Of a DNA stretch of 64,000 bases, positions 1-64,000 are shown one piece after another. Within the stretch, counting starts at the first letter, position 1, and each line of letters begins with the position of its first letter. The stretch lies in assembly GCA_965224025.1 (NCBI GenBank), contig OZ245033.1, positions 2,816,001 through 2,880,000 on the forward strand. Reading direction: 5' to 3'. The position numbers and the translations under genes were made by a program. The notes below the pieces were generated by a model that worked only from the letters and a program-made list of their open reading frames with translations, did not search any database and was not told the DNA's origin. This DNA is from Candidatus Multivorans sp. Its GTDB lineage: Bacteria > Acidobacteriota > Thermoanaerobaculia > Multivoradales > Multivoraceae.

Positions 1-2466
1 CAGACCCGTGCCTCCCGCCTTGAGGGACAGGATGAAGAACGGCGGTCCGTCGCGGTGCCGAAAGGCTTCGACCAGAGCGCGGCGCTGCCTGACTCCGGTG
101 CCTCCGTGCAGCGCCAGCCCCGGCCGACCGAAGGTCGCGGCGAGATGGTCGGACAACGGATCGATGATCTCCCGGAACTGCGTGAACACGAGGGCGCGTT
201 CCTGGCGTTCGGCCAGTTCCGCGCAGATCTCGGCGACGCGTTTGAACTTGCCGCTGTCATTCGGCTTGTAGGCGCCGTCTCCGGAAAGCTGACTGGGATG
301 ATTGCAGACCTGCTTCAATCGCATGAGCGTCTGCAACACGAGGCCCCGCCGCTTCATGCCGTCGACCGATTCCAGGCCGCGCTGCATCGACCGCACGACT
401 CGCTCGTAGAGTGCAACCTGGGGTCGGGTCAGGTGACAGTAGCGCGCCGTCTCGGTCTTGTCGGGCAGGTCGTCGATGATGCGGCGGTCCGTCTTGAGGC
501 GGCGCAGGATGTAGGGCGCGACAAGTCGGCGAAGCGGCGCGAAATGTTGCTTCTCGCGCTGTTGCAGCGTCTTGACGAACCGCTGGAACACCGCGCGCGA
601 GCCGAGCAGACCGGGATTGAGGAAGTCGAACAGTGCCCACAGATCTCCCGGATGGTTCTCCACCGGGGTACCGGTCATCGCGATGCGAGCGCCGGCCTGG
701 AGCTTCCGAGTGGACCGGCTCTGGAGCGTACCGGGGTTCTTGATCGCCTGCGCTTCGTCCAGGATGACCAGTCGCCACCGCACCTCCGCCAGCCAGGGCT
801 GCCGAGCGAGCATGGCGTACGTGGTCACGACCAGATCGGTGCCGGCCAGCGTCCGCGCGGGAGCGTTCGCGATCTCCGTCAGGGTCTCGCGATCGGTTTC
901 GGACGGGTGCAGGAATCGAAGGTTCAGCGACGGCGCGAACCGCGCCGCTTCGGCGCGCCAGTTTCCGAGCAGGGACGCCGGAATCACGAGCAGCGACGGC
1001 GGTCGCTGCTCCTCCTGGCAAAGGCCGCGGTCGGAGAGCAGCAACGCCAGCACTTGAATGGTCTTGCCCAGGCCCATGTCGTCGGCCAGACAGGCGCCGA
1101 GGCCCAGGCGGGTCAGGAGGGCGAGCCATGCCACGCCGTCGCGTTGATACGGCCGCAGGGTCCCTTGCAGCGCGCCGCCGTCGACGGGGGCGAGCGTCTC
1201 CGGTTGACGCAAGCCGGCGAGAATCTCGCGCATGCCGTCTCCGGCCTCGACATGAACCCAGGGGCGTTCGGCCTCGGTTTCCGCCCCGCCCCGAAGATCG
1301 GCCGACGCGCCGGCGAGGAGGCGCATTCCCTCGATGAAGGAGATGCCGTGGTCGCCGCCCGCCTGACGCACGGCATCCCAATGCTCGATCGCCTGGCGCA
1401 GGCGATCGCGGTCCACCTCGACCCATTGACCCTTGAGGAACACCAGATTGCCGTCGCTGCCGAGCAGCGCGTTCAGGTCGTCTTCGGAGAGCGACTCGCC
1501 GCCGAGAACGACCTCGACCCGAAAGTCGAGCACGGCGTCCGCGCCCACCAGGGACGGCGCCTCGCCAACCGTCACGGAGACCTGCGGTCGCGGGCGCTTG
1601 CGCCACCAGTCAGGTAGCCGCACCGACAGGCCGCTCTCCTCGAGTTCCGGCACGCTGCGCAGGAGTCGGTAGGCGCGATCCGGCGTCCAGGCCATGGGCC
1701 GGTAGACGTTGCCGGAATCCACCATCTCCCTTACCCAGTCGCAAGCGCCCGCGGCCTGCTGGATCGGCGACAGCAGCGTGACGAGCGCCGAGCGGTTGTT
1801 CTCGCCCGCGTATTGTTCGAGTGCTCGCCGCAGCGGCAGGTGCCGCGCTCGTCCGGTCGCGCCGAATTGCGCGGCATACGTAGCCATGAACGCGAACGGT
1901 CGTGCCGCGTCGTTCCGGTTCTCGGCCAGGTGGAAACAGACCCGCCCGACCTGATGCCAGTTCGACGCTCGCTCACGCAGGAACGCGGACAGCCCGCCGG
2001 CAGCCGAAGCGGCCTGGCTCGCCCAGCCGTCCAGCTCGGTCCAGATGCGTTGCAGGCGCTCCGCAGACAGGTATTCGCCGCCGATCATCGGCGGGGCGGC
2101 GTCGACGAGAGCGGCGCACTCGGCCGCGCTCGGCGGTTCGGCGCTGAACGAAGCCGCCCCTTTCGCGTTCGGGTTCATGGCGGGCAGGTGGCAAAGCGCG
2201 GTCAGGTGGCGCTCGGCGATGGTCTGCCAGTAGCGGACGGCGGGCCGCTCCCGTGTATCGGTCTTTTCGGCCGCCAGCGTGAAGAGAGCCTCTCGCCAGT
2301 CGGCGTCGAAGGCGCGTTCAAGGTGCTGGAGCCGCTCCGGGAGCTCTTCGACGCCGGGATCCGTCCAGCGCACGTCGCCGGCCGGTGTCAGTCCGAGGCT
2401 CACGCCGAGCCCGCTTGCCGGCGCGATGCGCGCGAGCGAGGCGACGGCTGGGCGGATCTTCGCCAC
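1..2466 (-). CDS. SNF2-family (DEAD/DEAH-box superfamily 2) helicase, 3' end runs off the left edge of the window
   Basis: Manual minus-strand translation (missing from the ORF track because it has no stop in the window) gives GACLADDMGLGKTIQV (Walker A), ILDEAQAIKNP (Walker B), TGTPVENHLGDLW and FILSLKAGGTGL at the edge. Start is uncertain (GTG 2466 or 2403). Confidence 0.9.
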   Translation of the reverse strand, partial: MAKIRPAVASLARIAPASGLGVSLGLTPAGDVRWTDPGVEELPERLQHLERAFDADWREALFTLAAEKTDTRERPAVRYWQTIAERHLTALCHLPAMNPNAKGAASFSAEPPSAAECAALVDAAPPMIGGEYLSAERLQRIWTELDGWASQAASAAGGLSAFLRERASNWHQVGRVCFHLAENRNDAARPFAFMATYAAQFGATGRARHLPLRRALEQYAGENNRSALVTLLSPIQQAAGACDWVREMVDSGNVYRPMAWTPDRAYRLLRSVPELEESGLSVRLPDWWRKRPRPQVSVTVGEAPSLVGADAVLDFRVEVVLGGESLSEDDLNALLGSDGNLVFLKGQWVEVDRDRLRQAIEHWDAVRQAGGDHGISFIEGMRLLAGASADLRGGAETEAERPWVHVEAGDGMREILAGLRQPETLAPVDGGALQGTLRPYQRDGVAWLALLTRLGLGACLADDMGLGKTIQVLALLLSDRGLCQEEQRPPSLLVIPASLLGNWRAEAARFAPSLNLRFLHPSETDRETLTEIANAPARTLAGTDLVVTTYAMLARQPWLAEVRWRLVILDEAQAIKNPGTLQSRSTRKLQAGARIAMTGTPVENHPGDLWALFDFLNPGLLGSRAVFQRFVKTLQQREKQHFAPLRRLVAPYILRRLKTDRRIIDDLPDKTETARYCHLTRPQVALYERVVRSMQRGLESVDGMKRRGLVLQTLMRLKQVCNHPSQLSGDGAYKPNDSGKFKRVAEICAELAERQERALVFTQFREIIDPLSDHLAATFGRPGLALHGGTGVRQRRALVEAFRHRDGPPFFILSLKAGGTGL

Positions 2467-2618
2467 GGGCTGTCCGAGGGGAAGATCGTGGAGTGCCGGT
2501 CGATCGGCGAGATCGGCCCGGTGGGCGGTCCGTCGAGGGTGTGGAGGAGACGCTCCAGCCTCATCGATTCGTTGACGCCAGGCGACCGAGGGGCTGCAAC
2601 ATGGGCGATTTCGCCGCC

Positions 2619-3671
2619 TCAGCCGTACATGACCGCGGCCGCCTGCTCCCGGAGCGCCGTCGGGTTGCCCAGCGCCTGCCGGTCGTAGCCGACCCGCTTG
2701 TAGAAGATGTGCATGTCGCACTCGTGGGTGAAGCCGATGCCGCCGAAGACCTGGGTGGTCATCGTGACGGCGTGGCTCGCCACGTCGGTGGCGTGGGCCT
2801 TGAGCAGGGGTGCGAGGTGACAGGTCTCGTCCGAGCCCTCGTCCCAGGCGTCGGCGGTGTGCCAGAGGAGGGACTGGACGGGCTCGACTTCGGCCAGGAC
2901 CTCGGCGCAGATGTGCTTGACGGCCTGGAAGGAGCCGATGATGCGCTCGAACTGCTTGCGCTCCTTGGCGTAGTCGACCGCGATGTGCAGTCCCTGCTGG
3001 GCGGTGCCGAGGGCGTCGGCGGCGAGGGCGATCTGTGCCGCGTAGACGGCGCGCTGAGTGTTCTCGGCGCTGCCGCCGAAGCTTTCGGCGGTGTTCAGTT
3101 CGACGCCGGTGAAGGTGACTTCGGCGACGCGGCGGGTGTCGTCGACGGTCTGCAGGGGCTCGATGTCGATCCCCGCGGTGGTCGCCTCGAGCAGGTGGAG
3201 ACCGCCGCCGGATTCGAGCAGGAACGCGTCGGACCAGGCGGCGTCGGGCACGTAGAGCACGGTGCCGTCGACGCGATCGTTCGCGATCGGGGCGTCGAGG
3301 AGGGGGGTGACCAGTGTCTTCCCTTCGGCGATCCCTTCGAGCAGCTCGTTCCGGCGCGCGCCGCTGTCGCCGCCGGCAATCAGCAGCGGCGCCAGGACGT
3401 AGGACGAATGGAAATTGACCGGCGCCGCGGCACGACCGATCTCCTGGGCGGCGATGGCGGCCTCCTGCATCCCGAGTTCCGAGCCGCCGAGGTCCATGTC
3501 GACGAGGAGGCCGGTGATGCCCTGGTCGCCGAGCTGACCGTGGATCGCCTCATCCCGCCCCGACTCGGAGTCCATCACGCGGCGGACGCGTTCGATGCCC
3601 ACATCCTGGGCGAGAAAGCGGGCGATCGAATCTCGGAGCAGCTCTTGCGGCTGCGTCAGTCCAAAGTCCAT
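2619..3671 (-). CDS. Acyl-CoA dehydrogenase family protein (short subunit of an alpha2beta2-type pair)
   Basis: MDFGLTQPQELLR N-terminus, RKQFERIIGSFQAVKH, QVFGGIGFTHE motifs. Confidence 0.9.
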   Translation of the reverse strand: MDFGLTQPQELLRDSIARFLAQDVGIERVRRVMDSESGRDEAIHGQLGDQGITGLLVDMDLGGSELGMQEAAIAAQEIGRAAAPVNFHSSYVLAPLLIAGGDSGARRNELLEGIAEGKTLVTPLLDAPIANDRVDGTVLYVPDAAWSDAFLLESGGGLHLLEATTAGIDIEPLQTVDDTRRVAEVTFTGVELNTAESFGGSAENTQRAVYAAQIALAADALGTAQQGLHIAVDYAKERKQFERIIGSFQAVKHICAEVLAEVEPVQSLLWHTADAWDEGSDETCHLAPLLKAHATDVASHAVTMTTQVFGGIGFTHECDMHIFYKRVGYDRQALGNPTALREQAAAVMYG

Positions 3672-3715
3672 GCCGGACTCCTTCGCGTGGTTCGTCGAGC
3701 GAGGCGCAGCTGACT

Positions 3716-4909
3716 CTAGGCCGCTGCCGGCTTCGGCTCGCGCGGCAGTCCGAGGCCCCGCTCGCCGATGATGTTCTTCTGGATCTGGGCGGTGCCGCCG
3801 CCGATGATCAGGCCCAGGGCGTACATGTAGTTGCGTTGCCAGTTGCCGTAGTCGCGGACGTGCTTCGAGCCACGCTTGAGCACGCCCCGTTCGGCCATGG
3901 CGTCGATGGCCAGTGCGCAGACGTCGTAGTTCAACTGACAGTTGTTCAGCTTGACGATGAGGCCGCCGGCGCCCGAGTCGCGCTTCCTCAGCCGGTCGGT
4001 GAGGAGGCGCAACTGGTGGTACTTCATCGCCTGCACCCGGCCCTCCAGCTTGAGCAGCCGGTCGCGGTAGACGGGCGAGTCGATCAGGCCGGTCTCGCGC
4101 AGGATGTCTACGCAGCCGGCCAGGTAGTTCTCCGTGGCGTTCGAGCGTCCGAGCATGTTGCGCTCGAAGCGCAGGGTGTAGGTGCCGACCTCCCAGCCCT
4201 GGCCCGGGCGGCCGATCACGTTCATGGCCGGCACCCGCACGTCGGTGAAGAAGACTTCGTTGAAGGAGGCGTCGCCGGTCATCGTCATCAGAGGCCGGAC
4301 ATCGAGCCCGGGCGTGTCCATCGAGAGAACGAGGTAGCTGATGCCGCCGTGCTTTCCGCCGTCCGTTTCGGTGCGGATCAGGGCGAACATCATGTCGGCC
4401 TCGCGGGCGCCGCTGGTCCAGATCTTCTGGCCGTTGATCACGTACTCGTCGCCGTCAAGCCGCGCGGAGGTGCGCAGCGACGCCAGGTCGGAGCCGGATC
4501 CCGGCTCGCTGTATCCCTGGCACCAGATCAGCTCGCCGCGGATCGTGGGGCCGATCAGCTCCTGCTTCTGGTCCTCGCGGCCGAAGTGCAGCAGGGTCGG
4601 GACGAACATGCTGATGCCCTGGTTTTCCATCCCGAGGGAGAGCCCGGCGCTCTGGAACTCCTCCTCGATCACCAGGCTCGCGAGGGCGTCGGGCTTGTGG
4701 CCGGCGCCGCCGTAGCGCGTCGGGATCTCGCGGCCGGCGTAGCCGGCGTCAACGAGCCGTTTCTGCCACTCGACGACCCGCTTGCGGACCTCTGATTGGT
4801 CGCCGCCGAAGCCGGGCCCGGCCGGGACGGCCACGTCCTCGTTGGCGGCGAAGAAGGAATGGACCTCCTCGCGGAGTTCGTTGTATTCAGAACCGATCGA
4901 TGTATCCAT
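3716..4909 (-). CDS. Acyl-CoA dehydrogenase family protein
   Basis: WCQGYSEPGSGSDLASL, INGQKIWTS, FNEVFFTDVRVP, IGGGTAQIQKNIIGERGLGLP. Start trimmed to ATG 4909 (MDTSIG). Confidence 0.92.
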   Translation of the reverse strand: MDTSIGSEYNELREEVHSFFAANEDVAVPAGPGFGGDQSEVRKRVVEWQKRLVDAGYAGREIPTRYGGAGHKPDALASLVIEEEFQSAGLSLGMENQGISMFVPTLLHFGREDQKQELIGPTIRGELIWCQGYSEPGSGSDLASLRTSARLDGDEYVINGQKIWTSGAREADMMFALIRTETDGGKHGGISYLVLSMDTPGLDVRPLMTMTGDASFNEVFFTDVRVPAMNVIGRPGQGWEVGTYTLRFERNMLGRSNATENYLAGCVDILRETGLIDSPVYRDRLLKLEGRVQAMKYHQLRLLTDRLRKRDSGAGGLIVKLNNCQLNYDVCALAIDAMAERGVLKRGSKHVRDYGNWQRNYMYALGLIIGGGTAQIQKNIIGERGLGLPREPKPAAA

Positions 4910-5095
4910 GGTGGGCGCGACTTTATCGCGCTCGGTGGGCTTCGTCAGGGCCTCGGAGCATTCGGAGTAAGCTGTTCGGTTGAACGGTGCCATCCGTGCG
5001 CCCGTCATCGGGCGCACGGACTGGTTCACGGGTGGCGCGGACCGCGCCACCCGGGTTCTGGAGGGCGGGCAACGAACAGCGGCGGCGGGGGTGAA

Positions 5096-6274
5096 ATGAG
5101 CGACCACACGGTTGGAGGAGACTTGGCGGTAGAGGCAGACGGCGCCGGCGAGCAGGCGCCGTCCAGCCGTGATGCCCTGCGTCTGGAACAGTTGCGGCAG
5201 GCGGCGGCTTCGGCCGGCGTCGACGCGGTCGTCTTGACTCCGGCGGCCACGATGACGTGGCTGTTCGGCCATCACTTCGACGCGCACGAACGCCTGTTTC
5301 TGCTCATCGTGCCGACATCCGACGCGCCGGTGGCGGTCGTTCCGGCCCTGGAAGAGGCCAACTTCCGCGGCGCGGCGCCGTCCGTCGAGTCGCTTCATCT
5401 CTGGGACGACGCGGACGGTCCAGAGAAGGCCGCCGCGGAGGCGTTCAGGTGCCTGGCCAAGGCGGCCCGGGTGGCAGTGGAGCCGCTGAGCCTGCGCTTC
5501 ATGGAGTTCGAGCACGTTCGCCGGGAGCTCCCGAAGGCGCAGATCGAGAGCGCCGAAGAGGTCGTGGTCGCGCTACGGCTCAAGAAGAGCGACGAGGAGG
5601 CGGCCGCGATGCAACGGGCGTCGAAGATCGCTGAAGCGGCGCTCGAGTTCACGTTGCGGGACGTGCGGCCCGGGCGCAAGGAGATCGAGATCGCGTCCAA
5701 GCTATCGAGCGAGTTGCTGCGGCGGGGCGGAGGCGGCATCTCATTTGGACCGATCGTCCTGAGCGGGCCCAAGTCGGCGTTGCCGCACGGCGTGTCGGAC
5801 GATCGCGAGATGCAGGAGGGCGAGTTCCTGCTGATCGACTTCGGGACCTCCTTCGACGGCTACCACTGCGACATCACGCGCACATTCGTGGTCAGCGGTT
5901 CGCCCACCGACCGGATGCGAGAGATCTACGAGGCGGTCCTGCAGGCGAACATCCGCGGCGTCGCCGCGTCCCGGCCCGGAGTGACATACGAGTACGTCCA
6001 CAAGAACTGCCAGGCCAATCTGAACGCGCCCCGCTTCAAGGCCTTCATGACCCACCGCACCGGGCATGGTCTGGGCCTGGAGATCCACGAACCGCCTTCC
6101 GTGATGGCTGGCAACGGCGACATCGTGGAGGAGGGCGCCGTGTTCACCATCGAGCCGGGCCTCTACCTCGACGGCTGGGGCGGTGTGCGGATCGAGGACA
6201 ACGTCCGGGTGACGGAGCAGGGCTGCGAACTCCTCACCTCCTCGCCACGCGAGCTGCGCATCCTCGGCGCCTGA
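5096..6274 (+). CDS. Xaa-Pro peptidase (M24B, creatinase N-terminal domain)
   Basis: LPHG, IDFG...DITRT, HRTGHGLGLEIHE, FTIEPGLY, GVRIED metal-ligand motifs. Start trimmed to ATG 5096. Confidence 0.92.
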   Translation: MSDHTVGGDLAVEADGAGEQAPSSRDALRLEQLRQAAASAGVDAVVLTPAATMTWLFGHHFDAHERLFLLIVPTSDAPVAVVPALEEANFRGAAPSVESLHLWDDADGPEKAAAEAFRCLAKAARVAVEPLSLRFMEFEHVRRELPKAQIESAEEVVVALRLKKSDEEAAAMQRASKIAEAALEFTLRDVRPGRKEIEIASKLSSELLRRGGGGISFGPIVLSGPKSALPHGVSDDREMQEGEFLLIDFGTSFDGYHCDITRTFVVSGSPTDRMREIYEAVLQANIRGVAASRPGVTYEYVHKNCQANLNAPRFKAFMTHRTGHGLGLEIHEPPSVMAGNGDIVEEGAVFTIEPGLYLDGWGGVRIEDNVRVTEQGCELLTSSPRELRILGA

Positions 6275-6332
6275 TCGGCCGCGCGGCTGGCCGGCGTGGG
6301 GGCGGTCGGTGCGGTCACCCGCCTGTTTGGTC

Positions 6333-6495
6333 GGGGTCTGAGGGGGTCAGCCTCCAGGTGCCGCTCGCCCTTGGTCGGAGAATGGAAGGGGGTGGGCTCG
6401 CTGCACTCCACTCGCTCCGGTTCGGTGTCGGTCGTTGTAGTGACTTGGGGAGTCGCTCGTTTCGAGCCACCTGGAGGCTGACCCCCTCAGACCCC
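6333..6495. repeat. 163-bp element bounded by perfect 28-bp inverted repeats (REP doublet / MITE-like)
   Basis: GGGGTCTGAGGGGGTCAGCCTCCAGGTG (6333-6360) is the exact reverse complement of 6468-6495. Lies between convergent genes. Confidence 0.8.
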
Positions 6496-6664
6496 TCAAC
6501 AGGCTGGAGGGTGTCGGCTTGGCGCCATGGACGGAGAAGCCTCCGGGCAATCCTTGTGAGACGCTGGTCAGACGGTGATCCCCGGAACGCTGGGCCTGCG
6601 TGCGTTCGCTTCGCGACGGTATCCAGCCGGCCCCGGTGGGTGCAGCCGAGAACGCCAGCAGGCC

Positions 6665-8838
6665 TCAGAAGTGGAGGTGGAGGCCGAGTTGGCCGCGGCG
6701 GCTGTTGCCGAGGCCGCTGCGGATGGTGCCGTCGACGGTCGCGGCTCAGGGTGTAGCTGACCTCGAAGGTCAGGAGTCCGTCGAAGGCGTTCCGGCCGCG
6801 CAGGGTCGCGGTCAGATCGTGGTAGCGGGAGCGCGCGGAGCTTTCGGTGTTCGTCAGGGCGTTGGTGCCGCCGCCGCCGGGATGGGTGCCGACGCCGAAT
6901 GGCGAGCCGAAGGCGGCATGGTTGCGGTCCACGAAGCGGAAGAGCTCGTCGGTCCGCGCGTGCTGGTAGGCGAGTTCGGCGGTCATGCCGCGGCCGAGTC
7001 TGCGCTCGAAGCCGGCGCCGAAGGACCAGGTTTCGGGCAGTTCGAGGTCCCGGTCGACGACCGTGATGTCGGGCAGGAAGGGCAGGGTGTCCGAACCGTC
7101 GATCTGCTGGTCGATGGGCGGCACCGGGCCCAGCGTTGGCGAGGCGGCGCTGCTGCGGAAGAGGACCTGCTGGAACGCGCCGTTCGTGGTCCGGGGGCCG
7201 GCCAGCACCAGGCTCGGGATGCGGGAAACGTACGAGCCGGCGTTGAGCCGCAGTACGTTGGAGCCGTCGCCGGAGGCGTCCCAGACCAGACCGAGGCGGG
7301 GCTGGAAGTTGTCTGTAGCGTCGGGGATCGTGCCGTCGGAGGGGAAGCGCGGGTCGTCGAGATAGGGGGCGAAGTACGTGTCCTGGGGCGCGATCAGCGG
7401 GTCGGGGTTCCAGGTTCCCTCCCAGCGCAGTCCGAGGTTCAGGACCACCCGGTCCGTCGCCTGCCAGGTGTCCTGCAGGAAGAGGCCGACCTCGTCGACC
7501 TCCAAGGCCTGCTTGCCGAGGTCTTCCGGCGGCACGCCGGGGACGGTCGCCGCCTGCAGGTAGAGCAGGACGGGCCCGGTGATCTCGGCCCCCGGCGGAC
7601 AGACGCCGGCGGCGCTGGTCGAGCCGTCGGAGCAGGTGACGTACCGGTTGCCCTGTTCCATGAAGTGGATGAAGCCGTCGACCGAATCGAAGATGTAGCG
7701 GCTGTTGCCGAAGCCCAGGAACTGCTGGCTGACGCCGGTCCGGTTGACTTCGATCCCGGCTTTGACCAGGTGATCGCCGAGCAGGGTGGAGACGTTGTCG
7801 ACGAGTTGCTTGCGCTCGTCCGCCCCATCCGCGCCGATGGGCAGGAAGAACGGGCCGCGCCAGGTTGGCGGGGCCAGCGACGCTGCGAACGAGTTGCTTG
7901 GTCTCCGAGGCGTCCTGCTCGTCGTAGGCGCCGAAGAAGAACGCCCGTTCGCGCCGGATCGGCCCGCCGAGCGTGAAGCCGTACTGCAGGCGCTCGAAGT
8001 CCGGCTTCGCGGCCTCGCCGGAGGGATGCTCGGAGGAGATCCCGTGCCATTGGCGGAACGTGTGCACCGTGCCTTCCAGCTCGTTGGTCCCCGACTTCGT
8101 GATCACGTTGACGAAGCCGCCTGCCGAGCGCCCGAACTCGGCGGTCGCGCCTTGGTTGATGACCACCATCTCCTGGATCGCGTCCTGGTTGAATGTGAAG
8201 GCCGGGCGCTGCCCGCCGCGCTGCTCGCCGAAGAAGGAGTTGTTGAAGTCGGCGCCGTCGACGATGAAGTTGTTGAAGATGCCGCGCTGGCCGCTGATGT
8301 TCAGTTCGTCGCCGTCCGGCCCCTGGGAGAGGGGCGCGCCCGGCGTGAGCAGGGTCAGATCGAAGAAGTTGCGGCCGTTCGTCGGCAGCCCTTCGATCAC
8401 CTCGTCGGCGAGCCGCTGCGAAGTCGTCACGTCGTCGGTGGCGGGCGTCTGGTACGCGTCCTCGCTGACCGTGATCTCCTCGGCGACGACCTCCTTCAGC
8501 GCGAGGTCGAGGTTCAGGGTCTGGCCGACACGAAGGGTCAGACCGGCGATCCGCTCCATCCACCCCTCGGTGTCCTTCGTCACGATCAGTTCGTAGGAAC
8601 CGAGCGGCAGCAGGGTGCGGGCGAAGGTCCCCGATGCGGTCGTCTCGACGGAGGTCACGAGTCCGGTCTCGCCGTGCTGAATCAGCACGTGGGCGCCCTC
8701 GACCGGCGCTCCGCCTGGGCCGCGGACGACTCCGCGGATGATCCCGGTCGTTGCTTCGGACTGGGCTGCGGAGGGGACGGCGCCTGCGGCGGCGGCCGCG
8801 ACCAGCAGGATGGCGGCGAGGGGCGAACGGAGCGTCAT
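6665..8838 (-). pseudogene. TonB-dependent receptor (carboxypeptidase-regulatory-like N-terminal domain) with two internal deletions/frameshifts
   Basis: Signal peptide MTLRSPLAAILL, plug motifs (LPTNGRNFFDL, AEFGRSAGGFVNVITKSGTN). Frame switches near 7857 to GPFFLP...FLQDTWQ...NLGLRWE and near 6738 to the terminal strand DGTIRSGLGNSRRGQLGLHLHF*. Total length is short for this receptor type. Confidence 0.8.
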
Positions 8839-8945
8839 CACGGGAGTGCGCGTCTTGTGGCGCGCTTCGGAGCGCTGGATGATAGCGGGCGTTTGGGGGG
8901 CGCCGGATGGTAAGCCGCCGCCAACCGGTGTGCCCGGAAGGTGGC

Positions 8946-10388
8946 TCAGACGGGCAGGTGCTCCCGCAGCCGCCGCACCACGTCCGGCTGCTTCGAGATC
9001 AGGTTCTCCGTCTCCATCGGGTCCGCTTCCAGGTCCCAGAGAATCTCCTCGTTGCCGAAGCCCGTTACGAGCTTGTAGCGACCGTCGTAGGCGAGCCGCC
9101 AGTCGCGAAGACCGGACAGAACGACCTCGCGGTGGCTGTCGGTCCGGCCTTCCAGCAGGGGTCGCAGGGAACGGCTGTCCATGTCGGCCGGCGTCGCGAG
9201 CCCGGCGTAGTCGAGGAACGTGGCCGCGAGATCGAGCACGGTCGTCGGCAGGTGGCAGTCGTACCCGGCGCGGATGCCGGGCCCGGCGGCCAGCAGAGGC
9301 ACCCCGGCCGAGGCCTGGTAGGGCACGGACTTCCCCCAGCGCGCGTGGTCGCCGAGCATTTCGCCGTGGTCGCTCGAGTAGACGATGATCGTGTTCCCGA
9401 GTTGGCCCGTCTCCTCGAGCATCTCCAGGTAACTGCCGAGCCACATGTCGATGTTCTCGATCATCGCGGCGTAGTTCTGGCGCAGGGCCACATGTTCGGC
9501 GGGTGTAACGGCGCCTTCGTAGGCGAAGGGCTGGCCAAGGCTCTCGAGTCCGCGGACTCGCTGTTCCATTTCCGCGGTGATGTCGACCGGGGGATGGGGA
9601 CCGACGAAGTTGATCGCCAGGTGCCAGGGCTGGCCTTCCGGCGCCGCCTCGATCAGGTCCAGGCCGTTCTGAGCGATCCAGTTGTCGCAGTAGGCCTCGG
9701 GGCCGAGCGGTGAGGTGATCACGTCGCCCCACCAACTGTCCGGGTAGTTGGAGCGCCGCCGGCGGAAATCCGTGGCGCAGGCGCGGCCCTGCGGCGGTTC
9801 CAGCGAGTCGAGGTAGGCGTAGTACGGGTCCTTCGGCCCCTCCGGATCTTCGAGGTAGGACTGCATGCCGTCGCCCTTGCCGCAGTTGTTGATCTGGGCC
9901 GAGAAGCCCCAGTGAGAGGCGAAGTTCGTTCCGTCGATGCCCCAGTTGCCGCTGTTCTTCGACATGTCGAGCTTGCCGACGGCCATCGTGTGGTAGCCGG
10001 AGTCGCGGAGTCGGCCGTAGAAGGTCTGCCGGTCGAGCGGGTAGTCGGTGCCGTTGCCGGGCACGCCGCAGCGGTCGTACTCACGGCCGGAGGCGAGGCA
10101 GGCCCGGGACGGGGCGCAGACCGGCGACGGTACGAGGGCGCGGGTGAAGTTGACGCCGTCGCGCGCCAGACGGTCGATGTGAGGCGTGCGCAGCGGCGCC
10201 AGGCCGCGACCGTCCAGCCCGAGCCAGTCGGGCCGGTGCTGGTCGGGGAAGAAGAACAGGAGATTGGGGCGGTCGTCGGTCGCCGCCTGTTCCTCAAGTG
10301 CGTTGCAGCCGGCGAGGCCGGCCAGGGCGCCGCCGGCGATCAGGCGCGAGGACTGTTGGAGAAAGTCGCGGCGAGTGCGTGAGATCAT
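8946..10388 (-). CDS. Sulfatase (Cys-type), Tat lipoprotein
   Basis: TRRDFL twin-arginine signal, LAGC lipobox, PNLLFFFPDQHR, CAPSRACL formylglycine motif, SSDHGEMLGDH. Confidence 0.92.
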   Translation of the reverse strand: MISRTRRDFLQQSSRLIAGGALAGLAGCNALEEQAATDDRPNLLFFFPDQHRPDWLGLDGRGLAPLRTPHIDRLARDGVNFTRALVPSPVCAPSRACLASGREYDRCGVPGNGTDYPLDRQTFYGRLRDSGYHTMAVGKLDMSKNSGNWGIDGTNFASHWGFSAQINNCGKGDGMQSYLEDPEGPKDPYYAYLDSLEPPQGRACATDFRRRRSNYPDSWWGDVITSPLGPEAYCDNWIAQNGLDLIEAAPEGQPWHLAINFVGPHPPVDITAEMEQRVRGLESLGQPFAYEGAVTPAEHVALRQNYAAMIENIDMWLGSYLEMLEETGQLGNTIIVYSSDHGEMLGDHARWGKSVPYQASAGVPLLAAGPGIRAGYDCHLPTTVLDLAATFLDYAGLATPADMDSRSLRPLLEGRTDSHREVVLSGLRDWRLAYDGRYKLVTGFGNEEILWDLEADPMETENLISKQPDVVRRLREHLPV

Positions 10389-10422
10389 CGGGCTGTCCTT
10401 TTCGGCTCGGGTTCAAAGAATC

Positions 10423-10456
10423 GAACATAGTTGAACATAGCCAACATCGTTGGCTA
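10423..10456. promoter_or_regulatory. Candidate operator in the divergent sulfatase/TBDR intergenic region
   Basis: GAACATAG direct repeat (10423-10430, 10433-10440) overlapping the perfect inverted repeat TAGCCAAC-atc-GTTGGCTA (10438-10456). Confidence 0.45.
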
Positions 10457-10544
10457 CATTAGTCCACACAAAGCCATGGGATCGGTTGGGCCGTCTCGGA
10501 ATCGTCGCGGCGGCCGGTTGAGTCCCCAATCTGGAGGCCGAAGT

Positions 10545-13222
10545 ATGAACCGACGTTCCGTATGGCTCGTAGGGCTGGTTGCCGTGCTCAGCGTGGCGCC
10601 GCTGCTCGCGGACGGACCGCAGACCGGCACGATCGACGGCCGCGTCCTGGACGCTCAGGGTGCGCCGTTGCCTGGCGTCACCGTAACTCTGACCGGTCCG
10701 CAGAACACGCGGACGGTAATCACCGACGCTGACGGCGTCTACCGCTTCGCGCTGCTGCTCGCCGGCCGTTACACGGTCAACGCGGAGCTGGAAGGGCTCG
10801 GTTCGGCCGAACTCGCGACCGACCTCGATCCGGGCCAGCGGCGGGGCGTCGACCTGACGCTCGTGTCGGCGACCGAGGAGGAGATCACGGTTACCGGCGA
10901 AGCGCCTCTGATCAGCAAGTACGAGACGGCGGCTGCGGCGACGATCCCATCTGAGATCACGGACAACGTCGCCTTCGGCACGCGCGCCTACAGCGCGGCC
11001 GTGCGGCAGTTGCCGTCCGTCGTCAACCGGAGTGACGCGGACGCCCGGCCGTCGGTGAACGGCGGCATCTCGACCGAGGTCGGCGTCTACGTCGAGGGCG
11101 TGGACACCTCGATGCACCGCCGCGGCGGCGAGATGCGTCTACTCATCCCCAGCACCGCGCTGACCGAGACGAAGCTCGAGTCGACCGGTTTCGGCGCCGA
11201 GTACGGCCGGGCGACGTCCGGCATCATCAACTCGACCGTCAAGACTGGGACCAACGAGTTTCACGGCGAGGCGCTCTATATCGGCCAGAACCCGACGTGG
11301 CGGGCGCCGGACATTCTGGAATTGGAGCGTCCGGACGATCAGATCAACAGCTACGAGACCAGCATCGGCGGTCCGCTCGCCCCTAACCGGGCGTGGTTCT
11401 TCGTGTCCTATGGCCGGATCTCGGACAACCGGATCGATCGCTTGCGGGACGGGAGCGTCGTCAATCTCAGCCGCCAGGCGGATCCCCTGGTCGCCAAGGT
11501 GAACTTCCAGCCCAGCGACAACCAGCAGATCGCGATCACCTCGATCGATGCTCCGTCGGACGCGATCGGCTTGTCCGGCAACCCGGGCGACCAGTACGCG
11601 ATCATGAACTTCCCGCTGAACGGGCGGGTGCAGACGCTGAACTGGAGTCTCGGCCTGGGCACCTCGAACTTCCTCGAGTTCAAGATCGCGAACCGCGAGG
11701 AGTTCGTTGGCCGTCACGCGGCGGAGCAGCACCCCATCGATCCGAACGCGTCGCCGGACGACCCTCCGGGGAACAACTTCCGCTACCGGGATCTTTCCAC
11801 TGGCCTGCGCCACAACGGGCCGGCGGTGCGGCTGGCCGAGGGCTTCAACGACTTCCCGCGAGACCAGGCAAACGTGTCCCTGACCAGCTTCAGGGGCCGG
11901 CACGAGTGGAAGTTCGGCGTCGACGCCCAGGCGATCGAGTTCGCCAACCTGACCTCGATCATCACCGAGTTCCGCGGCCGGAACTACGACCCCAACCTGC
12001 CCGGCGGCTTCGTGACCCCGGTCAACAAGCGGGTGTTCGACCCGTCTGACGTGATCACGGAAACCAGCGACTTTCTGGCCGTCTTCGCCCAGGATCGCTT
12101 CGAGGTCGGGGACAACTGGGTCTGGACCCTGGGCGTCCGCGGCGATCAGCAGACGATCGACAACGACATCGGCGAGCGGGTCAACGAATACACCGAGTTC
12201 GTGCCCCGCGTCAGCGGTGTCTATGACGTGAAGGCCGACGGCAGCGTACTGCTCCGGGGCACCCTGGGACGCTACTACCACGCGATCGGCATGGGCATCG
12301 TGCTCCAGGAGTTCTCGCGTCAGAACAACGGCGAGAACGTCTACGAGCAGTTCCTGTGGAACCGCCAGACCCTGCGTTACGATCGGTTCCAGCGCCGGAT
12401 CGAGCCGACGTTCGACCAGGCGATCCAGGACGTCGACCCTTACTACAAGGACGAGATCTCCTTCGGCGCCGACTTCCAGGTGTCCGAGAAATGGGTCGTC
12501 AAGTCGCGGCTGGTGGCGAGCGAGGCGGACAACGTCTTCCACGCCACGCTCCAGTTCGACGATGCCGGCCGGGTGGTTCGCGATCTCCGCAACTGGGAGG
12601 ACGCACGTCGTGAGTACCGGGGGCTGCAGATCGAGGCGAACCGGCTGTTCCGCGACAATTGGACACTGCGCACGAACTACACCCTGAGTTCGACCAAGGG
12701 GAACATCAACTCGCTCAACGACAACTTCAACCTCAATGAGGGCTTGGGAGGCATCGAGGTGGGCACGGGCTGACCAACGCTACCTCGAGCGAGTACTGGT
12801 TCGGGCGGCTGCTCGAGGACCGGGAGCACTTGGCGAACGTGATCGGGATGAAGCGCTTCGTCTTCGGCAGGCACGACCTGGTGCTAGGGGGTTTCCTCCA
12901 CTACGCAGCCGGGCGGCCGTGGGGAAGCCATGTGTCGACCCAGGTACGGCACCCGGTATCGGGACAGACGATCACCACGTCGACGTACCGCGAGCCGTCG
13001 GACGCGAACCGGCTCCCGGACACCTGGACCGTTGATCTGTCCCTGATGTACTCGATTGCGATGGCGGGCAACGTGCGGGCCAAGATCGGCTTCGACCTCG
13101 CGAACGCGGCGGACAGCCAGGAACCGATCACGATCAACCAGTCGACCGGGCGGCCGAACGCGCTGGTGTCCTGGTATCAGCGGCCGCGCGAGTTCCGGCT
13201 GAAGGTGGGCTTCAGCTTCTGA
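10545..13222 (+). CDS. TonB-dependent receptor, split by a single-base frameshift near 12770
   Basis: Signal peptide, GTIDGRVLDAQGAPLPGVTV, AEYGRATSGIINSTVKTGTN, FAQDRF. The frame stops at 12773, but the shifted frame continues LTNATSSEYWFG... to the C-terminal strand REFRLKVGFSF*. Confidence 0.88.
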
Positions 13223-13263
13223 TCCGGGCCGGCAACTTCGGTCGAGGCCAGGCGCCGCTCCTC

Positions 13264-15810
13264 GTGGGCGGCGCCTTGGTCCTCGTCCTCTCCGGCTGCG
13301 ACACGGCCGGCCCGGGGGCCGTCTACGACCGGGATCTGGGCGCCGCCGTCGACCAACTCAAGGCCGATGTCGCGGCCGAGGCTACGGACGAGTCGACGAT
13401 CGCCGCGCGGGCGGCGGTGGTCGCCGACTGGGCCGACGCTCTGGCCCTGGCCGGGCACGAGATGGGCCTGGAGGGGCCGCGGGTGCGTCTCTTCTCGACG
13501 TTGCCCCCGACCGGCGAGGCGGCCGTCAGCGCGGGCACGACGGTCGACCGGCTGGTCCGCGAGTTCACGCTGCGGGAAGAGGAAGGCGCGCTGGGTTCGC
13601 TGGAGACGGACACTCCGGGACCGTTCGAGGCCCGTCAGTACGCGACGGTTCGTCAGACCTGGACCGCCGGCACGCGGCCGGTCGAGACCGGCGGCGGGTT
13701 CTGGATCGCTCGCCACTTCAACGCGAACTACAGTGCCTTTCAGACTTCCGACCCGGCCGGCGCCGGCTACGTGAGTCTCGAGACCAGTGACGACGACGCC
13801 GTCTTCGAGGTCGACGTCTACATGGCCTCGGGACCTCACGGGGGCTTCCGCGCCCCGGAACCGGCCCTCGCCTACCGGCTCGTGGACGGGCGGCTCGATT
13901 CGGGTGAATCGGTGACGATCACCTACGGCGACACGTCCGGAGGCGGGCCCGGAATCCTGATGACGCAGACGACGGGTGCGCGGATTCCGTTCCCGCTCTA
14001 CATCGACCTCGACGGCTCCGGCGAGTGGCGCCCGCAGCCGATTCTGCCGTTCTCGGTGGTCGGCACGACGGTAGCCGGAGTCCACGGCTTCGCTCCCAGC
14101 GTGGTGCGGCCCGGCGAGGCCTTCGAGTTCTCGGTGCGCGCCGAGGACCGCTTCTACAACCGGGCCATCGGCGACGTTCCGGGCTTCGATGTCCTCCTGA
14201 ACGGAGAGCTTCGCGCCTCGACCGAGCCGGGAACCGAAGCGACCACGGTCGTCGAGCTCGCCCTTGATGAACCCGGCGTCTACTGGGCCACGATTCGCTC
14301 CCGGGGCGAGGGGCCGTCGATCGGCGGCGACGCCAACCCCATCCTGGTAGCCGAGAACTCCGAGTACGGCATCTACTGGGGCGACACCCACGGCCACTCG
14401 GGCTACGCCGAGGGCATCGGCACCCTGGACTTCTTCCTGCGGTTCGCGCGCGACGACGCCCGGCTCGACTTCGTGACCCACTCCGAACACGACGTATGGC
14501 TGGACGCGGGCGAGTGGGAACTGATGCGCGAGAAGAGCGCCGAGTACGACGAGCCGGGACGGTTCGTTCCCTACCTCGGTTGGGAGTGGACGCGGCATAC
14601 GCGCCAGGGGGGCGGCCACCACAACGTTCTCTACCGGACTATCGACGACCGAGAGGTGGTTTCGGTGCTGGAGTTCCCGACCCTTTCGGAGCTCTACCGG
14701 GAACTCGACACCCGCAACGACCGCCGCGACGTGGTCGTCATTCCGCATGCCCACAACCCGGGCGACTTCCGCCAGTCGCATCCAGGCCTGGAGCCCCTGG
14801 TCGAAATGATGTCGATGCACGGGACCTTCGAGTGGTTCATGCAGGAGTACCTGTCACGCGGCCACCAGGTCGGCGTCGTCGCCGCGTCGGACGACCATCT
14901 CTCCCATCCCGGCTACTCGGCACCGAACCGGAACTCGTTGGCGCAGCGGGGCGGCCTGGGAGCGGTGCTGGCGCCGGAGAGGTCGCGTGACGCGATCTTC
15001 GACGGGATGAAGGCACGGCGCACCTACGCCACGACCGGCGACCGGATCATCCTCTTCTTCGAGGTGAACGGGACCGGGATGGGGTCGCGGGCGCCGTTCT
15101 CCGAAACCCGCGAGATTGTGGGTCGGGTGATCGGCACCGCACCGATCGGCTCGATCACGCTGATCAAGAACGAAACGGAGCTATGGAGCGAGGATTACTC
15201 GCTGGATACCGATGGCGGCGCTCCGACCGATCTCATGGTGACCTTCTACTCGGAGGAGACGCCGGTCCACATGGGCGACGCTCCGCGCGGCTGGCGGCAC
15301 TGGCGGGGCGAACTGACCGTTGCCGGCGCCACGCTGGTCCGGGTCGAGGGGACGGACTTCGCCAACCCGACCACCCAGCACGTGGAGCAGAGCGGCAACG
15401 GTGCCGTCTTCCGCACGAACACCCGCGGCGAGACGAGTTCGCTCCGACTGTCAGTGGCGGACGTGCAGCCCGGAGCGGCGATCGTGCTCGAACTGGAAGA
15501 GGCGGCCGAGACCGGTTCGGCGCCGCCGTTCTATCGCCCGCGCGCCGTCATTCCGGGCGGCCGGGTTCGACTGCCGCTGTCGGATCTGCGGGGCGGCCGT
15601 TTGGAGCGGCTGCTGCCGATCGAGAACTACCCCGGCGACTCCGTGACGCTGCGGCGCGTTCGTCCAGACGGCCCGCGCGACCTCACCTTCAGCTATACCG
15701 ACACCGATACGCCGCGCCAGGGTGACTACTACTTCGTCCGCGTGCGCCAGTTGAACGACGCGATGGCCTGGTCGAGCCCGGTCTGGGTCGGAGGGCATCC
15801 CTCCCAGTAG
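13264..15810 (+). CDS. DUF3604 / PHP-like metallohydrolase, probable lipoprotein
   Basis: LSGC lipobox, YWGDTHGHSGYAEG, HSEHD, GWEWT...GGHHNV, IPHAH, ASDDH, RRTYATTG, AWSSPVWV. Confidence 0.8.
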   Translation: MGGALVLVLSGCDTAGPGAVYDRDLGAAVDQLKADVAAEATDESTIAARAAVVADWADALALAGHEMGLEGPRVRLFSTLPPTGEAAVSAGTTVDRLVREFTLREEEGALGSLETDTPGPFEARQYATVRQTWTAGTRPVETGGGFWIARHFNANYSAFQTSDPAGAGYVSLETSDDDAVFEVDVYMASGPHGGFRAPEPALAYRLVDGRLDSGESVTITYGDTSGGGPGILMTQTTGARIPFPLYIDLDGSGEWRPQPILPFSVVGTTVAGVHGFAPSVVRPGEAFEFSVRAEDRFYNRAIGDVPGFDVLLNGELRASTEPGTEATTVVELALDEPGVYWATIRSRGEGPSIGGDANPILVAENSEYGIYWGDTHGHSGYAEGIGTLDFFLRFARDDARLDFVTHSEHDVWLDAGEWELMREKSAEYDEPGRFVPYLGWEWTRHTRQGGGHHNVLYRTIDDREVVSVLEFPTLSELYRELDTRNDRRDVVVIPHAHNPGDFRQSHPGLEPLVEMMSMHGTFEWFMQEYLSRGHQVGVVAASDDHLSHPGYSAPNRNSLAQRGGLGAVLAPERSRDAIFDGMKARRTYATTGDRIILFFEVNGTGMGSRAPFSETREIVGRVIGTAPIGSITLIKNETELWSEDYSLDTDGGAPTDLMVTFYSEETPVHMGDAPRGWRHWRGELTVAGATLVRVEGTDFANPTTQHVEQSGNGAVFRTNTRGETSSLRLSVADVQPGAAIVLELEEAAETGSAPPFYRPRAVIPGGRVRLPLSDLRGGRLERLLPIENYPGDSVTLRRVRPDGPRDLTFSYTDTDTPRQGDYYFVRVRQLNDAMAWSSPVWVGGHPSQ

Positions 15811-15813
15811 CGG

Positions 15814-16248
15814 TTAGACGGGCTCCGCGATGAAGATCGGGATCGTGCGGGACGTCTTGTTCCTGTAGTCCTCGTAGGGCGGAAACGCCTCCACGGCGAG
15901 CGCCCAGACGCGGGCGCGTTCGTCGGTGTCCTCGACCTCGCACACGCGCATGGACTGGACTTCCGTGGCGTCCCGAAGCTCGACATCGGGGTGGGCACGC
16001 AGGTTGTACACCCAGACGGGGTTCGTAGGTGCCCCGCCTCGCGAGGCCACCAACACATAGCTGTCGCCGTCCTTCACCCGCATCAGCGGCGTCTTGCGGA
16101 TCGAACCGGTCTTGTTGCCCGTGTGGGTGACGATGATGCACGGCAGGCCGGTGTCCCGCAGGCCGACGCCCTCGGTACCGCCGCTGCCTTCATAGAGCTC
16201 CACCTGGTCGCGGACCCACTTGACGGGGCTTGGGATGTACTCAGCCAT
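15814..16248 (-). CDS. Deazaflavin (F420)-dependent oxidoreductase, DDN/nitroreductase family
   Basis: GNKTGSIRKTPLMR, VASRGGAPTNPVWVYNLRAHP, YEDYRNKTSRTIPIF motifs. Start trimmed to ATG 16248. Confidence 0.9.
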   Translation of the reverse strand: MAEYIPSPVKWVRDQVELYEGSGGTEGVGLRDTGLPCIIVTHTGNKTGSIRKTPLMRVKDGDSYVLVASRGGAPTNPVWVYNLRAHPDVELRDATEVQSMRVCEVEDTDERARVWALAVEAFPPYEDYRNKTSRTIPIFIAEPV

Positions 16249-16315
16249 AGCGCTCCTCATATCCACTTTCGTGGGAAGCAGCCAATCTACCCGACGGGCA
16301 GAGTAGATTCCCGCC

Positions 16316-17299
16316 ATGAGCGACCGGTGTATGGCGATCACCATGGGCGACGCTTCTGGCGTCGGGCCGGAGATTGCGGTGCGCCGGTTTGCCGATGGCT
16401 TGCTGGGCAGCGATGCTGTGATCTACGGCGACGTGGCCGTTCTGGCGCGCGCCGGGGAGATGCTGACTCCAGGTGTGCCGATTCATCCGATGGATGGGCC
16501 GGGAGAGGCGGTGGAGGGTGTGCTGAACGTCCGCGATCTCCGGCTGTTGGGTGCTGAGCAGGTGCCGCCGGGCATCCTGAGTCGAGAGGCCGGTGCGGCC
16601 GCGCTGGCCTATGTCGACCGCGCGACGCGCGACGCTTTGGCAGGCACGGTGGCGGGGGTCGTCACCCTGCCGATGAACAAGGAGGCGACGCGCATGTCGC
16701 GGCCGGATTTCCAGGGGCACACCGAGTTCATCGCGGGCCTGTGCGGGGCCGAGGACTTCGCGATGATGTTGACGGTGCCGGAACTGGCGGTGACCCACGT
16801 GAGTGCTCATGTCAGCCTGCGCGAGGCGATCGAACTGGTGGAGCCCGTGCGGATCCGCAAGGTGATCGACCTGACCCACGAGGCCATGTCGCGGTTCATC
16901 GAGCGGCCGCGGATCGGCGTATGCGGGTTGAACCCGCATGCGGGGGAGCACGGTCTGTTCGGGAGCGAGGACGAGGACGTCATCCGTCCGACGGTAGAAC
17001 GTGCGGCGGCAGACGGACTCGACGTGTCCGGCCCGCATCCGGCGGACACGATCTTCCGCCAGGCGATCCAGCTCGACCGCTACGACGCGGTCGTCTGCAT
17101 GTACCACGACCAGGGCCACGCGCCGATGAAGCTCTACGGCTTCGAGCGCGGTGTCAACGTGACGATCGGCCTGCCGATCATCCGCACGTCGGTGGACCAC
17201 GGCACGGCGTTCGATATCGCCTGGCAGGGAAAGGCCTTCACGGATTCCCTGGGCCATGCGCTCGACTACGCCTGGAAGCTGGCGGGACGCGTCGACTGA
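16316..17299 (+). CDS. pdxA: 4-hydroxythreonine-4-phosphate dehydrogenase family (PdxA/PdxA2)
   Basis: ITMGDASGVGPEI, GHTEF, GLNPHAGE, PADT, MYHDQGH, IRTSVDHGTAFDIA. Confidence 0.9.
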   Translation: MSDRCMAITMGDASGVGPEIAVRRFADGLLGSDAVIYGDVAVLARAGEMLTPGVPIHPMDGPGEAVEGVLNVRDLRLLGAEQVPPGILSREAGAAALAYVDRATRDALAGTVAGVVTLPMNKEATRMSRPDFQGHTEFIAGLCGAEDFAMMLTVPELAVTHVSAHVSLREAIELVEPVRIRKVIDLTHEAMSRFIERPRIGVCGLNPHAGEHGLFGSEDEDVIRPTVERAAADGLDVSGPHPADTIFRQAIQLDRYDAVVCMYHDQGHAPMKLYGFERGVNVTIGLPIIRTSVDHGTAFDIAWQGKAFTDSLGHALDYAWKLAGRVD

Positions 17300-17312
17300 C
17301 GCGTTGGAGGCG

Positions 17313-17783
17313 CTACATGGCTCGGACGGCGAGCAGCTCTTCCAGGCCACGCAGGTCGGCGGCGTTCCTTGTGTAGAGGGGCAGGTCGTTGGCCAGCGCG
17401 ACGGCGGCGATCAGCAGGTCGGCGAGGCGCCGGCGACCGACGGGGCCCCGGGCCAGGAGTGCGGAGTAGATGCGGCCGTACGCGCGAGCTGCCGCATTGT
17501 CGAATGGCAGGGGATCCCAGGTGGCGGCGGTCCACTGCAGACGGTCCTGCCGGCGGGCCCGTTCTTCGTCATCCTGGCCGGCCGCGAGAGGACCGACCGT
17601 GAGTTCGGCGATCGTGATGGCCGAAACGGCGGACAGTTCCGGCAGGTCTGACGCATCGATCAGGTCGTAGTCGATGACGACGGATGTGTCGAGCAGGCCG
17701 TGGCTGTCGCCAGCGAGCGTCTGGCTGGCCTGGAGTCCGGTTTCATGCGCCGCCTCATGAAGAGGGTGAACAGCAGAACTCAT
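17313..17783 (-). CDS. vapC: Type II toxin, PIN domain (VapC)
   Basis: GLLDTSVVID, ITIAEL, DLLIAAVALANDLPLYTRNAAD. Downstream of an antitoxin gene. Confidence 0.88.
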   Translation of the reverse strand: MSSAVHPLHEAAHETGLQASQTLAGDSHGLLDTSVVIDYDLIDASDLPELSAVSAITIAELTVGPLAAGQDDEERARRQDRLQWTAATWDPLPFDNAAARAYGRIYSALLARGPVGRRRLADLLIAAVALANDLPLYTRNAADLRGLEELLAVRAM

Positions 17784-17801
17784 GTCCGGCGAGTCGGGCT
17801 G

Positions 17802-18047
17802 CTAGTCATCGACCCAGGGATCGATGATGGCGTCGATGTCGTTCCGGAAGCGGCGCGCATCGATCCGGGGAGCGGTTCTCGAAGCTTCTTCGAGAGTGGC
17901 GCGGGACACGAACCGTCTAGCAGCCACCGGCCTCAGTTCGGCCACCGGAGTTCCGTTGCGGGTAATGGTCATGGACTGGCCCTCCTGAACGGCCCGGAGC
18001 ACCTTCGCCGAGTCGTTGCGGAGTTGTCTTTGGGTGATCGTTCGCAC
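17802..18047 (-). CDS. vapB: Type II antitoxin, Phd/YefM family
   Basis: VRTITQRQLRNDSAKVLRAVQEGQSMTITRNGTPVAELRP. Start trimmed to GTG 18047. Confidence 0.85.
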   Translation of the reverse strand: MRTITQRQLRNDSAKVLRAVQEGQSMTITRNGTPVAELRPVAARRFVSRATLEEASRTAPRIDARRFRNDIDAIIDPWVDD

Positions 18048-18050
18048 GCG

Positions 18051-18114
18051 GCGTAGCGTAGCAACTGTAGCGCTTTGTAGCAAGATGGTCCTTTCTGTAG
18101 AGTTCAACTACAGA
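18051..18114 (-). promoter_or_regulatory. Toxin-antitoxin promoter/operator region with TGTAG/CTACA repeats
   Basis: TACGCT -10 sits 7 nt before the GTG on the minus strand. Repeated TGTAG boxes and the palindrome TCTGTAG-N7-CTACAGA (18094-18114). Confidence 0.5.
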
Positions 18115-18197
18115 CTAGATGCAGCTAGAGGGCTAGGCCCAGCTACAGGATCAGATCCAACTACAGACAAAGACGGAGAGAACAGCGGAGATCTCGC

Positions 18198-19718
18198 ATG
18201 GGCGAACGACATCGTGTTCCGGTTGCAGTCGCGTTCCTCTTGGCGGCGCTCGCGAGTGCCTGCTCCACGGATGGGAGCGTCGGTGAGCAGGAAGCGGCCG
18301 CGGCCGTCCCGCCGCCGAACATTGTCGTCATCCTGGCGGACGACCTCGGTTACGCCGACGTCTCGACCTACGGCGACCGCCTTCAGACGCCGAACATCGA
18401 CCGGATCGGCCGCGAGGGAGCGGTGTTCACGCAGGGCTACGTGACGACCCCGGTGTGTTCGCCGTCGCGGGCCGCGCTGCTCACCGGCCGCTACCAGCAG
18501 CGGTTCGGGTTCGAGTACAACGCCCGTCAGGCGCCGGAGGTGCCGGATGTCGGGCTCATCGCCGGCGAGCTGACGATCGCAGACCACCTGAAGGCGGCCG
18601 GCTACGCGACCGGCATCGTCGGCAAGTGGCACCTGGGCTTCAAGGACGAGCACTACCCGACGAACCGCGGTTTCGACGAGTTCTACGGGCATCTTTCGGG
18701 GGCGACGTCGTTCATCAGCCGGAGGACCGAGGGCGTGCTGTCGATGCGGACCGACGAGGAATTCCGGCGGCGTCCTCCAGATGATCCGCGTACCGATTTG
18801 CTGATCAGAGGCACGGAGGCTCCGGAGCCGCCCGTCCGCCGCCGGGGCAACCTGATCCTGCGCGGCCCCGAGAAGACCGTGATCGACGAACCGGCCTACA
18901 TCACGGACGTGTTCGGCGACGAGTCGGTGGATTTCATCCGCCGCCACGCCGAAGAACCGTTCTTTCTCTATTCAGCCTTCAACGCGCCCCACTCGCCGTT
19001 CGAGGTGACCGAGGAGTACTACAACCGCTTCCCGGATGTCGAAAACGAGCTGCACCGGATCTACTTCGGCATGATCGCCGCCCTCGACGATGCCGTGGGT
19101 CGTATCCTGGACGCGCTCGACGAGGCCGGGGTCGCGGACAACACATTGGTCGTCTTCCTGTCGGACAACGGCTGCGCCGGCTACTTCCCCGGCTTGTGCT
19201 CCTGCGAGCCGCTCTCCGGCGGCAAGCTGACCTACTACGAGGGCGGCGTCCGCGTTCCGTTCCTGCTTCGCTGGCCGGCGGCGGTAGCGCCCGGGATCCG
19301 GATCGACGCGCCGGTGTCGACGCTCGACGTCTTGCCGACGGCGTTGTCGGCCGTCGGAGCGGAGACGCCCGCCGGCCTCGAGCTGGACGGGCTCGACCTG
19401 ATGCCCCTTCTCGGCAGGTCGGCCGAGGCGACCGGCCACGGCCGGCTCTTGTGGCGGAACTACCCGACAGTCGCTGTCCGTAGCGGCGACCTGAAGCTGA
19501 TCAAGCCGAACCAGGATGAGCCCGGCGGTTTTCTCTACGATCTGTCGAGCGACGTCCGGGAGCAGACCGACCTCGCCGCCGAGCGGCCGGCCGAGGTCGC
19601 CAACCTCGAAGCGGTGATCGAGGACTGGCGCTCGATCACGGTGGAACCCGCGTGGAGCCGCCGCCGACCGCTCGCCTACTCGATCTGCAGTATCGAGCCC
19701 ATCGGGTTTGAAAACTAG
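18198..19718 (+). CDS. Sulfatase (Cys-type), lipoprotein
   Basis: ASAC lipobox, PNIVVILADDLGY, CSPSRAALLTGRY, GKWHLG, LSDNG, YEGGVRVP. Confidence 0.93.
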   Translation: MGERHRVPVAVAFLLAALASACSTDGSVGEQEAAAAVPPPNIVVILADDLGYADVSTYGDRLQTPNIDRIGREGAVFTQGYVTTPVCSPSRAALLTGRYQQRFGFEYNARQAPEVPDVGLIAGELTIADHLKAAGYATGIVGKWHLGFKDEHYPTNRGFDEFYGHLSGATSFISRRTEGVLSMRTDEEFRRRPPDDPRTDLLIRGTEAPEPPVRRRGNLILRGPEKTVIDEPAYITDVFGDESVDFIRRHAEEPFFLYSAFNAPHSPFEVTEEYYNRFPDVENELHRIYFGMIAALDDAVGRILDALDEAGVADNTLVVFLSDNGCAGYFPGLCSCEPLSGGKLTYYEGGVRVPFLLRWPAAVAPGIRIDAPVSTLDVLPTALSAVGAETPAGLELDGLDLMPLLGRSAEATGHGRLLWRNYPTVAVRSGDLKLIKPNQDEPGGFLYDLSSDVREQTDLAAERPAEVANLEAVIEDWRSITVEPAWSRRRPLAYSICSIEPIGFEN

Positions 19719-19897
19719 GCGGCTGCGGCCGTCCAGCCGCCGTCTGGCCACCGGGGGACCTCAGGTCCCCATGTGGCTGGAACAATTCGCGCGGTTCGCG
19801 GTTGTAAGAGTGAGTCCCAGTGCATCGATGTGGCTGATGAACGCCGCCCGGGAGCGCCTGCCGCTCCTGACGGCAGGCGAAGAACGGGAGGTTGCGA

Positions 19898-22533
19898 ATG
19901 ACGACCTGGATGGAAACGGAGCCTGGTCGGCGGCGGAAAGCCGCGATCGTGTTGACGGCGCTGGCGATCGTTCTCACGAGCGGATCGTGCGGCGGCCCGA
20001 TGGCCCTGGAAGAGTCGAGCGTCGAGGACGAGATGGCAGCTCTGGTGGCGGAAGTCGGCCCCGACTGGGAGGTTGTGGAGGACTATGTCGAGAGTGAACG
20101 GACCTGGATGGCCCGGATCCTCGCGTCCGGCAGGGCCACGGACCACGACTCGTCCCCGAGCGTCGGAGAGGCGGCTGGAGCAACGCAGCGGGTCTTCGTG
20201 GTTCGCGCATCCGGCGATGGCGCCCCACCGCGTGCCGAAATGGAGCAGGCACTGCGAGCGGCGCTCGAGGCGGAGAACGGCGCCGACGTGGAGCAACGGC
20301 TGGGAGCGGTGCTCGAGGACCTGAACGGCGCCGAGCTCGTGGATCCCGAAGACGAGGACTCTTCTGTGAGCACTGCGGTCAACGAGACTCTGCGAGCGGC
20401 GCTCGCGGCGCAGCTTGGTGCCGAATCGGCGGACCTGCGGCGCGAAGACGAGGATGCGCCAGAGAGCACGGATGGCGGGACGTCCGACGCCCCCGACGTT
20501 CGTCGTGCGGCCGCCGCCGCCATCGCGATTCTGGAGGTCGGCGGGACACATGAGAAGACAGTGGAGGCCGCGGAGTTTCTCGTCAACTCCGCGGCGATGA
20601 CGCCGGGAGGTCAGAAGTACGCCTCCAGGGGCGCCAGGGCTCTGCTCGAGTACGCACCCGACTACGAGGGTTGGGGGTCGATGCTGCAGCGAATGCACCT
20701 GTTGGGGGGCGTCGGGCCGGACAGGGGGGCCGCGGCGGTTGCCTTCTTTGAGGAGTTGGCTTCCGGGACCGACGATCCGGTGCTGCGTGCCGCGGGCAGG
20801 TACTACGTCGCGGCCGGACGGATGCACTCCGCGAACGCTCCCGGGATGTCCGGGGAGGATCGCGCAGCCGAACGTCAGAGCGCCCTCAACCTGGCAACCG
20901 GCTTGAGCGATGGCGTAGAGGACGAGAAGCTGCCAGGTGACGCGCGGACCTTCGCGGATGCGGAGGCCGACCTCACCCGCGGCATACGCCACGGGACCGT
21001 GGGCAGCAAGGTCCCGGACCTTGTGGGCAGTCGGCTGGATGGCGCCCCCGAACGCCTCTTGGACTACAGGGGCCGTGTGGTGCTCCTCGATTTCTGGGCA
21101 ACCTGGTGCGGGCCGTGCGTGGCCGCGCTGCCGCAGAAACGACAACTCGTTGCCGACCTCCCAGCGGACCGATTCGCTCTCCTGTCGATCAGTGTCGATG
21201 CGGAGCTCGAAACCGTGACCGGATTCATGGAGGACGAGCCCATGCCGTGGGCGAACTGGCATGTTGGAATGGCGAGCGAGATCGCACGTACCCTGAATGT
21301 CGGCTCCTACCCGACCTACGTTCTCATTGACGAGCACGGTGAGATTCTCGAAAGGACGAACCACCTCCCCGATGATTTTGTGACGCTCATCGAGGAAGCG
21401 GTCGGGCGTGGCCGGGCGGCGAGCGTCGAGGATGAGTTCGCGGCGTTGGTGAGGCGGTTGGCCCCGACTGGGAGGTCGTCGAGGAGTTCCACGACCGGCA
21501 GCGCGAGTGGTCGGAGCGTTTCCGCGAGCTCAGCATGAGCGACGTTTCCGAAAAGAGCCTTCAGGAACTTGGTCGCGAGCAACCGGACATCGGCCGTGCC
21601 GCGGTCGCGGCTACGGCGATACTCGACGCAGGCGGCGAACACGAGAAGACGATTCAGGCCGCGGAGTTTCTCGTGCTCCACGCGGGCCTCAGGGCAGGTG
21701 GGGACGAACACGCCTACCGGGGAGCCAAGGCTCTTCTCGCGTACGCACCCGACTACGAAGAGTGGCGGATGGTCCTGAGTCGACTGGACATGCTCCGGCA
21801 TTTCGGCGAGGACGGGAAGTCGTCCCGGCCCCTGGTCGATACCTTCTTCGAGGAGTTGGTGTCGGACGCCGAAGATCCGGTTCTGCGGGGCGCGGGGCGT
21901 TACTACCTGGCGACGGGTCTGCTGGAGGCGGTGAACGTCTCCGGATTGTCCCCGGAAGACCGTGCCGCCAGACGCCAGGATGCCCTCGACGCGGCGGAGG
22001 AGCTTAGCGCGGGCGTGGAGGAGGAGGAGTTCCCTGGTGCCGGGCTCGCCACGATGACATTCGCGGACGCGGAGGCCCAACTGATTCAGACCATACGGCA
22101 CGCGACCGTGGGGAGTACCCCGCCGGAACTCATGGGCAGTACGGTCGATGGCGGCCGGGAGAGTCTGTCGGACTACAGGGGCCGGGTCGCCCTCGTCGAT
22201 TTCTGGGCGACCTGGTGTAAACCGTGCATCGCGGCGTTGCCGAAGCTCCGCGAGCTGGTCGCCGATCTTCCGGCGGATCGGTTCACCCTGCTGGCCATCA
22301 GCGTGGACGCGAAGCTCGAAACCGTGACGGAGTTCCTGGAGGACGAGCCGATGCCCTGGTCGAACTGGCATGTCGGGACGGGGAGCGAAGTCACCCGGAC
22401 CCTCGACGTCAGTTCCTACCCCACCTACATACTGATCGACGAGCACGGCGAGATCCTGGCCAGGACCGGCGGCCTGAAGGACGACTTCCTGTCCATGATC
22501 GAGGAGGCCGTCGAGCAGGTCCCGGCTGCTTGA
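19898..22533 (+). CDS. Tandem two-module TlpA/thioredoxin-like disulfide reductase lipoprotein, split by a frameshift near 21450 (ORFs 19898-21538 and 21535-22533)
   Basis: SGSC lipobox; DFWATWCGPC and DFWATWCKPC. The repeat start SVEDE(M/F)AALV.EVGPDWEVVE occurs at the N-terminus and again across the frame junction at 21451. Confidence 0.8.
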
Positions 22534-22623
22534 GGAGGCCGCCGAACCGTTTCCGGGGCCGACCGGGCGAGTACCCGGCTACGGGGAACGACGGAGTCGA
22601 TAGAGGTATCGTAGGGCTCGTTC

Positions 22624-23958
22624 ATGCGTAGTCTCCGGTATCTGCTCGTCGCCGCGGTCTTCCCGTTTGCCGTCCTCGCGTCTCAGGCGGCCGGTTCCGC
22701 CCAGAATCTCGCCGACGCGATCGCCGAGGACTACCGGACGGAGTTGAAGTCGCTCTTCGAGCACTTCCACCGCAACCCGGAACTCTCCTTCCTCGAACAC
22801 AAGACGGCGGCGCGGGTCGCCGACGAACTGCGGAAGTCGGGCGTCGAGGTCACTGACGGCATCGGCCGCACAGGCATCGTCGGCATGATGGAGAACGGCG
22901 CCGGCCCGCTGGTCCTGGTGCGGGCCGACATGGACGGCCTGCCGGTGGCGGAGAGATCCGAGCTGCCCTACGCCTCGACGGCGACCCAGGTCGACCTCTC
23001 GGGCAAGGAAGTGCCGGTCATGCACGCCTGCGGCCACGACATGCACATCACGACGATGGTCGGCGTGGCGCGCCGGCTCGCCGCGATGCGCGACCAGTGG
23101 TCGGGAACGGTCATGTTCGTGGGCCAGCCGGCGGAAGAACGGATCATGGGCGCCCGCGAGATGCTCGAGGACGGCCTCTACGAGCGCTTCGGCGTACCGG
23201 ACTACGCTTTGGCCTTGCATGTGTCGGCGGGCAAACCGGCCGGGAAGATCGAGGTGCCGCCGGGCCTGCTGGCGTCGTCGTCGGACAGCGTCGACATTAC
23301 TGTCTTCGGTATCGGTGCGCACGGCGCGTCTCCTCATCGGGGCAAGGACCCGATCTACATCGCGGCGCAGCTTGTCGTGGCGCTCCAGGGCATCGTCAGC
23401 CGGGAGTTGAACCCGCTCGACCCCGGCGTGGTCACGGTGGGGGCGATTCACGGCGGCTTCAAGCACAACGTGATCCCCGACCGCGTCGAACTGCAACTCA
23501 CGGTGCGGGCGAACAGCGAAGAGACGCGCGAGCAGTTGTTGTCGGCGATCGAGCGGATCGCCGAGGGTGTGGGCCGGGCTGCCGGACTGCCTGCTTCGCT
23601 GCTGCCGAAGGTCGTGCGCACGAAGGAATCGACACCGGTGACGGTGAACGACCCGGAAATGGCGGCCAGGGTGCGGGCGGCGATTGCCGGCGGCATGGGC
23701 GAGGATGTGTTCCATAGTGAGCCACCTTCCGGCATGGGCGCCGAGGACTTCGCTTACTTCGTGCGCACGGAGCACGAAGTGCCGGGAACGTACTTCAATG
23801 TGGGGGGCACGTCGCAAGCCGACCTGGAGGCCGAGGCGGAAGGTGGACCGCCGGTGCCGTCGCATCACTCGCCGTTCTTCCGCATCGAGCCGGAACCGGC
23901 GATTCGGGCCGGTGTCGAGGCGATGACGCTGGCGGTGCTCGACCTGCTTCAGCCGTAG
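22624..23958 (+). CDS. M20D amidohydrolase (hippuricase-like), secreted
   Basis: Signal peptide, HRNPELS, RADMDGLP, MHACGHDMH, QPAEE, GAEDF, HHSPFF. Confidence 0.92.
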   Translation: MRSLRYLLVAAVFPFAVLASQAAGSAQNLADAIAEDYRTELKSLFEHFHRNPELSFLEHKTAARVADELRKSGVEVTDGIGRTGIVGMMENGAGPLVLVRADMDGLPVAERSELPYASTATQVDLSGKEVPVMHACGHDMHITTMVGVARRLAAMRDQWSGTVMFVGQPAEERIMGAREMLEDGLYERFGVPDYALALHVSAGKPAGKIEVPPGLLASSSDSVDITVFGIGAHGASPHRGKDPIYIAAQLVVALQGIVSRELNPLDPGVVTVGAIHGGFKHNVIPDRVELQLTVRANSEETREQLLSAIERIAEGVGRAAGLPASLLPKVVRTKESTPVTVNDPEMAARVRAAIAGGMGEDVFHSEPPSGMGAEDFAYFVRTEHEVPGTYFNVGGTSQADLEAEAEGGPPVPSHHSPFFRIEPEPAIRAGVEAMTLAVLDLLQP

Positions 23959-23962
23959 GCCG

Positions 23963-24631
23963 ATGCCCGAGCCCGAAGGCCCCTTCGAGCAGATTCCGGA
24001 GGCCGCGCTGGGGAAGGTCCTCGCCGAGCTGGAGCGGCTCTACCCAAACGCGGACTGCGAACTCCGCCACGAGAACGCGCTCCAGCTCCTGATCGCGACG
24101 ATCCTCTCGGCGCAGTCGACCGATGTACGCGTGAATCTGGTCACGGCAACCCTGTTCGCGCGCTACCGGTCTGCTTTGGAGTTCGCGGCGGCCGATCCGG
24201 CGGTCTTCGAGCAGGAGATCCGCGGCACCGGCTTCTTCCGCAACAAGACGAAGAGCGTGCTCGGCGCGGCCAGGAAGATCGTCCAAGACTTCGGCGGCGA
24301 AGTGCCGGACACGATGGAGGAACTCGTCACCCTCCCGGGCGTGGCGCGGAAGACGGCGAACGTCGTGCTCGGAACCTGGTTCAAGAAGCCGGTCGGCGTC
24401 GTCGTCGACACCCACATCGGGCGACTTGCGCGCCGTCTGGGCATCACTCGGGAGACGGATCCGGTCCGGGTGGAGCGGGATCTGATGCACCGGCTGCCGC
24501 AGGACAAGTGGATCTTCGCCGGCCACGCGATCATCTGGCATGGCCGCCGCGTCTGTGCGGCGCGGCGGCCCGACTGCGCGAACTGCACGTTGGCCGAGTG
24601 GTGTCCGCGCAACGGGCTGCCGGACGTCTAG
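23963..24631 (+). CDS. nth: Endonuclease III
   Basis: LLIATILSAQSTD, HhH LPGVARKTANVV, VDTH, Fe-S motif CAARRPDCANCTLAEWC. Confidence 0.95.
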   Translation: MPEPEGPFEQIPEAALGKVLAELERLYPNADCELRHENALQLLIATILSAQSTDVRVNLVTATLFARYRSALEFAAADPAVFEQEIRGTGFFRNKTKSVLGAARKIVQDFGGEVPDTMEELVTLPGVARKTANVVLGTWFKKPVGVVVDTHIGRLARRLGITRETDPVRVERDLMHRLPQDKWIFAGHAIIWHGRRVCAARRPDCANCTLAEWCPRNGLPDV

Positions 24632-24725
24632 CGCGCGAAGCGCATCGGTAGCTGCCGCCTCGTGCCGGGGAATCCTGGGTACGCAGGCACCGGCTTCAAT
24701 GGTGCTGCTAGGCTGCCTCGGCTTT

Positions 24726-27596
24726 ATGGGGAAGCGAATCGGTAGTCCGCCGCTTCAGCGTGTGCTAGTGCTGCTGCTGGCGGCTATGCCGCTGTTTGCG
24801 GGGCCCCCTCCGGAGCCGCCGCCGTTCTATGCGATCCAGGGCGCGAGAGTCGAGGTCGGCAATGGCACGGTGGTCGAGCAGGCGACGGTCGTCATCGAGA
24901 ACGGGACGATCACGGCGGTGGCGGAGGATGCGGCCATTCCGCCTCATGCCTGGGTCGTCGACGGCGAGGGGCTGACGGTGTACCCGGGGCTCATAGACGC
25001 GATGGGTCGCCTGCTGCAACCGCGGCGGCCTTCCGGCGGACCTGGTGCGGGCGGACTTGGCCCGGGTGGTCCCAGACGACTCCCGGATCCGGGCAGCCCC
25101 CTGCCGCGCGGTCCGGAGGACCGCCCGCAGACGACGCCGTGGAAACGGGCGGCCGACGACCTGACGCTCGACGCGAAAGCGGTCGAATCGTGGCGCAAGG
25201 CGGGGTTCACGTCGGTCGCGGCACGGCCCGGCGACGGGCTGTTCCCAGGCCTGCTGTCCCTGGTGCGGTTGGGCGCTCCGGGGCGCGATCCGGAGCACCA
25301 GGTGGTTGCCCCCGAGCTTGCGCAGATGGCGTCTTTCAGCGGCGGAGGCGGCTTTGGCTCCTACCCCGGCGCGTTGATGGGTCGGATCGCCTACCTGCGG
25401 CAGTTGCTGTTGGACGCGAGCCACTACGCCTCGGCGGTTGCCGCCTACGAGGCTGACCCCGCCGGTTGGAGGCGGCCCGACTTCGATCCGACGCTGGCGC
25501 CCCTGGCGGCGGTTGCGTCGGGCGAAGAGTGGATCCTGCTGCCTGGCTCGAGCGCTGCCGAAATCGTCCGGGCGCTCCGGCTCGGCGAGGAGCTCGGTCT
25601 CGACTTCATGATCTACGGCGGCCAGGAGGGGTACCGACTGGCTGGGGAACTGGTGGAGGCCGGCGTACCGCTGCTGATCGACGTCGATTGGCCGGCGCCG
25701 TTGGCCGAGCGCGACCGGGATCCGGATGCGGATCGGCCCTTGCGGCAGATCCTCCATGAGCGGCTGGCGCCGTCAACGCCGGCGGAACTGGCGGACGCCG
25801 GGGCGCGGTTTGCGTTGAGTTCCGGTGGCGCAAACAGCCCGGACGAGTTCCTCGCCGGCGTGCGTCGCGCGATTGAAGGAGGCCTGGAACCGGCGCGAGC
25901 GCTCACGGCGCTGACCCGCGACGCGGCGGCGGTCTACGGTCTGGAGGATCGGATCGGCACGGTGTCCGAAGGAATGGCGGCCGACCTGGTGCTGGCCGAC
26001 GGCTACCCCTGGCTGGAGTCGACCCGGGTTGAGGCGGTGTTCATCGACGGCCGCCGCTACGCCGTATCAGACGGTGAAGGCGCCGAGGACGCAGAGGAGG
26101 ACGGCGGAAGCGCCGAGGACGCCGAGGAAGGGACGCTCCAGGCGGAATCGGCCGAGGACGCCGAGGAGCCGGACGAGCCGCGGCGGCGGGGACGCGGCCC
26201 ACGAGGCCCACGCGGTCCGGGTGGCCAACGCGGAGACTCGAGCGTTGCCCCGGCGCCGATGCGGTTGGCCGAGGTGGCGGAGAAGTACGAGGAGGTCGCC
26301 GGCGACTCCGGGGTGCCGATGACGGGCCCATACCGCGAGGACGACGTGCTCGCGATCGTCGGCGGGACGGTCCTGACCATGGCCGGCGAGACGATCGAGA
26401 ACGGCACGGTGGTGGTGCGGGACGGCAGGATCGCGCGGGTCGGCAGCGGTGTCAGACCGCCCCGGAACGCGCATGTGATCGACGCCGCCGGGGGCTACGT
26501 GATCCCGGGCATCATCGACGCCCACTCGCACATCGCCGCCGAGGGCGGCATCAACGAGGGCAGCCTGGCGGTGACCTCCATGGTGCGGGTCGCCGACGTG
26601 GTCGATCCAACCGACATCGGGATCTACCGCGCGCTGGCCGGAGGGGTCACGACGATCAACGTCCTGCACGGCAGCGCGAACCCGATCGGCGGTCAGAACC
26701 AGGTGCTCAAACTGCGCTGGGGCCAGGACGCCGACGGCATGCGCTTCGACGGCGCGCCGCCCGGCATCAAGTTCGCGCTCGGTGAGAATCCGAAGCGGTC
26801 GCGGTCCTTCGGTCAGGGTCTGCGGCGCTATCCGGCGACCCGCATGGGTGTGCTGGACGTGATCCGGCAGGCGTTCACCGAGGCCGCCGAGTACCAGGCG
26901 GCGTGGGCGCGTCACCGCGAGGCGGAAGCCGCCGGTGAGCGCAGCCGGCCGCCGGCTCGCGACCTGGAGCTCGAGGCGCTGGTCGAGATCCTGGAAGGAC
27001 GCCGCCTGGTGCACGCCCACAGCTACCGCGCCGACGAGATCCTGCAGTTGCTGCGTCTGGCGGAGGAGCTGGGCTTCCGGATCGCGACCCTGCAGCACGT
27101 GCTCGAGGGCTACCGGGTCGCGGACGAGATCGCGGCCCACGGCGCCGGGGCTTCGACCTTCTCCGACTGGTGGGCGTACAAGGTCGAGGCCTACGAGGCG
27201 ATCCCCTATAACGCCGCGCTGATGACCGACCGCGGCGTCGTCGTGTCGATCAACTCGGATGACGCGGAGGAGATGCGCCACCTGAACCACGAGGCGGCCA
27301 AGGCGGTCAAGTGGGGTGGGCTAAGCGACGACCAGGCGCTTGCCCTGGTCACGATCAACCCGGCGAAGCAGCTTCGGATCGACGACCGCGTCGGTTCGAT
27401 CGAGGTCGGCAAGGACGCGGATCTCGTCGTCTACGACGGGCATCCGCTGAGCTCCTACGCGGTGGTCCAGACCACCCTGGTCGACGGCAAGGTCTACTTC
27501 GACCGCGAGTTGGATCGGGTGCGCCAGGGAAACCTGGCCGCGCTGGAACAGTCGCTGATGGAGTTGGACGACGAAGACGGTGGAGAAGCGCCGTGA
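24726..27596 (+). CDS. Secreted two-domain amidohydrolase-family protein
   Basis: Two urease-like beta-sandwich/TIM repeats (VYPGLIDA...ADLVL; IPGIIDAHSH...KFALGENPK...HSY...QH...NSD...DADLVV). Start uncertain (ATG 24726). Confidence 0.85.
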   Translation: MGKRIGSPPLQRVLVLLLAAMPLFAGPPPEPPPFYAIQGARVEVGNGTVVEQATVVIENGTITAVAEDAAIPPHAWVVDGEGLTVYPGLIDAMGRLLQPRRPSGGPGAGGLGPGGPRRLPDPGSPLPRGPEDRPQTTPWKRAADDLTLDAKAVESWRKAGFTSVAARPGDGLFPGLLSLVRLGAPGRDPEHQVVAPELAQMASFSGGGGFGSYPGALMGRIAYLRQLLLDASHYASAVAAYEADPAGWRRPDFDPTLAPLAAVASGEEWILLPGSSAAEIVRALRLGEELGLDFMIYGGQEGYRLAGELVEAGVPLLIDVDWPAPLAERDRDPDADRPLRQILHERLAPSTPAELADAGARFALSSGGANSPDEFLAGVRRAIEGGLEPARALTALTRDAAAVYGLEDRIGTVSEGMAADLVLADGYPWLESTRVEAVFIDGRRYAVSDGEGAEDAEEDGGSAEDAEEGTLQAESAEDAEEPDEPRRRGRGPRGPRGPGGQRGDSSVAPAPMRLAEVAEKYEEVAGDSGVPMTGPYREDDVLAIVGGTVLTMAGETIENGTVVVRDGRIARVGSGVRPPRNAHVIDAAGGYVIPGIIDAHSHIAAEGGINEGSLAVTSMVRVADVVDPTDIGIYRALAGGVTTINVLHGSANPIGGQNQVLKLRWGQDADGMRFDGAPPGIKFALGENPKRSRSFGQGLRRYPATRMGVLDVIRQAFTEAAEYQAAWARHREAEAAGERSRPPARDLELEALVEILEGRRLVHAHSYRADEILQLLRLAEELGFRIATLQHVLEGYRVADEIAAHGAGASTFSDWWAYKVEAYEAIPYNAALMTDRGVVVSINSDDAEEMRHLNHEAAKAVKWGGLSDDQALALVTINPAKQLRIDDRVGSIEVGKDADLVVYDGHPLSSYAVVQTTLVDGKVYFDRELDRVRQGNLAALEQSLMELDDEDGGEAP

Positions 27597-28906
27597 GCGG
27601 GGCCGGGACGAGGACGATCCGGGCGTCGTTGCGATCGGTCACCGCCGGGCTGCTGACCCTGGCCGCGGCGCTGGTCCCGGCAACGGCCGCGGCGCAGACG
27701 CTCGCGATCGAGGGCGGTACGGTGCATCCGGTCTCGGCGCCGTCCTATGTCGGCACGGTGATCGTGCGCGACGGCCTGATCGAGGCTTCGGGCCCGGAGG
27801 TCGTGGTGCCCGCCGACGCCGAAGTGATCGACGCCGCCGGGCTGCACGTCTATCCCGGCCTGCTCAACGCCTTCACCTCGGTGGGCCTGGTCGAGATCGG
27901 CTCGATCGCGGCCACGCAGGACGACAGCGAACCGGGCGACACGCCCCACCTGCGGGCGCTGGAGGCGATCCACCCCGCGAGCGAGATCATCCCGGTGACC
28001 CGGGCGAACGGCATCACGCACGTGCTGTCGGCGCCCGACGGCGGCCCCTGGGCTGGCCAGGCGTCGGCGATCCTTCTCGACGGATGGACCGTGGAGGAGA
28101 TGGCGGTCGAGCCCAGCGTGGGTATGGTGCTCGAGTGGCCCAGCCTCGCGACTCGCGAGTTCGACTTCTCGACCTTCAGCGTGCGCGAAAAGAAGTTCTC
28201 CGAGGCGAAGAAGGACTACGACCGCACGATCGAGGAACTCGCCGACTGGATCGGCGCGGCCCGCCAGTACGACCAGGCCCGGTCTGCCGCCGGCGCCGGA
28301 GCGGCGGTGGAGCAGAACCACGCCCTGGAGGCCGTCGCGAAGGTCGCCCGGGGCGAGTTGCCCCTGATCGTCGTTGCCGACCGGGCGCGCGCGATCCGGG
28401 ATGCCGCGGCGTTTGCCGAGGAGCACGAGCTGCGACTGGTGCTGGCTTCGGGACGCGACGCGGCGCAGGAAGCCGAGCTGCTCGCCGCGAAGGGCATACC
28501 GGTGATCCTGGGCGCCGTCCAGGCCCTGCCGGTGCAGGAGGACGACGCCTACGACGACCCCTTCACGTCGCCCGGTGATCTCCACCGGGCCGGCGTTCCG
28601 ATCGCCTTCGGCACCTTCGACTCGTCGAGCGCCCGGGTTCTGCCCTACGAGGTCGCCACGGCCGTCGCCCATGGTCTCGAGGGGGACGCCGCGCTGCACG
28701 CCCTGACCCTGGGCGCCGCGAAGATCCTCGGTCTCGACGACCGCCTGGGTTCGATCGACGCGGGCAAGTGGGCCAACCTGATCGTCACCGACGGCGATCC
28801 GCTCGAAGTCCGGACCTCGGTGCGCGAGGTGATCATCCGCGGCCGCTCCGTCGACCTGGCGAACCGGCACAGCCGGTCGTACGATCGATACAGCAGCCGG
28901 CCCTAG
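27593..28906 (+). CDS. Secreted amidohydrolase-family protein (metal ligands degenerate)
   Basis: GTG overlaps the upstream TGA; signal peptide; VYPGLLNA, GSIDAGKWANLIVTDGDPL. Confidence 0.85.
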   Translation: MSGAGTRTIRASLRSVTAGLLTLAAALVPATAAAQTLAIEGGTVHPVSAPSYVGTVIVRDGLIEASGPEVVVPADAEVIDAAGLHVYPGLLNAFTSVGLVEIGSIAATQDDSEPGDTPHLRALEAIHPASEIIPVTRANGITHVLSAPDGGPWAGQASAILLDGWTVEEMAVEPSVGMVLEWPSLATREFDFSTFSVREKKFSEAKKDYDRTIEELADWIGAARQYDQARSAAGAGAAVEQNHALEAVAKVARGELPLIVVADRARAIRDAAAFAEEHELRLVLASGRDAAQEAELLAAKGIPVILGAVQALPVQEDDAYDDPFTSPGDLHRAGVPIAFGTFDSSSARVLPYEVATAVAHGLEGDAALHALTLGAAKILGLDDRLGSIDAGKWANLIVTDGDPLEVRTSVREVIIRGRSVDLANRHSRSYDRYSSRP

Positions 28907-29292
28907 TGCGCCCCCAAAGCCGCCGACTTCCCGTGCGCAACACAAGCGATCACGAATCTGTCCCGAGCGGCGAAACGGTGATCGTGACGCCGCATGGCGG
29001 CATTCTCACGTTCGGGGAAGTGATGGATTGGCTCGGTCTCGTCGGCACTCCGGGTGACTTTCTCTCGGGGCCCTTGCCGGAGGTGGTTGAGGTCGGGGCG
29101 GCGCCCGCCGGTCGCTACGCGGTTGCCGAGGCGCCGGCTTCGTGGAGCTACGTCGACGCGTGCTACGGGGGACTGGCTACCGATGGAGCCTGGCAGGTCC
29201 TGGTACCGGGCAGCCGGCTGGAACTCGATTTCGACTTCGGATGGGAGACCGGAACCTCACTGGCCCACTTCCCGTCGGAACTGTTTCAATAG
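28906..29292 (+). CDS. Hypothetical protein
   Basis: Open frame filling the gap between genes, with GTG overlapping the upstream stop. No recognised motif. Confidence 0.4.
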   Translation: MRPQSRRLPVRNTSDHESVPSGETVIVTPHGGILTFGEVMDWLGLVGTPGDFLSGPLPEVVEVGAAPAGRYAVAEAPASWSYVDACYGGLATDGAWQVLVPGSRLELDFDFGWETGTSLAHFPSELFQ

Positions 29293-29341
29293 AGTCGGTC
29301 GGGTCGCGCCCGCCGCGTTCTGGTCCGCCGCGGACGGCCTG

Positions 29342-29893
29342 CTACGGCTCCTGGCTTGAGGCCGACTCCGCTTCCTGTGCCTGGAGCAGGCTGATGACCC
29401 GCTGGGTGAGGTCAACTCGTGCGCTGGCGTGGAGCACGCCACCGATGCTGGCGTTCAGGATCAGGTCGTAGCCGCCCTCGTCGATCAACTGCTGGACGAT
29501 CGGGCGCAGCCGCTCGTTGATCTCTTGCAGCGCTTCCTCTTCCCTCTTCGACGCGCGGCGCTGGGCATCGTCAGCCAGACGCTGCGACTCCCGCTGCAGA
29601 TCCTCGATCTCGTGCTGGATGCCGCGGAGTTCGTCCGGCCCCTTGTCGGCCGCGCTCTGGCGCAGGGTCTGCTGCTGGTTGGCATTGGCTTCGAGTGCCG
29701 CCCGGGTCGTGGTCTGGACCTGTTGCAGAAACGCCGCGAGTTCCTTCCCCTCCCGCGCTTCGGCGACCACGAGTTCGACGTTGATCACGGCGATGCGAAC
29801 GCCGCCGGTTGCCGTTTCCTGGGCATACAGTGAGGGCGCGGCGGCGGCCAGTAACAGGATCTGAAGCGAACAGACTGCTAGACGACGGGTCAT
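29342..29893 (-). CDS. OmpH/Skp-family periplasmic chaperone
   Basis: Signal peptide, RIAVINVELV, long coiled coil, GYDLILN...VDLTQRVI. Confidence 0.85.
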   Translation of the reverse strand: MTRRLAVCSLQILLLAAAAPSLYAQETATGGVRIAVINVELVVAEAREGKELAAFLQQVQTTTRAALEANANQQQTLRQSAADKGPDELRGIQHEIEDLQRESQRLADDAQRRASKREEEALQEINERLRPIVQQLIDEGGYDLILNASIGGVLHASARVDLTQRVISLLQAQEAESASSQEP

Positions 29894-30231
29894 TGGGACT
29901 CTCCACCTGGGGTGTAGATCGGCAGGGGGAATGGGGTGACTTTCCGGCTCTCCCGCCGTTCGAGATCGCGGATGCGGGCCGTACCCTGCTTCGTGACCTG
30001 ATCGATGCGCAGCACCGAGTGCATCGGCAGATAGGTGCGCCTCACGCCGCTGAACTCGCGCTGGAGGCGTTCTTCCGAGGGATCGACGACGACCTGGGTC
30101 TTCTCGCCGAACACGAGTTCGCCGATCTGGACAAAGCCGAGCAGACCGCCCTGGGCGACTGAGCGGGCGTACACCTCGTAAACCTCGCCCTGGCTCAGAA
30201 ACGTCACCCGGTAGATCAGGTCGTCGGACAC
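29890..30231 (-). CDS. DUF1820 family protein
   Basis: IYRVTFLSQGEVYEVYAR, VVVDPSEERLQREFSGVRRTYLPMHSVLRIDQV. Confidence 0.85.
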   Translation of the reverse strand: MSDDLIYRVTFLSQGEVYEVYARSVAQGGLLGFVQIGELVFGEKTQVVVDPSEERLQREFSGVRRTYLPMHSVLRIDQVTKQGTARIRDLERRESRKVTPFPLPIYTPGGESQ

Positions 30232-30235
30232 GGGT

Positions 30236-31840
30236 TCACTTGGACTGCTGGAGTTTGGCGAAGGCGGCGGCCATGACGTTCAGGCTCTTCGAATCCGGCT
30301 GGCGTTTGCGGTAGTGCTTGTAGTCCGCCTTCGTCCCGACGAGTTGCGACCCCGGCGGCGCCAGCCCCAGACGACGGCGCTTGCGGTCGATGCTCTCGAC
30401 AATGACCTTGAGTTGGCGCCCGGGCGGGTAGGCGCGCTGCGCCTGGTTGCCCTCTGGGAGGGTGACCGCGGACATCGGCAGCAGACCGGTCAGCCCGGGC
30501 TCGAGTTCGACGAAGATGCCGAAACGCGACACCTGCTCGACCCGACCCTCGACCTCGGCGCCCTCGACGTACTGCTCGCCGAGGTTCTTCCAGGGGTCGT
30601 CCGCCGGCACCTCGCGCAGGGACAGCGCGATCCGGCGCCGCTTGGGCGTCACCTCGACGATCCAGCCCTCGACCTCCTCGCCTTCAGCGAACTCGCGTGC
30701 GCTCATCTGCTTGCCGATCGGGAGTTGGGAGGTGTGCACGAGACCGTCGAGGCCCGGCGCCAGCTCGACGAACAGGCCGAATTCGCTGTGCCGCGCCACC
30801 TTGCCCTTGAACTTGTCGCCGGCGGTGAAGTTCTTTGCCGTCTCCTTCCAGGGATCCGCCTCGAGTGCCTTCATGGACAGCGAGATGCGCGCGCTGCGCT
30901 TGCCGTTCTTCTTCTCGACCTTGGTGACCACGGCCTCTACGCGCTGTCCGACCTTCAACAGGTCGCCGGGCTCACCCGACCGGGTTCGGGAGATCTGGGT
31001 GCGGTGGACGAGGCCGCCGAGTCCGCCTCCCAGATCCACGAAGGCGCCGAAATCGGTTACTGAGGTCACCTTGCCGCTGATCGGCTCGCGGGACTCCTGC
31101 CTGGCGCGGATCTCGTCCAATGCGCGCTTGCGCTCGTTGCGGATGGCCGGTCGCCGGGTGAGCACGATCCGGCGGCCGGCCTCCTTGATCTCGAGGACGT
31201 TGAAGATGTACGTGTTGTTGACGTACTGGGCCGGAGGCTTGGGCCGGTTGCCGAGTTCAATCAGCGACCGCGGGCAGAACGTCGTGACGCCTTCCGAGAC
31301 GATGTGGAAACCGCCCTTGTTCCAGCCGATCACCTTGCCCTCGACCGGGTTCTTCGCCTCGAGCGCGGCGGCGAAGGGGATGGCGGCCGCCGCCAACTCG
31401 ACTTCCGGGGCCTCTTCGGGCTCGGCGTCCGTCTCGGTGGTTGCCGCGGACGCGGCCTCGGTCTCGTCGGGTGCGGCCTCGGCCGCAGGTTCAGGTTCCG
31501 CCTCCGGCTCGGACTCGGGTTCGTGCTCGGCCTCGGCCGTTGCCTGAGCTTCGGTGTCCGTTGGGGCCTCATCCGGTTCGGCCTCGGGCGCGGACTCGGG
31601 TTCGTGCTCGGCTTCGGCCGTTGCCTGGACTTCGGCGTCCGGTTGGGCCTCGCTCGCGGCCTCGTCCTGCTCCGTATCGGTCGACGTTTGTGCTTCGAGT
31701 CCGACGTTCTCGTTCGGCTCGGCCGTTGCTTCTACCTGGTCCATGGGCGCTTCGTCTTGACCTGGTGGGGGCGCCGGCTCAAGGGGCGCCTCGCCCTCTG
31801 CCGGCACCTGAGCGAGCTCTGGATCGTTCGTCTCTGTCAT
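30236..31840 (-). CDS. S1 RNA-binding domain protein (ribosomal S1-like paralog) with acidic disordered N-terminus
   Basis: Four S1 repeats (GKVIGWNKGG; DFGAFVDLG; EFGLFVEL; RFGIFVEL) after about 150 aa of E/A/P-rich sequence. Start trimmed to ATG 31840. Confidence 0.85.
   Translation of the reverse strand: MTETNDPELAQVPAEGEAPLEPAPPPGQDEAPMDQVEATAEPNENVGLEAQTSTDTEQDEAASEAQPDAEVQATAEAEHEPESAPEAEPDEAPTDTEAQATAEAEHEPESEPEAEPEPAAEAAPDETEAASAATTETDAEPEEAPEVELAAAAIPFAAALEAKNPVEGKVIGWNKGGFHIVSEGVTTFCPRSLIELGNRPKPPAQYVNNTYIFNVLEIKEAGRRIVLTRRPAIRNERKRALDEIRARQESREPISGKVTSVTDFGAFVDLGGGLGGLVHRTQISRTRSGEPGDLLKVGQRVEAVVTKVEKKNGKRSARISLSMKALEADPWKETAKNFTAGDKFKGKVARHSEFGLFVELAPGLDGLVHTSQLPIGKQMSAREFAEGEEVEGWIVEVTPKRRRIALSLREVPADDPWKNLGEQYVEGAEVEGRVEQVSRFGIFVELEPGLTGLLPMSAVTLPEGNQAQRAYPPGRQLKVIVESIDRKRRRLGLAPPGSQLVGTKADYKHYRKRQPDSKSLNVMAAAFAKLQQSK
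31511..31651. repeat. Intragenic direct repeat, 81-bp period (QATAEAEHEPES x2)
   Basis: GGACTCGGGTTCGTGCTCGGC(C/T)TCGGCCGTTGCCTG at 31511 and 31592. Confidence 0.75.
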
Positions 31841-32037
31841 GGTGCTGGAGGGAGGAAGCGGGGCCGCGGCTTCGGGCGTGGGCCGAGATTGTAGCAGTCC
31901 GCCGCGGAACAAGGTGTACCCGGGAACGGGACGGGCCCCGACGGAGCGGGGCCCGTTGTGGCCGATCGCCCAATCGGCACGGTGATGCACTCCGTCGAGC
32001 AGATCGAGCGGCGTCGGGCAGATAGGCGCGGCGTAGT

Positions 32038-32505
32038 TCAGGCGATCTCGATCTTCCGTGCCTTGGCCTCCTCGATCTTGGGGACGGCGATGCTCAGCAC
32101 GCCGTTCTCGAACTCGGCCGTGACTGTCGAAGCATCGGCATCGGAAGGAAGGTGAAAGCGCCGGGCGAAACGGCCGTGGACGCGCTCGATGCGGTCCACG
32201 CTCACTCCCTCCCGCTCGATGCGGCGTTCGCCCGAGAGGGTGAGGGTGTGATCCTCGACCGTCAGTTGGACGTCGTTCCGGGACAGACCGGGGAGGTCGA
32301 CCGTCAGTGTGTAGGCGTCTTCGGTCTGCGTGAGGTCCGCGGCGGGTGACCAGGTCATCGCGGCGGACTCGGCGCCGTCGTGGCCCGCGAAGCGGGTCAG
32401 GACCGGTGAGAAGAGGTCGTCGAGCATCGCCTTGCCGAAGAGCGGCTCGAAGGCCCCGATCAGGGGGCGGCGGAAGGGAGTGTGGTGAATCAGGCTGCGA
32501 GTCAT
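32038..32505 (-). CDS. Small heat shock protein Hsp20 (alpha-crystallin family)
   Basis: VDLPGL, LTLSGER, ERVHGRFARRFHLP, AEFENGVLSIAVPK; GGAGG RBS. Confidence 0.93.
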   Translation of the reverse strand: MTRSLIHHTPFRRPLIGAFEPLFGKAMLDDLFSPVLTRFAGHDGAESAAMTWSPAADLTQTEDAYTLTVDLPGLSRNDVQLTVEDHTLTLSGERRIEREGVSVDRIERVHGRFARRFHLPSDADASTVTAEFENGVLSIAVPKIEEAKARKIEIA

Positions 32506-32571
32506 GGGTGCTTATCCTCCATTCGTTGATCTGCGAAACACCGTCGGTTGGTTGAGCCCCGACGGCCAACG

Positions 32572-32608
32572 AGTATGAGTGAAATGCGCGCAGATGTCAA
32601 CTATCTGC
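32572..32608 (-). promoter_or_regulatory. Sigma70-type promoter of hsp20 with an overlapping inverted repeat
   Basis: Minus strand TTGACA (32600-32595), 17 nt, CATACT (32577-32572). GCAGAT-N7-ATCTGC (32590-32608) straddles the -35 box. Confidence 0.65.
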
Positions 32609-32697
32609 CTTGAGACATATCAGATAAGTGGCTTGCTGCACTGCTTCGGCCCCGAACCTCCCCTCGGGCAGCCGATGTCAGTGGCCTGTAACGGCGA

Positions 32698-33498
32698 CTA
32701 GTGGACCGGTTTCCCGGTCCACTGGTTCGGCTTGGTCACGCCGGTGACCGCGCCCAGCGTCGGGCCGATCTCGGCGTGGAGCACGAGGTCGGCAATCCCG
32801 TCGAGGTCGGTGGCTTCGCGGTTCAGGATGACCAGCCTGGCGCCCACCTGCTTGGCGAGGGCGGGGAAGCCGGCGGCGGGGTAGACCACGAGGGAACTGC
32901 CGATCGCCAGGAAGAGATCGGCGGCCAGGGTTGCCTCCTGGGCGCGTCGCATGGCTACCTCGGGCATCGCCTGACCGAACGAGATCGTGGCGGTCTTGAT
33001 GATGCCGCGGCAGGTCTCGCCGGCCAGGTTCTGGCGTGTGCAGACCGGCAGTTCCTCTCGCTCGCGGAACGCGGCCACAATGGGATCGAGCTCGTAGCGC
33101 TGGCGGCACTCGAGGCAGGCGGCGTAGGTTGCGTTGCCGTGCAGCTCGATCACCTCGCCGTCGGGGATGCCGGACTCCTGGTGGAGGCCGTCCACGTTCT
33201 GGGTGATCACGGCCCGCAGCTTGCCCAGGCGGCGGAGTTCCGCGAGCGCAAGGTGGCCGCGGTTCGGCCGCGCCCTGGACATGGTGCGGTCGCTGCCGAT
33301 CTTGCGCCGCCAGGACTCGCGACGCGCCCCCTCGGAGGCGACGAACTCGCCGAAGTCGATCGGCTTGTACTTCGTCCAGATGCCGCCCGGGCCGCGGAAG
33401 TCGGGGATTCCGGATTCGGTGCTGATTCCCGCGCCCGTGAACGCGACAATCCGGGTCGCCTCGTTGATCAAGCGTTCGAATTCCTGCACTTGGCTCAT
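32698..33498 (-). CDS. SIR2-family NAD-dependent protein deacylase (CobB-type)
   Basis: FTGAGISTESGIPDFRG, ITQNVDGLHQ, ELHG, CxxC zinc ribbon, IGSSLVVYPAA. Confidence 0.93.
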   Translation of the reverse strand: MSQVQEFERLINEATRIVAFTGAGISTESGIPDFRGPGGIWTKYKPIDFGEFVASEGARRESWRRKIGSDRTMSRARPNRGHLALAELRRLGKLRAVITQNVDGLHQESGIPDGEVIELHGNATYAACLECRQRYELDPIVAAFREREELPVCTRQNLAGETCRGIIKTATISFGQAMPEVAMRRAQEATLAADLFLAIGSSLVVYPAAGFPALAKQVGARLVILNREATDLDGIADLVLHAEIGPTLGAVTGVTKPNQWTGKPVH

Positions 33499-33575
33499 GG
33501 CGATCTCCCGGTCGTTTCGTTGATCATGTGTCCGAGTTCCTGCACTTGGCTCATCGCGCTCTCCCGATGGTTTGG
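33455..33575 (-). repeat. Diverged tandem duplication (56-bp period) of the sirtuin RBS and first codons
   Basis: TTCCTGCACTTGGCTCAT at 33481-33498 and 33537-33554, with similar flanks. The upstream copy reads MSQVQELGHMINETTGRSP*. Confidence 0.8.
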
Positions 33576-33688
33576 GCCGTATCGCCAGTCTACGGCCTGT
33601 TCTCTACCGACCGGTCGGTCTGTTACACTGCCGGCCGCTCGCATACCAGTTGGATGGACCCGGCGCCGCCGGAGGATAGAGAGTCAGC

Positions 33689-34519
33689 ATGTCTTTCCAT
33701 AGCTTCACAGGCACGGACACCTACCTCGCCGCGCCCGAACTCCGGGACTCGGTGAACGTCTCTGCGGCGCTCGAGAAGCCGCTCCTGGTCCGCGGCGAGC
33801 CCGGTACGGGCAAGACCGTGCTTGCCGAGGCGATCGCGGAGAACCTGGTCATGGAGCTCCTGACCTGGAACATCAAGTCGACGAGCAAGGCGCAGGAGGG
33901 CCTCTACGTCTACGACACGGTGCAGCGGCTCAACGACGCCCGGTTCGGCGACAAGGACATCACGGACATCTCCCAGTACATCAAGTACGGCCCCCTCGGG
34001 CAGTCCTTCCTCGCCGACCAGCGGGTCGTGCTGCTGATCGACGAGATCGACAAGGCGGACATGGAGTTCCCGAACGATCTGCTGCACGAACTGGACCGGA
34101 TGAGCTTCTTCGTCAACGAGACGGGCAGGCGGCACGCCGCCAGGTTCCGGCCGATCGTGGTCATCACGTCGAACAACGAGAAGGAGTTGCCGGACGCCTT
34201 CCTGCGCAGGTGCGTGTTCCACTACATCGCGTTCCCGGACAAGGTCGAGATGGAGAGCATCATCCGGGTCCACCACCCGGACGTCGAGGCAGAACTGCTG
34301 CAGCAGGTTCTGCTGCGGTTCTACTGGCTGCGCGATCTGCCCGAGATTCGCAAGAAGCCGTCCACCAGCGAACTGATCGACTGGATCGCCGCCCTGCGCC
34401 GCGGCGGCGTGAGCACGGACGTGATCGAGAGTGAGCTACCCTTCCTGGGCGTGCTGATGAAGCGGGAGAACGACCTGGAGGCGGTGATGGCTGCGCATCG
34501 CCGCGGCCGGGTGAACTAG
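33689..34519 (+). CDS. MoxR-family AAA+ ATPase
   Basis: GEPGTGKT, LLIDEIDKAD, ITSNNEKELPDAFLRRC. Confidence 0.93.
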   Translation: MSFHSFTGTDTYLAAPELRDSVNVSAALEKPLLVRGEPGTGKTVLAEAIAENLVMELLTWNIKSTSKAQEGLYVYDTVQRLNDARFGDKDITDISQYIKYGPLGQSFLADQRVVLLIDEIDKADMEFPNDLLHELDRMSFFVNETGRRHAARFRPIVVITSNNEKELPDAFLRRCVFHYIAFPDKVEMESIIRVHHPDVEAELLQQVLLRFYWLRDLPEIRKKPSTSELIDWIAALRRGGVSTDVIESELPFLGVLMKRENDLEAVMAAHRRGRVN

Positions 34520-34574
34520 GGTCGAACCGCAGCACCACGCCACAGCCCGATCCGACTCGAACGCAGCCCCAGCC

Positions 34575-35768
34575 ATGTTTGTCGATTTCTTCTACCACTT
34601 GAGAGGCTACGGCCTGAAGGTGACGATCACGGAGTGGCTGGCGCTGATGAAGGCGCTGGGGATCGGCTACAGCCGCGCGGACCTGCACGTCTTCTACAAC
34701 CTGGCCCGTTGCCTGATGGTCAAGCGGGAAGCGGACTTCGACAACTACGATCGCGCCTTCGCGTCCTTCTTCATGGGGGTCGACAACCACTTCGACATCA
34801 GCGACGAACTGCTCGAGTGGCTGTCCAGGCCGGAACTGCCGCGGGAGTTGACCGACGAGGAGCGAGCAAAGCTGCAAGCGCTTGATCTCGATGAACTGCG
34901 CGAGCGCTTCAAGGAACTGCTCGATGAGCAGAAGGAGCGCCACGACGGCGGCAGTCGCTGGATCGGGACGGGCGGCATGTCTCCCTTCGGGCACGGCGGC
35001 GAACATCCCACGGGAGTTCGCATCGGCGGCTCCGGCGGCGGCCGGTCCGCGGTCCAGGTGGCGACCGACCGGCGTTTCCGCAATCTGCGCTCGGACCGCA
35101 TCCTCGACACGCGGCAGATCGGGCTGGCGCTGCGCCGCCTGCGGAAACTCGACAAGGACGAGGGCCCCGAAGAACTGGACATCGACGAGACGATCGACAG
35201 CAGCGCCCGCAATGCCGGCGAGATCGATCTCGTGTTCCGGCCGCCGAAGCGGAACCGGATCAAGCTGCTGCTGCTGATCGACGTCGGCGGGTCGATGGAT
35301 CCCCACACCCTGCTCTGCGAGCGGCTGTTCTCCGCCGCCCACAAGGCGAACCACTTCAAGAAGTTCGAGTTCAAGTTCTTCCACAACTGCGTGTATGAGA
35401 ACCTGTACACGGACATCAGCCGCTGGAAGGGGGCGCCGACTTCCCGGATCCTCAAGCGTCTCGACCACACCTGGTCCGTGTGCCTCGTCGGCGATGCCTG
35501 GATGAGCCCCTACGAGTTGACCCACACCGGCGGCGCGATCGACTACTACCACACCAACCAGGTCACCGGTCTCGACTGGCTGCGCAAGTTCCGCGACCGT
35601 TGTCCGAACTCGATCTGGCTCAACCCGGAACCGCGCCGGATCTGGAACGCGCCGACGATTCACCTGATTCGCCAAGTCTTCCCGATGTTCGAGTTGACCA
35701 TCGACGGCCTGACCGAAGGCATCGACGTCTTGAGAGGGATCCGCCCGAACCGCGCGCTTGCGGCCTGA
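34575..35768 (+). CDS. VWA-domain (CoxE-like) partner protein of MoxR
   Basis: GGSRWIGTGGMSPFGHGG, LLLIDVGGSMDPH (MIDAS-like), VGDAWMSPYEL, WLNP. Confidence 0.88.
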   Translation: MFVDFFYHLRGYGLKVTITEWLALMKALGIGYSRADLHVFYNLARCLMVKREADFDNYDRAFASFFMGVDNHFDISDELLEWLSRPELPRELTDEERAKLQALDLDELRERFKELLDEQKERHDGGSRWIGTGGMSPFGHGGEHPTGVRIGGSGGGRSAVQVATDRRFRNLRSDRILDTRQIGLALRRLRKLDKDEGPEELDIDETIDSSARNAGEIDLVFRPPKRNRIKLLLLIDVGGSMDPHTLLCERLFSAAHKANHFKKFEFKFFHNCVYENLYTDISRWKGAPTSRILKRLDHTWSVCLVGDAWMSPYELTHTGGAIDYYHTNQVTGLDWLRKFRDRCPNSIWLNPEPRRIWNAPTIHLIRQVFPMFELTIDGLTEGIDVLRGIRPNRALAA

Positions 35769-35947
35769 GTCGGCGCAAGGGCGCCGCCGGTTCCAGACCG
35801 CCCGGGAATGGCCTGCCGGCCGTCAGGGTTAGCGCCGCCAAACTCCTCGCAGACTCGGCGTTTGGCCCCATCCCCACCTCGCCAGGAGCTTGCACCACGG
35901 AACTCACGTCGTTGCGTTCGGGTGGCGCAAGCTCCTAGACTATTCAG

Positions 35948-36904
35948 ATGGAGGAGAAACCACCAGCGGAGACCCCGTCCGACGGCCTCGACTCGGTGGA
36001 GAACGAGCCGGATCGCAGTGATCCGATTCTCGATCTGCCGTTGAGCCTGAGCAGGGAGAGCGCCCCCGGCGAACCCACGGGCGCGGGCCCGTACCTTGAC
36101 GGCTCGGCCGAAGATCCGCCGCCGGACCGCTCCGGGACGATAGCCGTCATCGTCATCGCCGGTCTCATTCTCCTTGGCGGCGGTGCGGTGATCTGGTGGT
36201 GGTTCTCCAGCCGCTCCGAGGATCCCGTCGATCCAGACGCCGCGGCTGCGGCCGCCGCGGAGGTCTCCGCTCCCGAACCGAGCGCGGCGACGCCGGCCGC
36301 CGAGCCACCCGCCCCGGAACCGACGGCGCCGCCAGTCCTGTCCGAGAGCGATTCCCTGGTACGGGATGTCGTGGGCGGCCTGTCACAGCATGCACAGTGG
36401 ATGACGTGGTTCGTCCCCGAGGAGCTGGCGATGAACTTTGTGCGCGCGGTCGCAGCCGTCGCCTACGATGAGCCGCCCCAGTCGAGTCTGGAACCGCTGC
36501 AACCGGAGGAGGGCTTCAGCGTCGTGCGGCGTGGTCAACGCTTCTACCCGGCCGAGACGAGCTTTCGCCGCTATGACCTGGCGGTCGAGGTCTTCGATTC
36601 GATCGATGTCGCCGGCGTCTCCCGCGCCTACGAACGTCTGGAACCGCTGTTCGAGCAGGCGCACGATGAACTTGGTTACCCGAACGAGTTCGGCGACACG
36701 CTGGAACTCGCGGTGACCAGGCTGCTGGCGACGCCGACTCCGGACGCGCCGCCGGAACTTCGGTTGCGAGTGATCAGCTTCGAGTACGTCGATCCCGGTC
36801 TCGAGGGATTGAGCCCGGCCCAGAAGCTCCTGTTGCGCCTGGGTCCGGACAACGGCGACCGTGTTCGCGCGAAGGTCAGGGAACTCTACGGGGCGCTGCC
36901 CTAG
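35948..36904 (+). CDS. DUF3014-family membrane-anchored protein
   Basis: TM helix, Pro/Ala linker, LSESDSLVR, RRYD, PLFEQAHDELGYP, LEGLSPAQKLLLRLGPDN. Confidence 0.8.
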   Translation: MEEKPPAETPSDGLDSVENEPDRSDPILDLPLSLSRESAPGEPTGAGPYLDGSAEDPPPDRSGTIAVIVIAGLILLGGGAVIWWWFSSRSEDPVDPDAAAAAAAEVSAPEPSAATPAAEPPAPEPTAPPVLSESDSLVRDVVGGLSQHAQWMTWFVPEELAMNFVRAVAAVAYDEPPQSSLEPLQPEEGFSVVRRGQRFYPAETSFRRYDLAVEVFDSIDVAGVSRAYERLEPLFEQAHDELGYPNEFGDTLELAVTRLLATPTPDAPPELRLRVISFEYVDPGLEGLSPAQKLLLRLGPDNGDRVRAKVRELYGALP

Positions 36905-36917
36905 CCTACCGTAAACA

Positions 36918-36999
36918 ACTGGGTGCGCCGGCCTTCCGGCCGGCATTCGGCGCGCAGCGCCGGCCTTCCGACTGAGAGCCGGCCAGAAGGCCGGCGCAC
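36918..36999. repeat. Inverted pair of REP-like palindromic units between convergent genes
   Basis: GTGCGCCGGCCTTCCGGCCGGC (36923-36944) and GCCGGCCAGAAGGCCGGCGCAC (36978-36999) are reverse complements with 1 mismatch. An identical unit lies at 38636-38657. Confidence 0.85.
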
Positions 37000-37011
37000 G
37001 CAGTCGAGGCC

Positions 37012-38628
37012 CTAGCGCCCGAGGGCTCGGCGCTGCGCTTCGGCGTACCGCGCGAGCATCCGGTCGTAGACCGCGACTGCCTGGGGGCGAGGCGCGGCGG
37101 AAGGACCGGCCTCGCCGGCCGGCGGCAGAGGGTACGGCCTGCGCCCGGTCGCGCGTAGAGCGGCGCCCAGGGCTGCGCCGTCGCTGACCTCGTGCCCCTC
37201 GACGGTGCAGCCCATCACGTCGGCGGCGATCTGGAGCATCTCCCGATTGTGGGAGCCGCCTCCGGTAGCCAGAATCCGGCTGGGCCGGGTCGCCATCCAT
37301 TCCGAGTTGAGCCGCATGGACAGGAACTGCCCTTCGACGACGGCACGGCAGTTCTGAGCTGCGTGCTCCGGCGCATCCTCCAGGCCGTCCAGCCGAACGA
37401 CCCGCGGCGACGCCACGCGCGGGACGATCTCCGGTTCGAACCACGGCAGCATCATCTTGCCGTCGTTCCCGGGCGGAGTTGCCCGCAGCGACTCCTCGAA
37501 GCTTTGCCAGTCGAGACCGTGACGGTCCCGCACCGCTTCGCGCGCCAGCGACCCGTTGCGGAAGCAGATCAGGCTCATCGGATGACCGCTCGGCGCGATG
37601 AACACATGGCCGTTGGCATCGGGATCGACGGCGACATCGTCGAGCAGGCAGAAGTAGGTGTCGCTGGTCCCCAGGCTCAGCACAGCCTCACCCGGCTCGC
37701 GGACGCCGACGCCTACCAGGGAGCAGGGGTTGTCGCCGGAGCCGATGACCGCTTGCGCGTCCGCGGAAAATCCGTAGCGGTCCACGAAGCAGGGAGCGAT
37801 CTCTCCAACGATTGTCCAGGGCGGTTGGGACGGCAGTAGACGCCCGTCCAGCCCTTCGGCGGTGGCGGCAATGGCTGTTTCAGACCATTCCCGCCGCCGG
37901 ATGTCGAGCAGGTTCATGCCCGAACCGTCGCCGTGGTCGATCGGCGCCAGCCGGCCGGCAAGGACGGAGGTGACGAAGGAGCTGACCAGGCAGACGTGTG
38001 CGGTATCGGCCCATGCGTCGGGCTCGGTCCGAGCGAAGCGCCGGATCTGGGGCCCGGTGAAGCGCTCGAAGGCGTCGCTGCCGGTGAGTTCTGCGGTCGC
38101 TGCAGCGCCGCCGAGGGTGCGCCGAATCTCCGCGCACTCCCGCGTGGTGGAGGAATCGGTCCAGATCGGTGCTTCGGTGCGGGCAAGAAGAGGCTCGATC
38201 TGCTCCGCGAGGCCCCGGTCCGGGGTCAGGGACCGAAGGCCGGCCCCGGTTCCCGATCGGAGATAGACGGAGCCATGCTGCTGGCCCGACACCGACACGC
38301 CGCTGATCTTTCCGCACAGGTCGCTGCCCAGTCGTTCGAGCGCCAGGTCCAGAGCCTCAAGCCACATGCATGGTGGTACCCGTCCGATCGCCGGATCATC
38401 GTTGGGGAGCTGGCCGTTGACGGTGCCGAACTGAGGGAGTTCGGAGTCGTAGTGGACGCGTGCGCGCGCGGCGATCTCGAGCGCCCGGTCCTCGGCCTCT
38501 CCGTCGGGCGGCGTCGCCTCAACCAGAATTACGGTCAAGCTCTGTGTGCCGACATCGATTCCGAGGTAGAGGGCCCCACCGCCAGCGCGGTCGTCGCTCT
38601 GCGGTCGCCGCTTCGCGGCGCGTCTCAT
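37012..38628 (-). CDS. xylB: Xylulokinase (FGGY family, eukaryote-like XYLB type)
   Basis: YLGIDVGTQS, SGQQHGSVY, WTDSST, ERFTGPQIR, GSGMNL, GDNP, SLGTSDT, TGGGS. Clustered with xylA; start uncertain. Confidence 0.85.
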   Translation of the reverse strand: MRRAAKRRPQSDDRAGGGALYLGIDVGTQSLTVILVEATPPDGEAEDRALEIAARARVHYDSELPQFGTVNGQLPNDDPAIGRVPPCMWLEALDLALERLGSDLCGKISGVSVSGQQHGSVYLRSGTGAGLRSLTPDRGLAEQIEPLLARTEAPIWTDSSTTRECAEIRRTLGGAAATAELTGSDAFERFTGPQIRRFARTEPDAWADTAHVCLVSSFVTSVLAGRLAPIDHGDGSGMNLLDIRRREWSETAIAATAEGLDGRLLPSQPPWTIVGEIAPCFVDRYGFSADAQAVIGSGDNPCSLVGVGVREPGEAVLSLGTSDTYFCLLDDVAVDPDANGHVFIAPSGHPMSLICFRNGSLAREAVRDRHGLDWQSFEESLRATPPGNDGKMMLPWFEPEIVPRVASPRVVRLDGLEDAPEHAAQNCRAVVEGQFLSMRLNSEWMATRPSRILATGGGSHNREMLQIAADVMGCTVEGHEVSDGAALGAALRATGRRPYPLPPAGEAGPSAAPRPQAVAVYDRMLARYAEAQRRALGR

Positions 38629-38868
38629 CCCGGAAGCCGGCCAGAAGGCCGGCGCACCTGTACCTTTCCGGGATGCATTCTGGCGTGTCGTTGAGAGAGG
38701 TGGAATGGACCAGTAGCCGTCGTGGCTGCGGTAGCTGTGGGAAACCGGCTTGCCGGTTTTCCAAGGTCCGGCGGGAAACGGTCTGCCGTTTTCCGCCGGG
38801 CCGGCAGCTTCCGCAGCCGAGACCGCCGGTCGGTTGCGTCTCCGGCCTGCCGGAGTCACTGAAGGAAA

Positions 38869-39023
38869 GTCGGCAAGCAGCCAGGAGCAACCACCGGCGT
38901 ACTGTGCTTCGAGCACCTGGCTGGGACCCGTGCCCTGGCTGCTTCGCCGCGTTGGACGCCCAGTGGAGAGTCAGTGCCTTAGAGCACCAGTACAGGTACG
39001 GGCAGGCAACGCGGCATGCCGAC
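38869..39023 (+). ncRNA. IS110 bridge RNA core (target-binding loop + donor-binding loop); the transcript probably starts near 38672
   Basis: Closing stem 38869-38875/39017-39023; stem 38876-38885/38934-38943 encloses guides matching the target; stem 38946-38954/39007-39015 encloses guides matching the element junction. Each arm has a GTGC...GCAC apical hairpin. Confidence 0.85.
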
Positions 39024-39058
39024 CAGGCAACACTACCGCAAGGGAGAAGGAGGACGAG

Positions 39059-40312
39059 ATGACCAGGACGTGGTTCGTCGGCGTGGACTGGGGGTCCGAG
39101 ACCCACCACGTGTGTGTGCTGGATCGGGACGGCAAGGTGAGGGGGGAGCGGGCGTTCGACCACAGCGGCAAGGGACTTGCCGCCATGGCCGACTGGCTCC
39201 TTGGACATACCCGACCGACGTCTCCGGACGAGATCGGCGTCGCCATCGAGGTGCCGCACGGACCGGTGGTCGAGACTCTCCTGGAGCGGGGCTTCGCCGT
39301 GCATTCGATCAACCCCAAGCAGCTCGACCGCTTCAGGGACCGCTTCTCCGTCGCCGGCGCCAAGGATGACCGCCGCGATGCACGGGCGCTCGCCGCCGCG
39401 CTTCGCACCGACCCCGAGTGCCTGAACCGCGTGCAACCATCCGATGCAGCCATCGTGATGCTGCGCGAGGTGTCCCGCGGCCGCAAGCAGTTGGTCGGCC
39501 AGAAGAACCGCCTGGAGAACCAGGTCCGCGACCAGCTCTGGCGCTACTACCCGCAGTTTCTCGCCGTGGTCAAGAACGAGGTGTCGGCGCCCTTCGCGCT
39601 GGCCTTGTGGCGACTGGCGCCGACCCCCGACAAGGCTCGACGGCTGCGCGAAGACACGCTCGCCAAACTGCTCAAGGAACACCGCATCCGGCGCCTGACT
39701 GCCGCCCAACTGCGCGATCAACTGCGGGCCGAGCCGATCGCCGTTTCCCCGGACACCGTTAAGGCCGCCGTCGAACACATAGGACTCCTCCGGCCGGTGC
39801 TCGACACCGTCTGCCGCCAACTCGCCGACGCCGAAAGGCGGCTGGAGCGGATGACCCGCGCACTCGAAGCCGACCTCTCCCGGGAAAACGACGACGACAC
39901 GCCCAAGCCGAGCGACGCCGCCATCCTCAGGTCGCTGCCCGGACTCGGCAAGGTCGGCCTCGCCACCCTGCTCTCCGAGGCCGATCAAAGCCTGGGCCGC
40001 AGAGACTACGAGGCACTGCGTTGCCTCTGCGGAGTGGCGCCGGTGACCGTCAAGTCCGGCAAGAAGCTCATCGTCATGCGACGACTCGCCGCCAACGAAC
40101 ACCTCAGCGACGCCGTCTATCACTGGGGACGAGTCGCCATCCAGCACGACCCGATCAGCCGCGCCAAGTACGACGCCATGAAAGCCGAAGGCAAGACACA
40201 CGGACGAGCCATCAGACAACTCGTCGATCGACTCCTCGGCGTCGCCTGCGCCATGCTCCGAGACCGCACTCTCTTCGACCCCAACAAGAGAAGCCATGCC
40301 CAGGTCGCATGA
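39059..40312 (+). CDS. IS110-family DEDD recombinase/transposase
   Basis: VGVDWGSETH (D), IEVPHG (E), KDDRRDA (DD), SLPGLG, GVAPVTVKSGK (Tnp-domain Ser). GGAGG RBS before ATG 39059. Confidence 0.95.
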   Translation: MTRTWFVGVDWGSETHHVCVLDRDGKVRGERAFDHSGKGLAAMADWLLGHTRPTSPDEIGVAIEVPHGPVVETLLERGFAVHSINPKQLDRFRDRFSVAGAKDDRRDARALAAALRTDPECLNRVQPSDAAIVMLREVSRGRKQLVGQKNRLENQVRDQLWRYYPQFLAVVKNEVSAPFALALWRLAPTPDKARRLREDTLAKLLKEHRIRRLTAAQLRDQLRAEPIAVSPDTVKAAVEHIGLLRPVLDTVCRQLADAERRLERMTRALEADLSRENDDDTPKPSDAAILRSLPGLGKVGLATLLSEADQSLGRRDYEALRCLCGVAPVTVKSGKKLIVMRRLAANEHLSDAVYHWGRVAIQHDPISRAKYDAMKAEGKTHGRAIRQLVDRLLGVACAMLRDRTLFDPNKRSHAQVA

Positions 40313-40441
40313 CCTGCCTGACCCGCAGCAACCTCCCCAAAACACACTTGCTAAAGGGTGGAGAGTCCCAGTCACGCTGGCGGACTGGTCCTGCCGCCCC
40401 CTCCGCTCTCTGGTCAGGCGGGTGCGTCCGCACGGCCGTCG

Positions 40442-41806
40442 TTACTCGATGTGGGTGCTGTACAGGTAGTCGTTGAGGATGCTCTCGAGCTCCTCCTGGC
40501 GGCCGCTGATCTTCGGCGGTTCGCCGAGTCGTCCGGCCCAGTCCTCGAGTTCCTCGAGGGTGGTCTCGCCGGCCAGGAGCTTGCGGCCGAGGCCGCGGCG
40601 GTAGCCGGCGTAGCGCTGCCGAATCCGCTTGCCGGCGAGGCCGAGGACGCCGTCCTTCCGGATGCGGTCGACGATCAGGAGCGCCTTGGCGAAGACGTCC
40701 ATCGACGCGATGTGGGCGTAGAACAGGTCAACGGTGTCAAAGGAGCCGCGACGGACCTTGGCGTCGAAGTTCAGGCCGCCCCAGCGCAGGCCGCCCTGGC
40801 CCTGGATGATGAGCAGGGCCAGGACGCATTCGCGGAGGCTCATGGCGAAGTTGTCCGTGTCCCAGCCGACGCCTTCCAGACCGCGGTTGATGTCGACGCT
40901 GCCGAGCATTCCGGCGCCCGCCGCGGTCGCCAGCTCGTGTTCGAAGGAGTGGGTGGCGAGCGTCGCGTGATTCGCCTCGACGTTGAGCAGGAAGTCGTCT
41001 GTCAGCTCGAACTCGCGCAGGAAGTTCAGGCAGTGCCCGCAGTCGAAATCGTACTGGTGGATGGAGGGTTCCTTCGCCTTGGGTTCGAGGAAGAACCTGC
41101 CCTTGAAGCCATGGCGCCGGGCGTAGTCGACGGCGAGCCGGAGGAAGGCGGCCAGTTGCTCGCGTTCGCGGCGCATGTCCGTGTTGATCAGCGAGGTGTA
41201 GCCCTCTCGGCCGCCCCAGAACACGTATCCGGCGCCGCCGAGTTCGATCGTGGCGTCGATGGCGCGCCGGACCTGGGCGGCCGCGTGGGCGAAGACCCGG
41301 GGATCCGGGTTCGTCGCCGCGCCGTGGGTGTAGCGCGGGTGGCCGAACAGGTTCGCCGTGCCCCAGAGCAGCTTGACGCCGGTCTCGCGCTGCCGGATTC
41401 GCGCCAGTTGGACGATCTCCTCCAGGTACTCGTTGCTCTCGGCGACAGAGCGGCCTTCGGGCGCGATGTCCCGGTCGTGGAAGCAGTAGTAGCGCACGCC
41501 GAGCTTGGTGAAGAACTCGAACGCGGCGTTGAGCGTCCGCTGGGCGACCTCGATCGGTGTCGACGCGTGGCTCCAGGGGCGGTCGTACACGGGATCCGGT
41601 CCGAACGGGTCCTGGCCGCCGCCCTTCAAGGTGTGCCAGTAGGCGACCGCGAACTTGAGTTGCCGCTCCATCGTGGAGCGGCCGACCTTCCGCGTGCGGT
41701 CGTAGTACTTGAACGCGAGCGGGTCGCGGCTGTCGGGGCCTTGGAAAGGGATCGCCGTCTGGATCTCCGGGAAGAACGGCTCGACTTGGGGGAAGAAGGG
41801 CGTCAT
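40442..41806 (-). CDS. xylA: Xylose isomerase (class II)
   Basis: FAVAYWHT, FHDRD, WGTANLF, VFWGGREGY, EPKAKEP, HQYDFD, NVEANHA, GWDTD, GGLNFDAKVRR. Start trimmed to ATG 41806. Confidence 0.95.
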   Translation of the reverse strand: MTPFFPQVEPFFPEIQTAIPFQGPDSRDPLAFKYYDRTRKVGRSTMERQLKFAVAYWHTLKGGGQDPFGPDPVYDRPWSHASTPIEVAQRTLNAAFEFFTKLGVRYYCFHDRDIAPEGRSVAESNEYLEEIVQLARIRQRETGVKLLWGTANLFGHPRYTHGAATNPDPRVFAHAAAQVRRAIDATIELGGAGYVFWGGREGYTSLINTDMRREREQLAAFLRLAVDYARRHGFKGRFFLEPKAKEPSIHQYDFDCGHCLNFLREFELTDDFLLNVEANHATLATHSFEHELATAAGAGMLGSVDINRGLEGVGWDTDNFAMSLRECVLALLIIQGQGGLRWGGLNFDAKVRRGSFDTVDLFYAHIASMDVFAKALLIVDRIRKDGVLGLAGKRIRQRYAGYRRGLGRKLLAGETTLEELEDWAGRLGEPPKISGRQEELESILNDYLYSTHIE

Positions 41807-41832
41807 AGGGCAGCCTCCTCTGGCCGACCGCG

Positions 41833-42828
41833 TCAGTTGTCCTCGAACGCGGCGTCGAAGGCGATCGCCGAGGGCGAGAAGTCGAGCGCCCTCACGAAGT
41901 CGGCCGCTTCGGCGGCGCCGTGCTCGCGGTCCATGCCCGAATCCTCCCATTCGACAGAGAGCGGGCCGTGGTACCCGATGTCGTTCAGCGCCCGGATGAT
42001 CTCCTCGAAGTCCACCGAGCCGCGGCCGGGCGAGCGGAAGTCCCAGAACCGGCGGTGATCGCCGAAGTTCGTGTGGCCGCCGAAGACGCCGCAGGGCGTG
42101 GGCTGGTCGGACCACCAGGCGTCCTTGATGTGGACGTGAAAGATGCGTTCGTGGAAGCGGCGGACGAAGTCCACGTAGTCGACGCCCTGATAGCCGAGAT
42201 GGCTCGGATCGTAGTTGAAGCCGAACGCGGGATGCCCGTCCACGGCTTCGATGGCGCGTTCGGCGCTGACCGTGTCGAAGGCGATCTCGGTCGGATGGAC
42301 TTCAAGGCCAAACCGGACCCCGAGCTCCTGGTACGCGTCGAGGATCGGAGTCCAGCGGGCGGCGAAGTCGGCGAAGCCGTCGTCGATCATGGCGGGCGGC
42401 ACCGGCGGGAAGGAGTAGAGCAGGTGCCAGATCGAACTGCCGACGAAGCCGTTCACGACCGAGAGCCCCAGCGCCCTGGCCGCTTCGCCGGTGCGGATCA
42501 TCTCGTCGGCGGCCCGCTTCCGCACCTCTTCCGGATCGCCGTTGCCCCACACGCGCGGCGGCAGGATCGCTTCGTGCCGGGCGTCGATCCTGTCGCAGAC
42601 GGCCTGACCGACCAGGTGGTTGCTGATCGCGAACAGTTTCAGGCCGTGCTCTTCGAGCAGTTCCCGGCGCGAGGCCGCGTAGGCGTCAGAGCACAGGTCG
42701 ACCTCCACGTGATCGCCCCAGCAGGCGAGTTCGGCGCCGTCGTAGCCGAAGTCGCGGACGAGCGGGCAGAGATCGGCGACGGGCAGGTCGGCCCACTGGC
42801 CGGTGAACAGGGTAACGGGTCGGGCCAC
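41833..42828 (-). CDS. Sugar phosphate isomerase/epimerase (AP endonuclease 2 TIM-barrel)
   Basis: [49 protein letters not shown]. Confidence 0.9.
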
Positions 42829-42888
42829 GGTGCGTCTCCTACTGGTTGCTGCCTTCTTTCGTTGGGGTGTGGCGCTTGTGTGCCGCGG

Positions 42889-44046
42889 TCAGGCGGGCAT
42901 CCCGAGCCACTTCTGGTCGCTCTCGCTGCTGGCGACGACCGTCTCGATGAACTGCATCCCGCGCAGGCCGTCGTGGACGGTGGGGAAGTCGAGCATGGTT
43001 TCGCCGGGCTCGACGTCGCGCCGCCGGCAGTCGAGCGTCCGGGCGAAGTTCCGGTACAGGTTGGCGAAGGCCTCAAGGAACCCCTCGGGGTGTCCGGCCG
43101 GCAGCCTGGTATGCGCCGCGGCGTCCTCACACAGTCCCTGGCCGGAGGTGCGGAGGATCTCGCGAGGCCGGTCGAGCCACATGAGGAGCAGCGTGTTCGG
43201 CTCTTCGTGGCGCCACTCCAGGCCGCCCGTTTGGCCGTAGACGCGGATCGCCAGCGCGTTCTCCTCGTCGATCGAGATCTGGGAGGCGTAGAGCACGCCG
43301 CGGGCGCCGTTGTCGAAGCGCAGGAGCACGTTGCCGTCGTCCTCCAGCGGCCGGCCGTCGACGAACGTGGTCAGGTCGGCGCACAGCGACTCGATCCGCA
43401 GCCCGGTGATCGCTTCGGCGAGGTTCTCGGCGTGGGTGCCGATGTCGCCGATGCAGCAACTGATGCCGGCGCGCTCCGGGTCCGTTCGCCAGTCCGCCTG
43501 CTTCTGCCCCTCCGCTTCGAGCCGCGTGGCGAGCCAGCCCTGCGGATACTCGACGACGATCTTGCGTATCTCGCCGAGCTGGCCGCTGCGGACCCGGTGC
43601 CGGGCCTCCTTGACCATCGGGTAGCCGGTGTAGTTGTGGGTCAGCCCGAAGACGAGACCGGTCCGCTCGACGAGCTCGACCAGCGCTTCCGCCTCGGCGG
43701 CCGACTTCGTCATCGGCTTGTCGCTCATCACGTGGAAGCCGGCTTCGAGCGCGGCTTTCGCAACCGGGAAGTGCATGTGATTCGGGGTCACGATGGAGAC
43801 GAAGTCCATCCGTTCGGCCGTGTCGAGGGCGGCTTCGCGCTCCATCATCTTCTGGTACGTGCCGTAGCAGCGTTCCGGTGGCAGGAAGAGCTCGGCGCCC
43901 GAGGCCCTGGAGCGTTCGGGATCCGAGCTGAAGGCGCCACAGACGAGTTCGATCAGGCCATCGAGGCCCGCCGCCATGCGGTGGACGGCGCCGATGAAGG
44001 CGCCCTGGCCGCCGCCGACCATGCCCATGCGGATCTTCCGTTCCAT
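42889..44046 (-). CDS. Gfo/Idh/MocA family oxidoreductase
   Basis: [33 protein letters not shown]. Confidence 0.92.
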
Positions 44047-44104
44047 CGCGCGCTCCCTCGTGGTGCGATCCGGGAGCGTACCGCAAAGGAAGCCGCGCTT
44101 GGCC

Positions 44105-45550
44105 CTACTCGGCAGCCTCCAACCGGGCCCCTTCCTCGATCGCGTACAGCTCCGAGCGGGTCGCCACGTAGAGCACGCCGTCCTTGGCGAGGGGTGTCGT
44201 GTAGACGGCCCCCTCCATGAACACCTCGTTGATCAGGTTCTCCTCGCGACCGGTCGCGAGGATCGCGACTTCGCCGTCCTCGTCGCCGATATAGATCTTG
44301 CCGTCCACGACGAAGGTCGAACCCCAGATCGCGGCGTACGCGTGGTGCATCCACTGGAGTTCGCCGGTCTCCTCGTCGAAGCAGTAGACGTGGCCCGAGA
44401 GGTCGGCGATGTAGACCAGGCCGTCATGCACGGACGCGGTCGACATCGTGCGGTGGAAGTCGTCGCCTCCGACGTGCCAGATCTCGCCCGACTCCGTGAT
44501 GTCGCCGGTTCCGGAGGCGTCGATCTTGTAGAAGTGGCCGGGGCCCTCTCCGTGCTCCGGATCCTGGCCGACGCCGATGTACACGACGTCGTGGTGGAAC
44601 ACGGGCGTGGAGATGATGTTGTTCCGGCTGCCCTTGCCGCCGAGTTCCCACACGGACTCCCTGGGATTCGCGTCGAAGGTCCAGATCAGTTCGCCGGTGT
44701 CCGGCGCGAAGGAGTAGACGACGCCCTCGCCCCCCGGGATGACGATCTGCTCCCGGCCGCCGCCAACACCGGCTGCCGGATTGGACCAGGTCCCGTGGAG
44801 GATCTTTTCCATCGGGTGGGCGCTCTCCCAAACCAGTTCGCCGGTGTGCTTGTTGAGCGCCACGAAGCTCGGACCGAGCGGGGAGGGGATGTTGATGTGC
44901 CCCTCGTCGACGCCCTGGCCGGTGGTCGCGACGACGACGTCGCCGACCACCAGGGGCGAACCGGCGGCGAGATTGTGGGGGAAGACGTCGAGCTCGGCGA
45001 TCGTGTCGTAGATCCAGAGGATGTCGGCGTCCTGTTCGTCGCCGTACTGCTCGTCTTGCAGTCCATCGTTGCCGTCGGCGAAGCCGTCGATATCGACCGC
45101 CACGAACTCCCCCCGGTTGGAGACGTAGTAGGCGACGCCGTCCTCGATGTAGGGGGTTGAGCAGATGCCCTGGAGCGGCCAGTCGTTGACTCGTCCGGCC
45201 GGCAGCTTGTCGTGCGTGGCCTGCCACAGCAGTTCGCCGTCGCTCTCGCGGAAGGCCATCAGAATGCCCTTGTCGCCGACGATGCCGGGCCGGCGTTCGC
45301 CCTCGTTGTTCGTGCCGACGAAGACCTTGCCGTCGTAGATGATGGGCCCGGCATAGGTCTGGGAGCCGAGCTTCTGCTTCCACTTGATGTTCTTGCCGGA
45401 CAGGATGTCCCAGTCCGTCGGGACGCCGGTCTCGGTCGACACCATGTTGCGCGAAGGCGTCAGGCCGAACATGGCCGGCGGATCCTCCGCCAGCGCCGCA
45501 GCGGCGCCGGTCGAGATCAGGAACGCCGCGACAACGGTCCCCTTTGTCAT
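44105..45550 (-). CDS. Secreted PQQ-like (BamB-type) beta-propeller protein
   Basis: Signal peptide; repeated A.D..TG...W blades; SP/STP motifs. Confidence 0.85.
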   Translation of the reverse strand: MTKGTVVAAFLISTGAAAALAEDPPAMFGLTPSRNMVSTETGVPTDWDILSGKNIKWKQKLGSQTYAGPIIYDGKVFVGTNNEGERRPGIVGDKGILMAFRESDGELLWQATHDKLPAGRVNDWPLQGICSTPYIEDGVAYYVSNRGEFVAVDIDGFADGNDGLQDEQYGDEQDADILWIYDTIAELDVFPHNLAAGSPLVVGDVVVATTGQGVDEGHINIPSPLGPSFVALNKHTGELVWESAHPMEKILHGTWSNPAAGVGGGREQIVIPGGEGVVYSFAPDTGELIWTFDANPRESVWELGGKGSRNNIISTPVFHHDVVYIGVGQDPEHGEGPGHFYKIDASGTGDITESGEIWHVGGDDFHRTMSTASVHDGLVYIADLSGHVYCFDEETGELQWMHHAYAAIWGSTFVVDGKIYIGDEDGEVAILATGREENLINEVFMEGAVYTTPLAKDGVLYVATRSELYAIEEGARLEAAE

Positions 45551-45619
45551 GCTCTGCTCCTCGGGTTCAGTGGATCGTCTTGCCCTCTCTGGCTAGCCCA
45601 TCGATTGCACTTCGAGTGC

Positions 45620-47800
45620 TCAGTTGCTGGTGATGCGAACGTTGTCGTAGGAGACGGCGGACGGCGAATAGCCGAGCAGGCCCGGCGAACCGTTTCGGAT
45701 CGGGTGGGGGTCCTCGGCCGTGATCGTCCACTCGGCCGGTTCCTCTTCGTCGCGGGGCCACACCTTGCCGCGGATCGTCGCCGTATCGCCCTCTGCTTCC
45801 ACCTGCAGTTTCATGGTGTACCAACGATCCATCTCGAACGCGTAGTCGACCTTCTGCTCAACGCGTAGCTCGGCGGACCAGGAGCGGATCTGGAGGCGTT
45901 GGTGGATGCCCATCATGTCGAGGATGTAGCCGCTGTTGATCAAGCCTGAGTCGGACTTGCGGCGGCCCTTCTGCGAGTTGCGCACGTCGGCCTGGATCGT
46001 GTAGTTGCCGAGCGAGGGTGGGCCGAGAAGAAGCGGCGAGCGCAGCAGGCCACGCTCCGCGACCGGCTTGACCAGGGTGCTTTCGCCGCCTTCTTCCGCG
46101 ATGTCGTAGCGGCCGCCGCCGATCCAGTAGCCGCGCTTGCCGGCGGAGAAGTCCTCAGTCCAGGGCAGGGGCGGGAAGACCCGGATGCGGGCCTCGGCGG
46201 TGAGGTCGCCGCTGGTCGCGACCAGCGCGCCGGCCTGGAAGCCCGAGTCGTCGGCGAAGCGGAGGGCGCCGCCCGCAACCTCCGCCTCGAGCCCCTGGAG
46301 CGACCAGTCGGCTTCCACCGCGCCGAGCGGCCGGCCGAGAGCGTCGTAGGCGAAGACCTCGAAGTCGTGACTTTCGCCGGGATTGGCCCTGATCTCGGCG
46401 GGCGCCACGAGCAGTGTCGCCGGCGGTCCTTCGGGCTCGCCCTCGTCGCCGCGGCTCGGAAGTGGGGAGGCCGCGACCTCGAACGGCGCGTCCTTGTCGC
46501 CCAGGCAGTAGACGCCTTCCTCGGTCGTGAAGTAGATGCGGCCGTAGGCGATCGCCGCCGAGCCGTAGAGCTCCGCGTACCGGCCGTCCGGAACCTTCAG
46601 TTGGTGCCGGGCGAGGATCTCGGCGCTCGTGTCTCCGGGCCGGATGATCGCGAAGTGACCGTTCGTCTCGCCGGCGTAGATCTTGCCGTCGGCCCACACG
46701 GGCGACGCCTTGCCGACCGTGCCGATGCTGAGTTCCCAATAGACCTCGCCGGTGTCCGTATCCACCGCGGCCAGGTTGCCGGAGTTGTTCACGACGTAGA
46801 GGCGGCCGTCGTGCAGCGCCGGCGACGGGAAACCGGCCTTGTTGCGGTTCCACCGCCACAGTTCGCCGGTCTTCGTGAGGTCGCCGCTGCCCGTGCCGTC
46901 GATTGCGATGACGCGGCCGAGGGTGCCTTCGTCGATGTTCTCCTCGCTGTGGGAGATGAAGACTCTGCCCTGGTCGTCGACCACGGGCGAGGAGTTGATG
47001 CCCCGTTTCGAGAGATTGAACTCCCAGACCTTTTTGCCGGTGCGGGCTTGCAGCGCGTAGATGCGCCCATCCGCGTTGCCGGCGATCAAGAGTCTCTGAC
47101 CGTTGATCACGGTCACGATCGGGACCGATTGCGTGTTCCGGTCGTAGACGGCGCCGCCCGGCGTCGACATCCACTGCACCGCGCCGGTCCGCTTGTCGAA
47201 TGCGTAGTAGCGGTGGCGAGGCGGGCCCTGGGCGCCCCAGCTCCCGTTGTTCATGTTGACGATGATCAGATCCTCGTCGATCACCGGGGAAGCGGTCCTG
47301 CCGCCGTAGCCCTCGAACCGTCCGTGCTCTTCCTTGAGGGAGCGCGACCAGACGAGATTGCCGTCGCTGTCGTGGCAGAGGAAGAGCCCGCTGACCAACT
47401 GGGCGTAGACGTAGCCGGTCTCGGGATCGCCGGTGAGGGAAGCCCATCCGACCCGGTTGAGCGCCACCGTGGTCAGGTAGAGGTTGTACCGGCGCTCCCA
47501 GATGGGCTCGCCGGTGCCGGCGTCGAACGCCGCGACGACCGCCTGCTCGTGGATTCCCGAGCCGGCGCGCCCGTTGACGAACACGCGCCCGCCCATCACG
47601 ACCGGCGTCGAGCGGGCGACGAAGTTTTGGCGCCAGATCAGGTTCTCGCCCTCCGGGCTCCAGGTGTCGATCAGGGCGGTCTGGGGCGAATAGCCGTTCT
47701 GGTACGGGCCGCGCCAGGAGGACCACTCCTCGGCCGGCAGCGATGCGGCGGCCAGCGCCAGAACGAGCAGGAATGAACAGGACGTTGGGCGGTTCCTCAT
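45620..47800 (-). CDS. Secreted PQQ-like beta-propeller protein with C-terminal beta-sandwich domain
   Basis: EWSSWRGP after the signal peptide; repeated D..TG..W blades; C-terminal WYTMKLQVE...GKVWPRD. Start trimmed to ATG 47800. Confidence 0.85.
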   Translation of the reverse strand: MRNRPTSCSFLLVLALAAASLPAEEWSSWRGPYQNGYSPQTALIDTWSPEGENLIWRQNFVARSTPVVMGGRVFVNGRAGSGIHEQAVVAAFDAGTGEPIWERRYNLYLTTVALNRVGWASLTGDPETGYVYAQLVSGLFLCHDSDGNLVWSRSLKEEHGRFEGYGGRTASPVIDEDLIIVNMNNGSWGAQGPPRHRYYAFDKRTGAVQWMSTPGGAVYDRNTQSVPIVTVINGQRLLIAGNADGRIYALQARTGKKVWEFNLSKRGINSSPVVDDQGRVFISHSEENIDEGTLGRVIAIDGTGSGDLTKTGELWRWNRNKAGFPSPALHDGRLYVVNNSGNLAAVDTDTGEVYWELSIGTVGKASPVWADGKIYAGETNGHFAIIRPGDTSAEILARHQLKVPDGRYAELYGSAAIAYGRIYFTTEEGVYCLGDKDAPFEVAASPLPSRGDEGEPEGPPATLLVAPAEIRANPGESHDFEVFAYDALGRPLGAVEADWSLQGLEAEVAGGALRFADDSGFQAGALVATSGDLTAEARIRVFPPLPWTEDFSAGKRGYWIGGGRYDIAEEGGESTLVKPVAERGLLRSPLLLGPPSLGNYTIQADVRNSQKGRRKSDSGLINSGYILDMMGIHQRLQIRSWSAELRVEQKVDYAFEMDRWYTMKLQVEAEGDTATIRGKVWPRDEEEPAEWTITAEDPHPIRNGSPGLLGYSPSAVSYDNVRITSN

Positions 47801-47920
47801 CTCGGCTCCTTGCCAGGGTGTCGGGAAGCGGGCAGCGGCCCGCACGCGGCGCTCATTCTAGGCAGATTCGCCCCGGACCCGCTCTCGCGTCGGGTGTTCG
47901 TGCTTCCGCGGACGGTGGCT

Positions 47921-48868
47921 CTACTCGGCTTCCTCGGCTTCCTCGGCCGCCTGCGCCGCGGCCATCCGCTCCTGCCAGTTGGAGGGATAGATCATCGCCA
48001 TGAGCATCGATTGCTCGGACTGGTACTGCACCATGGCGCCCTTCGGCAGCCAGATGGTGTCGCCCGGCCCGACCTCGTGGCTGTCCTCGCCGGAGAGGAT
48101 CGTGAGGTGTCCGTCGAGGTTGTAGAGGTACTCGTCGAACATCATCGGGCGCTGTTCCTGGGTATCGAAGTTGTCCAGCACGGTGAGGGCGCAGTGCAGG
48201 TTGTCGCTGACCGCGACCACGCCCGGCGTGCTGGCCGGCCCGACATCGGAGCCGGTGCTGATGCCCGGCGCGAACGCCACGATCTGGCGGTCGGCGGCCG
48301 CGACGAAGGACACCGGCGCCGGTTCGCCCTCCATCGACCAGTTCTCGTCCGCGGGCTGCCAGTCGACCGGGTAGACGGCGACGATGTTCGTCGCCCTCTC
48401 GGTCGCCTCTATCCTCTTCGCGACTGTGCCCTTCGGTATCCACAGACCGTCGCCCGGGCCGAGTTCGTACACCGCGTCCTCCGTCTCGATCGTCAGGATC
48501 CCCCCCTCGAGGCCGTAGAGGTACTCGTCGTACGTGTACGTCCAGTTCTCGAGCAGGTAGTTCTCCCAGCGCGCGATGACGTTCGCCATCGTCGTGCTTC
48601 CGGCCACCGAGCCCATCGCGTTCGGGTCGCCGACATCCGTCGCCGTCATCAGAGCCGTGTTGCCGGGTGTGAGTTCGTGGAACTCACGGGCGTCGCCCTC
48701 GATGACGACGATCTCTCCGACCGGCGCCGGCACTTCCCGCATCGCAGGCTCCTCGGCTGGAGCTTCCACCTCTTCTTCGGCCGCGGCGCAGGCGAGGAGG
48801 ACGACGCCCACTGCAAGCACGCTGAGAGCCAGGATCGGGGTTCTTCGGACAGGCTGGATAGACAACAT
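47921..48868 (-). CDS. Lipoprotein with two EutQ-like cupin domains
   Basis: LLAC lipobox; (Y/F)DEYLY.L(E/D)G.LTI...E.GPGD..W.PKG occurs twice. Confidence 0.75.
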   Translation of the reverse strand: MLSIQPVRRTPILALSVLAVGVVLLACAAAEEEVEAPAEEPAMREVPAPVGEIVVIEGDAREFHELTPGNTALMTATDVGDPNAMGSVAGSTTMANVIARWENYLLENWTYTYDEYLYGLEGGILTIETEDAVYELGPGDGLWIPKGTVAKRIEATERATNIVAVYPVDWQPADENWSMEGEPAPVSFVAAADRQIVAFAPGISTGSDVGPASTPGVVAVSDNLHCALTVLDNFDTQEQRPMMFDEYLYNLDGHLTILSGEDSHEVGPGDTIWLPKGAMVQYQSEQSMLMAMIYPSNWQERMAAAQAAEEAEEAE

Positions 48869-49099
48869 TCTGTTCTCCCTGTTGCGGAACCTCATCTCCC
48901 AATCTTCCTTAGGGAAACCTAAGAAACTTCCAGCCGCGGCAAGGAACCGAGTTTGGGCCTGCAGTCCTTTGCGGGAGACGTGTGGATAAGCCTTCGTTTG
49001 GCAACGCAGGACGCTTGCGGCAGCCGTTAGGATTGGTGTGCAGCATACTGAGCGGCCCCTTCAGGGTCAAGAAGACACAGCGCGGTCAAGAAGCACAGA

Positions 49100-51544
49100 G
49101 TGGTCAACAAGACACAGCAAAGGTGGACGCTTCGGGGGCGTCGATTCTTGTTCAGCGCGATCGTCCTGATTGCGATCGCGCTGTCGGTCGCGTGCCGGCG
49201 GGAGGGGGCTTCCGTAGCGGCCCCGCCCGAAGCTTCGGCCCCACCGCCCACCGAAGCGGCATGGAGTGAGGCGATGGGCGATCTGGCGCCGGGGGACTGG
49301 AACGTCGTGCTGATCACGATCGACACCCTCCGCGCCGACCGGCTGGGCTGCTACGGCTACGCGGATATCGAGACGCCGCACCTCGACCGTCTGGCCGGGG
49401 AGGGCATCGTGTTTGAGAAGGCGGTCACGACGGTTCCCTTCACGCTGCCCGCTCACAGTTCGATCATGACCGGCGCCTATCCGCCGATCCATGGCGTGCG
49501 GGAGAACGTCGGTTATGCCCTGGACGAGCGGCTGCCCACGCTGGCTGAAGACATGGCCGCCGCCGGCAGGCTCACCGGAGGCTTCGTCAGCGCCTTCGTC
49601 CTCGACGGTCGATGGGGGATCGACCGCGGCTTCGACCGCTACTACGACGAGTTCAAGGTCCAGGACATGGGGACGCTGAACATCGCCTCCGTTCAGCGCG
49701 AGGGGACGGAAACGATCGACCAGGCGGAGACCTGGCTGGACGAGGTAGCTGGTTCTCCCTTCCTCCTCTGGCTTCATCTCTTCGAGCCGCACGATCCCTA
49801 CGAGGCGCCCGAGCCCTTCGCGTCGCGCTATCCGAAGCGGCCCTACGACGCGGAGGTCGCCTACACGGACAGTCTGGTCGGCAGGCTGCGCGAGATGCTC
49901 GAGGGCAGGAACCTGCTCGGCCGGACTCTCCTGGTGGTTACCGGAGATCACGGCGAGGGACTCGGCGACCACGGCGAGTTCTTCCACGGCTTCTTCGTGT
50001 ACGACAGCACGGTCAGAGTGCCGCTGATCGTGCGGCTGCCGGAAGGGCGTCTCGGCGGCAGGAGCGTCGATGCGGCGGTGAGCCACGTCGATCTGCGCCC
50101 GACGATTCTGGACGCGCTCGGGCTGGAGTCGCCGCCGGTTGATTCGCGGCAGAGTGGACGCAGCCTGGTCCCGCTCCTGCTTGGTCTGGACGACGGCGAG
50201 CGGGTTGCCTACAGCGAGTCCTACTACTCGCTGTACCACTATGGCTGGGCGCCCTTGCGCGCCATTCACACTGGCCCGCTGAAGTTCATCGACGCGCCGG
50301 AACCTGAGCTCTACAGCCTGACCGAGGATCCGGGCGAGACGGAGAACGTCGTGCGCGGTACGCGGGTCGAAGCGCGGGAGCTTCGCGACCGCCTGCTGTT
50401 GATGATCCGGGACTTTGATCGTTCCGGCGCCGGCGAAGCGGCGCGGCCGGACCTGGATCAGGAAACGCTGGCGCAACTCCAGGCGCTCGGGTACCTGGCG
50501 GGCAGCGGCAGCCGCGCGGAGGCGCCCGAGGATCTGTCCGGTCTTGCCGACCCGAAGGGCAAGATCGCGGTGCACCGGGCGATCATGCTCGCTCAGAGCG
50601 ACATCGGAAAGGGCGAGACGGAGGCTGCCCGTGAGCGACTGCTGGAGGCCATCGAGCTCGATCCCGGGGTGGTCGACGCCCAGCAGATGCTCGGCAACAT
50701 CCACCAGCGCGAGGGCGACTATCCGGCCGCGATCGAGTACTTCCGGACCGCCCTGGCCCGCAATCCGGATCACCAGGCATCGCTGCTGGGTCTGGCCGAT
50801 TCGTACCTGTGGCTCGACAGACCGGAGGCCGCTCTGGCCGGTTACGAGCGGCTCCGCGGCCTGGCGCCGCAAGACAGCAAGGCGGCGATCGCCTCCACCG
50901 AGATCCTCGTCGATCTGGGGCGTCGGGCGGAGGCCCTGGAAGTCGCGGAGTCCGCGGCCCGCTATGAGCACGCCCCGGCGCTGGTCCACAACCAACACGG
51001 CGAACTGCTCACGCTTGCCGGACGGGTCGACAAGGCCGAGGGCGCCTTTGAACGCGCCATCCAGGCGAATGACCGCCCGGTGCAGCCGCATTTCAACCTG
51101 GCCGTGATCTACGAAGAGCGCGGCGAGACGGCGAGGGCGATCGAGCGCTACAAGGAAGCGCTGGCCCGGATGCCGTGGCACTACAAGACGCTGTTCAACC
51201 TCGGCCGGTTGCTGGGCCGGGAGGGAGACGTGGTGGAGCAGGAGGAGCTGTGGCAGGCAGCGATCGCCGCGAATCCAGAGTTCATCGAGGGGCACTACCT
51301 GCTGGCGAAGCTGCTAATGGACCAAGGCGGCGATCTGAAGCGGGCCGAGGAGCTGGTGCGCGCGGGTCTCGAGCACGACGAAACGCACCAGGCGGGGGCT
51401 CTCGGCTACTTCGTGCTGGCCGACATTCTCAGTCGCCTCGGCCGGACCGGGGAGGCGATGGAGGCGGTGCGCTCGGGCCGGGCCATTCAGGGGTCGCCGG
51501 GCCACTCAAGACCAGCCGATGCTGCTCGTGGTCGTCGGCGTTGA
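49100..51544 (+). CDS. Sulfatase-like hydrolase fused to TPR repeats, lipoprotein
   Basis: SVAC lipobox, NVVLITIDTLRADRLGCYG, TLPAHSSIMTG, GDHGEGLGDHGE, LQALGY, then about 8 TPR-like repeats. Confidence 0.9.
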   Translation: MVNKTQQRWTLRGRRFLFSAIVLIAIALSVACRREGASVAAPPEASAPPPTEAAWSEAMGDLAPGDWNVVLITIDTLRADRLGCYGYADIETPHLDRLAGEGIVFEKAVTTVPFTLPAHSSIMTGAYPPIHGVRENVGYALDERLPTLAEDMAAAGRLTGGFVSAFVLDGRWGIDRGFDRYYDEFKVQDMGTLNIASVQREGTETIDQAETWLDEVAGSPFLLWLHLFEPHDPYEAPEPFASRYPKRPYDAEVAYTDSLVGRLREMLEGRNLLGRTLLVVTGDHGEGLGDHGEFFHGFFVYDSTVRVPLIVRLPEGRLGGRSVDAAVSHVDLRPTILDALGLESPPVDSRQSGRSLVPLLLGLDDGERVAYSESYYSLYHYGWAPLRAIHTGPLKFIDAPEPELYSLTEDPGETENVVRGTRVEARELRDRLLLMIRDFDRSGAGEAARPDLDQETLAQLQALGYLAGSGSRAEAPEDLSGLADPKGKIAVHRAIMLAQSDIGKGETEAARERLLEAIELDPGVVDAQQMLGNIHQREGDYPAAIEYFRTALARNPDHQASLLGLADSYLWLDRPEAALAGYERLRGLAPQDSKAAIASTEILVDLGRRAEALEVAESAARYEHAPALVHNQHGELLTLAGRVDKAEGAFERAIQANDRPVQPHFNLAVIYEERGETARAIERYKEALARMPWHYKTLFNLGRLLGREGDVVEQEELWQAAIAANPEFIEGHYLLAKLLMDQGGDLKRAEELVRAGLEHDETHQAGALGYFVLADILSRLGRTGEAMEAVRSGRAIQGSPGHSRPADAARGRRR

Positions 51545-51575
51545 GCGCTGGCGTGGCCGACTCCCGGTCAAGGGG

Positions 51576-52010
51576 ATGAAGCGGCCTCCGACCGACCAGC
51601 TCGCCGTCGGCTACGAACAACAACTCGGTGAGTACGCTCTTGGCGCTCAGCTCGTCGTCACCGACACGACCGACCTGATCGGCTGGCAGATCCAGGGCGA
51701 CGGCGAATGCGAGGATGTTCCTTGCGTCAACTCCTTGACGGGCGAGGCGATCATGCTCAAGAACCTCGTCACACAGCCGACTCTGCGCAAGGCCAACGAC
51801 CCCGGCGCGGCGGCCAACGTCCCACCGGGAACGAAGTTCGAGCAGGACTACACTGGCGTTTTTCTCACCTTCCGCAAGCGCCACACCGGCCGCTGATCTC
51901 TCGACTCGTCGCTGGGCTGGTCGGAGTCGAAGGGAGTGCAGCCTCGTCCGCTCCAGCAGAATGGGAACGTTGCCTTCTACACCAGCTCGGAAGGCAGGGA
52001 TCCCAACCAT
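51576..52010 (+). pseudogene. Internal fragment of a TonB-dependent receptor paralogous to 54651-57435
   Basis: DQLAVGYEQQL...LIGW...EQDY.G.F...GR*SLDSSLGWS...DPNH aligns by eye to DQYALGYEQQL...LIGW...EQDYEGIF...GRWGMNASLGWS...DPNH. TGA at 51894-51896 replaces Trp. Confidence 0.8.
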
Positions 52011-52289
52011 CGCTACGGACCTCGGTGGAATACGCGGTTCTAGCGATCCGCTGCGATGACCGAGAAGGGGCCCGTATGACCGAGAAAGGGAGCCAGATGA
52101 CTTCGACACCCGAGGAGCGGCGCCTCGTCGATCGCCGTGCCCTGATGGTATCGAGTTCGTTGGGAATCGCCGCGGCGGTGGCGGCAACTCGGCGTTTCGC
52201 AAGGAGACCAGCGGTACTCGGATCGAATACCTCAAAGGGCAGAGTAACTGTCTGGAACATCGAAGCCATCAGGACGGCTGACGCCCGCG

Positions 52290-54554
52290 TCACCGCTGCC
52301 AGAGCCAGGTGGCCTTGAGGATGAGCTGTCGGCCCTGCGTGCGTCGCTCCGAGAGCGACGGCGCCGTCCAGTTCTCGTTGTAGACGAGGAAGATGTCGGC
52401 GCCGGGTCGGTAGATCCAGTGGAAGCGGACGTTGATGCCGAGATCCTCGGCGGCGTCGTTGTACTGGGCAATCATGTTCAGCCGCAGATCCGGCGTGAAC
52501 GAGAGGTCGACGTCCTGGCTCCAGAGGTTGATCTCGAACGCGCCCTGCGGCAGCTCGACATCGTGGTGCGACCAAGTGGTGGAGGCACGAACGAGGCGTG
52601 ACAGGCGAAGACCGACCGTCTGTCGCAGGGAGATCCAGTCGCCTTCGTAGAACTCGCCCCAGTTGTTGAAGCTCCGTAAGTTCACCGATCGCGATGCGTC
52701 GGTGAGCATCAGCAGTTCCCAGTCGTCGAACTCGAACAGACCCGGCGGGATCACCACGCCGGGGTAGATCTCGAACGGCGCGAACAACCGCTCCTTGGTG
52801 CGAATAGCTCCGAACTCCAGGAAGTCGTTGCTCTTGAGGACCATGCCGAGGGGATACACGACAGTCTCCTCGCTCTCCAGACGTCCGTCGCTGGAGCGTT
52901 CGAAACGGCGGTGGGCGCCCTCGGCGTACCAGGAGCGGATACCGCCCCGCTCGATCCGCGGCTGCCAGATGAAGCGCGGGTTGAAGAGGCGGAAGTTCTC
53001 GCGCAGCAGAAACCCGACGCCCGGATCGAAGTTCCGCTGGGACTCGATGAAGTCCAGCGAGGTCGTCAGCGTGGAACCCTGGTAGCCGACGCCGGCGCCG
53101 AAGGAAGCGTCGTCGCCGTCGATGCCCGGCCGCTCGCTGCGGCTCCAGTAGCCGTTGAGCTGGAGGAGTTGGGTGGGTTTGAGTTCGATGTCGAAGCCGT
53201 AGAGGCTCTCCGCTCCCGCCGCGGCGGGATCGCGCTGCGTGAAGATCGCGCCCACGCTGGAGCGCTCACCGATGTTGCGCTTCACCCGGGCGACGGCAAA
53301 TCCGGTTTTCGCCGCGTGGCGGCCCCCGGTGTCGGCCGCTCCCGTGCCGATGCCGAGGACGCCGAAGTTCCACTCTCCGAGCCGGCCGGTCAGGCGACCT
53401 CCGGCCTCGATTGGCACCGTCTCGCCGCCGTCGAGCCCGATGCGGCGGGAGAAGAAGGCCTTCATCAGGGAGGGTAGCCACGGCACTCTCTGAGGGGGAC
53501 CGAACTCGAAGATGCCCGCGTTCTCGAGAAAGAAGTCCCGCTTCTCGGGAAAGAAGAGGGAGAACCGGGTCAGGTTGACCTGCAGGTCGTCGACCTCGAC
53601 CTCGGCGAAGTCCGTGTTGTAGGTGAGATCGAGCGCCATCGACTTGCTCAGTCCCCACTTGACGTCGAGTCCGCCGTCGAGGTCGGTCGTTGAAGTACGG
53701 CTCGGCGGCGCTTCGGAGCCGGAACCGATCAGGTAGGGCTTGACGTCGAGGCTGCGCGAGCGCCGAAGACCGGCGAGCCCCGTCAGGGCGCCTGCCAGGG
53801 AAACCCGGTACGCCGCTTCGTGGGACACGCCCGATGTGGTGATCGGCAACGCGGAACGCGGCAAATACGCCCAGTTCACTTCCTCGCTCTTGCGGCGGAT
53901 GAGTCGCTGTACGTTCAGACCCCAGCGATCGAGAGCCGGATCGAAGCGCAGGGTCGCGAAGGGAATGCCGATCTCCGCCGTCCAGCCATCGGTCGTTCGT
54001 CGCGCCTTGACCGACCACACACCGTCCCACTCCTCGTTCACGTCGCGCCCCTCGTCGGTAATCAGTGCATCGTGACGAGCACCATTCGGGTTGGTGGCGA
54101 AGGCGAAGGAGTTGCGGCCGTCCAGAAACGTGTCGAACACCAGAACGAAGGAGTCGTCGGAGGCGAGCTCCGCGTCGCGCTCCATCTCCTTGGCGATGAT
54201 CCTTCCGGGCGCCCGATCGAACGCGCGCAGCGCCACGTAGAGCGTCGTGGGGGTGTAGGCGATGGAGAACTCGGTCCGTTCGGAAGCCGGCGCTCCCTCG
54301 CGGGGCTCGCGTTGCCGGAAGTTCGTGCCGACTTCGGCGCGTCGCCAGGCGGGTTCGTCGAGCCGACCGTCGACGACGATCGGCTGGTCGATTGCGAGTG
54401 CCCCGATCGAAGGGCGCTCGTTGAGATCGGCATCGACTTGACCGACCGCCGGCGCACCGAGTGTCAGCGCGATGACGAATAGAGCCAGCCGGTCGGAGGC
54501 CTTGGGAGGGCGGCTGGTCCTGGCGCGGGGATGGGTTGGAAACCGGGCGCTCAT
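52290..54554 (-). CDS. CBM9-like / DUF5916 outer-membrane protein
   Basis: VDGRLDEPAW, WDGVW, GWTAEIGIPF, NTDFAEVEVD, NLTRFSLFFPEKRDFFLEN, FFSRRIGL. Confidence 0.88.
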   Translation of the reverse strand: MSARFPTHPRARTSRPPKASDRLALFVIALTLGAPAVGQVDADLNERPSIGALAIDQPIVVDGRLDEPAWRRAEVGTNFRQREPREGAPASERTEFSIAYTPTTLYVALRAFDRAPGRIIAKEMERDAELASDDSFVLVFDTFLDGRNSFAFATNPNGARHDALITDEGRDVNEEWDGVWSVKARRTTDGWTAEIGIPFATLRFDPALDRWGLNVQRLIRRKSEEVNWAYLPRSALPITTSGVSHEAAYRVSLAGALTGLAGLRRSRSLDVKPYLIGSGSEAPPSRTSTTDLDGGLDVKWGLSKSMALDLTYNTDFAEVEVDDLQVNLTRFSLFFPEKRDFFLENAGIFEFGPPQRVPWLPSLMKAFFSRRIGLDGGETVPIEAGGRLTGRLGEWNFGVLGIGTGAADTGGRHAAKTGFAVARVKRNIGERSSVGAIFTQRDPAAAGAESLYGFDIELKPTQLLQLNGYWSRSERPGIDGDDASFGAGVGYQGSTLTTSLDFIESQRNFDPGVGFLLRENFRLFNPRFIWQPRIERGGIRSWYAEGAHRRFERSSDGRLESEETVVYPLGMVLKSNDFLEFGAIRTKERLFAPFEIYPGVVIPPGLFEFDDWELLMLTDASRSVNLRSFNNWGEFYEGDWISLRQTVGLRLSRLVRASTTWSHHDVELPQGAFEINLWSQDVDLSFTPDLRLNMIAQYNDAAEDLGINVRFHWIYRPGADIFLVYNENWTAPSLSERRTQGRQLILKATWLWQR

Positions 54555-54650
54555 AGACCTTAAGGTTTTCTAAGGTTTTGCTCTAGATCAAACGCTGTTC
54601 GATCGGTCAGAGTATCGTTGTTCGTTCTTCAACGAAAACCGGAGGAGACC

Positions 54651-57435
54651 ATGTCGAAGATGCGTCTGGCGGTGTTTGTTTCGCTGCTTCTGGTGATAAT
54701 CGCGGGGCCGGCCCTGGCCCAGAACGTCGGCACGGTCCGGGGCGAGGTCCGCGACGCGAACGGCGACCCGCTGCCGGGCGTGATGATCGAAGTCGACGGA
54801 CCGCTGGTGCGCGGCGACCGCTCGACCACGACGGGCGTCAACGGCGAGTTCCTCGTCACGGCGCTGCTTCCGGGCACGGTCTCCGTCACCGGAACGCTCG
54901 ACGGCTTCGAGGACGAGACGGTCGAGGACATCCGCGTCTCGATTTCCCTGACCAGCACCGTGCACATGGTCCTCCAGCTCGCCGCGACCTCGGAGGAGAT
55001 CACGGTGACCTCGGAGCGGCCGATCCTGGACGTGACGAGCAACGTGATCAGCACCCACCTGACCGAGGACTTCATCGATGACCTGCCGACGAAACGGAGC
55101 TTCCAGGACTACGCGAGCATGGCCAAGGGGGTGACGCTCCAGGGGCGCGACCAGACCTACGGCGACTGGAGGTACTCGGTCTACGGCAGCGGCGGGGTGC
55201 AGAACAACTGGAACATGGACGGCCTCAATTCCGCCATGCACGACTACGGCGGCGTCTGGTGGTGGATCAACCCGGACACGATCTCCGAGGTCCAGGTGCT
55301 TGGCGTGGGCGCCCCGGCGGAGTACGGAGGCATGTCCGGCGGCGCGATCAACATCGTCACGAAGTCCGGGACGAACGAGTTCGACGGCCGCCTGAACTAC
55401 TACGGCCAGTTCGAATCGCTGACCGCCGAGGGCCCGAAGGTGGCTGGATTGACCGGCGAGGAGACCGGCTTCTATCGGGACAGGTTCAACAACTACACCC
55501 TGGCGCTGGGCGGCGCGCTCGTCCAGGACAAGCTGTGGTACTTCCTGTCGCTCGAGTACAAGGAGGACGCCCTCGGGGAGCCGGGCTCGATTCGGGAGTA
55601 CGTCCGGCCGGACGTCTGGGAGCGCTCCGCCCTGAAGCTCGACTGGACCTTCAACCCGTCGAACACGCTGACGCTCAGCGCCCAGTACGAGGATTACGAC
55701 TGGCAGCAGGCTTCGGACCCTTTCCGTTCGCAGGACGCGCAGACGCATGAGTTCGGTACCCGGCCTGCCTTCCGGCTCGGCTGGCAGTCCGTGTTCTCGA
55801 ACCGTACGTTCTTTGAAGTCAACGTCGCCGACTTCGACAACTACGACCGCGTGGCTTCGGTCACCGGCAGCGTGGAGCCGCCCTTCGTGGACCACACGCA
55901 GCCGGTGCCGACGACCGTGGGCGGACCGAGGTATCCGTACGACTACGGACCCGCGATGATCCGCACCAGCGCCAAGCTGACCCACTTCGCGGACGACCTC
56001 GCCGGCAGTCACGAGTTCAAGTTCGGCGTCCAGTTCACGGACGCGACGACGAAGACGCCCCAGCTCTATCCCGGTTCGGGCGGTCTCTATTACGCCAAGT
56101 TCGCCGAGAGCTTCTACTGGCGCTACACCCGGCAGCAGCACTACTACGGCAGCGACTCGACGTCGCTCGGGTTGTTCGTGGACGATTCGTGGAACCTGGG
56201 CGGCAAGACGACCCTGAACCTGGGCGTGCGCTACGACCACGACAACGGCGGAATCCCGCCCCTACGAGGTGCTGCTGTCGCACGGGGGCGGCAAGGGGAA
56301 CGCCGTCTTCAGCGGTGACTTCTACCCCGCCTACGACGATCTGGTCGACTGGAAGAACATCTCGCCGCGGCTGGGGATCGCCCATCAGATCGGCGAAGGC
56401 GAGCGGCAGGGCGTGCTGCGCATCTCCTACGGCAAATACTTCGAGGCGAACAGCACGGCATTCTGGAACGGCCCCCATCCGGACCGGCCGCCCTCGGTCT
56501 ATGCCTCCAGCTACTACCGGAACGGCCCGTGGTACGTCTACCGGACGGTCGCGGACGAGAACCTGGTCGAGCCGGACCCGAACATGAAGGCGCCCGAGTA
56601 CGACCAGTACGCGCTCGGCTACGAGCAGCAGCTCAGCGAGACGCTGACGGTGGGCGCCGAGCTCGTCGTCAAACGCGGCACGAACCTGATCGGCTGGCAC
56701 ATCCTCGGTGACGGCGTCTACGAGGAAGTGCCGTTCATGAACCCGGAGACCGGCGAGACGATGACGCTCTACAGCATCGTCGAGGAGCCGACGCGGCGCA
56801 AGGGCAACAGCCCGGGACCGGGCGCGAACGCGCCGCCGGGCGCGAAGTACGAGCAGGACTACGAGGGGATCTTCGTGAGTCTGACCAAGCGCAAGGTCGG
56901 CCGGTGGGGGATGAACGCTTCGCTCGGCTGGTCGAACTCGGAGGGGTTCTCGCCACGGAACCTCGACCAGCGCCAGACGGAACCCTTCTTCGGGAACCAG
57001 AGCGGCGTGGATCCGAACCACCACATCAACGCCGAGGGGTTGATGCAGGCGGACCGCGCCTGGGTCTTCGCGGGCCAGGCCCAGGTCGACCTGCCCTGGA
57101 AGCTGCGCGGAGCAGCGGTGCTGAAGGTTCAGGACGGCCGGCCTTACGCGCAGTTCCAGCGGGTCCAACTGCCTCAGGGCCGGATCGATGTCGCACTGAG
57201 CCCGCGTGAGGACGACCGGAGGATGCCGGGCAGCGCAACGCTTGACCTGGCCATCGGGCGCAACTTCTCGCTCCGTGGTGACGTCTCGTTCGGCGTCGAC
57301 CTGCAGGTCCTGAACGCTCTGAACGAAGACGCCTGGGACTGGTGGCAGGGCACTGCGTTCAGGGACGGTAATCTGGTGCCCTCCCTCTATCAGTATCCGC
57401 GCCGGCTCATGCTGCGGTTGAGCTTCGACTTCTAG
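54651..57435 (+). CDS. TonB-dependent receptor, split by a +1 frameshift in C4 at 56259-56262
   Basis: Signal peptide, GTVRGEVRDANGDPLPGV, AEYGGMSGGAINIVTKSGTN, NLGVRYD. The shifted frame continues PYEVLLS... to PRRLMLRLSFDF*. Confidence 0.88.
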
Positions 57436-57489
57436 GCTGCGGCCGTTCGGTCCGGGCCTGACTACTGACCTCGATCAGAGGAGATCATC

Positions 57490-59322
57490 GTGATGCGGAA
57501 AGCGACTGTCGTTCGGTCCACCGGAGCGCTGAAGCTCCTTCTCTGCCTGGCTCTGCTGGCGGCTGCGTGGTCCGCGCCGACCCTTGCCGCCGAAGGCGAC
57601 TGGTCGCAGTGGCGGGGGCCCGCCAGGGACGGATACGCGCCCGTGGCCGGCAACGAGAGGCTCGCCGCGGCGCTTCACGGTCCGCTGCCGGCCTCCCTGC
57701 ACCAGGTCTGGAAGCTGGAGGTCGGCCTCGGGCAGTCGGCGCCGATCCTCCACCAGGGCAAGCTCTACATTCACGTTCGGCAGGGTGAAGACGAAGTCGT
57801 GCTGGCGCTCGACCCGGAGACGGGCGAGGAGATCTGGCGCTACGCGTACCCGGTTCCCTACGTGGAGGTGAATCACGCTTCGGCGTGGGGCCCCGGCCCC
57901 AAGTCGACCCTGACCGCCGTCGGGGACACGCTCTACACCTTCGGCGTCACCGAGAGGCTGCACGCCATCGACACGGAGCAGGGCGACGTGCGTTGGGACA
58001 AGAACTACGACGACATCTACAAGCAGCCGTACCCCGAGTGCGGCACCAGCGCCTCGCCCCTGGTCGAGGGCGATCTGGTCATCGTGCCGGTCGGGCAGAC
58101 CTGGCCGGATCCGTCGCTCAAGAGCCTGGGAGAGCTGGTGGCCTACAGCCGGCACACCGGCGAAGAGGTATGGCGCAGCGAGTACTTTCCGCCGGGCTAC
58201 GCCTCGCCGATGGCGTTCACGATCGAGGGGGTCCGGCAGATCGTCACCACGACCCAGAACCACGTGGTCGGGATTTGCGCCAGCGACGGCAAGACGCTGT
58301 GGAAGAAGGAAATGCGGATTTTCATGGAGCAGAACATCCCGACCCCGGTCCTGTACGACGGCAAGGTCTTGATCGGTGGCTACCACTGGGGGAATGCGCT
58401 GCTCGATTTCGAGCCGAGCGGCAGTGACGAGCTCTGGGACGTCAACAGCGTCTGGGCGACGAAGCGGCACGAGCTGTACATGGACTCGCCGGTGCTGATC
58501 GGGGACTACGTCTACTTTCGTTCGCACAAGAGGCTCGGAACGATGGTCTGCGTCGACATCCGGACCGGCGAGCAGTGCTGGCGGGGTCCGCCTCAGGCGG
58601 CGCGGTACGCGGCCTTCGTCGTCGTCGGCGAGGACCGGCTCCTGGTGCTCACGGACAACGGTGACATCAAGGTGCTCGCGGCGGATCCCTCCGAATACCA
58701 GGAGCTCGCCTCATGGGAGGTCGCCGACACGCCCGTCTTCACCCATCTGACGGTCGCCGGGTCGCGGATGTACGTCAAGGACGAGGCGCATCTCGCGGTG
58801 TTCGAGATCGCGGCGGACCAGATCACGGAGGCTTCGGACAGCCCGGCAGGCGCGGTCGTCGCGGCCGCGTGGACGCCGACGCCGGAAGACGAGGCGGCGG
58901 CGCTCGAGGTCGTCAACAGGTTGCTCGACACGCAGAAGGAAGCCACGAGCTGGGAGCAGGTCGAGGAGCACCTGAGCTACTGGGCCGAGGACTTCAGCGA
59001 CTACTCCGGCCAGACGAAGGCGGACTGGACCGCGATGTACCGGAACATCTTCAACGCGGCCGGCAGGATCGGACCTCCGATGGGCTACGACACGCAGTCG
59101 ATGTATCTTGAGGGGTGGGTCGACGATACGGCGATCGTCCGCGGCATCTTCATCGACTTCCGGCCGCGCCGGCAGGCGATCATGGAGCAGTTCTACGCCG
59201 TCAAGAAGTACGGTGACCGCTGGCTGTTCACCGGTACGGACAACCGGCCAATCTGGGAGCGATGGGTCGAGGACGGGGAGTACAAGAGCACCGCCTTCGG
59301 GGAGGAGACGGAGGATCAGTAG
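57490..59322 (+). CDS. Secreted PQQ-like beta-propeller protein with C-terminal NTF2/SnoaL-like domain
   Basis: DWSQWRGPARDG, repeated D..TG...W blades, YASP. The C-terminal domain (HLSYWAEDF...W...Y...VKKYGDRWLF) resembles NTF2-like folds (tentative). Confidence 0.8.
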   Translation: MMRKATVVRSTGALKLLLCLALLAAAWSAPTLAAEGDWSQWRGPARDGYAPVAGNERLAAALHGPLPASLHQVWKLEVGLGQSAPILHQGKLYIHVRQGEDEVVLALDPETGEEIWRYAYPVPYVEVNHASAWGPGPKSTLTAVGDTLYTFGVTERLHAIDTEQGDVRWDKNYDDIYKQPYPECGTSASPLVEGDLVIVPVGQTWPDPSLKSLGELVAYSRHTGEEVWRSEYFPPGYASPMAFTIEGVRQIVTTTQNHVVGICASDGKTLWKKEMRIFMEQNIPTPVLYDGKVLIGGYHWGNALLDFEPSGSDELWDVNSVWATKRHELYMDSPVLIGDYVYFRSHKRLGTMVCVDIRTGEQCWRGPPQAARYAAFVVVGEDRLLVLTDNGDIKVLAADPSEYQELASWEVADTPVFTHLTVAGSRMYVKDEAHLAVFEIAADQITEASDSPAGAVVAAAWTPTPEDEAAALEVVNRLLDTQKEATSWEQVEEHLSYWAEDFSDYSGQTKADWTAMYRNIFNAAGRIGPPMGYDTQSMYLEGWVDDTAIVRGIFIDFRPRRQAIMEQFYAVKKYGDRWLFTGTDNRPIWERWVEDGEYKSTAFGEETEDQ

Positions 59323-59467
59323 GATCCTTGATCTCCAGGGCAGAGTTCCGGCGCCGCCGCGAGGTTCGGTCGGCGCGACGACAAAGGTCCAGGACCTACG
59401 ATAGACAGGGGAGCGCAGGCTCCGTCAACCAGGCGCCGGTCTCAAGCCGGCCGTTCGGGAGTTCACG

Positions 59468-61465
59468 ATGCTGAGACTTGCTTCCCGCCTTCTCGTCTGC
59501 GCCGCCGTGCTTGGGGTTCTGCCTCTCCAGGCGGCGGACCATCCACTGGATCCGCTGAGCTACCAGGAGGTCTGGCGCGTCCTGGAGATACTGAGGGACG
59601 AGGGCCGTCTGGACGGGGAAACCCGTTTCTCTCAACTGACGCTGCAGGAACCGGCCAAGGACGAAGTCCTGGCGTGGCGCCCGGGCGCCGACATGCCGCG
59701 AGCTGCCTACGCGGTCGTGCGCCAGGGCGCGGAGGCCTTCGAAGCGGTCGTCGACCTGGCTGCCGGGGGAGTCGCGTCCTGGTCGCTTCTCGAGGGCGTG
59801 CAACCCAGTTGGACCCTTGAAGAGTACGGAGCGCTGATCGGGGAGGCCCTCGCCCATCCCGACTTCGTCGCCGGTCTCGAGGCCCGTGGCATTGCCGATG
59901 CGAGCTTCCTCGACTGCATGACGCTGCCGCCCGGATACTTCGGCACCGCAGAAGAGAAGGGGCGGCGACTCGGTCACATCCGCTGCTCGGAACCTCGCGG
60001 CGCCCGCAACAGTTGGGCCCGGCAGGTCGAGGGCCTGACCGCCGTGGTCGATCTCGGCACCGGCGAGGTGCTGAAGGTCGTCGACGACGGCGTCGCCCCC
60101 ATTCCAACCGCCGACGCGGACTTCGACCGGACGACGCTCGACGAGCCGCGCGAGGTTCCAGGACCGTTCGATGTGCGGCGTCCGCTCGGGTCCGGGTTCG
60201 AGCTGGACGGCTACCAGGTGCGCTGGCAGACGTGGCGCTTCCACCTGCGGCCCGATCAGCGCACGGGCGCGGTGCTTTCCCTGGTCAGCTATCAACAGGA
60301 TCCCAATGAAGCCTCCCGGTCGGTGATGTACCAGGGCCAACTGTCCGAGATCTACGTTCCCTACATGGACCCGTCGTTCGCCTGGTACGGGCGCAACTTC
60401 ATCGATGCCGGCGAGTTCGTTGCCGGCGGCCTGGGCAAGCCGCTGCTTCCGGGTCGTGACTGCCCGGACCACGCGGTCTACATCGACTCGCTGCGAACTG
60501 GCCCCAACGGTCATCCGGCGACCGTGCCGGGGACGATCTGCATCTACGAGCGGGAGACCGGCGATCCGTCCTGGCGGCACTATGCGGATGAGCAGCCGGA
60601 CAGCCGCCGGAGCCGCGACCTGGTCGTGCGCACTGGAGCGGTGCTCGGCAACTACGACTACCTGCTCGACTGGATCTTTCGGCAGGACGGTTCGATCGAG
60701 GCCAGAGTCGGCGCCACCGGCATTCTCGAAGCCAAGGCGACCAGTGCAGCGTCCGCGATCCAGCCTGCGCCGACGGCGGGGCCGGTCAGCACGGCCGCCG
60801 TCGATGCCCTTCAGGCCGGAAGGCGGGCCGACGCCTACGGCCGTTTCGTCGATCGCAACATCGTGGGCGTCAACCACGACCACTACTTCAGCTACCGCCT
60901 GGATCTGGATGTTGACGGCACCGATAACCGCTTCGTCGCCGACCGCCTGGTCACGCAGCGGCTTCCCGACGACCACCCGCGGCGGAGCGTGTGGGTCCAG
61001 GAAGCGCACCCGGCGGCGACCGAGCACGACGCCCGGCTCGACATCAACCTCGAGCGGCCCACCCTGTGGCGTGTGCAGAGCACGAACCGGCGCAACGCCG
61101 TCGGCTATCCGACCAGTTACCATCTGCTGCCCGGCAGGAACACGACGAACCTGCTCGTGCCGGAGGACTACTCGACGCGGCGGGCCGGCTTCATCGAGCA
61201 TCACCTGTGGGTGACGCCGTACCGGCCGGACGAACGCTACGCCGCGGGCGATCATCCCAGCTTGAGCGAGCCGGACATGGGTCTGCCCACCTGGACGAAG
61301 GCTGACCGGCCGATCAGCGATACGGACATCGTGGTCTGGCACACCGTGGGCATGCACCATCTGCCCCGCGCCGAGGACTGGCCGGTGATGCCGGTCATGT
61401 GGCACGGCTTCGAGTTGCGTCCGTTCGACTTCTTTGATCGCAACCCGGCTCTCGATCTGCCCTGA
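59468..61465 (+). CDS. tynA: Copper-containing (TPQ) amine oxidase, secreted
   Basis: HPLDPLS N-terminus, catalytic Asp (FIDAGEF), NYDY topaquinone consensus, NHDH and HLPRAEDWPVMP copper ligands. Confidence 0.92.
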   Translation: MLRLASRLLVCAAVLGVLPLQAADHPLDPLSYQEVWRVLEILRDEGRLDGETRFSQLTLQEPAKDEVLAWRPGADMPRAAYAVVRQGAEAFEAVVDLAAGGVASWSLLEGVQPSWTLEEYGALIGEALAHPDFVAGLEARGIADASFLDCMTLPPGYFGTAEEKGRRLGHIRCSEPRGARNSWARQVEGLTAVVDLGTGEVLKVVDDGVAPIPTADADFDRTTLDEPREVPGPFDVRRPLGSGFELDGYQVRWQTWRFHLRPDQRTGAVLSLVSYQQDPNEASRSVMYQGQLSEIYVPYMDPSFAWYGRNFIDAGEFVAGGLGKPLLPGRDCPDHAVYIDSLRTGPNGHPATVPGTICIYERETGDPSWRHYADEQPDSRRSRDLVVRTGAVLGNYDYLLDWIFRQDGSIEARVGATGILEAKATSAASAIQPAPTAGPVSTAAVDALQAGRRADAYGRFVDRNIVGVNHDHYFSYRLDLDVDGTDNRFVADRLVTQRLPDDHPRRSVWVQEAHPAATEHDARLDINLERPTLWRVQSTNRRNAVGYPTSYHLLPGRNTTNLLVPEDYSTRRAGFIEHHLWVTPYRPDERYAAGDHPSLSEPDMGLPTWTKADRPISDTDIVVWHTVGMHHLPRAEDWPVMPVMWHGFELRPFDFFDRNPALDLP

Positions 61466-61564
61466 CTTCGGCCGGCGGAGCGCCGTTCCTCAATACACGT
61501 CCGGGCTGGTAGTGTCGGCGGCATCGTTCCCGGCCTCGGTCGCCTTCCGAGAGGTCACGCCGCC

Positions 61565-62185
61565 ATGTCGATTCCCCCCGAACTCCAGTCCCGCATCCAG
61601 GGGATCGTGGATTCAGGCCCTGCCGTTCTCTTCATGAAGGGCAGTCCCGCCGCGCCTCAGTGCGGTTTCTCGGCCCAGGTCGTCCAGGTGCTGAACCGGC
61701 TGCTTCCCCGGTACCAGACGTTCGACGTGCTGTCGGACTCCGAGGTTCGCGAAGGCGTCAAGGAGTTCTCCGACTGGCCGACGATCCCCCAGCTCTACGT
61801 CGGCGGCGAGTTCATGGGTGGCTGCGACATCGTCAAGGAGATGTACGACAGCGGCGAGCTCCACGATGCGCTGGGCATGGAGCGACCCGCGTTGACTGGC
61901 GACCAGGTAGCGATCTCGATCAGCCCGGAGGCGGAGCAGATCCTCCGCAACGCCCAACAGCAACAGCAGGCGGAGCTGCACTTCGGTATCGACGCGAAGT
62001 TCCATCCCTTCCTCGGCTTCGGGCCGGCGGCGGGATCGGAGGTCCGGGTTCAGGTCGGCGATCTGTACTTTCTGCTCGATCAGGACAGTGCTGTTCGGGC
62101 CCGGGGCGCGTCGATCACCGTCGTCGAGAGTGAGCATGGCCAGCGCCTCGACGTCGACATGCCGACTGCCCGAGCCGCCGGCTGA
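61565..62185 (+). CDS. grxD: Monothiol glutaredoxin Grx4 fused to a Cys-less HesB/A-type-carrier-like domain
   Basis: LFMKG...PQCGFS, WPTIPQLY, GGCDI, plus about 90 aa of C-terminal extension. Confidence 0.9.
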   Translation: MSIPPELQSRIQGIVDSGPAVLFMKGSPAAPQCGFSAQVVQVLNRLLPRYQTFDVLSDSEVREGVKEFSDWPTIPQLYVGGEFMGGCDIVKEMYDSGELHDALGMERPALTGDQVAISISPEAEQILRNAQQQQQAELHFGIDAKFHPFLGFGPAAGSEVRVQVGDLYFLLDQDSAVRARGASITVVESEHGQRLDVDMPTARAAG

Positions 62186-62217
62186 TCGATCGGCGCCGGG
62201 TCGGAACGGTTCGTGGA

Positions 62218-62496
62218 ATGGAGATCGCTGAACAGCCGTCGCCGCGGGAGACGGCCGAGCGCATTCGGGAGGCCGTGGCCGCGGCGCTGCCGGGCGCCCG
62301 CATCGAGGTGACGGGCGAGGGCAGTCACTTCAGCCTGCGCGTGGAGTCCACAGCGTTCGCCGGTAAGGGCCGGCTGGCCCGTCAACGGCTCGTCCTGCGG
62401 GCTGTCGCGCCCCTGATGAAGGGCGAAGGCGCGCCGGTTCATGCGATCGACCGGCTGGAAACGGTGCTGCCGGACCAGAGCCGTCCGATAGCGTAG
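62218..62496 (+). CDS. bolA: BolA/IbaG family protein
   Basis: GEGSHFSLRVESTAFAGK.RLARQRLV, VHAI. Adjacent to grxD. Confidence 0.85.
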   Translation: MEIAEQPSPRETAERIREAVAAALPGARIEVTGEGSHFSLRVESTAFAGKGRLARQRLVLRAVAPLMKGEGAPVHAIDRLETVLPDQSRPIA

Positions 62497-63990
62497 TCCC
62501 ATTCAAAGATGAGCCTGAACGGCGGTTCATCGGGAGTGGAGCCGCGGGAGGGCTTCGGGGCGGTTTTCTGGTTGCTGATCGGAGCAAAGCGGAGATCGGC
62601 GCCAGGGACCAACGGTAGCGCGGGGACCGCGAGGCCGCGGCCAGGTGTACGGAGAGTGGTGGAGAGGTTGGTCGGACCGCTCATGCGACGGTTGCATCGC
62701 GGCGTCGGATTTCGGTGAAGAGCGCGACGAGCGCTTCGTTGACGGTTCTCGCCGCAGCGAGGTCGTCGAGCGCAGTGGCCTCCTGGTCGAGCTGCTCGAA
62801 GGTTATGCCGGGCCGCAGGTACTGGGCGGCGCCGTCGAGCGACTTCAGCTTGAGGTAGGGCGTGGTGACGCGGTCGAAGGGGTAGGTCTTTCGCTCGCGT
62901 CCCTTGGCGTCTGTCGTCTCGACGGGGAAGTGGCAGGGCCGGTCGTAGTTGAGGAACGGGGCGAGCACGTCGCGCAGGAAGCCGTTGACGAGGGCGGCAT
63001 GATGCCGGGGAATGTGGTCGTGGCCGAGATAGCGCCGAACCACCGAGGCATTCTTTGACTTGACCAAGGCGTTGTCGTTGCAGTGCCTCGCGCGGGACTT
63101 CGTGAGTTCCTCGACGTGCAGCTTGTTCAGCAGCGCGGCGACCCGGTGGTTGACGTACTTGGAGCCGTTGTCGACATGGAAGCCCTTGACGACGAAGGGG
63201 AAAGCCTCGATCGACCCTTGAAGGGCCGGGACCATGAAACGCTCCGAAATGCCTTCCGCCGCGGCCACGAACTCGTATTGCGTGACCTCGTCCACGAGAT
63301 TGATCTCGTACAGACCCTTCGCCCCGAAGAGGTCGCCCTGATGCACCGAATCCACGCGCAGAAAGCCCGGCCGACCGTCGGGACGAGGCTTGCGCCGCTC
63401 TCCGATGCTCACCTGCGCCGGCCGGGCCTTGGTCATCGTCAGACGACGGCGACGGTACGTCACGGACTGGCGCAGGCGATACAGATGGCTGTTCGAGAGC
63501 CCCGCCAGACGCTCGAACCGCGCATCGCGAAGACCTCGTACTGGCGCTGCATCATGCGCCGCGTGACCGCGCCACACAGGCCGCCCAGGGTCTCGTCCAC
63601 CTCCGCCAGCAGACCGATGTCCGCCCTCGTGTAGCGCCGGGGAAACGGGCGCTTCGGACCCCGGCGCCGGTCCTCGATGCGTCCCGTCTCCCGGTACTGA
63701 GAAATCAACCGCGCCACCTGAGCCCGACTGAATCCCGTCACCTTCATCAGAAACCGCCGCATCAGGCCCTTCTCGGACCTCGACAGCCGGATGTACCGCG
63801 AACGCACCAGGAACCGCCGGACGAAACCGTACGCGTCGGCGCGCTCCATGGAACGAAAGTCGACCGGCGCGCTGCCGGCCATGAAGTCCCGGACCTCGTC
63901 CAGCGTCCGCAGCCGTTCGATATCGAGTTGCAAGATCATTCTCCAATGATCCCCAACCCTCGCTCAGGCTCATCTCTCGTGGGATTGACA
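62491..63990 (-). mobile_element. IS481/ISNCY-like insertion sequence with imperfect terminal inverted repeats
   Basis: The right end reads TGTCAATCCCACGAGAGATGAGCCTGA on the minus strand. The left end has TCCCATTCAAAGATGAGCCTGA (62497-62518). The exact left boundary is uncertain. Confidence 0.7.
62681..63939 (-). pseudogene. DDE integrase-core transposase, frameshifted near 63528, with probable catalytic Glu->Lys change
   Basis: HTH part 63939-63529 joins DARFERLAGLSNSHLY...RVDSVHQGD...VDEVTQ...HVDNGSKY...NDNALVKSKN. Confidence 0.8.
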
Positions 63991-64000
63991 TCGTCCCTTC

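What the first reader, a model, noticed from the sequence alone, without database searches (positions are those of the whole stretch)
36918..40373. The IS110 targets a resident REP-like repeat, and an empty target sits 1.7 kb away
Seen in sequence: removing 38659-40368 leaves GCCGGCCAGAAGGCCGGCGCACCCAGT. This equals the reverse complement of the intact unit at 36918-36944 except at one position, which fixes both element ends independently of the RNA model. A third unit (36978 onward) reads GGCGCACGCAGTC, with the CC core changed to CG. Inference: the bridge RNA is programmed against a multicopy intergenic repeat, as IS621 is with E. coli REPs. The 36918 copy is a predicted free landing site and the CG copy should be immune.
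Basis: partly seen in the sequence, partly recalled or inferred. Interest (0 to 1): 0.75.

Follow-up and report, generated by a model that had tools for sequence, protein, structure and literature searches.

The report
Bridge-RNA insertion sequence targeting resident REP repeats
A 1.7-kb IS110-type jumping gene carries its own guide RNA aimed at a short hairpin repeat scattered through this bacterium's genome, so every copy sits in that repeat; this is a clear new example of a mechanism already described in E. coli and Pseudomonas.

Summary
Window 38659-40368 is a 1710-bp IS110-family element with a CC core. Its 417-aa recombinase has the two expected Pfam domains and matches the IS621 transposase in PDB.

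Removing the element restores a 27-nt hairpin repeat. That repeat differs at one base from the reverse complement of 36918-36944. The same intact 27-mer sits at the orthologous, IS-free locus of two other species of the genus.

- **Insertion sites:** all 17 left ends of the element in this genome abut the same repeat tail. 60 matching empty sites remain.
- **The repeat is resident:** it occurs in 16 of 18 other genomes of the genus searched for it, mostly without this IS. In one relative it flanks a Y1 (RAYT-like) transposase gene.
- **Bridge RNA:** it lies at about 38876-39012. Its four guides match the target and donor. Its stems show compensatory changes. Its guides covary with the flanks across 22 guide classes in 91 related elements.

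That the CG-core unit is "immune" remains an inference. No insertion lies at any of 15 non-CC sites, a weak result (P about 0.02).

Overall this is a new member of a known kind (IS621, ISPpu9/10). One side finding: a Y-shaped RNA-like module in the left end is shared with an IS21-like element.

The parts
36918..36944 (-). Intact REP unit (hairpin plus tail), an unoccupied target; core at 36922-36923
   Evidence: its reverse complement equals the restored site except at position 8. It is identical over the guided 14 nt. It is one of 50 exact GGCGCACCCAGT sites.
36978..37005 (+). REP unit with a CG core variant (36999-37000). With the 36918 unit it forms an inverted pair 73 nt apart
   Evidence: With the strict left-target motif, CG-core variants occur 8 times in the genome. 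None is occupied.
38636..38658 (+). Left part of the REP split by the IS: hairpin 38636-38654, left target and core CC (38657-38658)
   Evidence: hairpin -16.4 kcal/mol. The orthologous intact unit is in G041 and G012.
38659..40368 (+). IS110-family insertion sequence, 1710 bp, no terminal inverted repeats, CC at both junctions
   Evidence: 12 full-length copies at 97-100% identity plus partial ones. Boundaries and from the empty orthologous site.
38661..38666 (+). -10-like hexamer TACCTT at left-end positions 3-8. It would sit 17 nt from the right-end -35 only in the excised circle
   Evidence: TACNNT at this place in 21 of 21 end classes of relatives. Inference only; no expression data.
38708..38830 (+). 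Y-shaped structured module (three-way junction, two near-duplicate hairpins) between the left-end tip and the bridge RNA
   Evidence: -86.3 kcal/mol, z -9.1; conserved structure with invariant G-U pairs. It is missing from copies M and N. It is also found inside an IS21-like element.
38876..38943 (+). Bridge RNA target-binding loop: outer stem 38876-38885/38934-38943, LTG 38894-38903, inner hairpin 38904-38916, RTG 38920-38925
   Evidence: LTG reads CCGGCG(U)AC like the top strand of the left target. RTG GCUGGG is the complement of CCCAGC/T. Covariation with flanks.
38949..39012 (+). Bridge RNA donor-binding loop: outer stem 38949-38961/39000-39012, LDG 38963-38973, inner hairpin 38974-38987, RDG 38990-38996
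   Evidence: LDG GUGGAGAGUC equals the right-end tip 40358-40367. RDG GUACAGG is the complement of CC plus the left-end tip TGTAC. An A-to-G change in the G010 right end is mirrored in its LDG.
39059..40312 (+). Recombinase gene, 417 codons plus stop
   Evidence: PF01548 2e-33, PF02371 1.7e-12. IS621 transposase 8wt6 E 7e-12, ISCro4 9t56 E 8.4e-10. D10, E64, D104, D107 and S333 align with the IS621 motifs. The ORF is intact in 10 of 14 copies.
40348..40353 (+). -35-like hexamer TTGCTA, 15 nt before the right-end tip
   Evidence: TTGNNA (one TTTACA) at this fixed distance in 21 of 21 classes. No sigma-70-like promoter is found inside the integrated element.
40369..40372 (+). Right part of the split REP (right target CAGT)

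Best explanation
An IS110-group, bridge-RNA-guided insertion sequence has inserted into a pre-existing REP unit just upstream of an FGGY-kinase gene.

Proposed mechanism (steps marked shown or inferred):
- The DEDD/Ser recombinase excises the element as a circle. The joined right and left ends then form a promoter, with -35 in the right end and -10 in the left end (inferred).
- That promoter transcribes the left end, which holds a Y-shaped module and then the bridge RNA (inferred).
- The donor loop of the bridge RNA pairs with the right-end/left-end junction around the CC core (complementarity shown).
- The target loop pairs with CCGGCG[C/T]AC on the bottom strand and CCCAG[C/T] on the top strand. 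This is the 3' arm and tail of the REP hairpin (complementarity shown).
- Strand exchange at CC places the element between ...GCGCACC and CAGT... (junctions shown).

G-U wobble lets one guide serve both REP alleles: GCGCACC..CAGT and GCGTACC..CAGC. The repeat is a resident family of the genus, so the genome offers dozens of safe intergenic landing sites. About a fifth of them are now occupied.
For: **Protein.** Pfam PF01548 and PF02371; PDB hits to IS621 and ISCro4 transposases with catalytic motifs aligned.

**Copies and sites in this genome.**
- 14 of 14 complete or near-complete copies, and 17 of 17 left-end junctions, follow GCCGGCG[C/T]ACC.
- 15 right ends are followed by C[A/G]G[T/C].
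- Sequence beyond the repeat is unrelated between copies, and hairpin loops differ.

**Empty orthologous site** in G041 and G012.

**The repeat is resident.**
- The 15-mer occurs in 16 of 18 same-genus genomes (3-251 copies) against 0-1 for the reversed control, and in 1 of 12 genomes outside the genus.
- In that same draw of 18 same-genus genomes, the IS or relatives covering most of its length occur only in G016, G010 and G013.

**Bridge RNA.**
- It folds into two loops, each holding a hairpin.
- On 21 orthologues, 94.4% of cells are paired and 12 of 33 pairs show compensatory change. Slid controls give 28-44% paired and 2-4 such pairs.

**Guide-target covariation.**
- The G016 copy (84% identical) sits in GTCCGCGCACC|CAGAGA, and its LTG and RTG carry exactly those changes.
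- 10 of 10 G010 copies (70% identical) are in the same REP, with RTG ACUGGG matching CCCAGT.
- Of 106 elements examined, 91 could be parsed, giving 22 guide classes. The cognate LTG+RTG exact match averages 14.1 nt, against 8.1 nt for non-cognate pairs.

**Junction promoter** motifs are conserved in 21 of 21 end classes.

**Literature.** PMC11208160 (passages) gives the guide rules, REP targeting by IS621, promoter reconstitution on the circle and the core preference.
Against: - No expression, circle or activity data exist. Logan contigs of 4 runs show no contig that joins across the IS, so ongoing mobility is unshown. Copies A and B are near-identical (both listed as 100% identical to the query, 3085 versus 3076 bits; the two ORFs are identical), which suggests recent movement.
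- The last LTG base (U) meets the second core base only as a G-U wobble. The last LDG base (A) mismatches it.
- The guide allele carried by a copy does not always fit its own site. Copies I and M carry C-guides in T-allele targets, a C-A mismatch. This needs bridge RNA acting in trans from another copy, tolerance of the mismatch, or a later mutation.
- No promoter is found in the integrated element. The bridge RNA lies about 210 nt downstream of the proposed junction promoter, behind a very stable structure, so its 5' end and any processing are unknown.
- 4 of 14 copies have a frameshifted recombinase gene.
Confidence: 0.9

Rival explanations
1. The recombinase recognises the REP hairpin itself, through protein-DNA or structure recognition as RAYT or IS200/IS605 enzymes do. 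The complementarity in the left end would then be incidental.
For: All 17 occupied sites have a stable hairpin immediately 5' of the crossover (-12.8 to -22.1 kcal/mol), slightly stronger than the 60 empty sites (median -17.1 versus -15.75, Mann-Whitney P 0.054). A preprint on ISPpu10 (abstract read) reports that a target stem-loop adds specificity on top of RNA pairing.
Against: Guides and flanks change together across 22 guide classes with quite different targets, several of them not this repeat. The hairpin preference is not significant here. It is also compatible with the RNA model, as an added layer.
Confidence: 0.04
2. The copies spread with their flanks by segmental duplication or by homologous recombination between REP units, not by site-specific insertion.
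For: REPs are recombination-prone repeats. Several copies lie in clusters (C1 2.007-2.027 Mb and 0.289-0.299 Mb).
Against: Flanks outside the roughly 30-nt repeat are unrelated in all 14 copies, and hairpin loops differ. The crossover is at the same CC to the base in 17 of 17 junctions. The orthologous locus in two species is precisely empty.
Confidence: 0.02
3. The repeat units are footprints or solo ends left by the IS, not an independent resident family.
For: The repeat tail and the IS are always adjacent in this genome.
Against: The repeat is present, often at 100-250 copies, in genus genomes where the IS DNA search found nothing comparable (for example G017, G018, G004, G008). It shares no sequence with the IS ends beyond the CC core. 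In G008 it flanks a Y1 transposase gene.
Confidence: 0.02

Closest known systems
IS621 (IS110 family, E. coli) and its bridge RNA
   Same: - DEDD plus Ser recombinase (PDB 8wt6 hit).
- Guide RNA in the left end with a target loop and a donor loop.
- LTG/LDG read like the top strand; RTG/RDG are complementary to it.
- 2-nt core repeated at both junctions.
- Natural targets are REPs, with one wobble tolerated.
- A promoter is formed on the circle (PMC11208160).
- The left end even starts with TGTA in both. The IS621 half of this last point is recalled; it was not seen in a call.
   Different: - The core is CC, not CT.
- The recombinase is 417 aa against 328 in the PDB chain, and only remotely similar (E 7e-12).
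- The left end is 400 bp, with a roughly 120-nt structured module ahead of the bridge RNA.
- The host is an uncultured Acidobacteriota lineage, judged from the record titles of the closest IS relatives.
- The target repeat is unrelated to E. coli REPs.
ISPpu9 / ISPpu10 of Pseudomonas putida
   Same: IS110-family elements whose copies all sit in REP or conserved intergenic hairpin sequences. For ISPpu10 the target has a GC-rich stem-loop 5' of the paired bases. (PMC12288879: search-listing abstract only. bioRxiv 10.64898/2026.03.19.712850: abstract.)
   Different: Whether the hairpin gates insertion here is untested (P 0.054). The ISPpu9 accessory small RNA lies downstream of the transposase, whereas the extra module here is upstream, in the left end.
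REP/RAYT (REPIN) systems
   Same: A short GC-rich hairpin with a conserved tail, at tens to hundreds of copies. There are inverted pairs (3 of the 5 close pairs found). Genus genomes with a Y1 transposase hit have more copies (median 83 versus 11.5). In G008 the Y1 gene is flanked by the repeat.
   Different: This genome has no Y1 transposase (0 hits at 100% completeness), so its repeats are orphans. RAYT identity of the Y1 genes was not established: one of the two loci examined (L143) has no repeat nearby.

Membership tests
IS110 family, IS110 group (bridge recombinase elements) | [quoted passage not shown] | tested here: met
   E 2e-33, residues 7-165. D10, E64, D104 and D107 align with the IS621 motifs.
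IS110 family, IS110 group (bridge recombinase elements) | C-terminal domain with a conserved serine (PF02371) | tested here: met
   E 1.7e-12, residues 288-371. S333 in VKSGKK aligns with the serine of YESGSS in 8wt6. That this is the catalytic serine is recalled, not shown by a call.
IS110 family, IS110 group (bridge recombinase elements) | No terminal inverted repeats; a short core repeated at both junctions; long left end, short right end | tested here: met
   Core CC at both junctions in 14 of 14 copies. Left end 400 bp, right end 56 bp. Terminal inverted repeats were not searched for with the repeat finder; the end sequences printed show none.
IS110 family, IS110 group (bridge recombinase elements) | Non-coding RNA in the left end with two internal loops, supported by covariation | tested here: met
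   94.4% paired, 12 of 33 pairs with compensatory change, 0 of 500 shuffles reach the score, slid controls 28-44%.
IS110 family, IS110 group (bridge recombinase elements) | Loop guides complementary to the target and to the donor junction, covarying with them | tested here: met
IS110 family, IS110 group (bridge recombinase elements) | Circular intermediate with a junction promoter; RNA-dependent recombination | not testable with these tools
   Only conserved -35 and -10 motifs at the right spacing. Contigs show no circle or empty site.
REP (repetitive extragenic palindrome) with RAYT | Short imperfect palindrome, many copies per genome | tested here: met
   60 empty plus 17 occupied sites here, up to 251 copies of the 15-mer in relatives.
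REP (repetitive extragenic palindrome) with RAYT | Extragenic location | tested here: inconclusive
   Intergenic at the three units of this window and at the orthologous loci. No genome-wide gene calls were made. About 8 of the 60 tail matches lack a hairpin and may be chance matches in genes.
REP (repetitive extragenic palindrome) with RAYT | Cognate Y1 (RAYT) transposase in the genome, flanked by the repeat | tested here: not met
   0 PF01797 hits in this genome. Found in 25 of 41 other genus genomes. Flanked by the repeat in G008 but not in the G016 locus.

The most novel reading that the evidence does not exclude
The roughly 120-nt Y-shaped element at 38708-38830 may be a portable, strand-specific RNA module that unrelated insertion sequences of this lineage exchange and keep just inside an end. 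It would act there as a read-through or maturation control for the bridge-RNA transcript.

What supports this reading:
- It has invariant G-U pairs, which fit only the + strand.
- It is kept at 87-100% identity in IS110-type elements whose recombinases are only 65-70% identical.
- It is lost from two copies by independent deletions.
- It is also present, antisense to istB, inside an IS21-like element in the same genome.

Separately, the two guide alleles (U or C at 38900) that coexist in this genome may track the two REP alleles.
Probability: 0.2. Interest if true: 0.55.

Novelty: new member of a known kind. Interest (0 to 1): 0.3.

Why it matters
This is a clean natural illustration of bridge-RNA targeting outside the Proteobacteria. 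One genome shows the guide, the used sites, the 60 unused sites, core variants that are avoided, and wobble that covers two target alleles. Related species supply the exact empty site.

The family of 22 guide classes with a conserved donor and CC core is a ready-made natural reprogramming series for anyone engineering bridge recombinases. It does not change the known mechanism.

The shared Y-shaped module is the only part that could lead somewhere new.

Tried and rejected
**Rfam.** Nothing over 36500-40800 except a chance isrG match (15.5 bits against a gathering score of 100). The held Rfam copy has no family that matched this bridge RNA or the Y module.

**Public reads.** Three runs hold the stretch as Logan contigs and one holds small parts. 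The contigs break at the repeats. No contig joins 38658 to 40369 and none shows an insertion at 36922-36923. One X5 contig runs 37419-38665 across the occupied left junction. This says nothing about the absence of empty-site molecules. I did not interpret depth.

**Promoter scan.** No sigma-70-like site in the integrated element.

**Hairpin as an extra determinant.** A trend only: P 0.054, and Fisher 0.19 at a -8 kcal/mol cut.

**Guide allele against own-site allele.** U-guide in T-site 2, U-guide in C-site 3, C-guide in T-site 2, C-guide in C-site 7. No association.

**Core immunity.** 0 of 17 insertions lie at the 15 non-CC sites, against 44 empty CC sites. That gives P about 0.024 if the element were indifferent to the core, assuming independent and equally available sites.

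**Parsing of related elements.** 15 of 106 elements were skipped because no right end or no loop was found within the 1200-nt flank. They are left out of the 91.

**Literature on this lineage.** One search with the terms Thermoanaerobaculia, Multivorans, IS110, repetitive extragenic palindromic and Acidobacteriota (at least 3 of 5) found 2 papers, neither on this subject. I make no wider claim of absence from print.

Full report
**Observation.**
- Bases 38636-38658 plus 40369-40372 form a 27-nt unit: a 7-bp GC hairpin with a 4-nt loop, then the tail GCACC|CAGT.
- This unit differs from the reverse complement of 36918-36944 at one base.
- A third unit at 36978-37005 is the same except that the central CC reads CG.
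- The tail is far over-represented. The 12-mer occurs 50 times against 2.5 expected, and the 15-mer 35 times against 0.1 expected.

**What lies between.**
- 38659-40368 encodes a 417-aa protein with PF01548 (2e-33) and PF02371 (1.7e-12).
- Its only PDB relatives are the IS621 and ISCro4 transposases. The acidic motifs and a serine align.
- The element has a 400-bp left end and a 56-bp right end, with CC at both junctions.
- In the window it sits between two minus-strand genes. It lies 30 bp upstream of the ATG I took as the start of an FGGY-family kinase gene (38628), and downstream of a gene with a xylose-isomerase-like TIM barrel.

**Other copies.**
- The genome, which is the window's own assembly (G000, 5.14 Mb), holds 12 full-length copies at 97-100% identity.
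- Two further copies lack about 76-80 nt of the left end, and there are several fragments.
- All 14 complete or near-complete copies follow GCCGGCG[C/T]ACC and precede C[A/G]G[T/C].
- Sequence further out is unrelated between copies, and the hairpin loops differ.
- A pattern search that leaves the four bases before the left-end tip free finds 17 left ends, all preceded by [C/T]ACC.
- 60 sites matching GGCG[CT]ACCCAG[CT] are unoccupied, so roughly a fifth of such sites are used.
- The recombinase ORF is intact in 10 of 14 copies. One is frameshifted near codon 20 and three near codon 401.

**The empty site.**
- The kinase-gene flank was searched in all 42 held genomes of the genus, and every genome has it.
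- In G041 (88% identity) and G012, the flank runs through an uninterrupted unit identical to the predicted 27-mer. It then continues into the homologue of window 40394 onward.
- G008 and G001 also carry a unit of the family at this place.
- The IS is therefore an insertion into a repeat that was already there.

**The repeat is resident.**
- The 15-mer occurs in 16 of 18 other genus genomes searched, at 3 to 251 copies. The reversed control gives 0-1. Outside the genus, 1 of 12 genomes has a single match.
- In the same draw of 18, DNA of the IS covering most of its length occurs only in G016 (one copy at 84% identity, plus more distant ones), G010 (at least 10 copies at 70%) and G013 (one at 69%).
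- This genome has no Y1 transposase, but 25 of 41 other genus genomes do.
- Among the 19 genomes with both counts, those with a Y1 hit have a median of 83 repeat copies, against 11.5 without. In G008 the Y1 gene is flanked by units of this repeat. In the G016 locus it is not.
- I therefore call it a REP family, probably RAYT-linked in the genus and orphaned here.

**The bridge RNA.**
- Using the rule from PMC11208160, I located the four guides. The rule is that left guides read like the top strand of left target or donor plus core, and right guides are complementary to core plus right target or donor.
  - LTG: CCGGCGUACU at 38894-38903
  - RTG: GCUGGG at 38920-38925
  - LDG: GUGGAGAGUCA at 38963-38973
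  - RDG: GUACAGG at 38990-38996
- Each pair of guides flanks a small hairpin inside a stem-closed loop (-77.7 kcal/mol, z -2.6).
- On 21 orthologues, 94.4% of cells pair and 12 of 33 pairs show compensatory change. 0 of 500 shuffles reach the covariation score, and slid controls pair at 28-44%.
- The guide as written is a perfect match to the GCGTACC..CAGC allele of the repeat. It matches the commoner GCGCACC..CAGT allele through two G-U/G-T wobbles.

**Covariation with targets.**
- The G016 copy sits in a variant unit (GTCCGCGCACC|CAGAGA), and its LTG and RTG carry exactly these bases.
- The G010 element has a right end with G where this element has A, and so does its LDG. All 10 copies fetched from G010 lie in the same repeat.
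- A scan of genome contigs found 171 relatives, of which 80 were kept. They lie in MAGs titled Candidatus Multivorans, Thermoanaerobaculia and Vicinamibacterales, plus a few others.
- Of 106 elements examined, 91 could be parsed into 22 guide classes. Many of these classes have quite different targets.
- Cognate guide-flank exact matches average 14.1 nt (range 9-19), against 8.1 nt for 462 non-cognate pairings.
- The donor guides, the TGTAC left-end tip and the CC core are conserved throughout.

**Expression model (inferred).**
- No promoter-like site lies in the integrated element.
- In all 21 end classes, a TTGNNA hexamer (one TTTACA) lies 15 nt before the right-end tip, and TACNNT lies at left-end positions 3-8.
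- Joining the ends would give a 17-nt spacer. This matches the circle promoter described for IS110 elements in PMC11208160.

**The CG unit.**
- In IS621, pairing to both strands of the core is strongly preferred.
- With the strict left-target motif, the empty sites here are 44 with a CC core, 8 CG, 6 CT and 1 CA. All 17 insertions are at CC.
- That fits avoidance of non-CC cores, but only weakly (P about 0.02 under simple assumptions). "Immune" remains a prediction.

**Comparison and novelty.**
- Everything tested places this element in the IS110 group of bridge-RNA elements.
- REP targeting is the known habit of IS621 and of ISPpu9/ISPpu10.
- What is new is the host lineage, the CC core, the particular repeat and the long left end. 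This makes it a new member of a known kind.

**Side finding.**
- Left ends of the Thermoanaerobaculia-type elements are about 170 nt longer than those of the Vicinamibacterales-type.
- The extra part includes a Y-shaped element at 38708-38830 (-86.3 kcal/mol, z -9.1).
- It has two near-duplicate hairpins and invariant G-U pairs, which fit only the + strand.
- It is 87-100% conserved among elements whose recombinases are 65-70% identical.
- It is absent from two copies through different deletions.
- It is also present, at 87-89% identity and antisense to istB, next to the terminal repeats of an IS21-like element in this genome, and solo in other genus genomes.
- Its role is unknown.

Noticed in passing
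window 38708-38830; also G000 C1 around 2474161, 3672584, 4048787, 1301954 (L018-L020, L023): A Y-shaped, very stable structured module with strand-specific G-U pairs sits in the IS110 left end. At 87-89% identity it also sits inside an IS21-like element, downstream of and antisense to istB, beside repeated GGAAAGTGAGCCACC terminal motifs. Solo matches occur in several genus genomes.
   Followed up: partly
G000 C1:598851-600480 and C1:3853425-3855042 (copies N and M): Two IS copies lack the Y module through deletions with different end points. Both also carry the frameshift near codon 401.
   Followed up: partly
window 38900 and the same position in the 13 other copies: The left target guide is polymorphic within the genome (U in 5 copies, C in 9), at exactly the position where the repeat family is polymorphic (C or T). 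Guide allele and own-site allele are not correlated.
   Followed up: yes
L144 (G008:C393:1-2004): A Y1 transposase (PF01797) gene is flanked by units of the same repeat in opposite orientations, with a tandem array of five more units nearby. This looks like a RAYT with its REPs.
   Followed up: partly
L095 (Azospirillum canadense record) and L109: The right-end tip GGGGAGTCC is followed directly by TGTAC..., which is a donor-like right-end/left-end junction. This suggests a tandem or nested copy, or a left-end remnant.
   Followed up: no
L079, L081, L082, L085-L087, L105 (Vicinamibacterales MAGs): An internal GCGGGAGTCC|TTTCC sequence about 258 nt after the recombinase gene resembles a right end next to a target-like right flank. 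The true right end lies beyond the 1200-nt flank, so these elements may carry extra DNA.
   Followed up: no
G000 C1:298626-298700, right of copy B: Two tandem repeat units 35 nt apart lie immediately after an occupied unit. One has the C allele and one the T allele.
   Followed up: no
window 38628-38658: The IS separates the FGGY-kinase start codon (38628, minus strand) from whatever lies upstream, with only 30 bp left. Its insertion may affect expression of that gene.
   Followed up: no

What the first reader, a model, noticed from the sequence alone, without database searches (positions are those of the whole stretch)
38869..39023. IS110 bridge RNA whose four guide segments can be read directly against its target and donor DNA
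Seen in sequence: the non-coding left end folds into two similar arms inside a closing stem (GTCGGCA 38869-38875 / TGCCGAC 39017-39023). Each arm is an internal loop capped by a GTGC...GCAC hairpin. Arm 1: CCGGCGTAC (38894-38902) matches the left flank CCGGCGCAC (38649-38657; one U-G wobble). GGCTGGG (38919-38925) is complementary to core plus right flank CCCAGTC (40367-40373; one G-T wobble). Arm 2: GTGGAGAGTC (38963-38972) is identical to the right end 40358-40367. GTACAGG (38990-38996) is complementary to core plus left end CCTGTAC (38657-38663). Established: IS110 DEDD recombinases such as IS621 use a bispecific bridge RNA with separate target- and donor-binding loops. Inference: this is an intact, reprogrammable RNA-guided recombinase with a CC core and relatively long right-side guides. 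The class is known, but this ortholog and its specificity may not be.
Basis: partly seen in the sequence, partly recalled or inferred. Interest (0 to 1): 0.93.

Follow-up and report, generated by a model that had tools for sequence, protein, structure and literature searches.

The report
IS110 insertion sequence with bridge RNA
This is an intact, recently active IS110-type jumping gene whose own small RNA carries four short guides that match its insertion site and its own ends; it is a clean new example of the RNA-guided "bridge recombinase" system described in 2024, not a new kind of system.

Summary

- **The element.** It is a 1,710-bp IS110-group insertion sequence (38659-40368). It sits in a REP-like hairpin repeat between xylB and xylA. 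Same-genus genomes have the uninterrupted site GCCGGCGCA-CC-CAGT, which fixes a CC core.
- **The transposase.** The 417-aa protein passes Pfam PF01548 and PF02371 and NCBIfam "IS110 family RNA-guided transposase". It keeps the DEDD residues and the catalytic serine.
- **Covariation test.** Across 81 loci (57-100% protein identity) the RNA scaffold and donor loop are conserved. The target-loop guides change together with each family's flanks: 19 guide types, 0 of 100,000 permutations reach the observed match, and 1 of 5,040 does for seven independent target classes.
- **Further support.** Stems show compensatory changes. Handshake guides and a promoter split across the RE-LE junction are also present.

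Verdict: a real bridge RNA and a new member of a known kind. The most unusual part is a conserved Y-shaped module upstream of it.

The parts
38636..38653 (+). REP-like hairpin of the target repeat (GCCGGCC-AGAA-GGCCGGC); its 3' arm overlaps the left target
   Evidence: Read. The same hairpin precedes most of the 70 empty sites and all occupied sites.
38649..38658 (+). Left target CCGGCGCA plus core CC (left junction)
   Evidence: Orthologous empty site.
38659..40368 (+). The insertion sequence, 1,710 bp counting one copy of the CC core at its right end
   Evidence: Boundaries come from 15 aligned copies and from empty sites in same-genus genomes.
38661..38666 (+). -10-like hexamer TACCTT at the tip of the left end; half of a promoter that exists only across an RE-LE junction
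   Evidence: TACCYT is conserved in all families, 17 nt from the RE hexamer. No sigma-70-like site is found in the linear element.
38716..38830 (+). Y-shaped, very stable module (two hairpins inside a closing stem) between the LE tip and the bridge RNA; function unknown
   Evidence: Folds. 90% identical to L052 while the neighbouring LE is 49-63%. Also occurs outside IS110 copies.
38840..38855 (+). 5' stem-loop CTCCGG-CCTG-CCGGAG preceding the two guide arms
   Evidence: Read. A hairpin at the same place in relatives is read from the alignment. A 5' stem-loop is part of the published consensus. In the whole-LE MFE fold this stretch pairs with the 3' end of the LE instead.
38869..39023 (+). Bridge RNA core: closing stem 38869-75/39017-23, target arm 38876-38943, donor arm 38946-39015
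   Evidence: Covariance model R1 scores it 170.7 bits.
38894..38903 (+). Left target guide (LTG) CCGGCGTAC(T), same sense as left target plus core
   Evidence: Position 38900 is T or C among the genome's copies, the same position at which targets vary.
38904..38916 (+). Target-loop hairpin GTGC-TTCGA-GCAC
   Evidence: 98.1% of cells paired, one pair with compensatory change.
38918..38925 (+). Right target guide (RTG) TGGCTGGG, complementary to core plus right target CCCAG(T/C)CA
38926..38927 (+). Target-loop handshake guide AC, complementary to the last two bases (GT) of the left donor and not to the left target
   Evidence: the reverse complement of the RTG begins GT-CC in most families. Rule taken from the paper passages.
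38963..38972 (+). Left donor guide (LDG) GTGGAGAGTC, identical to the right tip of the element
38974..38987 (+). Donor-loop hairpin GTGC-CTTAGA-GCAC
   Evidence: 100% of cells paired; C-G to U-A compensatory change in 6 sequences.
38990..38996 (+). Right donor guide (RDG) GTACAGG, complementary to core plus the first five bases of the element (CC-TGTAC)
38997..38998 (+). Donor-loop handshake guide TA, complementary to the last bases of the left target (TA variant fully, CA variant at the core-proximal base)
   Evidence: the core-proximal base covaries with left-target position 7 across families (A, C or G).
39047..39053 (+). Ribosome-binding site AAGGAGG
   Evidence: Read.
39059..40312 (+). 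IS110-family transposase / bridge recombinase, 417 aa
   Evidence: PF01548 2e-33, PF02371 1.7e-12. NF033542 178.7 bits against a cutoff of 140. IS621 8wt6 E 7e-12.
40348..40353 (+). -35-like hexamer TTGCTA in the right end, 17 nt from TACCTT once the ends are joined
   Evidence: TTGCWA/TTGACW is conserved at a fixed distance from the tip in 24 of the 25 distinct RE/LE pairs listed (L105 has TTTACA).
40358..40368 (+). Left donor GTGGAGAGT plus core CC (right junction)
40369..40374 (+). Right target CAGTCA

Best explanation
Window 38659-40368 is a full-length, recently active IS110-group insertion sequence. Its left end encodes a bridge RNA whose core is 38869-39023, preceded by a 5' stem-loop.

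Inferred mechanism, by analogy with IS621:
1. The element excises as a circle.
2. Joining the right end (RE) to the left end (LE) brings a -35 box (RE) and a -10 box (LE) together.
3. That promoter transcribes the bridge RNA and the transposase.
4. A recombinase tetramer holds the RNA.
5. The donor loop pairs with the circle junction GTGGAGAGT-CC-TGTAC. The LDG pairs with the bottom strand and the RDG with the top strand.
6. The target loop pairs with the REP-like site CCGGCG(C/T)A-CC-CAG(T/C)CA. The LTG pairs with the bottom strand and the RTG with the top strand.
7. Strands are exchanged at the CC core through a phosphoserine intermediate (S333), helped by two-base handshake guides that pair only with the incoming, non-cognate strand.

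The U in the LTG and the G and U in the RTG let one RNA read both common variants of the repeat through wobble pairs.

Shown here: the anatomy, the family membership of the protein, the exact insertion boundaries and core, the multi-copy site-specific insertion, and the covariation of guides with flanks.

Inferred: transcription, RNA-protein binding, catalysis and programmability.
For: - **Protein.** PF01548 and PF02371. NF033542 'IS110 family RNA-guided transposase' scores 178.7 bits against a cutoff of 140. The IS621 catalytic residues align to D10/E64/D104/D107/S333-G334.
- **Boundaries and core.** 15 aligned copies share ...CGGCG(C/T)ACC|TGTACC and GGAGAGTCC|C(A/G)G(T/C). Four of the 7 orthologous loci fetched from same-genus genomes carry the uninterrupted GCCGGCGCACCCAGT. 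The genome holds 70 empty sites (relaxed motif), 17 left junctions and 15 right junctions.
- **Activity.** 13 uninterrupted full-length ORFs, one 100% identical to the window's protein; the DNA of that copy is 99.8% identical.
- **Scaffold.** 27 distinct RNAs: 89.5% of cells paired, 13 of 41 pairs with compensatory change, 0 of 500 shuffles as high, and slid controls at 26-42%. The target loop is variable and the donor loop conserved, as published.
- **Guide/flank covariation.** Of 81 loci, 77 could be parsed and 67 had both junctions, giving 19 guide types. Own-pair score is 207 of 285 against a permuted mean of 121.7 (sd 11), with 0 of 100,000 permutations as high. For seven independent target classes only the identity permutation reaches the observed score (1 of 5,040).
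- **Handshake guides.** The core-proximal base of the donor-loop handshake guide tracks left-target position 7 (A, C or G) across families.
- **Junction promoter.** TTGCWA-17 nt-TACCYT is conserved (24 of the 25 distinct RE/LE pairs listed).
- **Occupancy.** The target variant that pairs without wobble is occupied in 4 of 7 sites, against 10 of 77 for the others (Fisher p 0.013, a post hoc test).
Against:
- No sigma-70-like promoter is found in the integrated element (0 found). No circle or tandem junction exists in the assembly (0 matches).
- The second core position of the LTG (U) and of the LDG (A) is not Watson-Crick to the CC core. For IS621, pairing to both strands of the core was strongly preferred.
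- The MFE fold pairs part of the LTG with part of the RTG.
- The closing stem is weakly supported comparatively (70.9%).
- Within this genome the T/C state of the LTG does not track the T/C state of its own flank (counts 8, 3, 2, 2). That is expected if the RNA acts in trans, but it is not positive evidence.
- Rfam 15 gives no significant match (best E 0.6, to unrelated sRNAs).
Confidence: 0.93

Rival explanations
1. The structured left end is a protein-binding or translational leader, and target choice is made by the transposase protein alone. On this reading the matches between loops and ends or flanks are sub-terminal repeats of the kind many insertion sequences carry.
For: - The donor-side matches are repeats of the element's own tips.
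- A short inverted repeat AAAGG/CCTTT flanks the donor site.
- No RNA evidence was obtainable.
Against: - The target-side guides change with the flanks in every family while the protein and scaffold stay alike.
- The sense/antisense asymmetry (left guides same sense, right guides complementary) is exactly that of IS621.
- Every natural target variant differs from the guides only at positions that allow G-U or G-T wobble. That is a signature of RNA pairing, not protein reading.
- Stems covary as an RNA would.
Confidence: 0.03
2. The bridge RNA is real in kind, but this lineage is no longer mobile. The copies would be relics spread by an earlier burst, and the imperfect core pairing and lack of an internal promoter would reflect decay.
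For: - There is no promoter in the linear form.
- The LTG and LDG are non-Watson-Crick at the second core base.
- Some copies are damaged: one broken frame, one 5'-truncated copy, one LE-only fragment and one solo RNA remnant. Two copies lack 88 nt of the left end.
Against: - A second copy is 99.8% identical in DNA and 100% in protein.
- 13 ORFs are uninterrupted.
- The orthologous site is empty in four same-genus genomes, so this insertion postdates their divergence.
- A promoter that exists only in the circle is the normal state for IS110.
- The same non-Watson-Crick core positions recur in all relatives, so they are a family trait.
Confidence: 0.04

Closest known systems
IS621 (E. coli) bridge recombinase and its 177-nt bridge RNA (Durrant et al. 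2024, PMC11208160; Hiraizumi et al. 2024, PMC11208158)
   Same: - DEDD RuvC-like domain plus a Tnp domain with catalytic Ser-Gly.
- RNA encoded in a long left end.
[quoted passage not shown]
- Target loop first and variable, donor loop second and conserved.
- Left guides same sense, right guides antisense.
- A two-base core and handshake guides 3' of the right guides.
- A REP-type repeated target.
- A promoter rebuilt across the RE-LE junction.
   Different: - Only distant protein similarity (E 7e-12, two short aligned stretches).
- 417 aa rather than 326. The extra length lies between the two catalytic domains, where IS621 has its coiled coil.
- CC core instead of CT.
- The RTG reads core plus 5-7 bases.
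- The LTG and LDG are not Watson-Crick at the second core base.
- A roughly 115-nt Y-shaped module and a 400-nt left end.
IS622 / ISCro4 (Citrobacter rodentium), the bridge recombinase engineered for human cells (bioRxiv 10.1101/2025.05.14.653916; PDB 9t56)
   Same: Same family and same guide and handshake logic.
   Different: Distant in sequence (E 8.4e-10). It uses a CT (or GT) core. Nothing is known about the activity of the present ortholog.
ISPpu10 (Pseudomonas putida), an IS110 element whose target needs a GC-rich stem-loop 5' of the paired site (bioRxiv 10.64898/2026.03.19.712850; abstract only read)
   Same: Here too, all insertions lie at the 3' side of a GC-rich hairpin of an intergenic repeat.
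   Different: Whether the hairpin is required here is untested. About a quarter of the relaxed-motif empty sites listed lack an obvious hairpin.

Membership tests
IS110 family insertion sequence, IS110 group | N-terminal DEDD (RuvC-like) domain with the four acidic residues | tested here: met
   PF01548 at 2e-33 over residues 7-165. D10, E64, D104 and D107 align to IS621 D11, E60, D102 and D105.
IS110 family insertion sequence, IS110 group | C-terminal Tnp domain with the catalytic serine | tested here: met
   PF02371 at 1.7e-12. S333-G334 align to IS621 S241-G242.
IS110 family insertion sequence, IS110 group | Passes the curated family model | tested here: met
   NF033542 'IS110 family RNA-guided transposase', 178.7 bits against a cutoff of 140.
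IS110 family insertion sequence, IS110 group | Long left end and short right end; no long terminal inverted repeats; no duplication beyond the shared core | tested here: met
   LE 400 bp, RE 56 bp. The empty site has three Cs; the occupied site has two at the left junction and three at the right junction, which means one extra CC.
IS110 family insertion sequence, IS110 group | Site-specific insertion into one repeated sequence | tested here: met
   All 15 aligned copies lie in the same REP-like motif.
IS110 family insertion sequence, IS110 group | Promoter rebuilt across the RE-LE junction of the circle | tested here: inconclusive
   Conserved TTGCWA-17-TACCYT by consensus (24 of the 25 distinct RE/LE pairs listed). 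No circle junction is in the assembly and no expression data exist.
Bridge RNA (IS110-group type) | [quoted passage not shown] | tested here: met
   for the two arms: 13 of 41 pairs compensatory and 0 of 500 shuffles as high. The closing helix is the weakest (70.9%). The 5' stem-loop is read from the sequence and the alignment and is not kept in the whole-LE MFE fold.
Bridge RNA (IS110-group type) | First loop variable, second loop conserved among orthologues | tested here: met
   Alignments; published rule.
Bridge RNA (IS110-group type) | LTG same sense as the left target, RTG complementary to the right target, and both covary with the flanks | tested here: met
   0 of 100,000 permutations; 1 of 5,040.
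Bridge RNA (IS110-group type) | LDG and RDG match the element's right and left tips | tested here: met
   10 of 10 and 7 of 7 bases. The same holds in the relatives.
Bridge RNA (IS110-group type) | Core dinucleotide included in all four pairings | tested here: inconclusive
   The RTG and RDG carry GG opposite CC. The LTG has C then U (wobble) and the LDG has C then A (mismatch) at the core. Relatives show UU, CU, CC or CA in the LDG.
Bridge RNA (IS110-group type) | Handshake guides pair with positions 6-7 of the non-cognate DNA and not with the cognate DNA | tested here: met
   Target loop AC against donor GT. Donor loop UA against target TA or CA. The core-proximal base covaries with the target across families. 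Rule.
Bridge RNA (IS110-group type) | The RNA is transcribed, binds the recombinase and is required for recombination | not testable with these tools
This needs bench work.

The most novel reading that the evidence does not exclude
The roughly 115-nt Y-shaped module (38716-38830) may be a functional accessory domain rather than passenger DNA. It lies between the junction promoter's -10 box and the bridge RNA, so it would form the 5' part of an extended bridge transcript, or it would act as a cis-acting insulator or processing signal.

- Between orthologues whose proteins are 65% identical it is 90% identical. The bridge RNA itself is 73% and the neighbouring left end 49-63%.
- It shows one compensatory A-U to G-C change.
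- It also occurs at about 85% identity beside an IS21-like element and at other places without any bridge RNA.

This would mean a structured module shared between unrelated transposon families.

A second, smaller point: the wobble positions in the guides look like a natural way of coding degenerate specificity for two variants of the target repeat.
Probability: 0.15. Interest if true: 0.55.

Novelty: new member of a known kind. Interest (0 to 1): 0.35.

Why it matters
This is a clean natural example in which all the parts of bridge recombination can be read from sequence alone: four guides, both handshake guides, the core, the split promoter, and occupied and empty sites. It comes from an uncultured, high-GC Acidobacteriota lineage far from the enterobacterial systems studied so far.

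A clade with a CC core, longer right target guides and seven or more naturally different target specificities on one scaffold could be useful material for widening the range of programmable bridge recombinases. It could also help in asking how much core pairing by the left guides is really needed. It does not change what is known about the mechanism.

I found no paper that holds IS110, bridge RNA and Acidobacteriota or Acidobacteria together. The published ortholog catalogues are in supplements that I could not open, so the element may already be listed there.

Tried and rejected
- **Rfam 15** (E-value mode on 38400-40600) gave only two chance-level matches to unrelated sRNAs, both over the Y-shaped module (E 0.6 and 0.66). 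There is no usable family.
- **Promoter scan** of the linear element found none. I therefore looked across the simulated RE|LE junction instead.
- **LTG versus own flank.** I tested whether the T/C polymorphism of the LTG tracks the T/C state of each copy's own flank within this genome. It does not (8, 3, 2, 2).
- **Other IS110 paralogs.** I looked for them in the genome to explain the extra copies of the Y module. tblastn found only this one family. Pfam then showed IS21-like genes next to one such copy, and 8 of the 10 ORFs scanned had no family.
- **R1 search around module copies in relatives.** The bridge RNA was found only in the two G010 loci, out of 10 loci searched. The G002 copies lie about 80 nt from contig ends, so they are uninformative.
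- **Closing stem.** I kept it because the single-sequence folds and most relatives allow it, but it is the weakest helix.
- **Not attempted.** I did not predict the protein structure or a complex, because family membership was already clear.
- **Supplements of the papers are closed.** I could not check whether this ortholog is in the published IS110 database.
Full report
**What is there.** The region 38500-40600 was read directly. An ORF at 39059-40312 (417 aa), preceded by AAGGAGG, matches Pfam DEDD_Tnp_IS110 (2e-33) and Transposase_20 (1.7e-12). It also passes the NCBIfam equivalog NF033542, "IS110 family RNA-guided transposase", with 178.7 bits against a cutoff of 140. The only solved structures with detectable similarity are the IS621 transposase (8wt6, E 7e-12) and the ISCro4 transposase (9t56). 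In that alignment the IS621 catalytic residues D11, E60, D102, D105 and S241-G242 (passages of PMC11208158) fall on D10, E64, D104, D107 and S333-G334 of this protein. The protein is about 90 residues longer than IS621, and the extra length lies between the two catalytic domains.

**Boundaries, core and copy number.** The window lies in a 5.14-Mb genome of 67.6% G+C. Its nearest named relatives are metagenome-assembled genomes labelled Candidatus Multivorans (Acidobacteriota, Thermoanaerobaculia).
- The genome holds 14 full-length copies at 96-100% DNA identity, one 5'-truncated copy and one fragment that keeps only the left end.
- By tblastn, 13 copies have an uninterrupted ORF. One of these is 100% identical in protein to the window's copy, and one further copy has a broken frame near residue 20.
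- All 15 alignable left junctions read ...CGGCG(C/T)ACC|TGTACC. All 15 right junctions read GGAGAGTCC|C(A/G)G(T/C).
- The insertion lies at the 3' side of a REP-like hairpin (GCCGGCC-AGAA-GGCCGGC in the window), between xylB and xylA (ORFs; the gene names are my reading of the translations, not a tool result).
- The genome has 70 unoccupied sites matching CGGCG[CT]ACCC[AG]G[CT] (38 with the stricter 17-base motif), 17 left junctions, 15 right junctions and no RE-LE junction.
- I fetched 7 orthologous xylB-side loci from same-genus genomes. Four carry the same repeat uninterrupted...GCCGGCGCACCCAGTG... (L114, L115, L117, L118). The other three lack the repeat at that place.

The element is therefore 38659-40368, 1,710 bp. 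The target is CCGGCGCA-CC-CAGT, the donor junction is GTGGAGAGT-CC-TGTAC, and the shared core is CC.

**The RNA.**
- The fold of 38860-39035 gives a closing stem and two similar arms, each an internal loop capped by a GTGC...GCAC hairpin (-80.9 kcal/mol, z -2.76).
- The same domain appears unchanged when the whole 400-nt left end is folded (z -6.08, 0 of 100 shuffles).
- A scan of genome contigs with the protein returned 80 loci at 56-94% identity. They come mostly from Thermoanaerobaculia and Vicinamibacterales genomes, plus an Azospirillum genome and two proteobacterial assemblies.
- The 272 nt upstream of their ORFs fall into 46 distinct sequences that align throughout.
- In 27 distinct bridge regions the three-way-junction structure has 89.5% of cells paired and 13 of 41 pairs with changes on both sides. 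None of 500 column shuffles reaches these values, and partners slid by 1-3 columns give only 26-42% pairing.
- RNAalifold on its own recovers both arm stems and both hairpins, with 11 compensatory pairs among 31.
- The first internal loop is hypervariable and the second nearly invariant. That matches the published consensus for IS110 left ends, as do the arm sizes (68 and 70 nt here; 65 and 68 nt in IS621).

**The decisive test: guides against flanks.** I parsed the target-loop guides in 77 of 81 loci (the window plus the 80 fetched loci) and both junctions in 67. These fall into 19 guide types. In each family the 5' side of the loop repeats the left flank and the 3' side is the reverse complement of the core plus the right flank.

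| Locus | Left guide and flank | Right guide (reverse complement) and flank |
|---|---|---|
| L060 | GGGGTCCC | CCTTTTCA |
| L063 | GCGATCCC | CCATTTG |
| L068 | GTGGACGC | CCTCCCC |
| L073 | GTGATAGCCC | CCTTGTC |
| L093 | TCGTCCC | CCCTCCC |
| L105 | not listed | CCCCCCC |
| L052 | not listed | CCCGGTT |

(All.)

- Summed identity of guides with their own flanks is 207 of 285, against 121.7 (sd 11) for permuted pairings. None of 100,000 permutations reaches it.
- The 19 types are not independent, so I repeated the test with one representative of each of seven unrelated target classes. Only the identity permutation reaches the observed score (1 of 5,040).
- Exceptions: L075, L089 and L099 match poorly on the right. 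In L075 and L089 the right end is followed directly by CC-TGTAC, a donor-like sequence.

1. *Handshake guides.* The two bases 3' of the RTG (AC, 38926-27) complement the last two bases of the left donor (GT) and not those of the left target. The two bases 3' of the RDG (UA, 38997-98) complement the end of the left target (TA variant fully; CA variant at the core-proximal base) and not the donor. This is the handshake-guide rule of IS621. Across families the core-proximal donor-loop handshake base is A, C or G exactly as left-target position 7 is A, C or G.
2. *Wobble.* The guides are fully Watson-Crick to the repeat variant CCGGCGTA-CC-CAGC. The commoner variants (C at 38655, T at 40372, or G in CGGT) differ only where U-G or G-T wobble is possible. 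The perfect variant is occupied in 4 of 7 sites, against 10 of 77 for all the others (Fisher p 0.013; post hoc and on few sites).
3. *Polymorphism.* Among the genome's copies the only polymorphic guide base is 38900 (T or C), the position that faces the polymorphic target base. It does not correlate with each copy's own flank, as expected if the RNA acts in trans.
4. *Promoter.* No sigma-70-like promoter exists in the integrated element. Once the ends are joined, TTGCTA (40348-53) lies 17 nt upstream of TACCTT (38661-66), and both hexamers are conserved at fixed positions in 24 of the 25 distinct RE/LE pairs listed. Such a junction promoter is the known state of IS110 elements.
5. *Core pairing.* The second core position is U in the LTG and A in the LDG, so the left guides pair fully with only the first C of the core. 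In IS621, pairing with both strands of the core was strongly preferred.

**Distribution.** A covariance model built from the 27 sequences finds 16 copies in this genome. Fifteen belong to the element copies above. One is a decayed solo fragment without a transposase. Across 151 genomes drawn from the phylum, including this one, 4 have a match at E <= 1e-5 under the stricter filters. The family is patchy, as insertion sequences are.

**What remains unexplained.** The window's clade has a 400-nt left end, against about 235 nt in the Vicinamibacterales relatives. The extra sequence is mainly a Y-shaped module at about 38716-38830, made of two A-tract/U-tract hairpins inside a closing stem (-96 kcal/mol for 146 nt).
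- It is the best-conserved part of the left end: 90% identity to L052, whose protein is 65% identical, against 73% for the bridge RNA and 49-63% for the neighbouring left end.
- One A-U to G-C compensatory change is seen in L051.
- Copies at about 85% identity lie elsewhere in the genome inside another repeat, one of them next to IS21-like istA/istB genes. One lies in another genome without a bridge RNA nearby.
- Two otherwise intact copies of the IS lack 88 nt of it.

I cannot say what it does.

**Comparison and verdict.** The element meets every sequence-level criterion of an IS110-group insertion sequence with a bridge RNA. The open criteria are that the RNA is made, that it binds the protein and that it is required for recombination. 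It differs from IS621 and IS622 in five ways:
- the CC core,
- the longer RTG (a variation already noted in print),
- the non-Watson-Crick left-guide core positions,
- the longer inter-domain region of the protein,
- the extended left end.

It is a new member of a known kind. I found no paper holding IS110, bridge RNA and Acidobacteriota or Acidobacteria together. The published ortholog catalogues are in supplements that I could not read.

Noticed in passing
window 38716-38830; also G000 C1 near 3672578, 2474161, 4048787, 1301877; L122: A Y-shaped, very stable structured module lies inside the left end. It is more conserved than the bridge RNA itself (90% against 73% identity to L052). Copies at about 85% identity occur outside IS110 elements, one of them beside IS21-like istA/istB genes. 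Function unknown.
   Followed up: partly
G000 C1:4322363-4322573 (minus strand): A solo fragment of about 195 bp from the left end covers the bridge RNA but has no transposase. It has a mutated right donor guide and has lost the 3' strand of the closing stem. It is a decayed relic between two genes.
   Followed up: partly
G000 C1:3853422-3854991 and C1:598908-600487: Two copies of the element with uninterrupted ORFs lack 88 nt of the left end (window about 38710-38797, most of the Y module).
   Followed up: no
L075 (Azospirillum canadense) and L089, right junctions: The right end is followed directly by CC-TGTAC, that is, by a donor-like left-end start rather than the expected target. This may be a tandem or nested arrangement, or an insertion next to a left-end remnant.
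   Followed up: no
window 40353-40357 and 38663-38667: A short sub-terminal inverted repeat AAAGG / CCTTT flanks the donor recognition sequence. In L068 the two halves change together (AACGG / CCGTT). In other families the match is imperfect.
   Followed up: partly
window 38636-38658 and about 70 other places in G000: A REP-like family of GC-rich hairpins followed by GCACCCAGT is spread through the genome and through same-genus genomes (hundreds of short matches). It is the landing pad of this element.
   Followed up: partly
window 37012-38590 (minus strand) and 40442-41780 (minus strand): The insertion separates a xylose isomerase-like ORF from a xylulokinase-like ORF that lie on the same strand, so it may affect co-transcription of the two. 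The gene names are read from the translations and were not tested.
   Followed up: no
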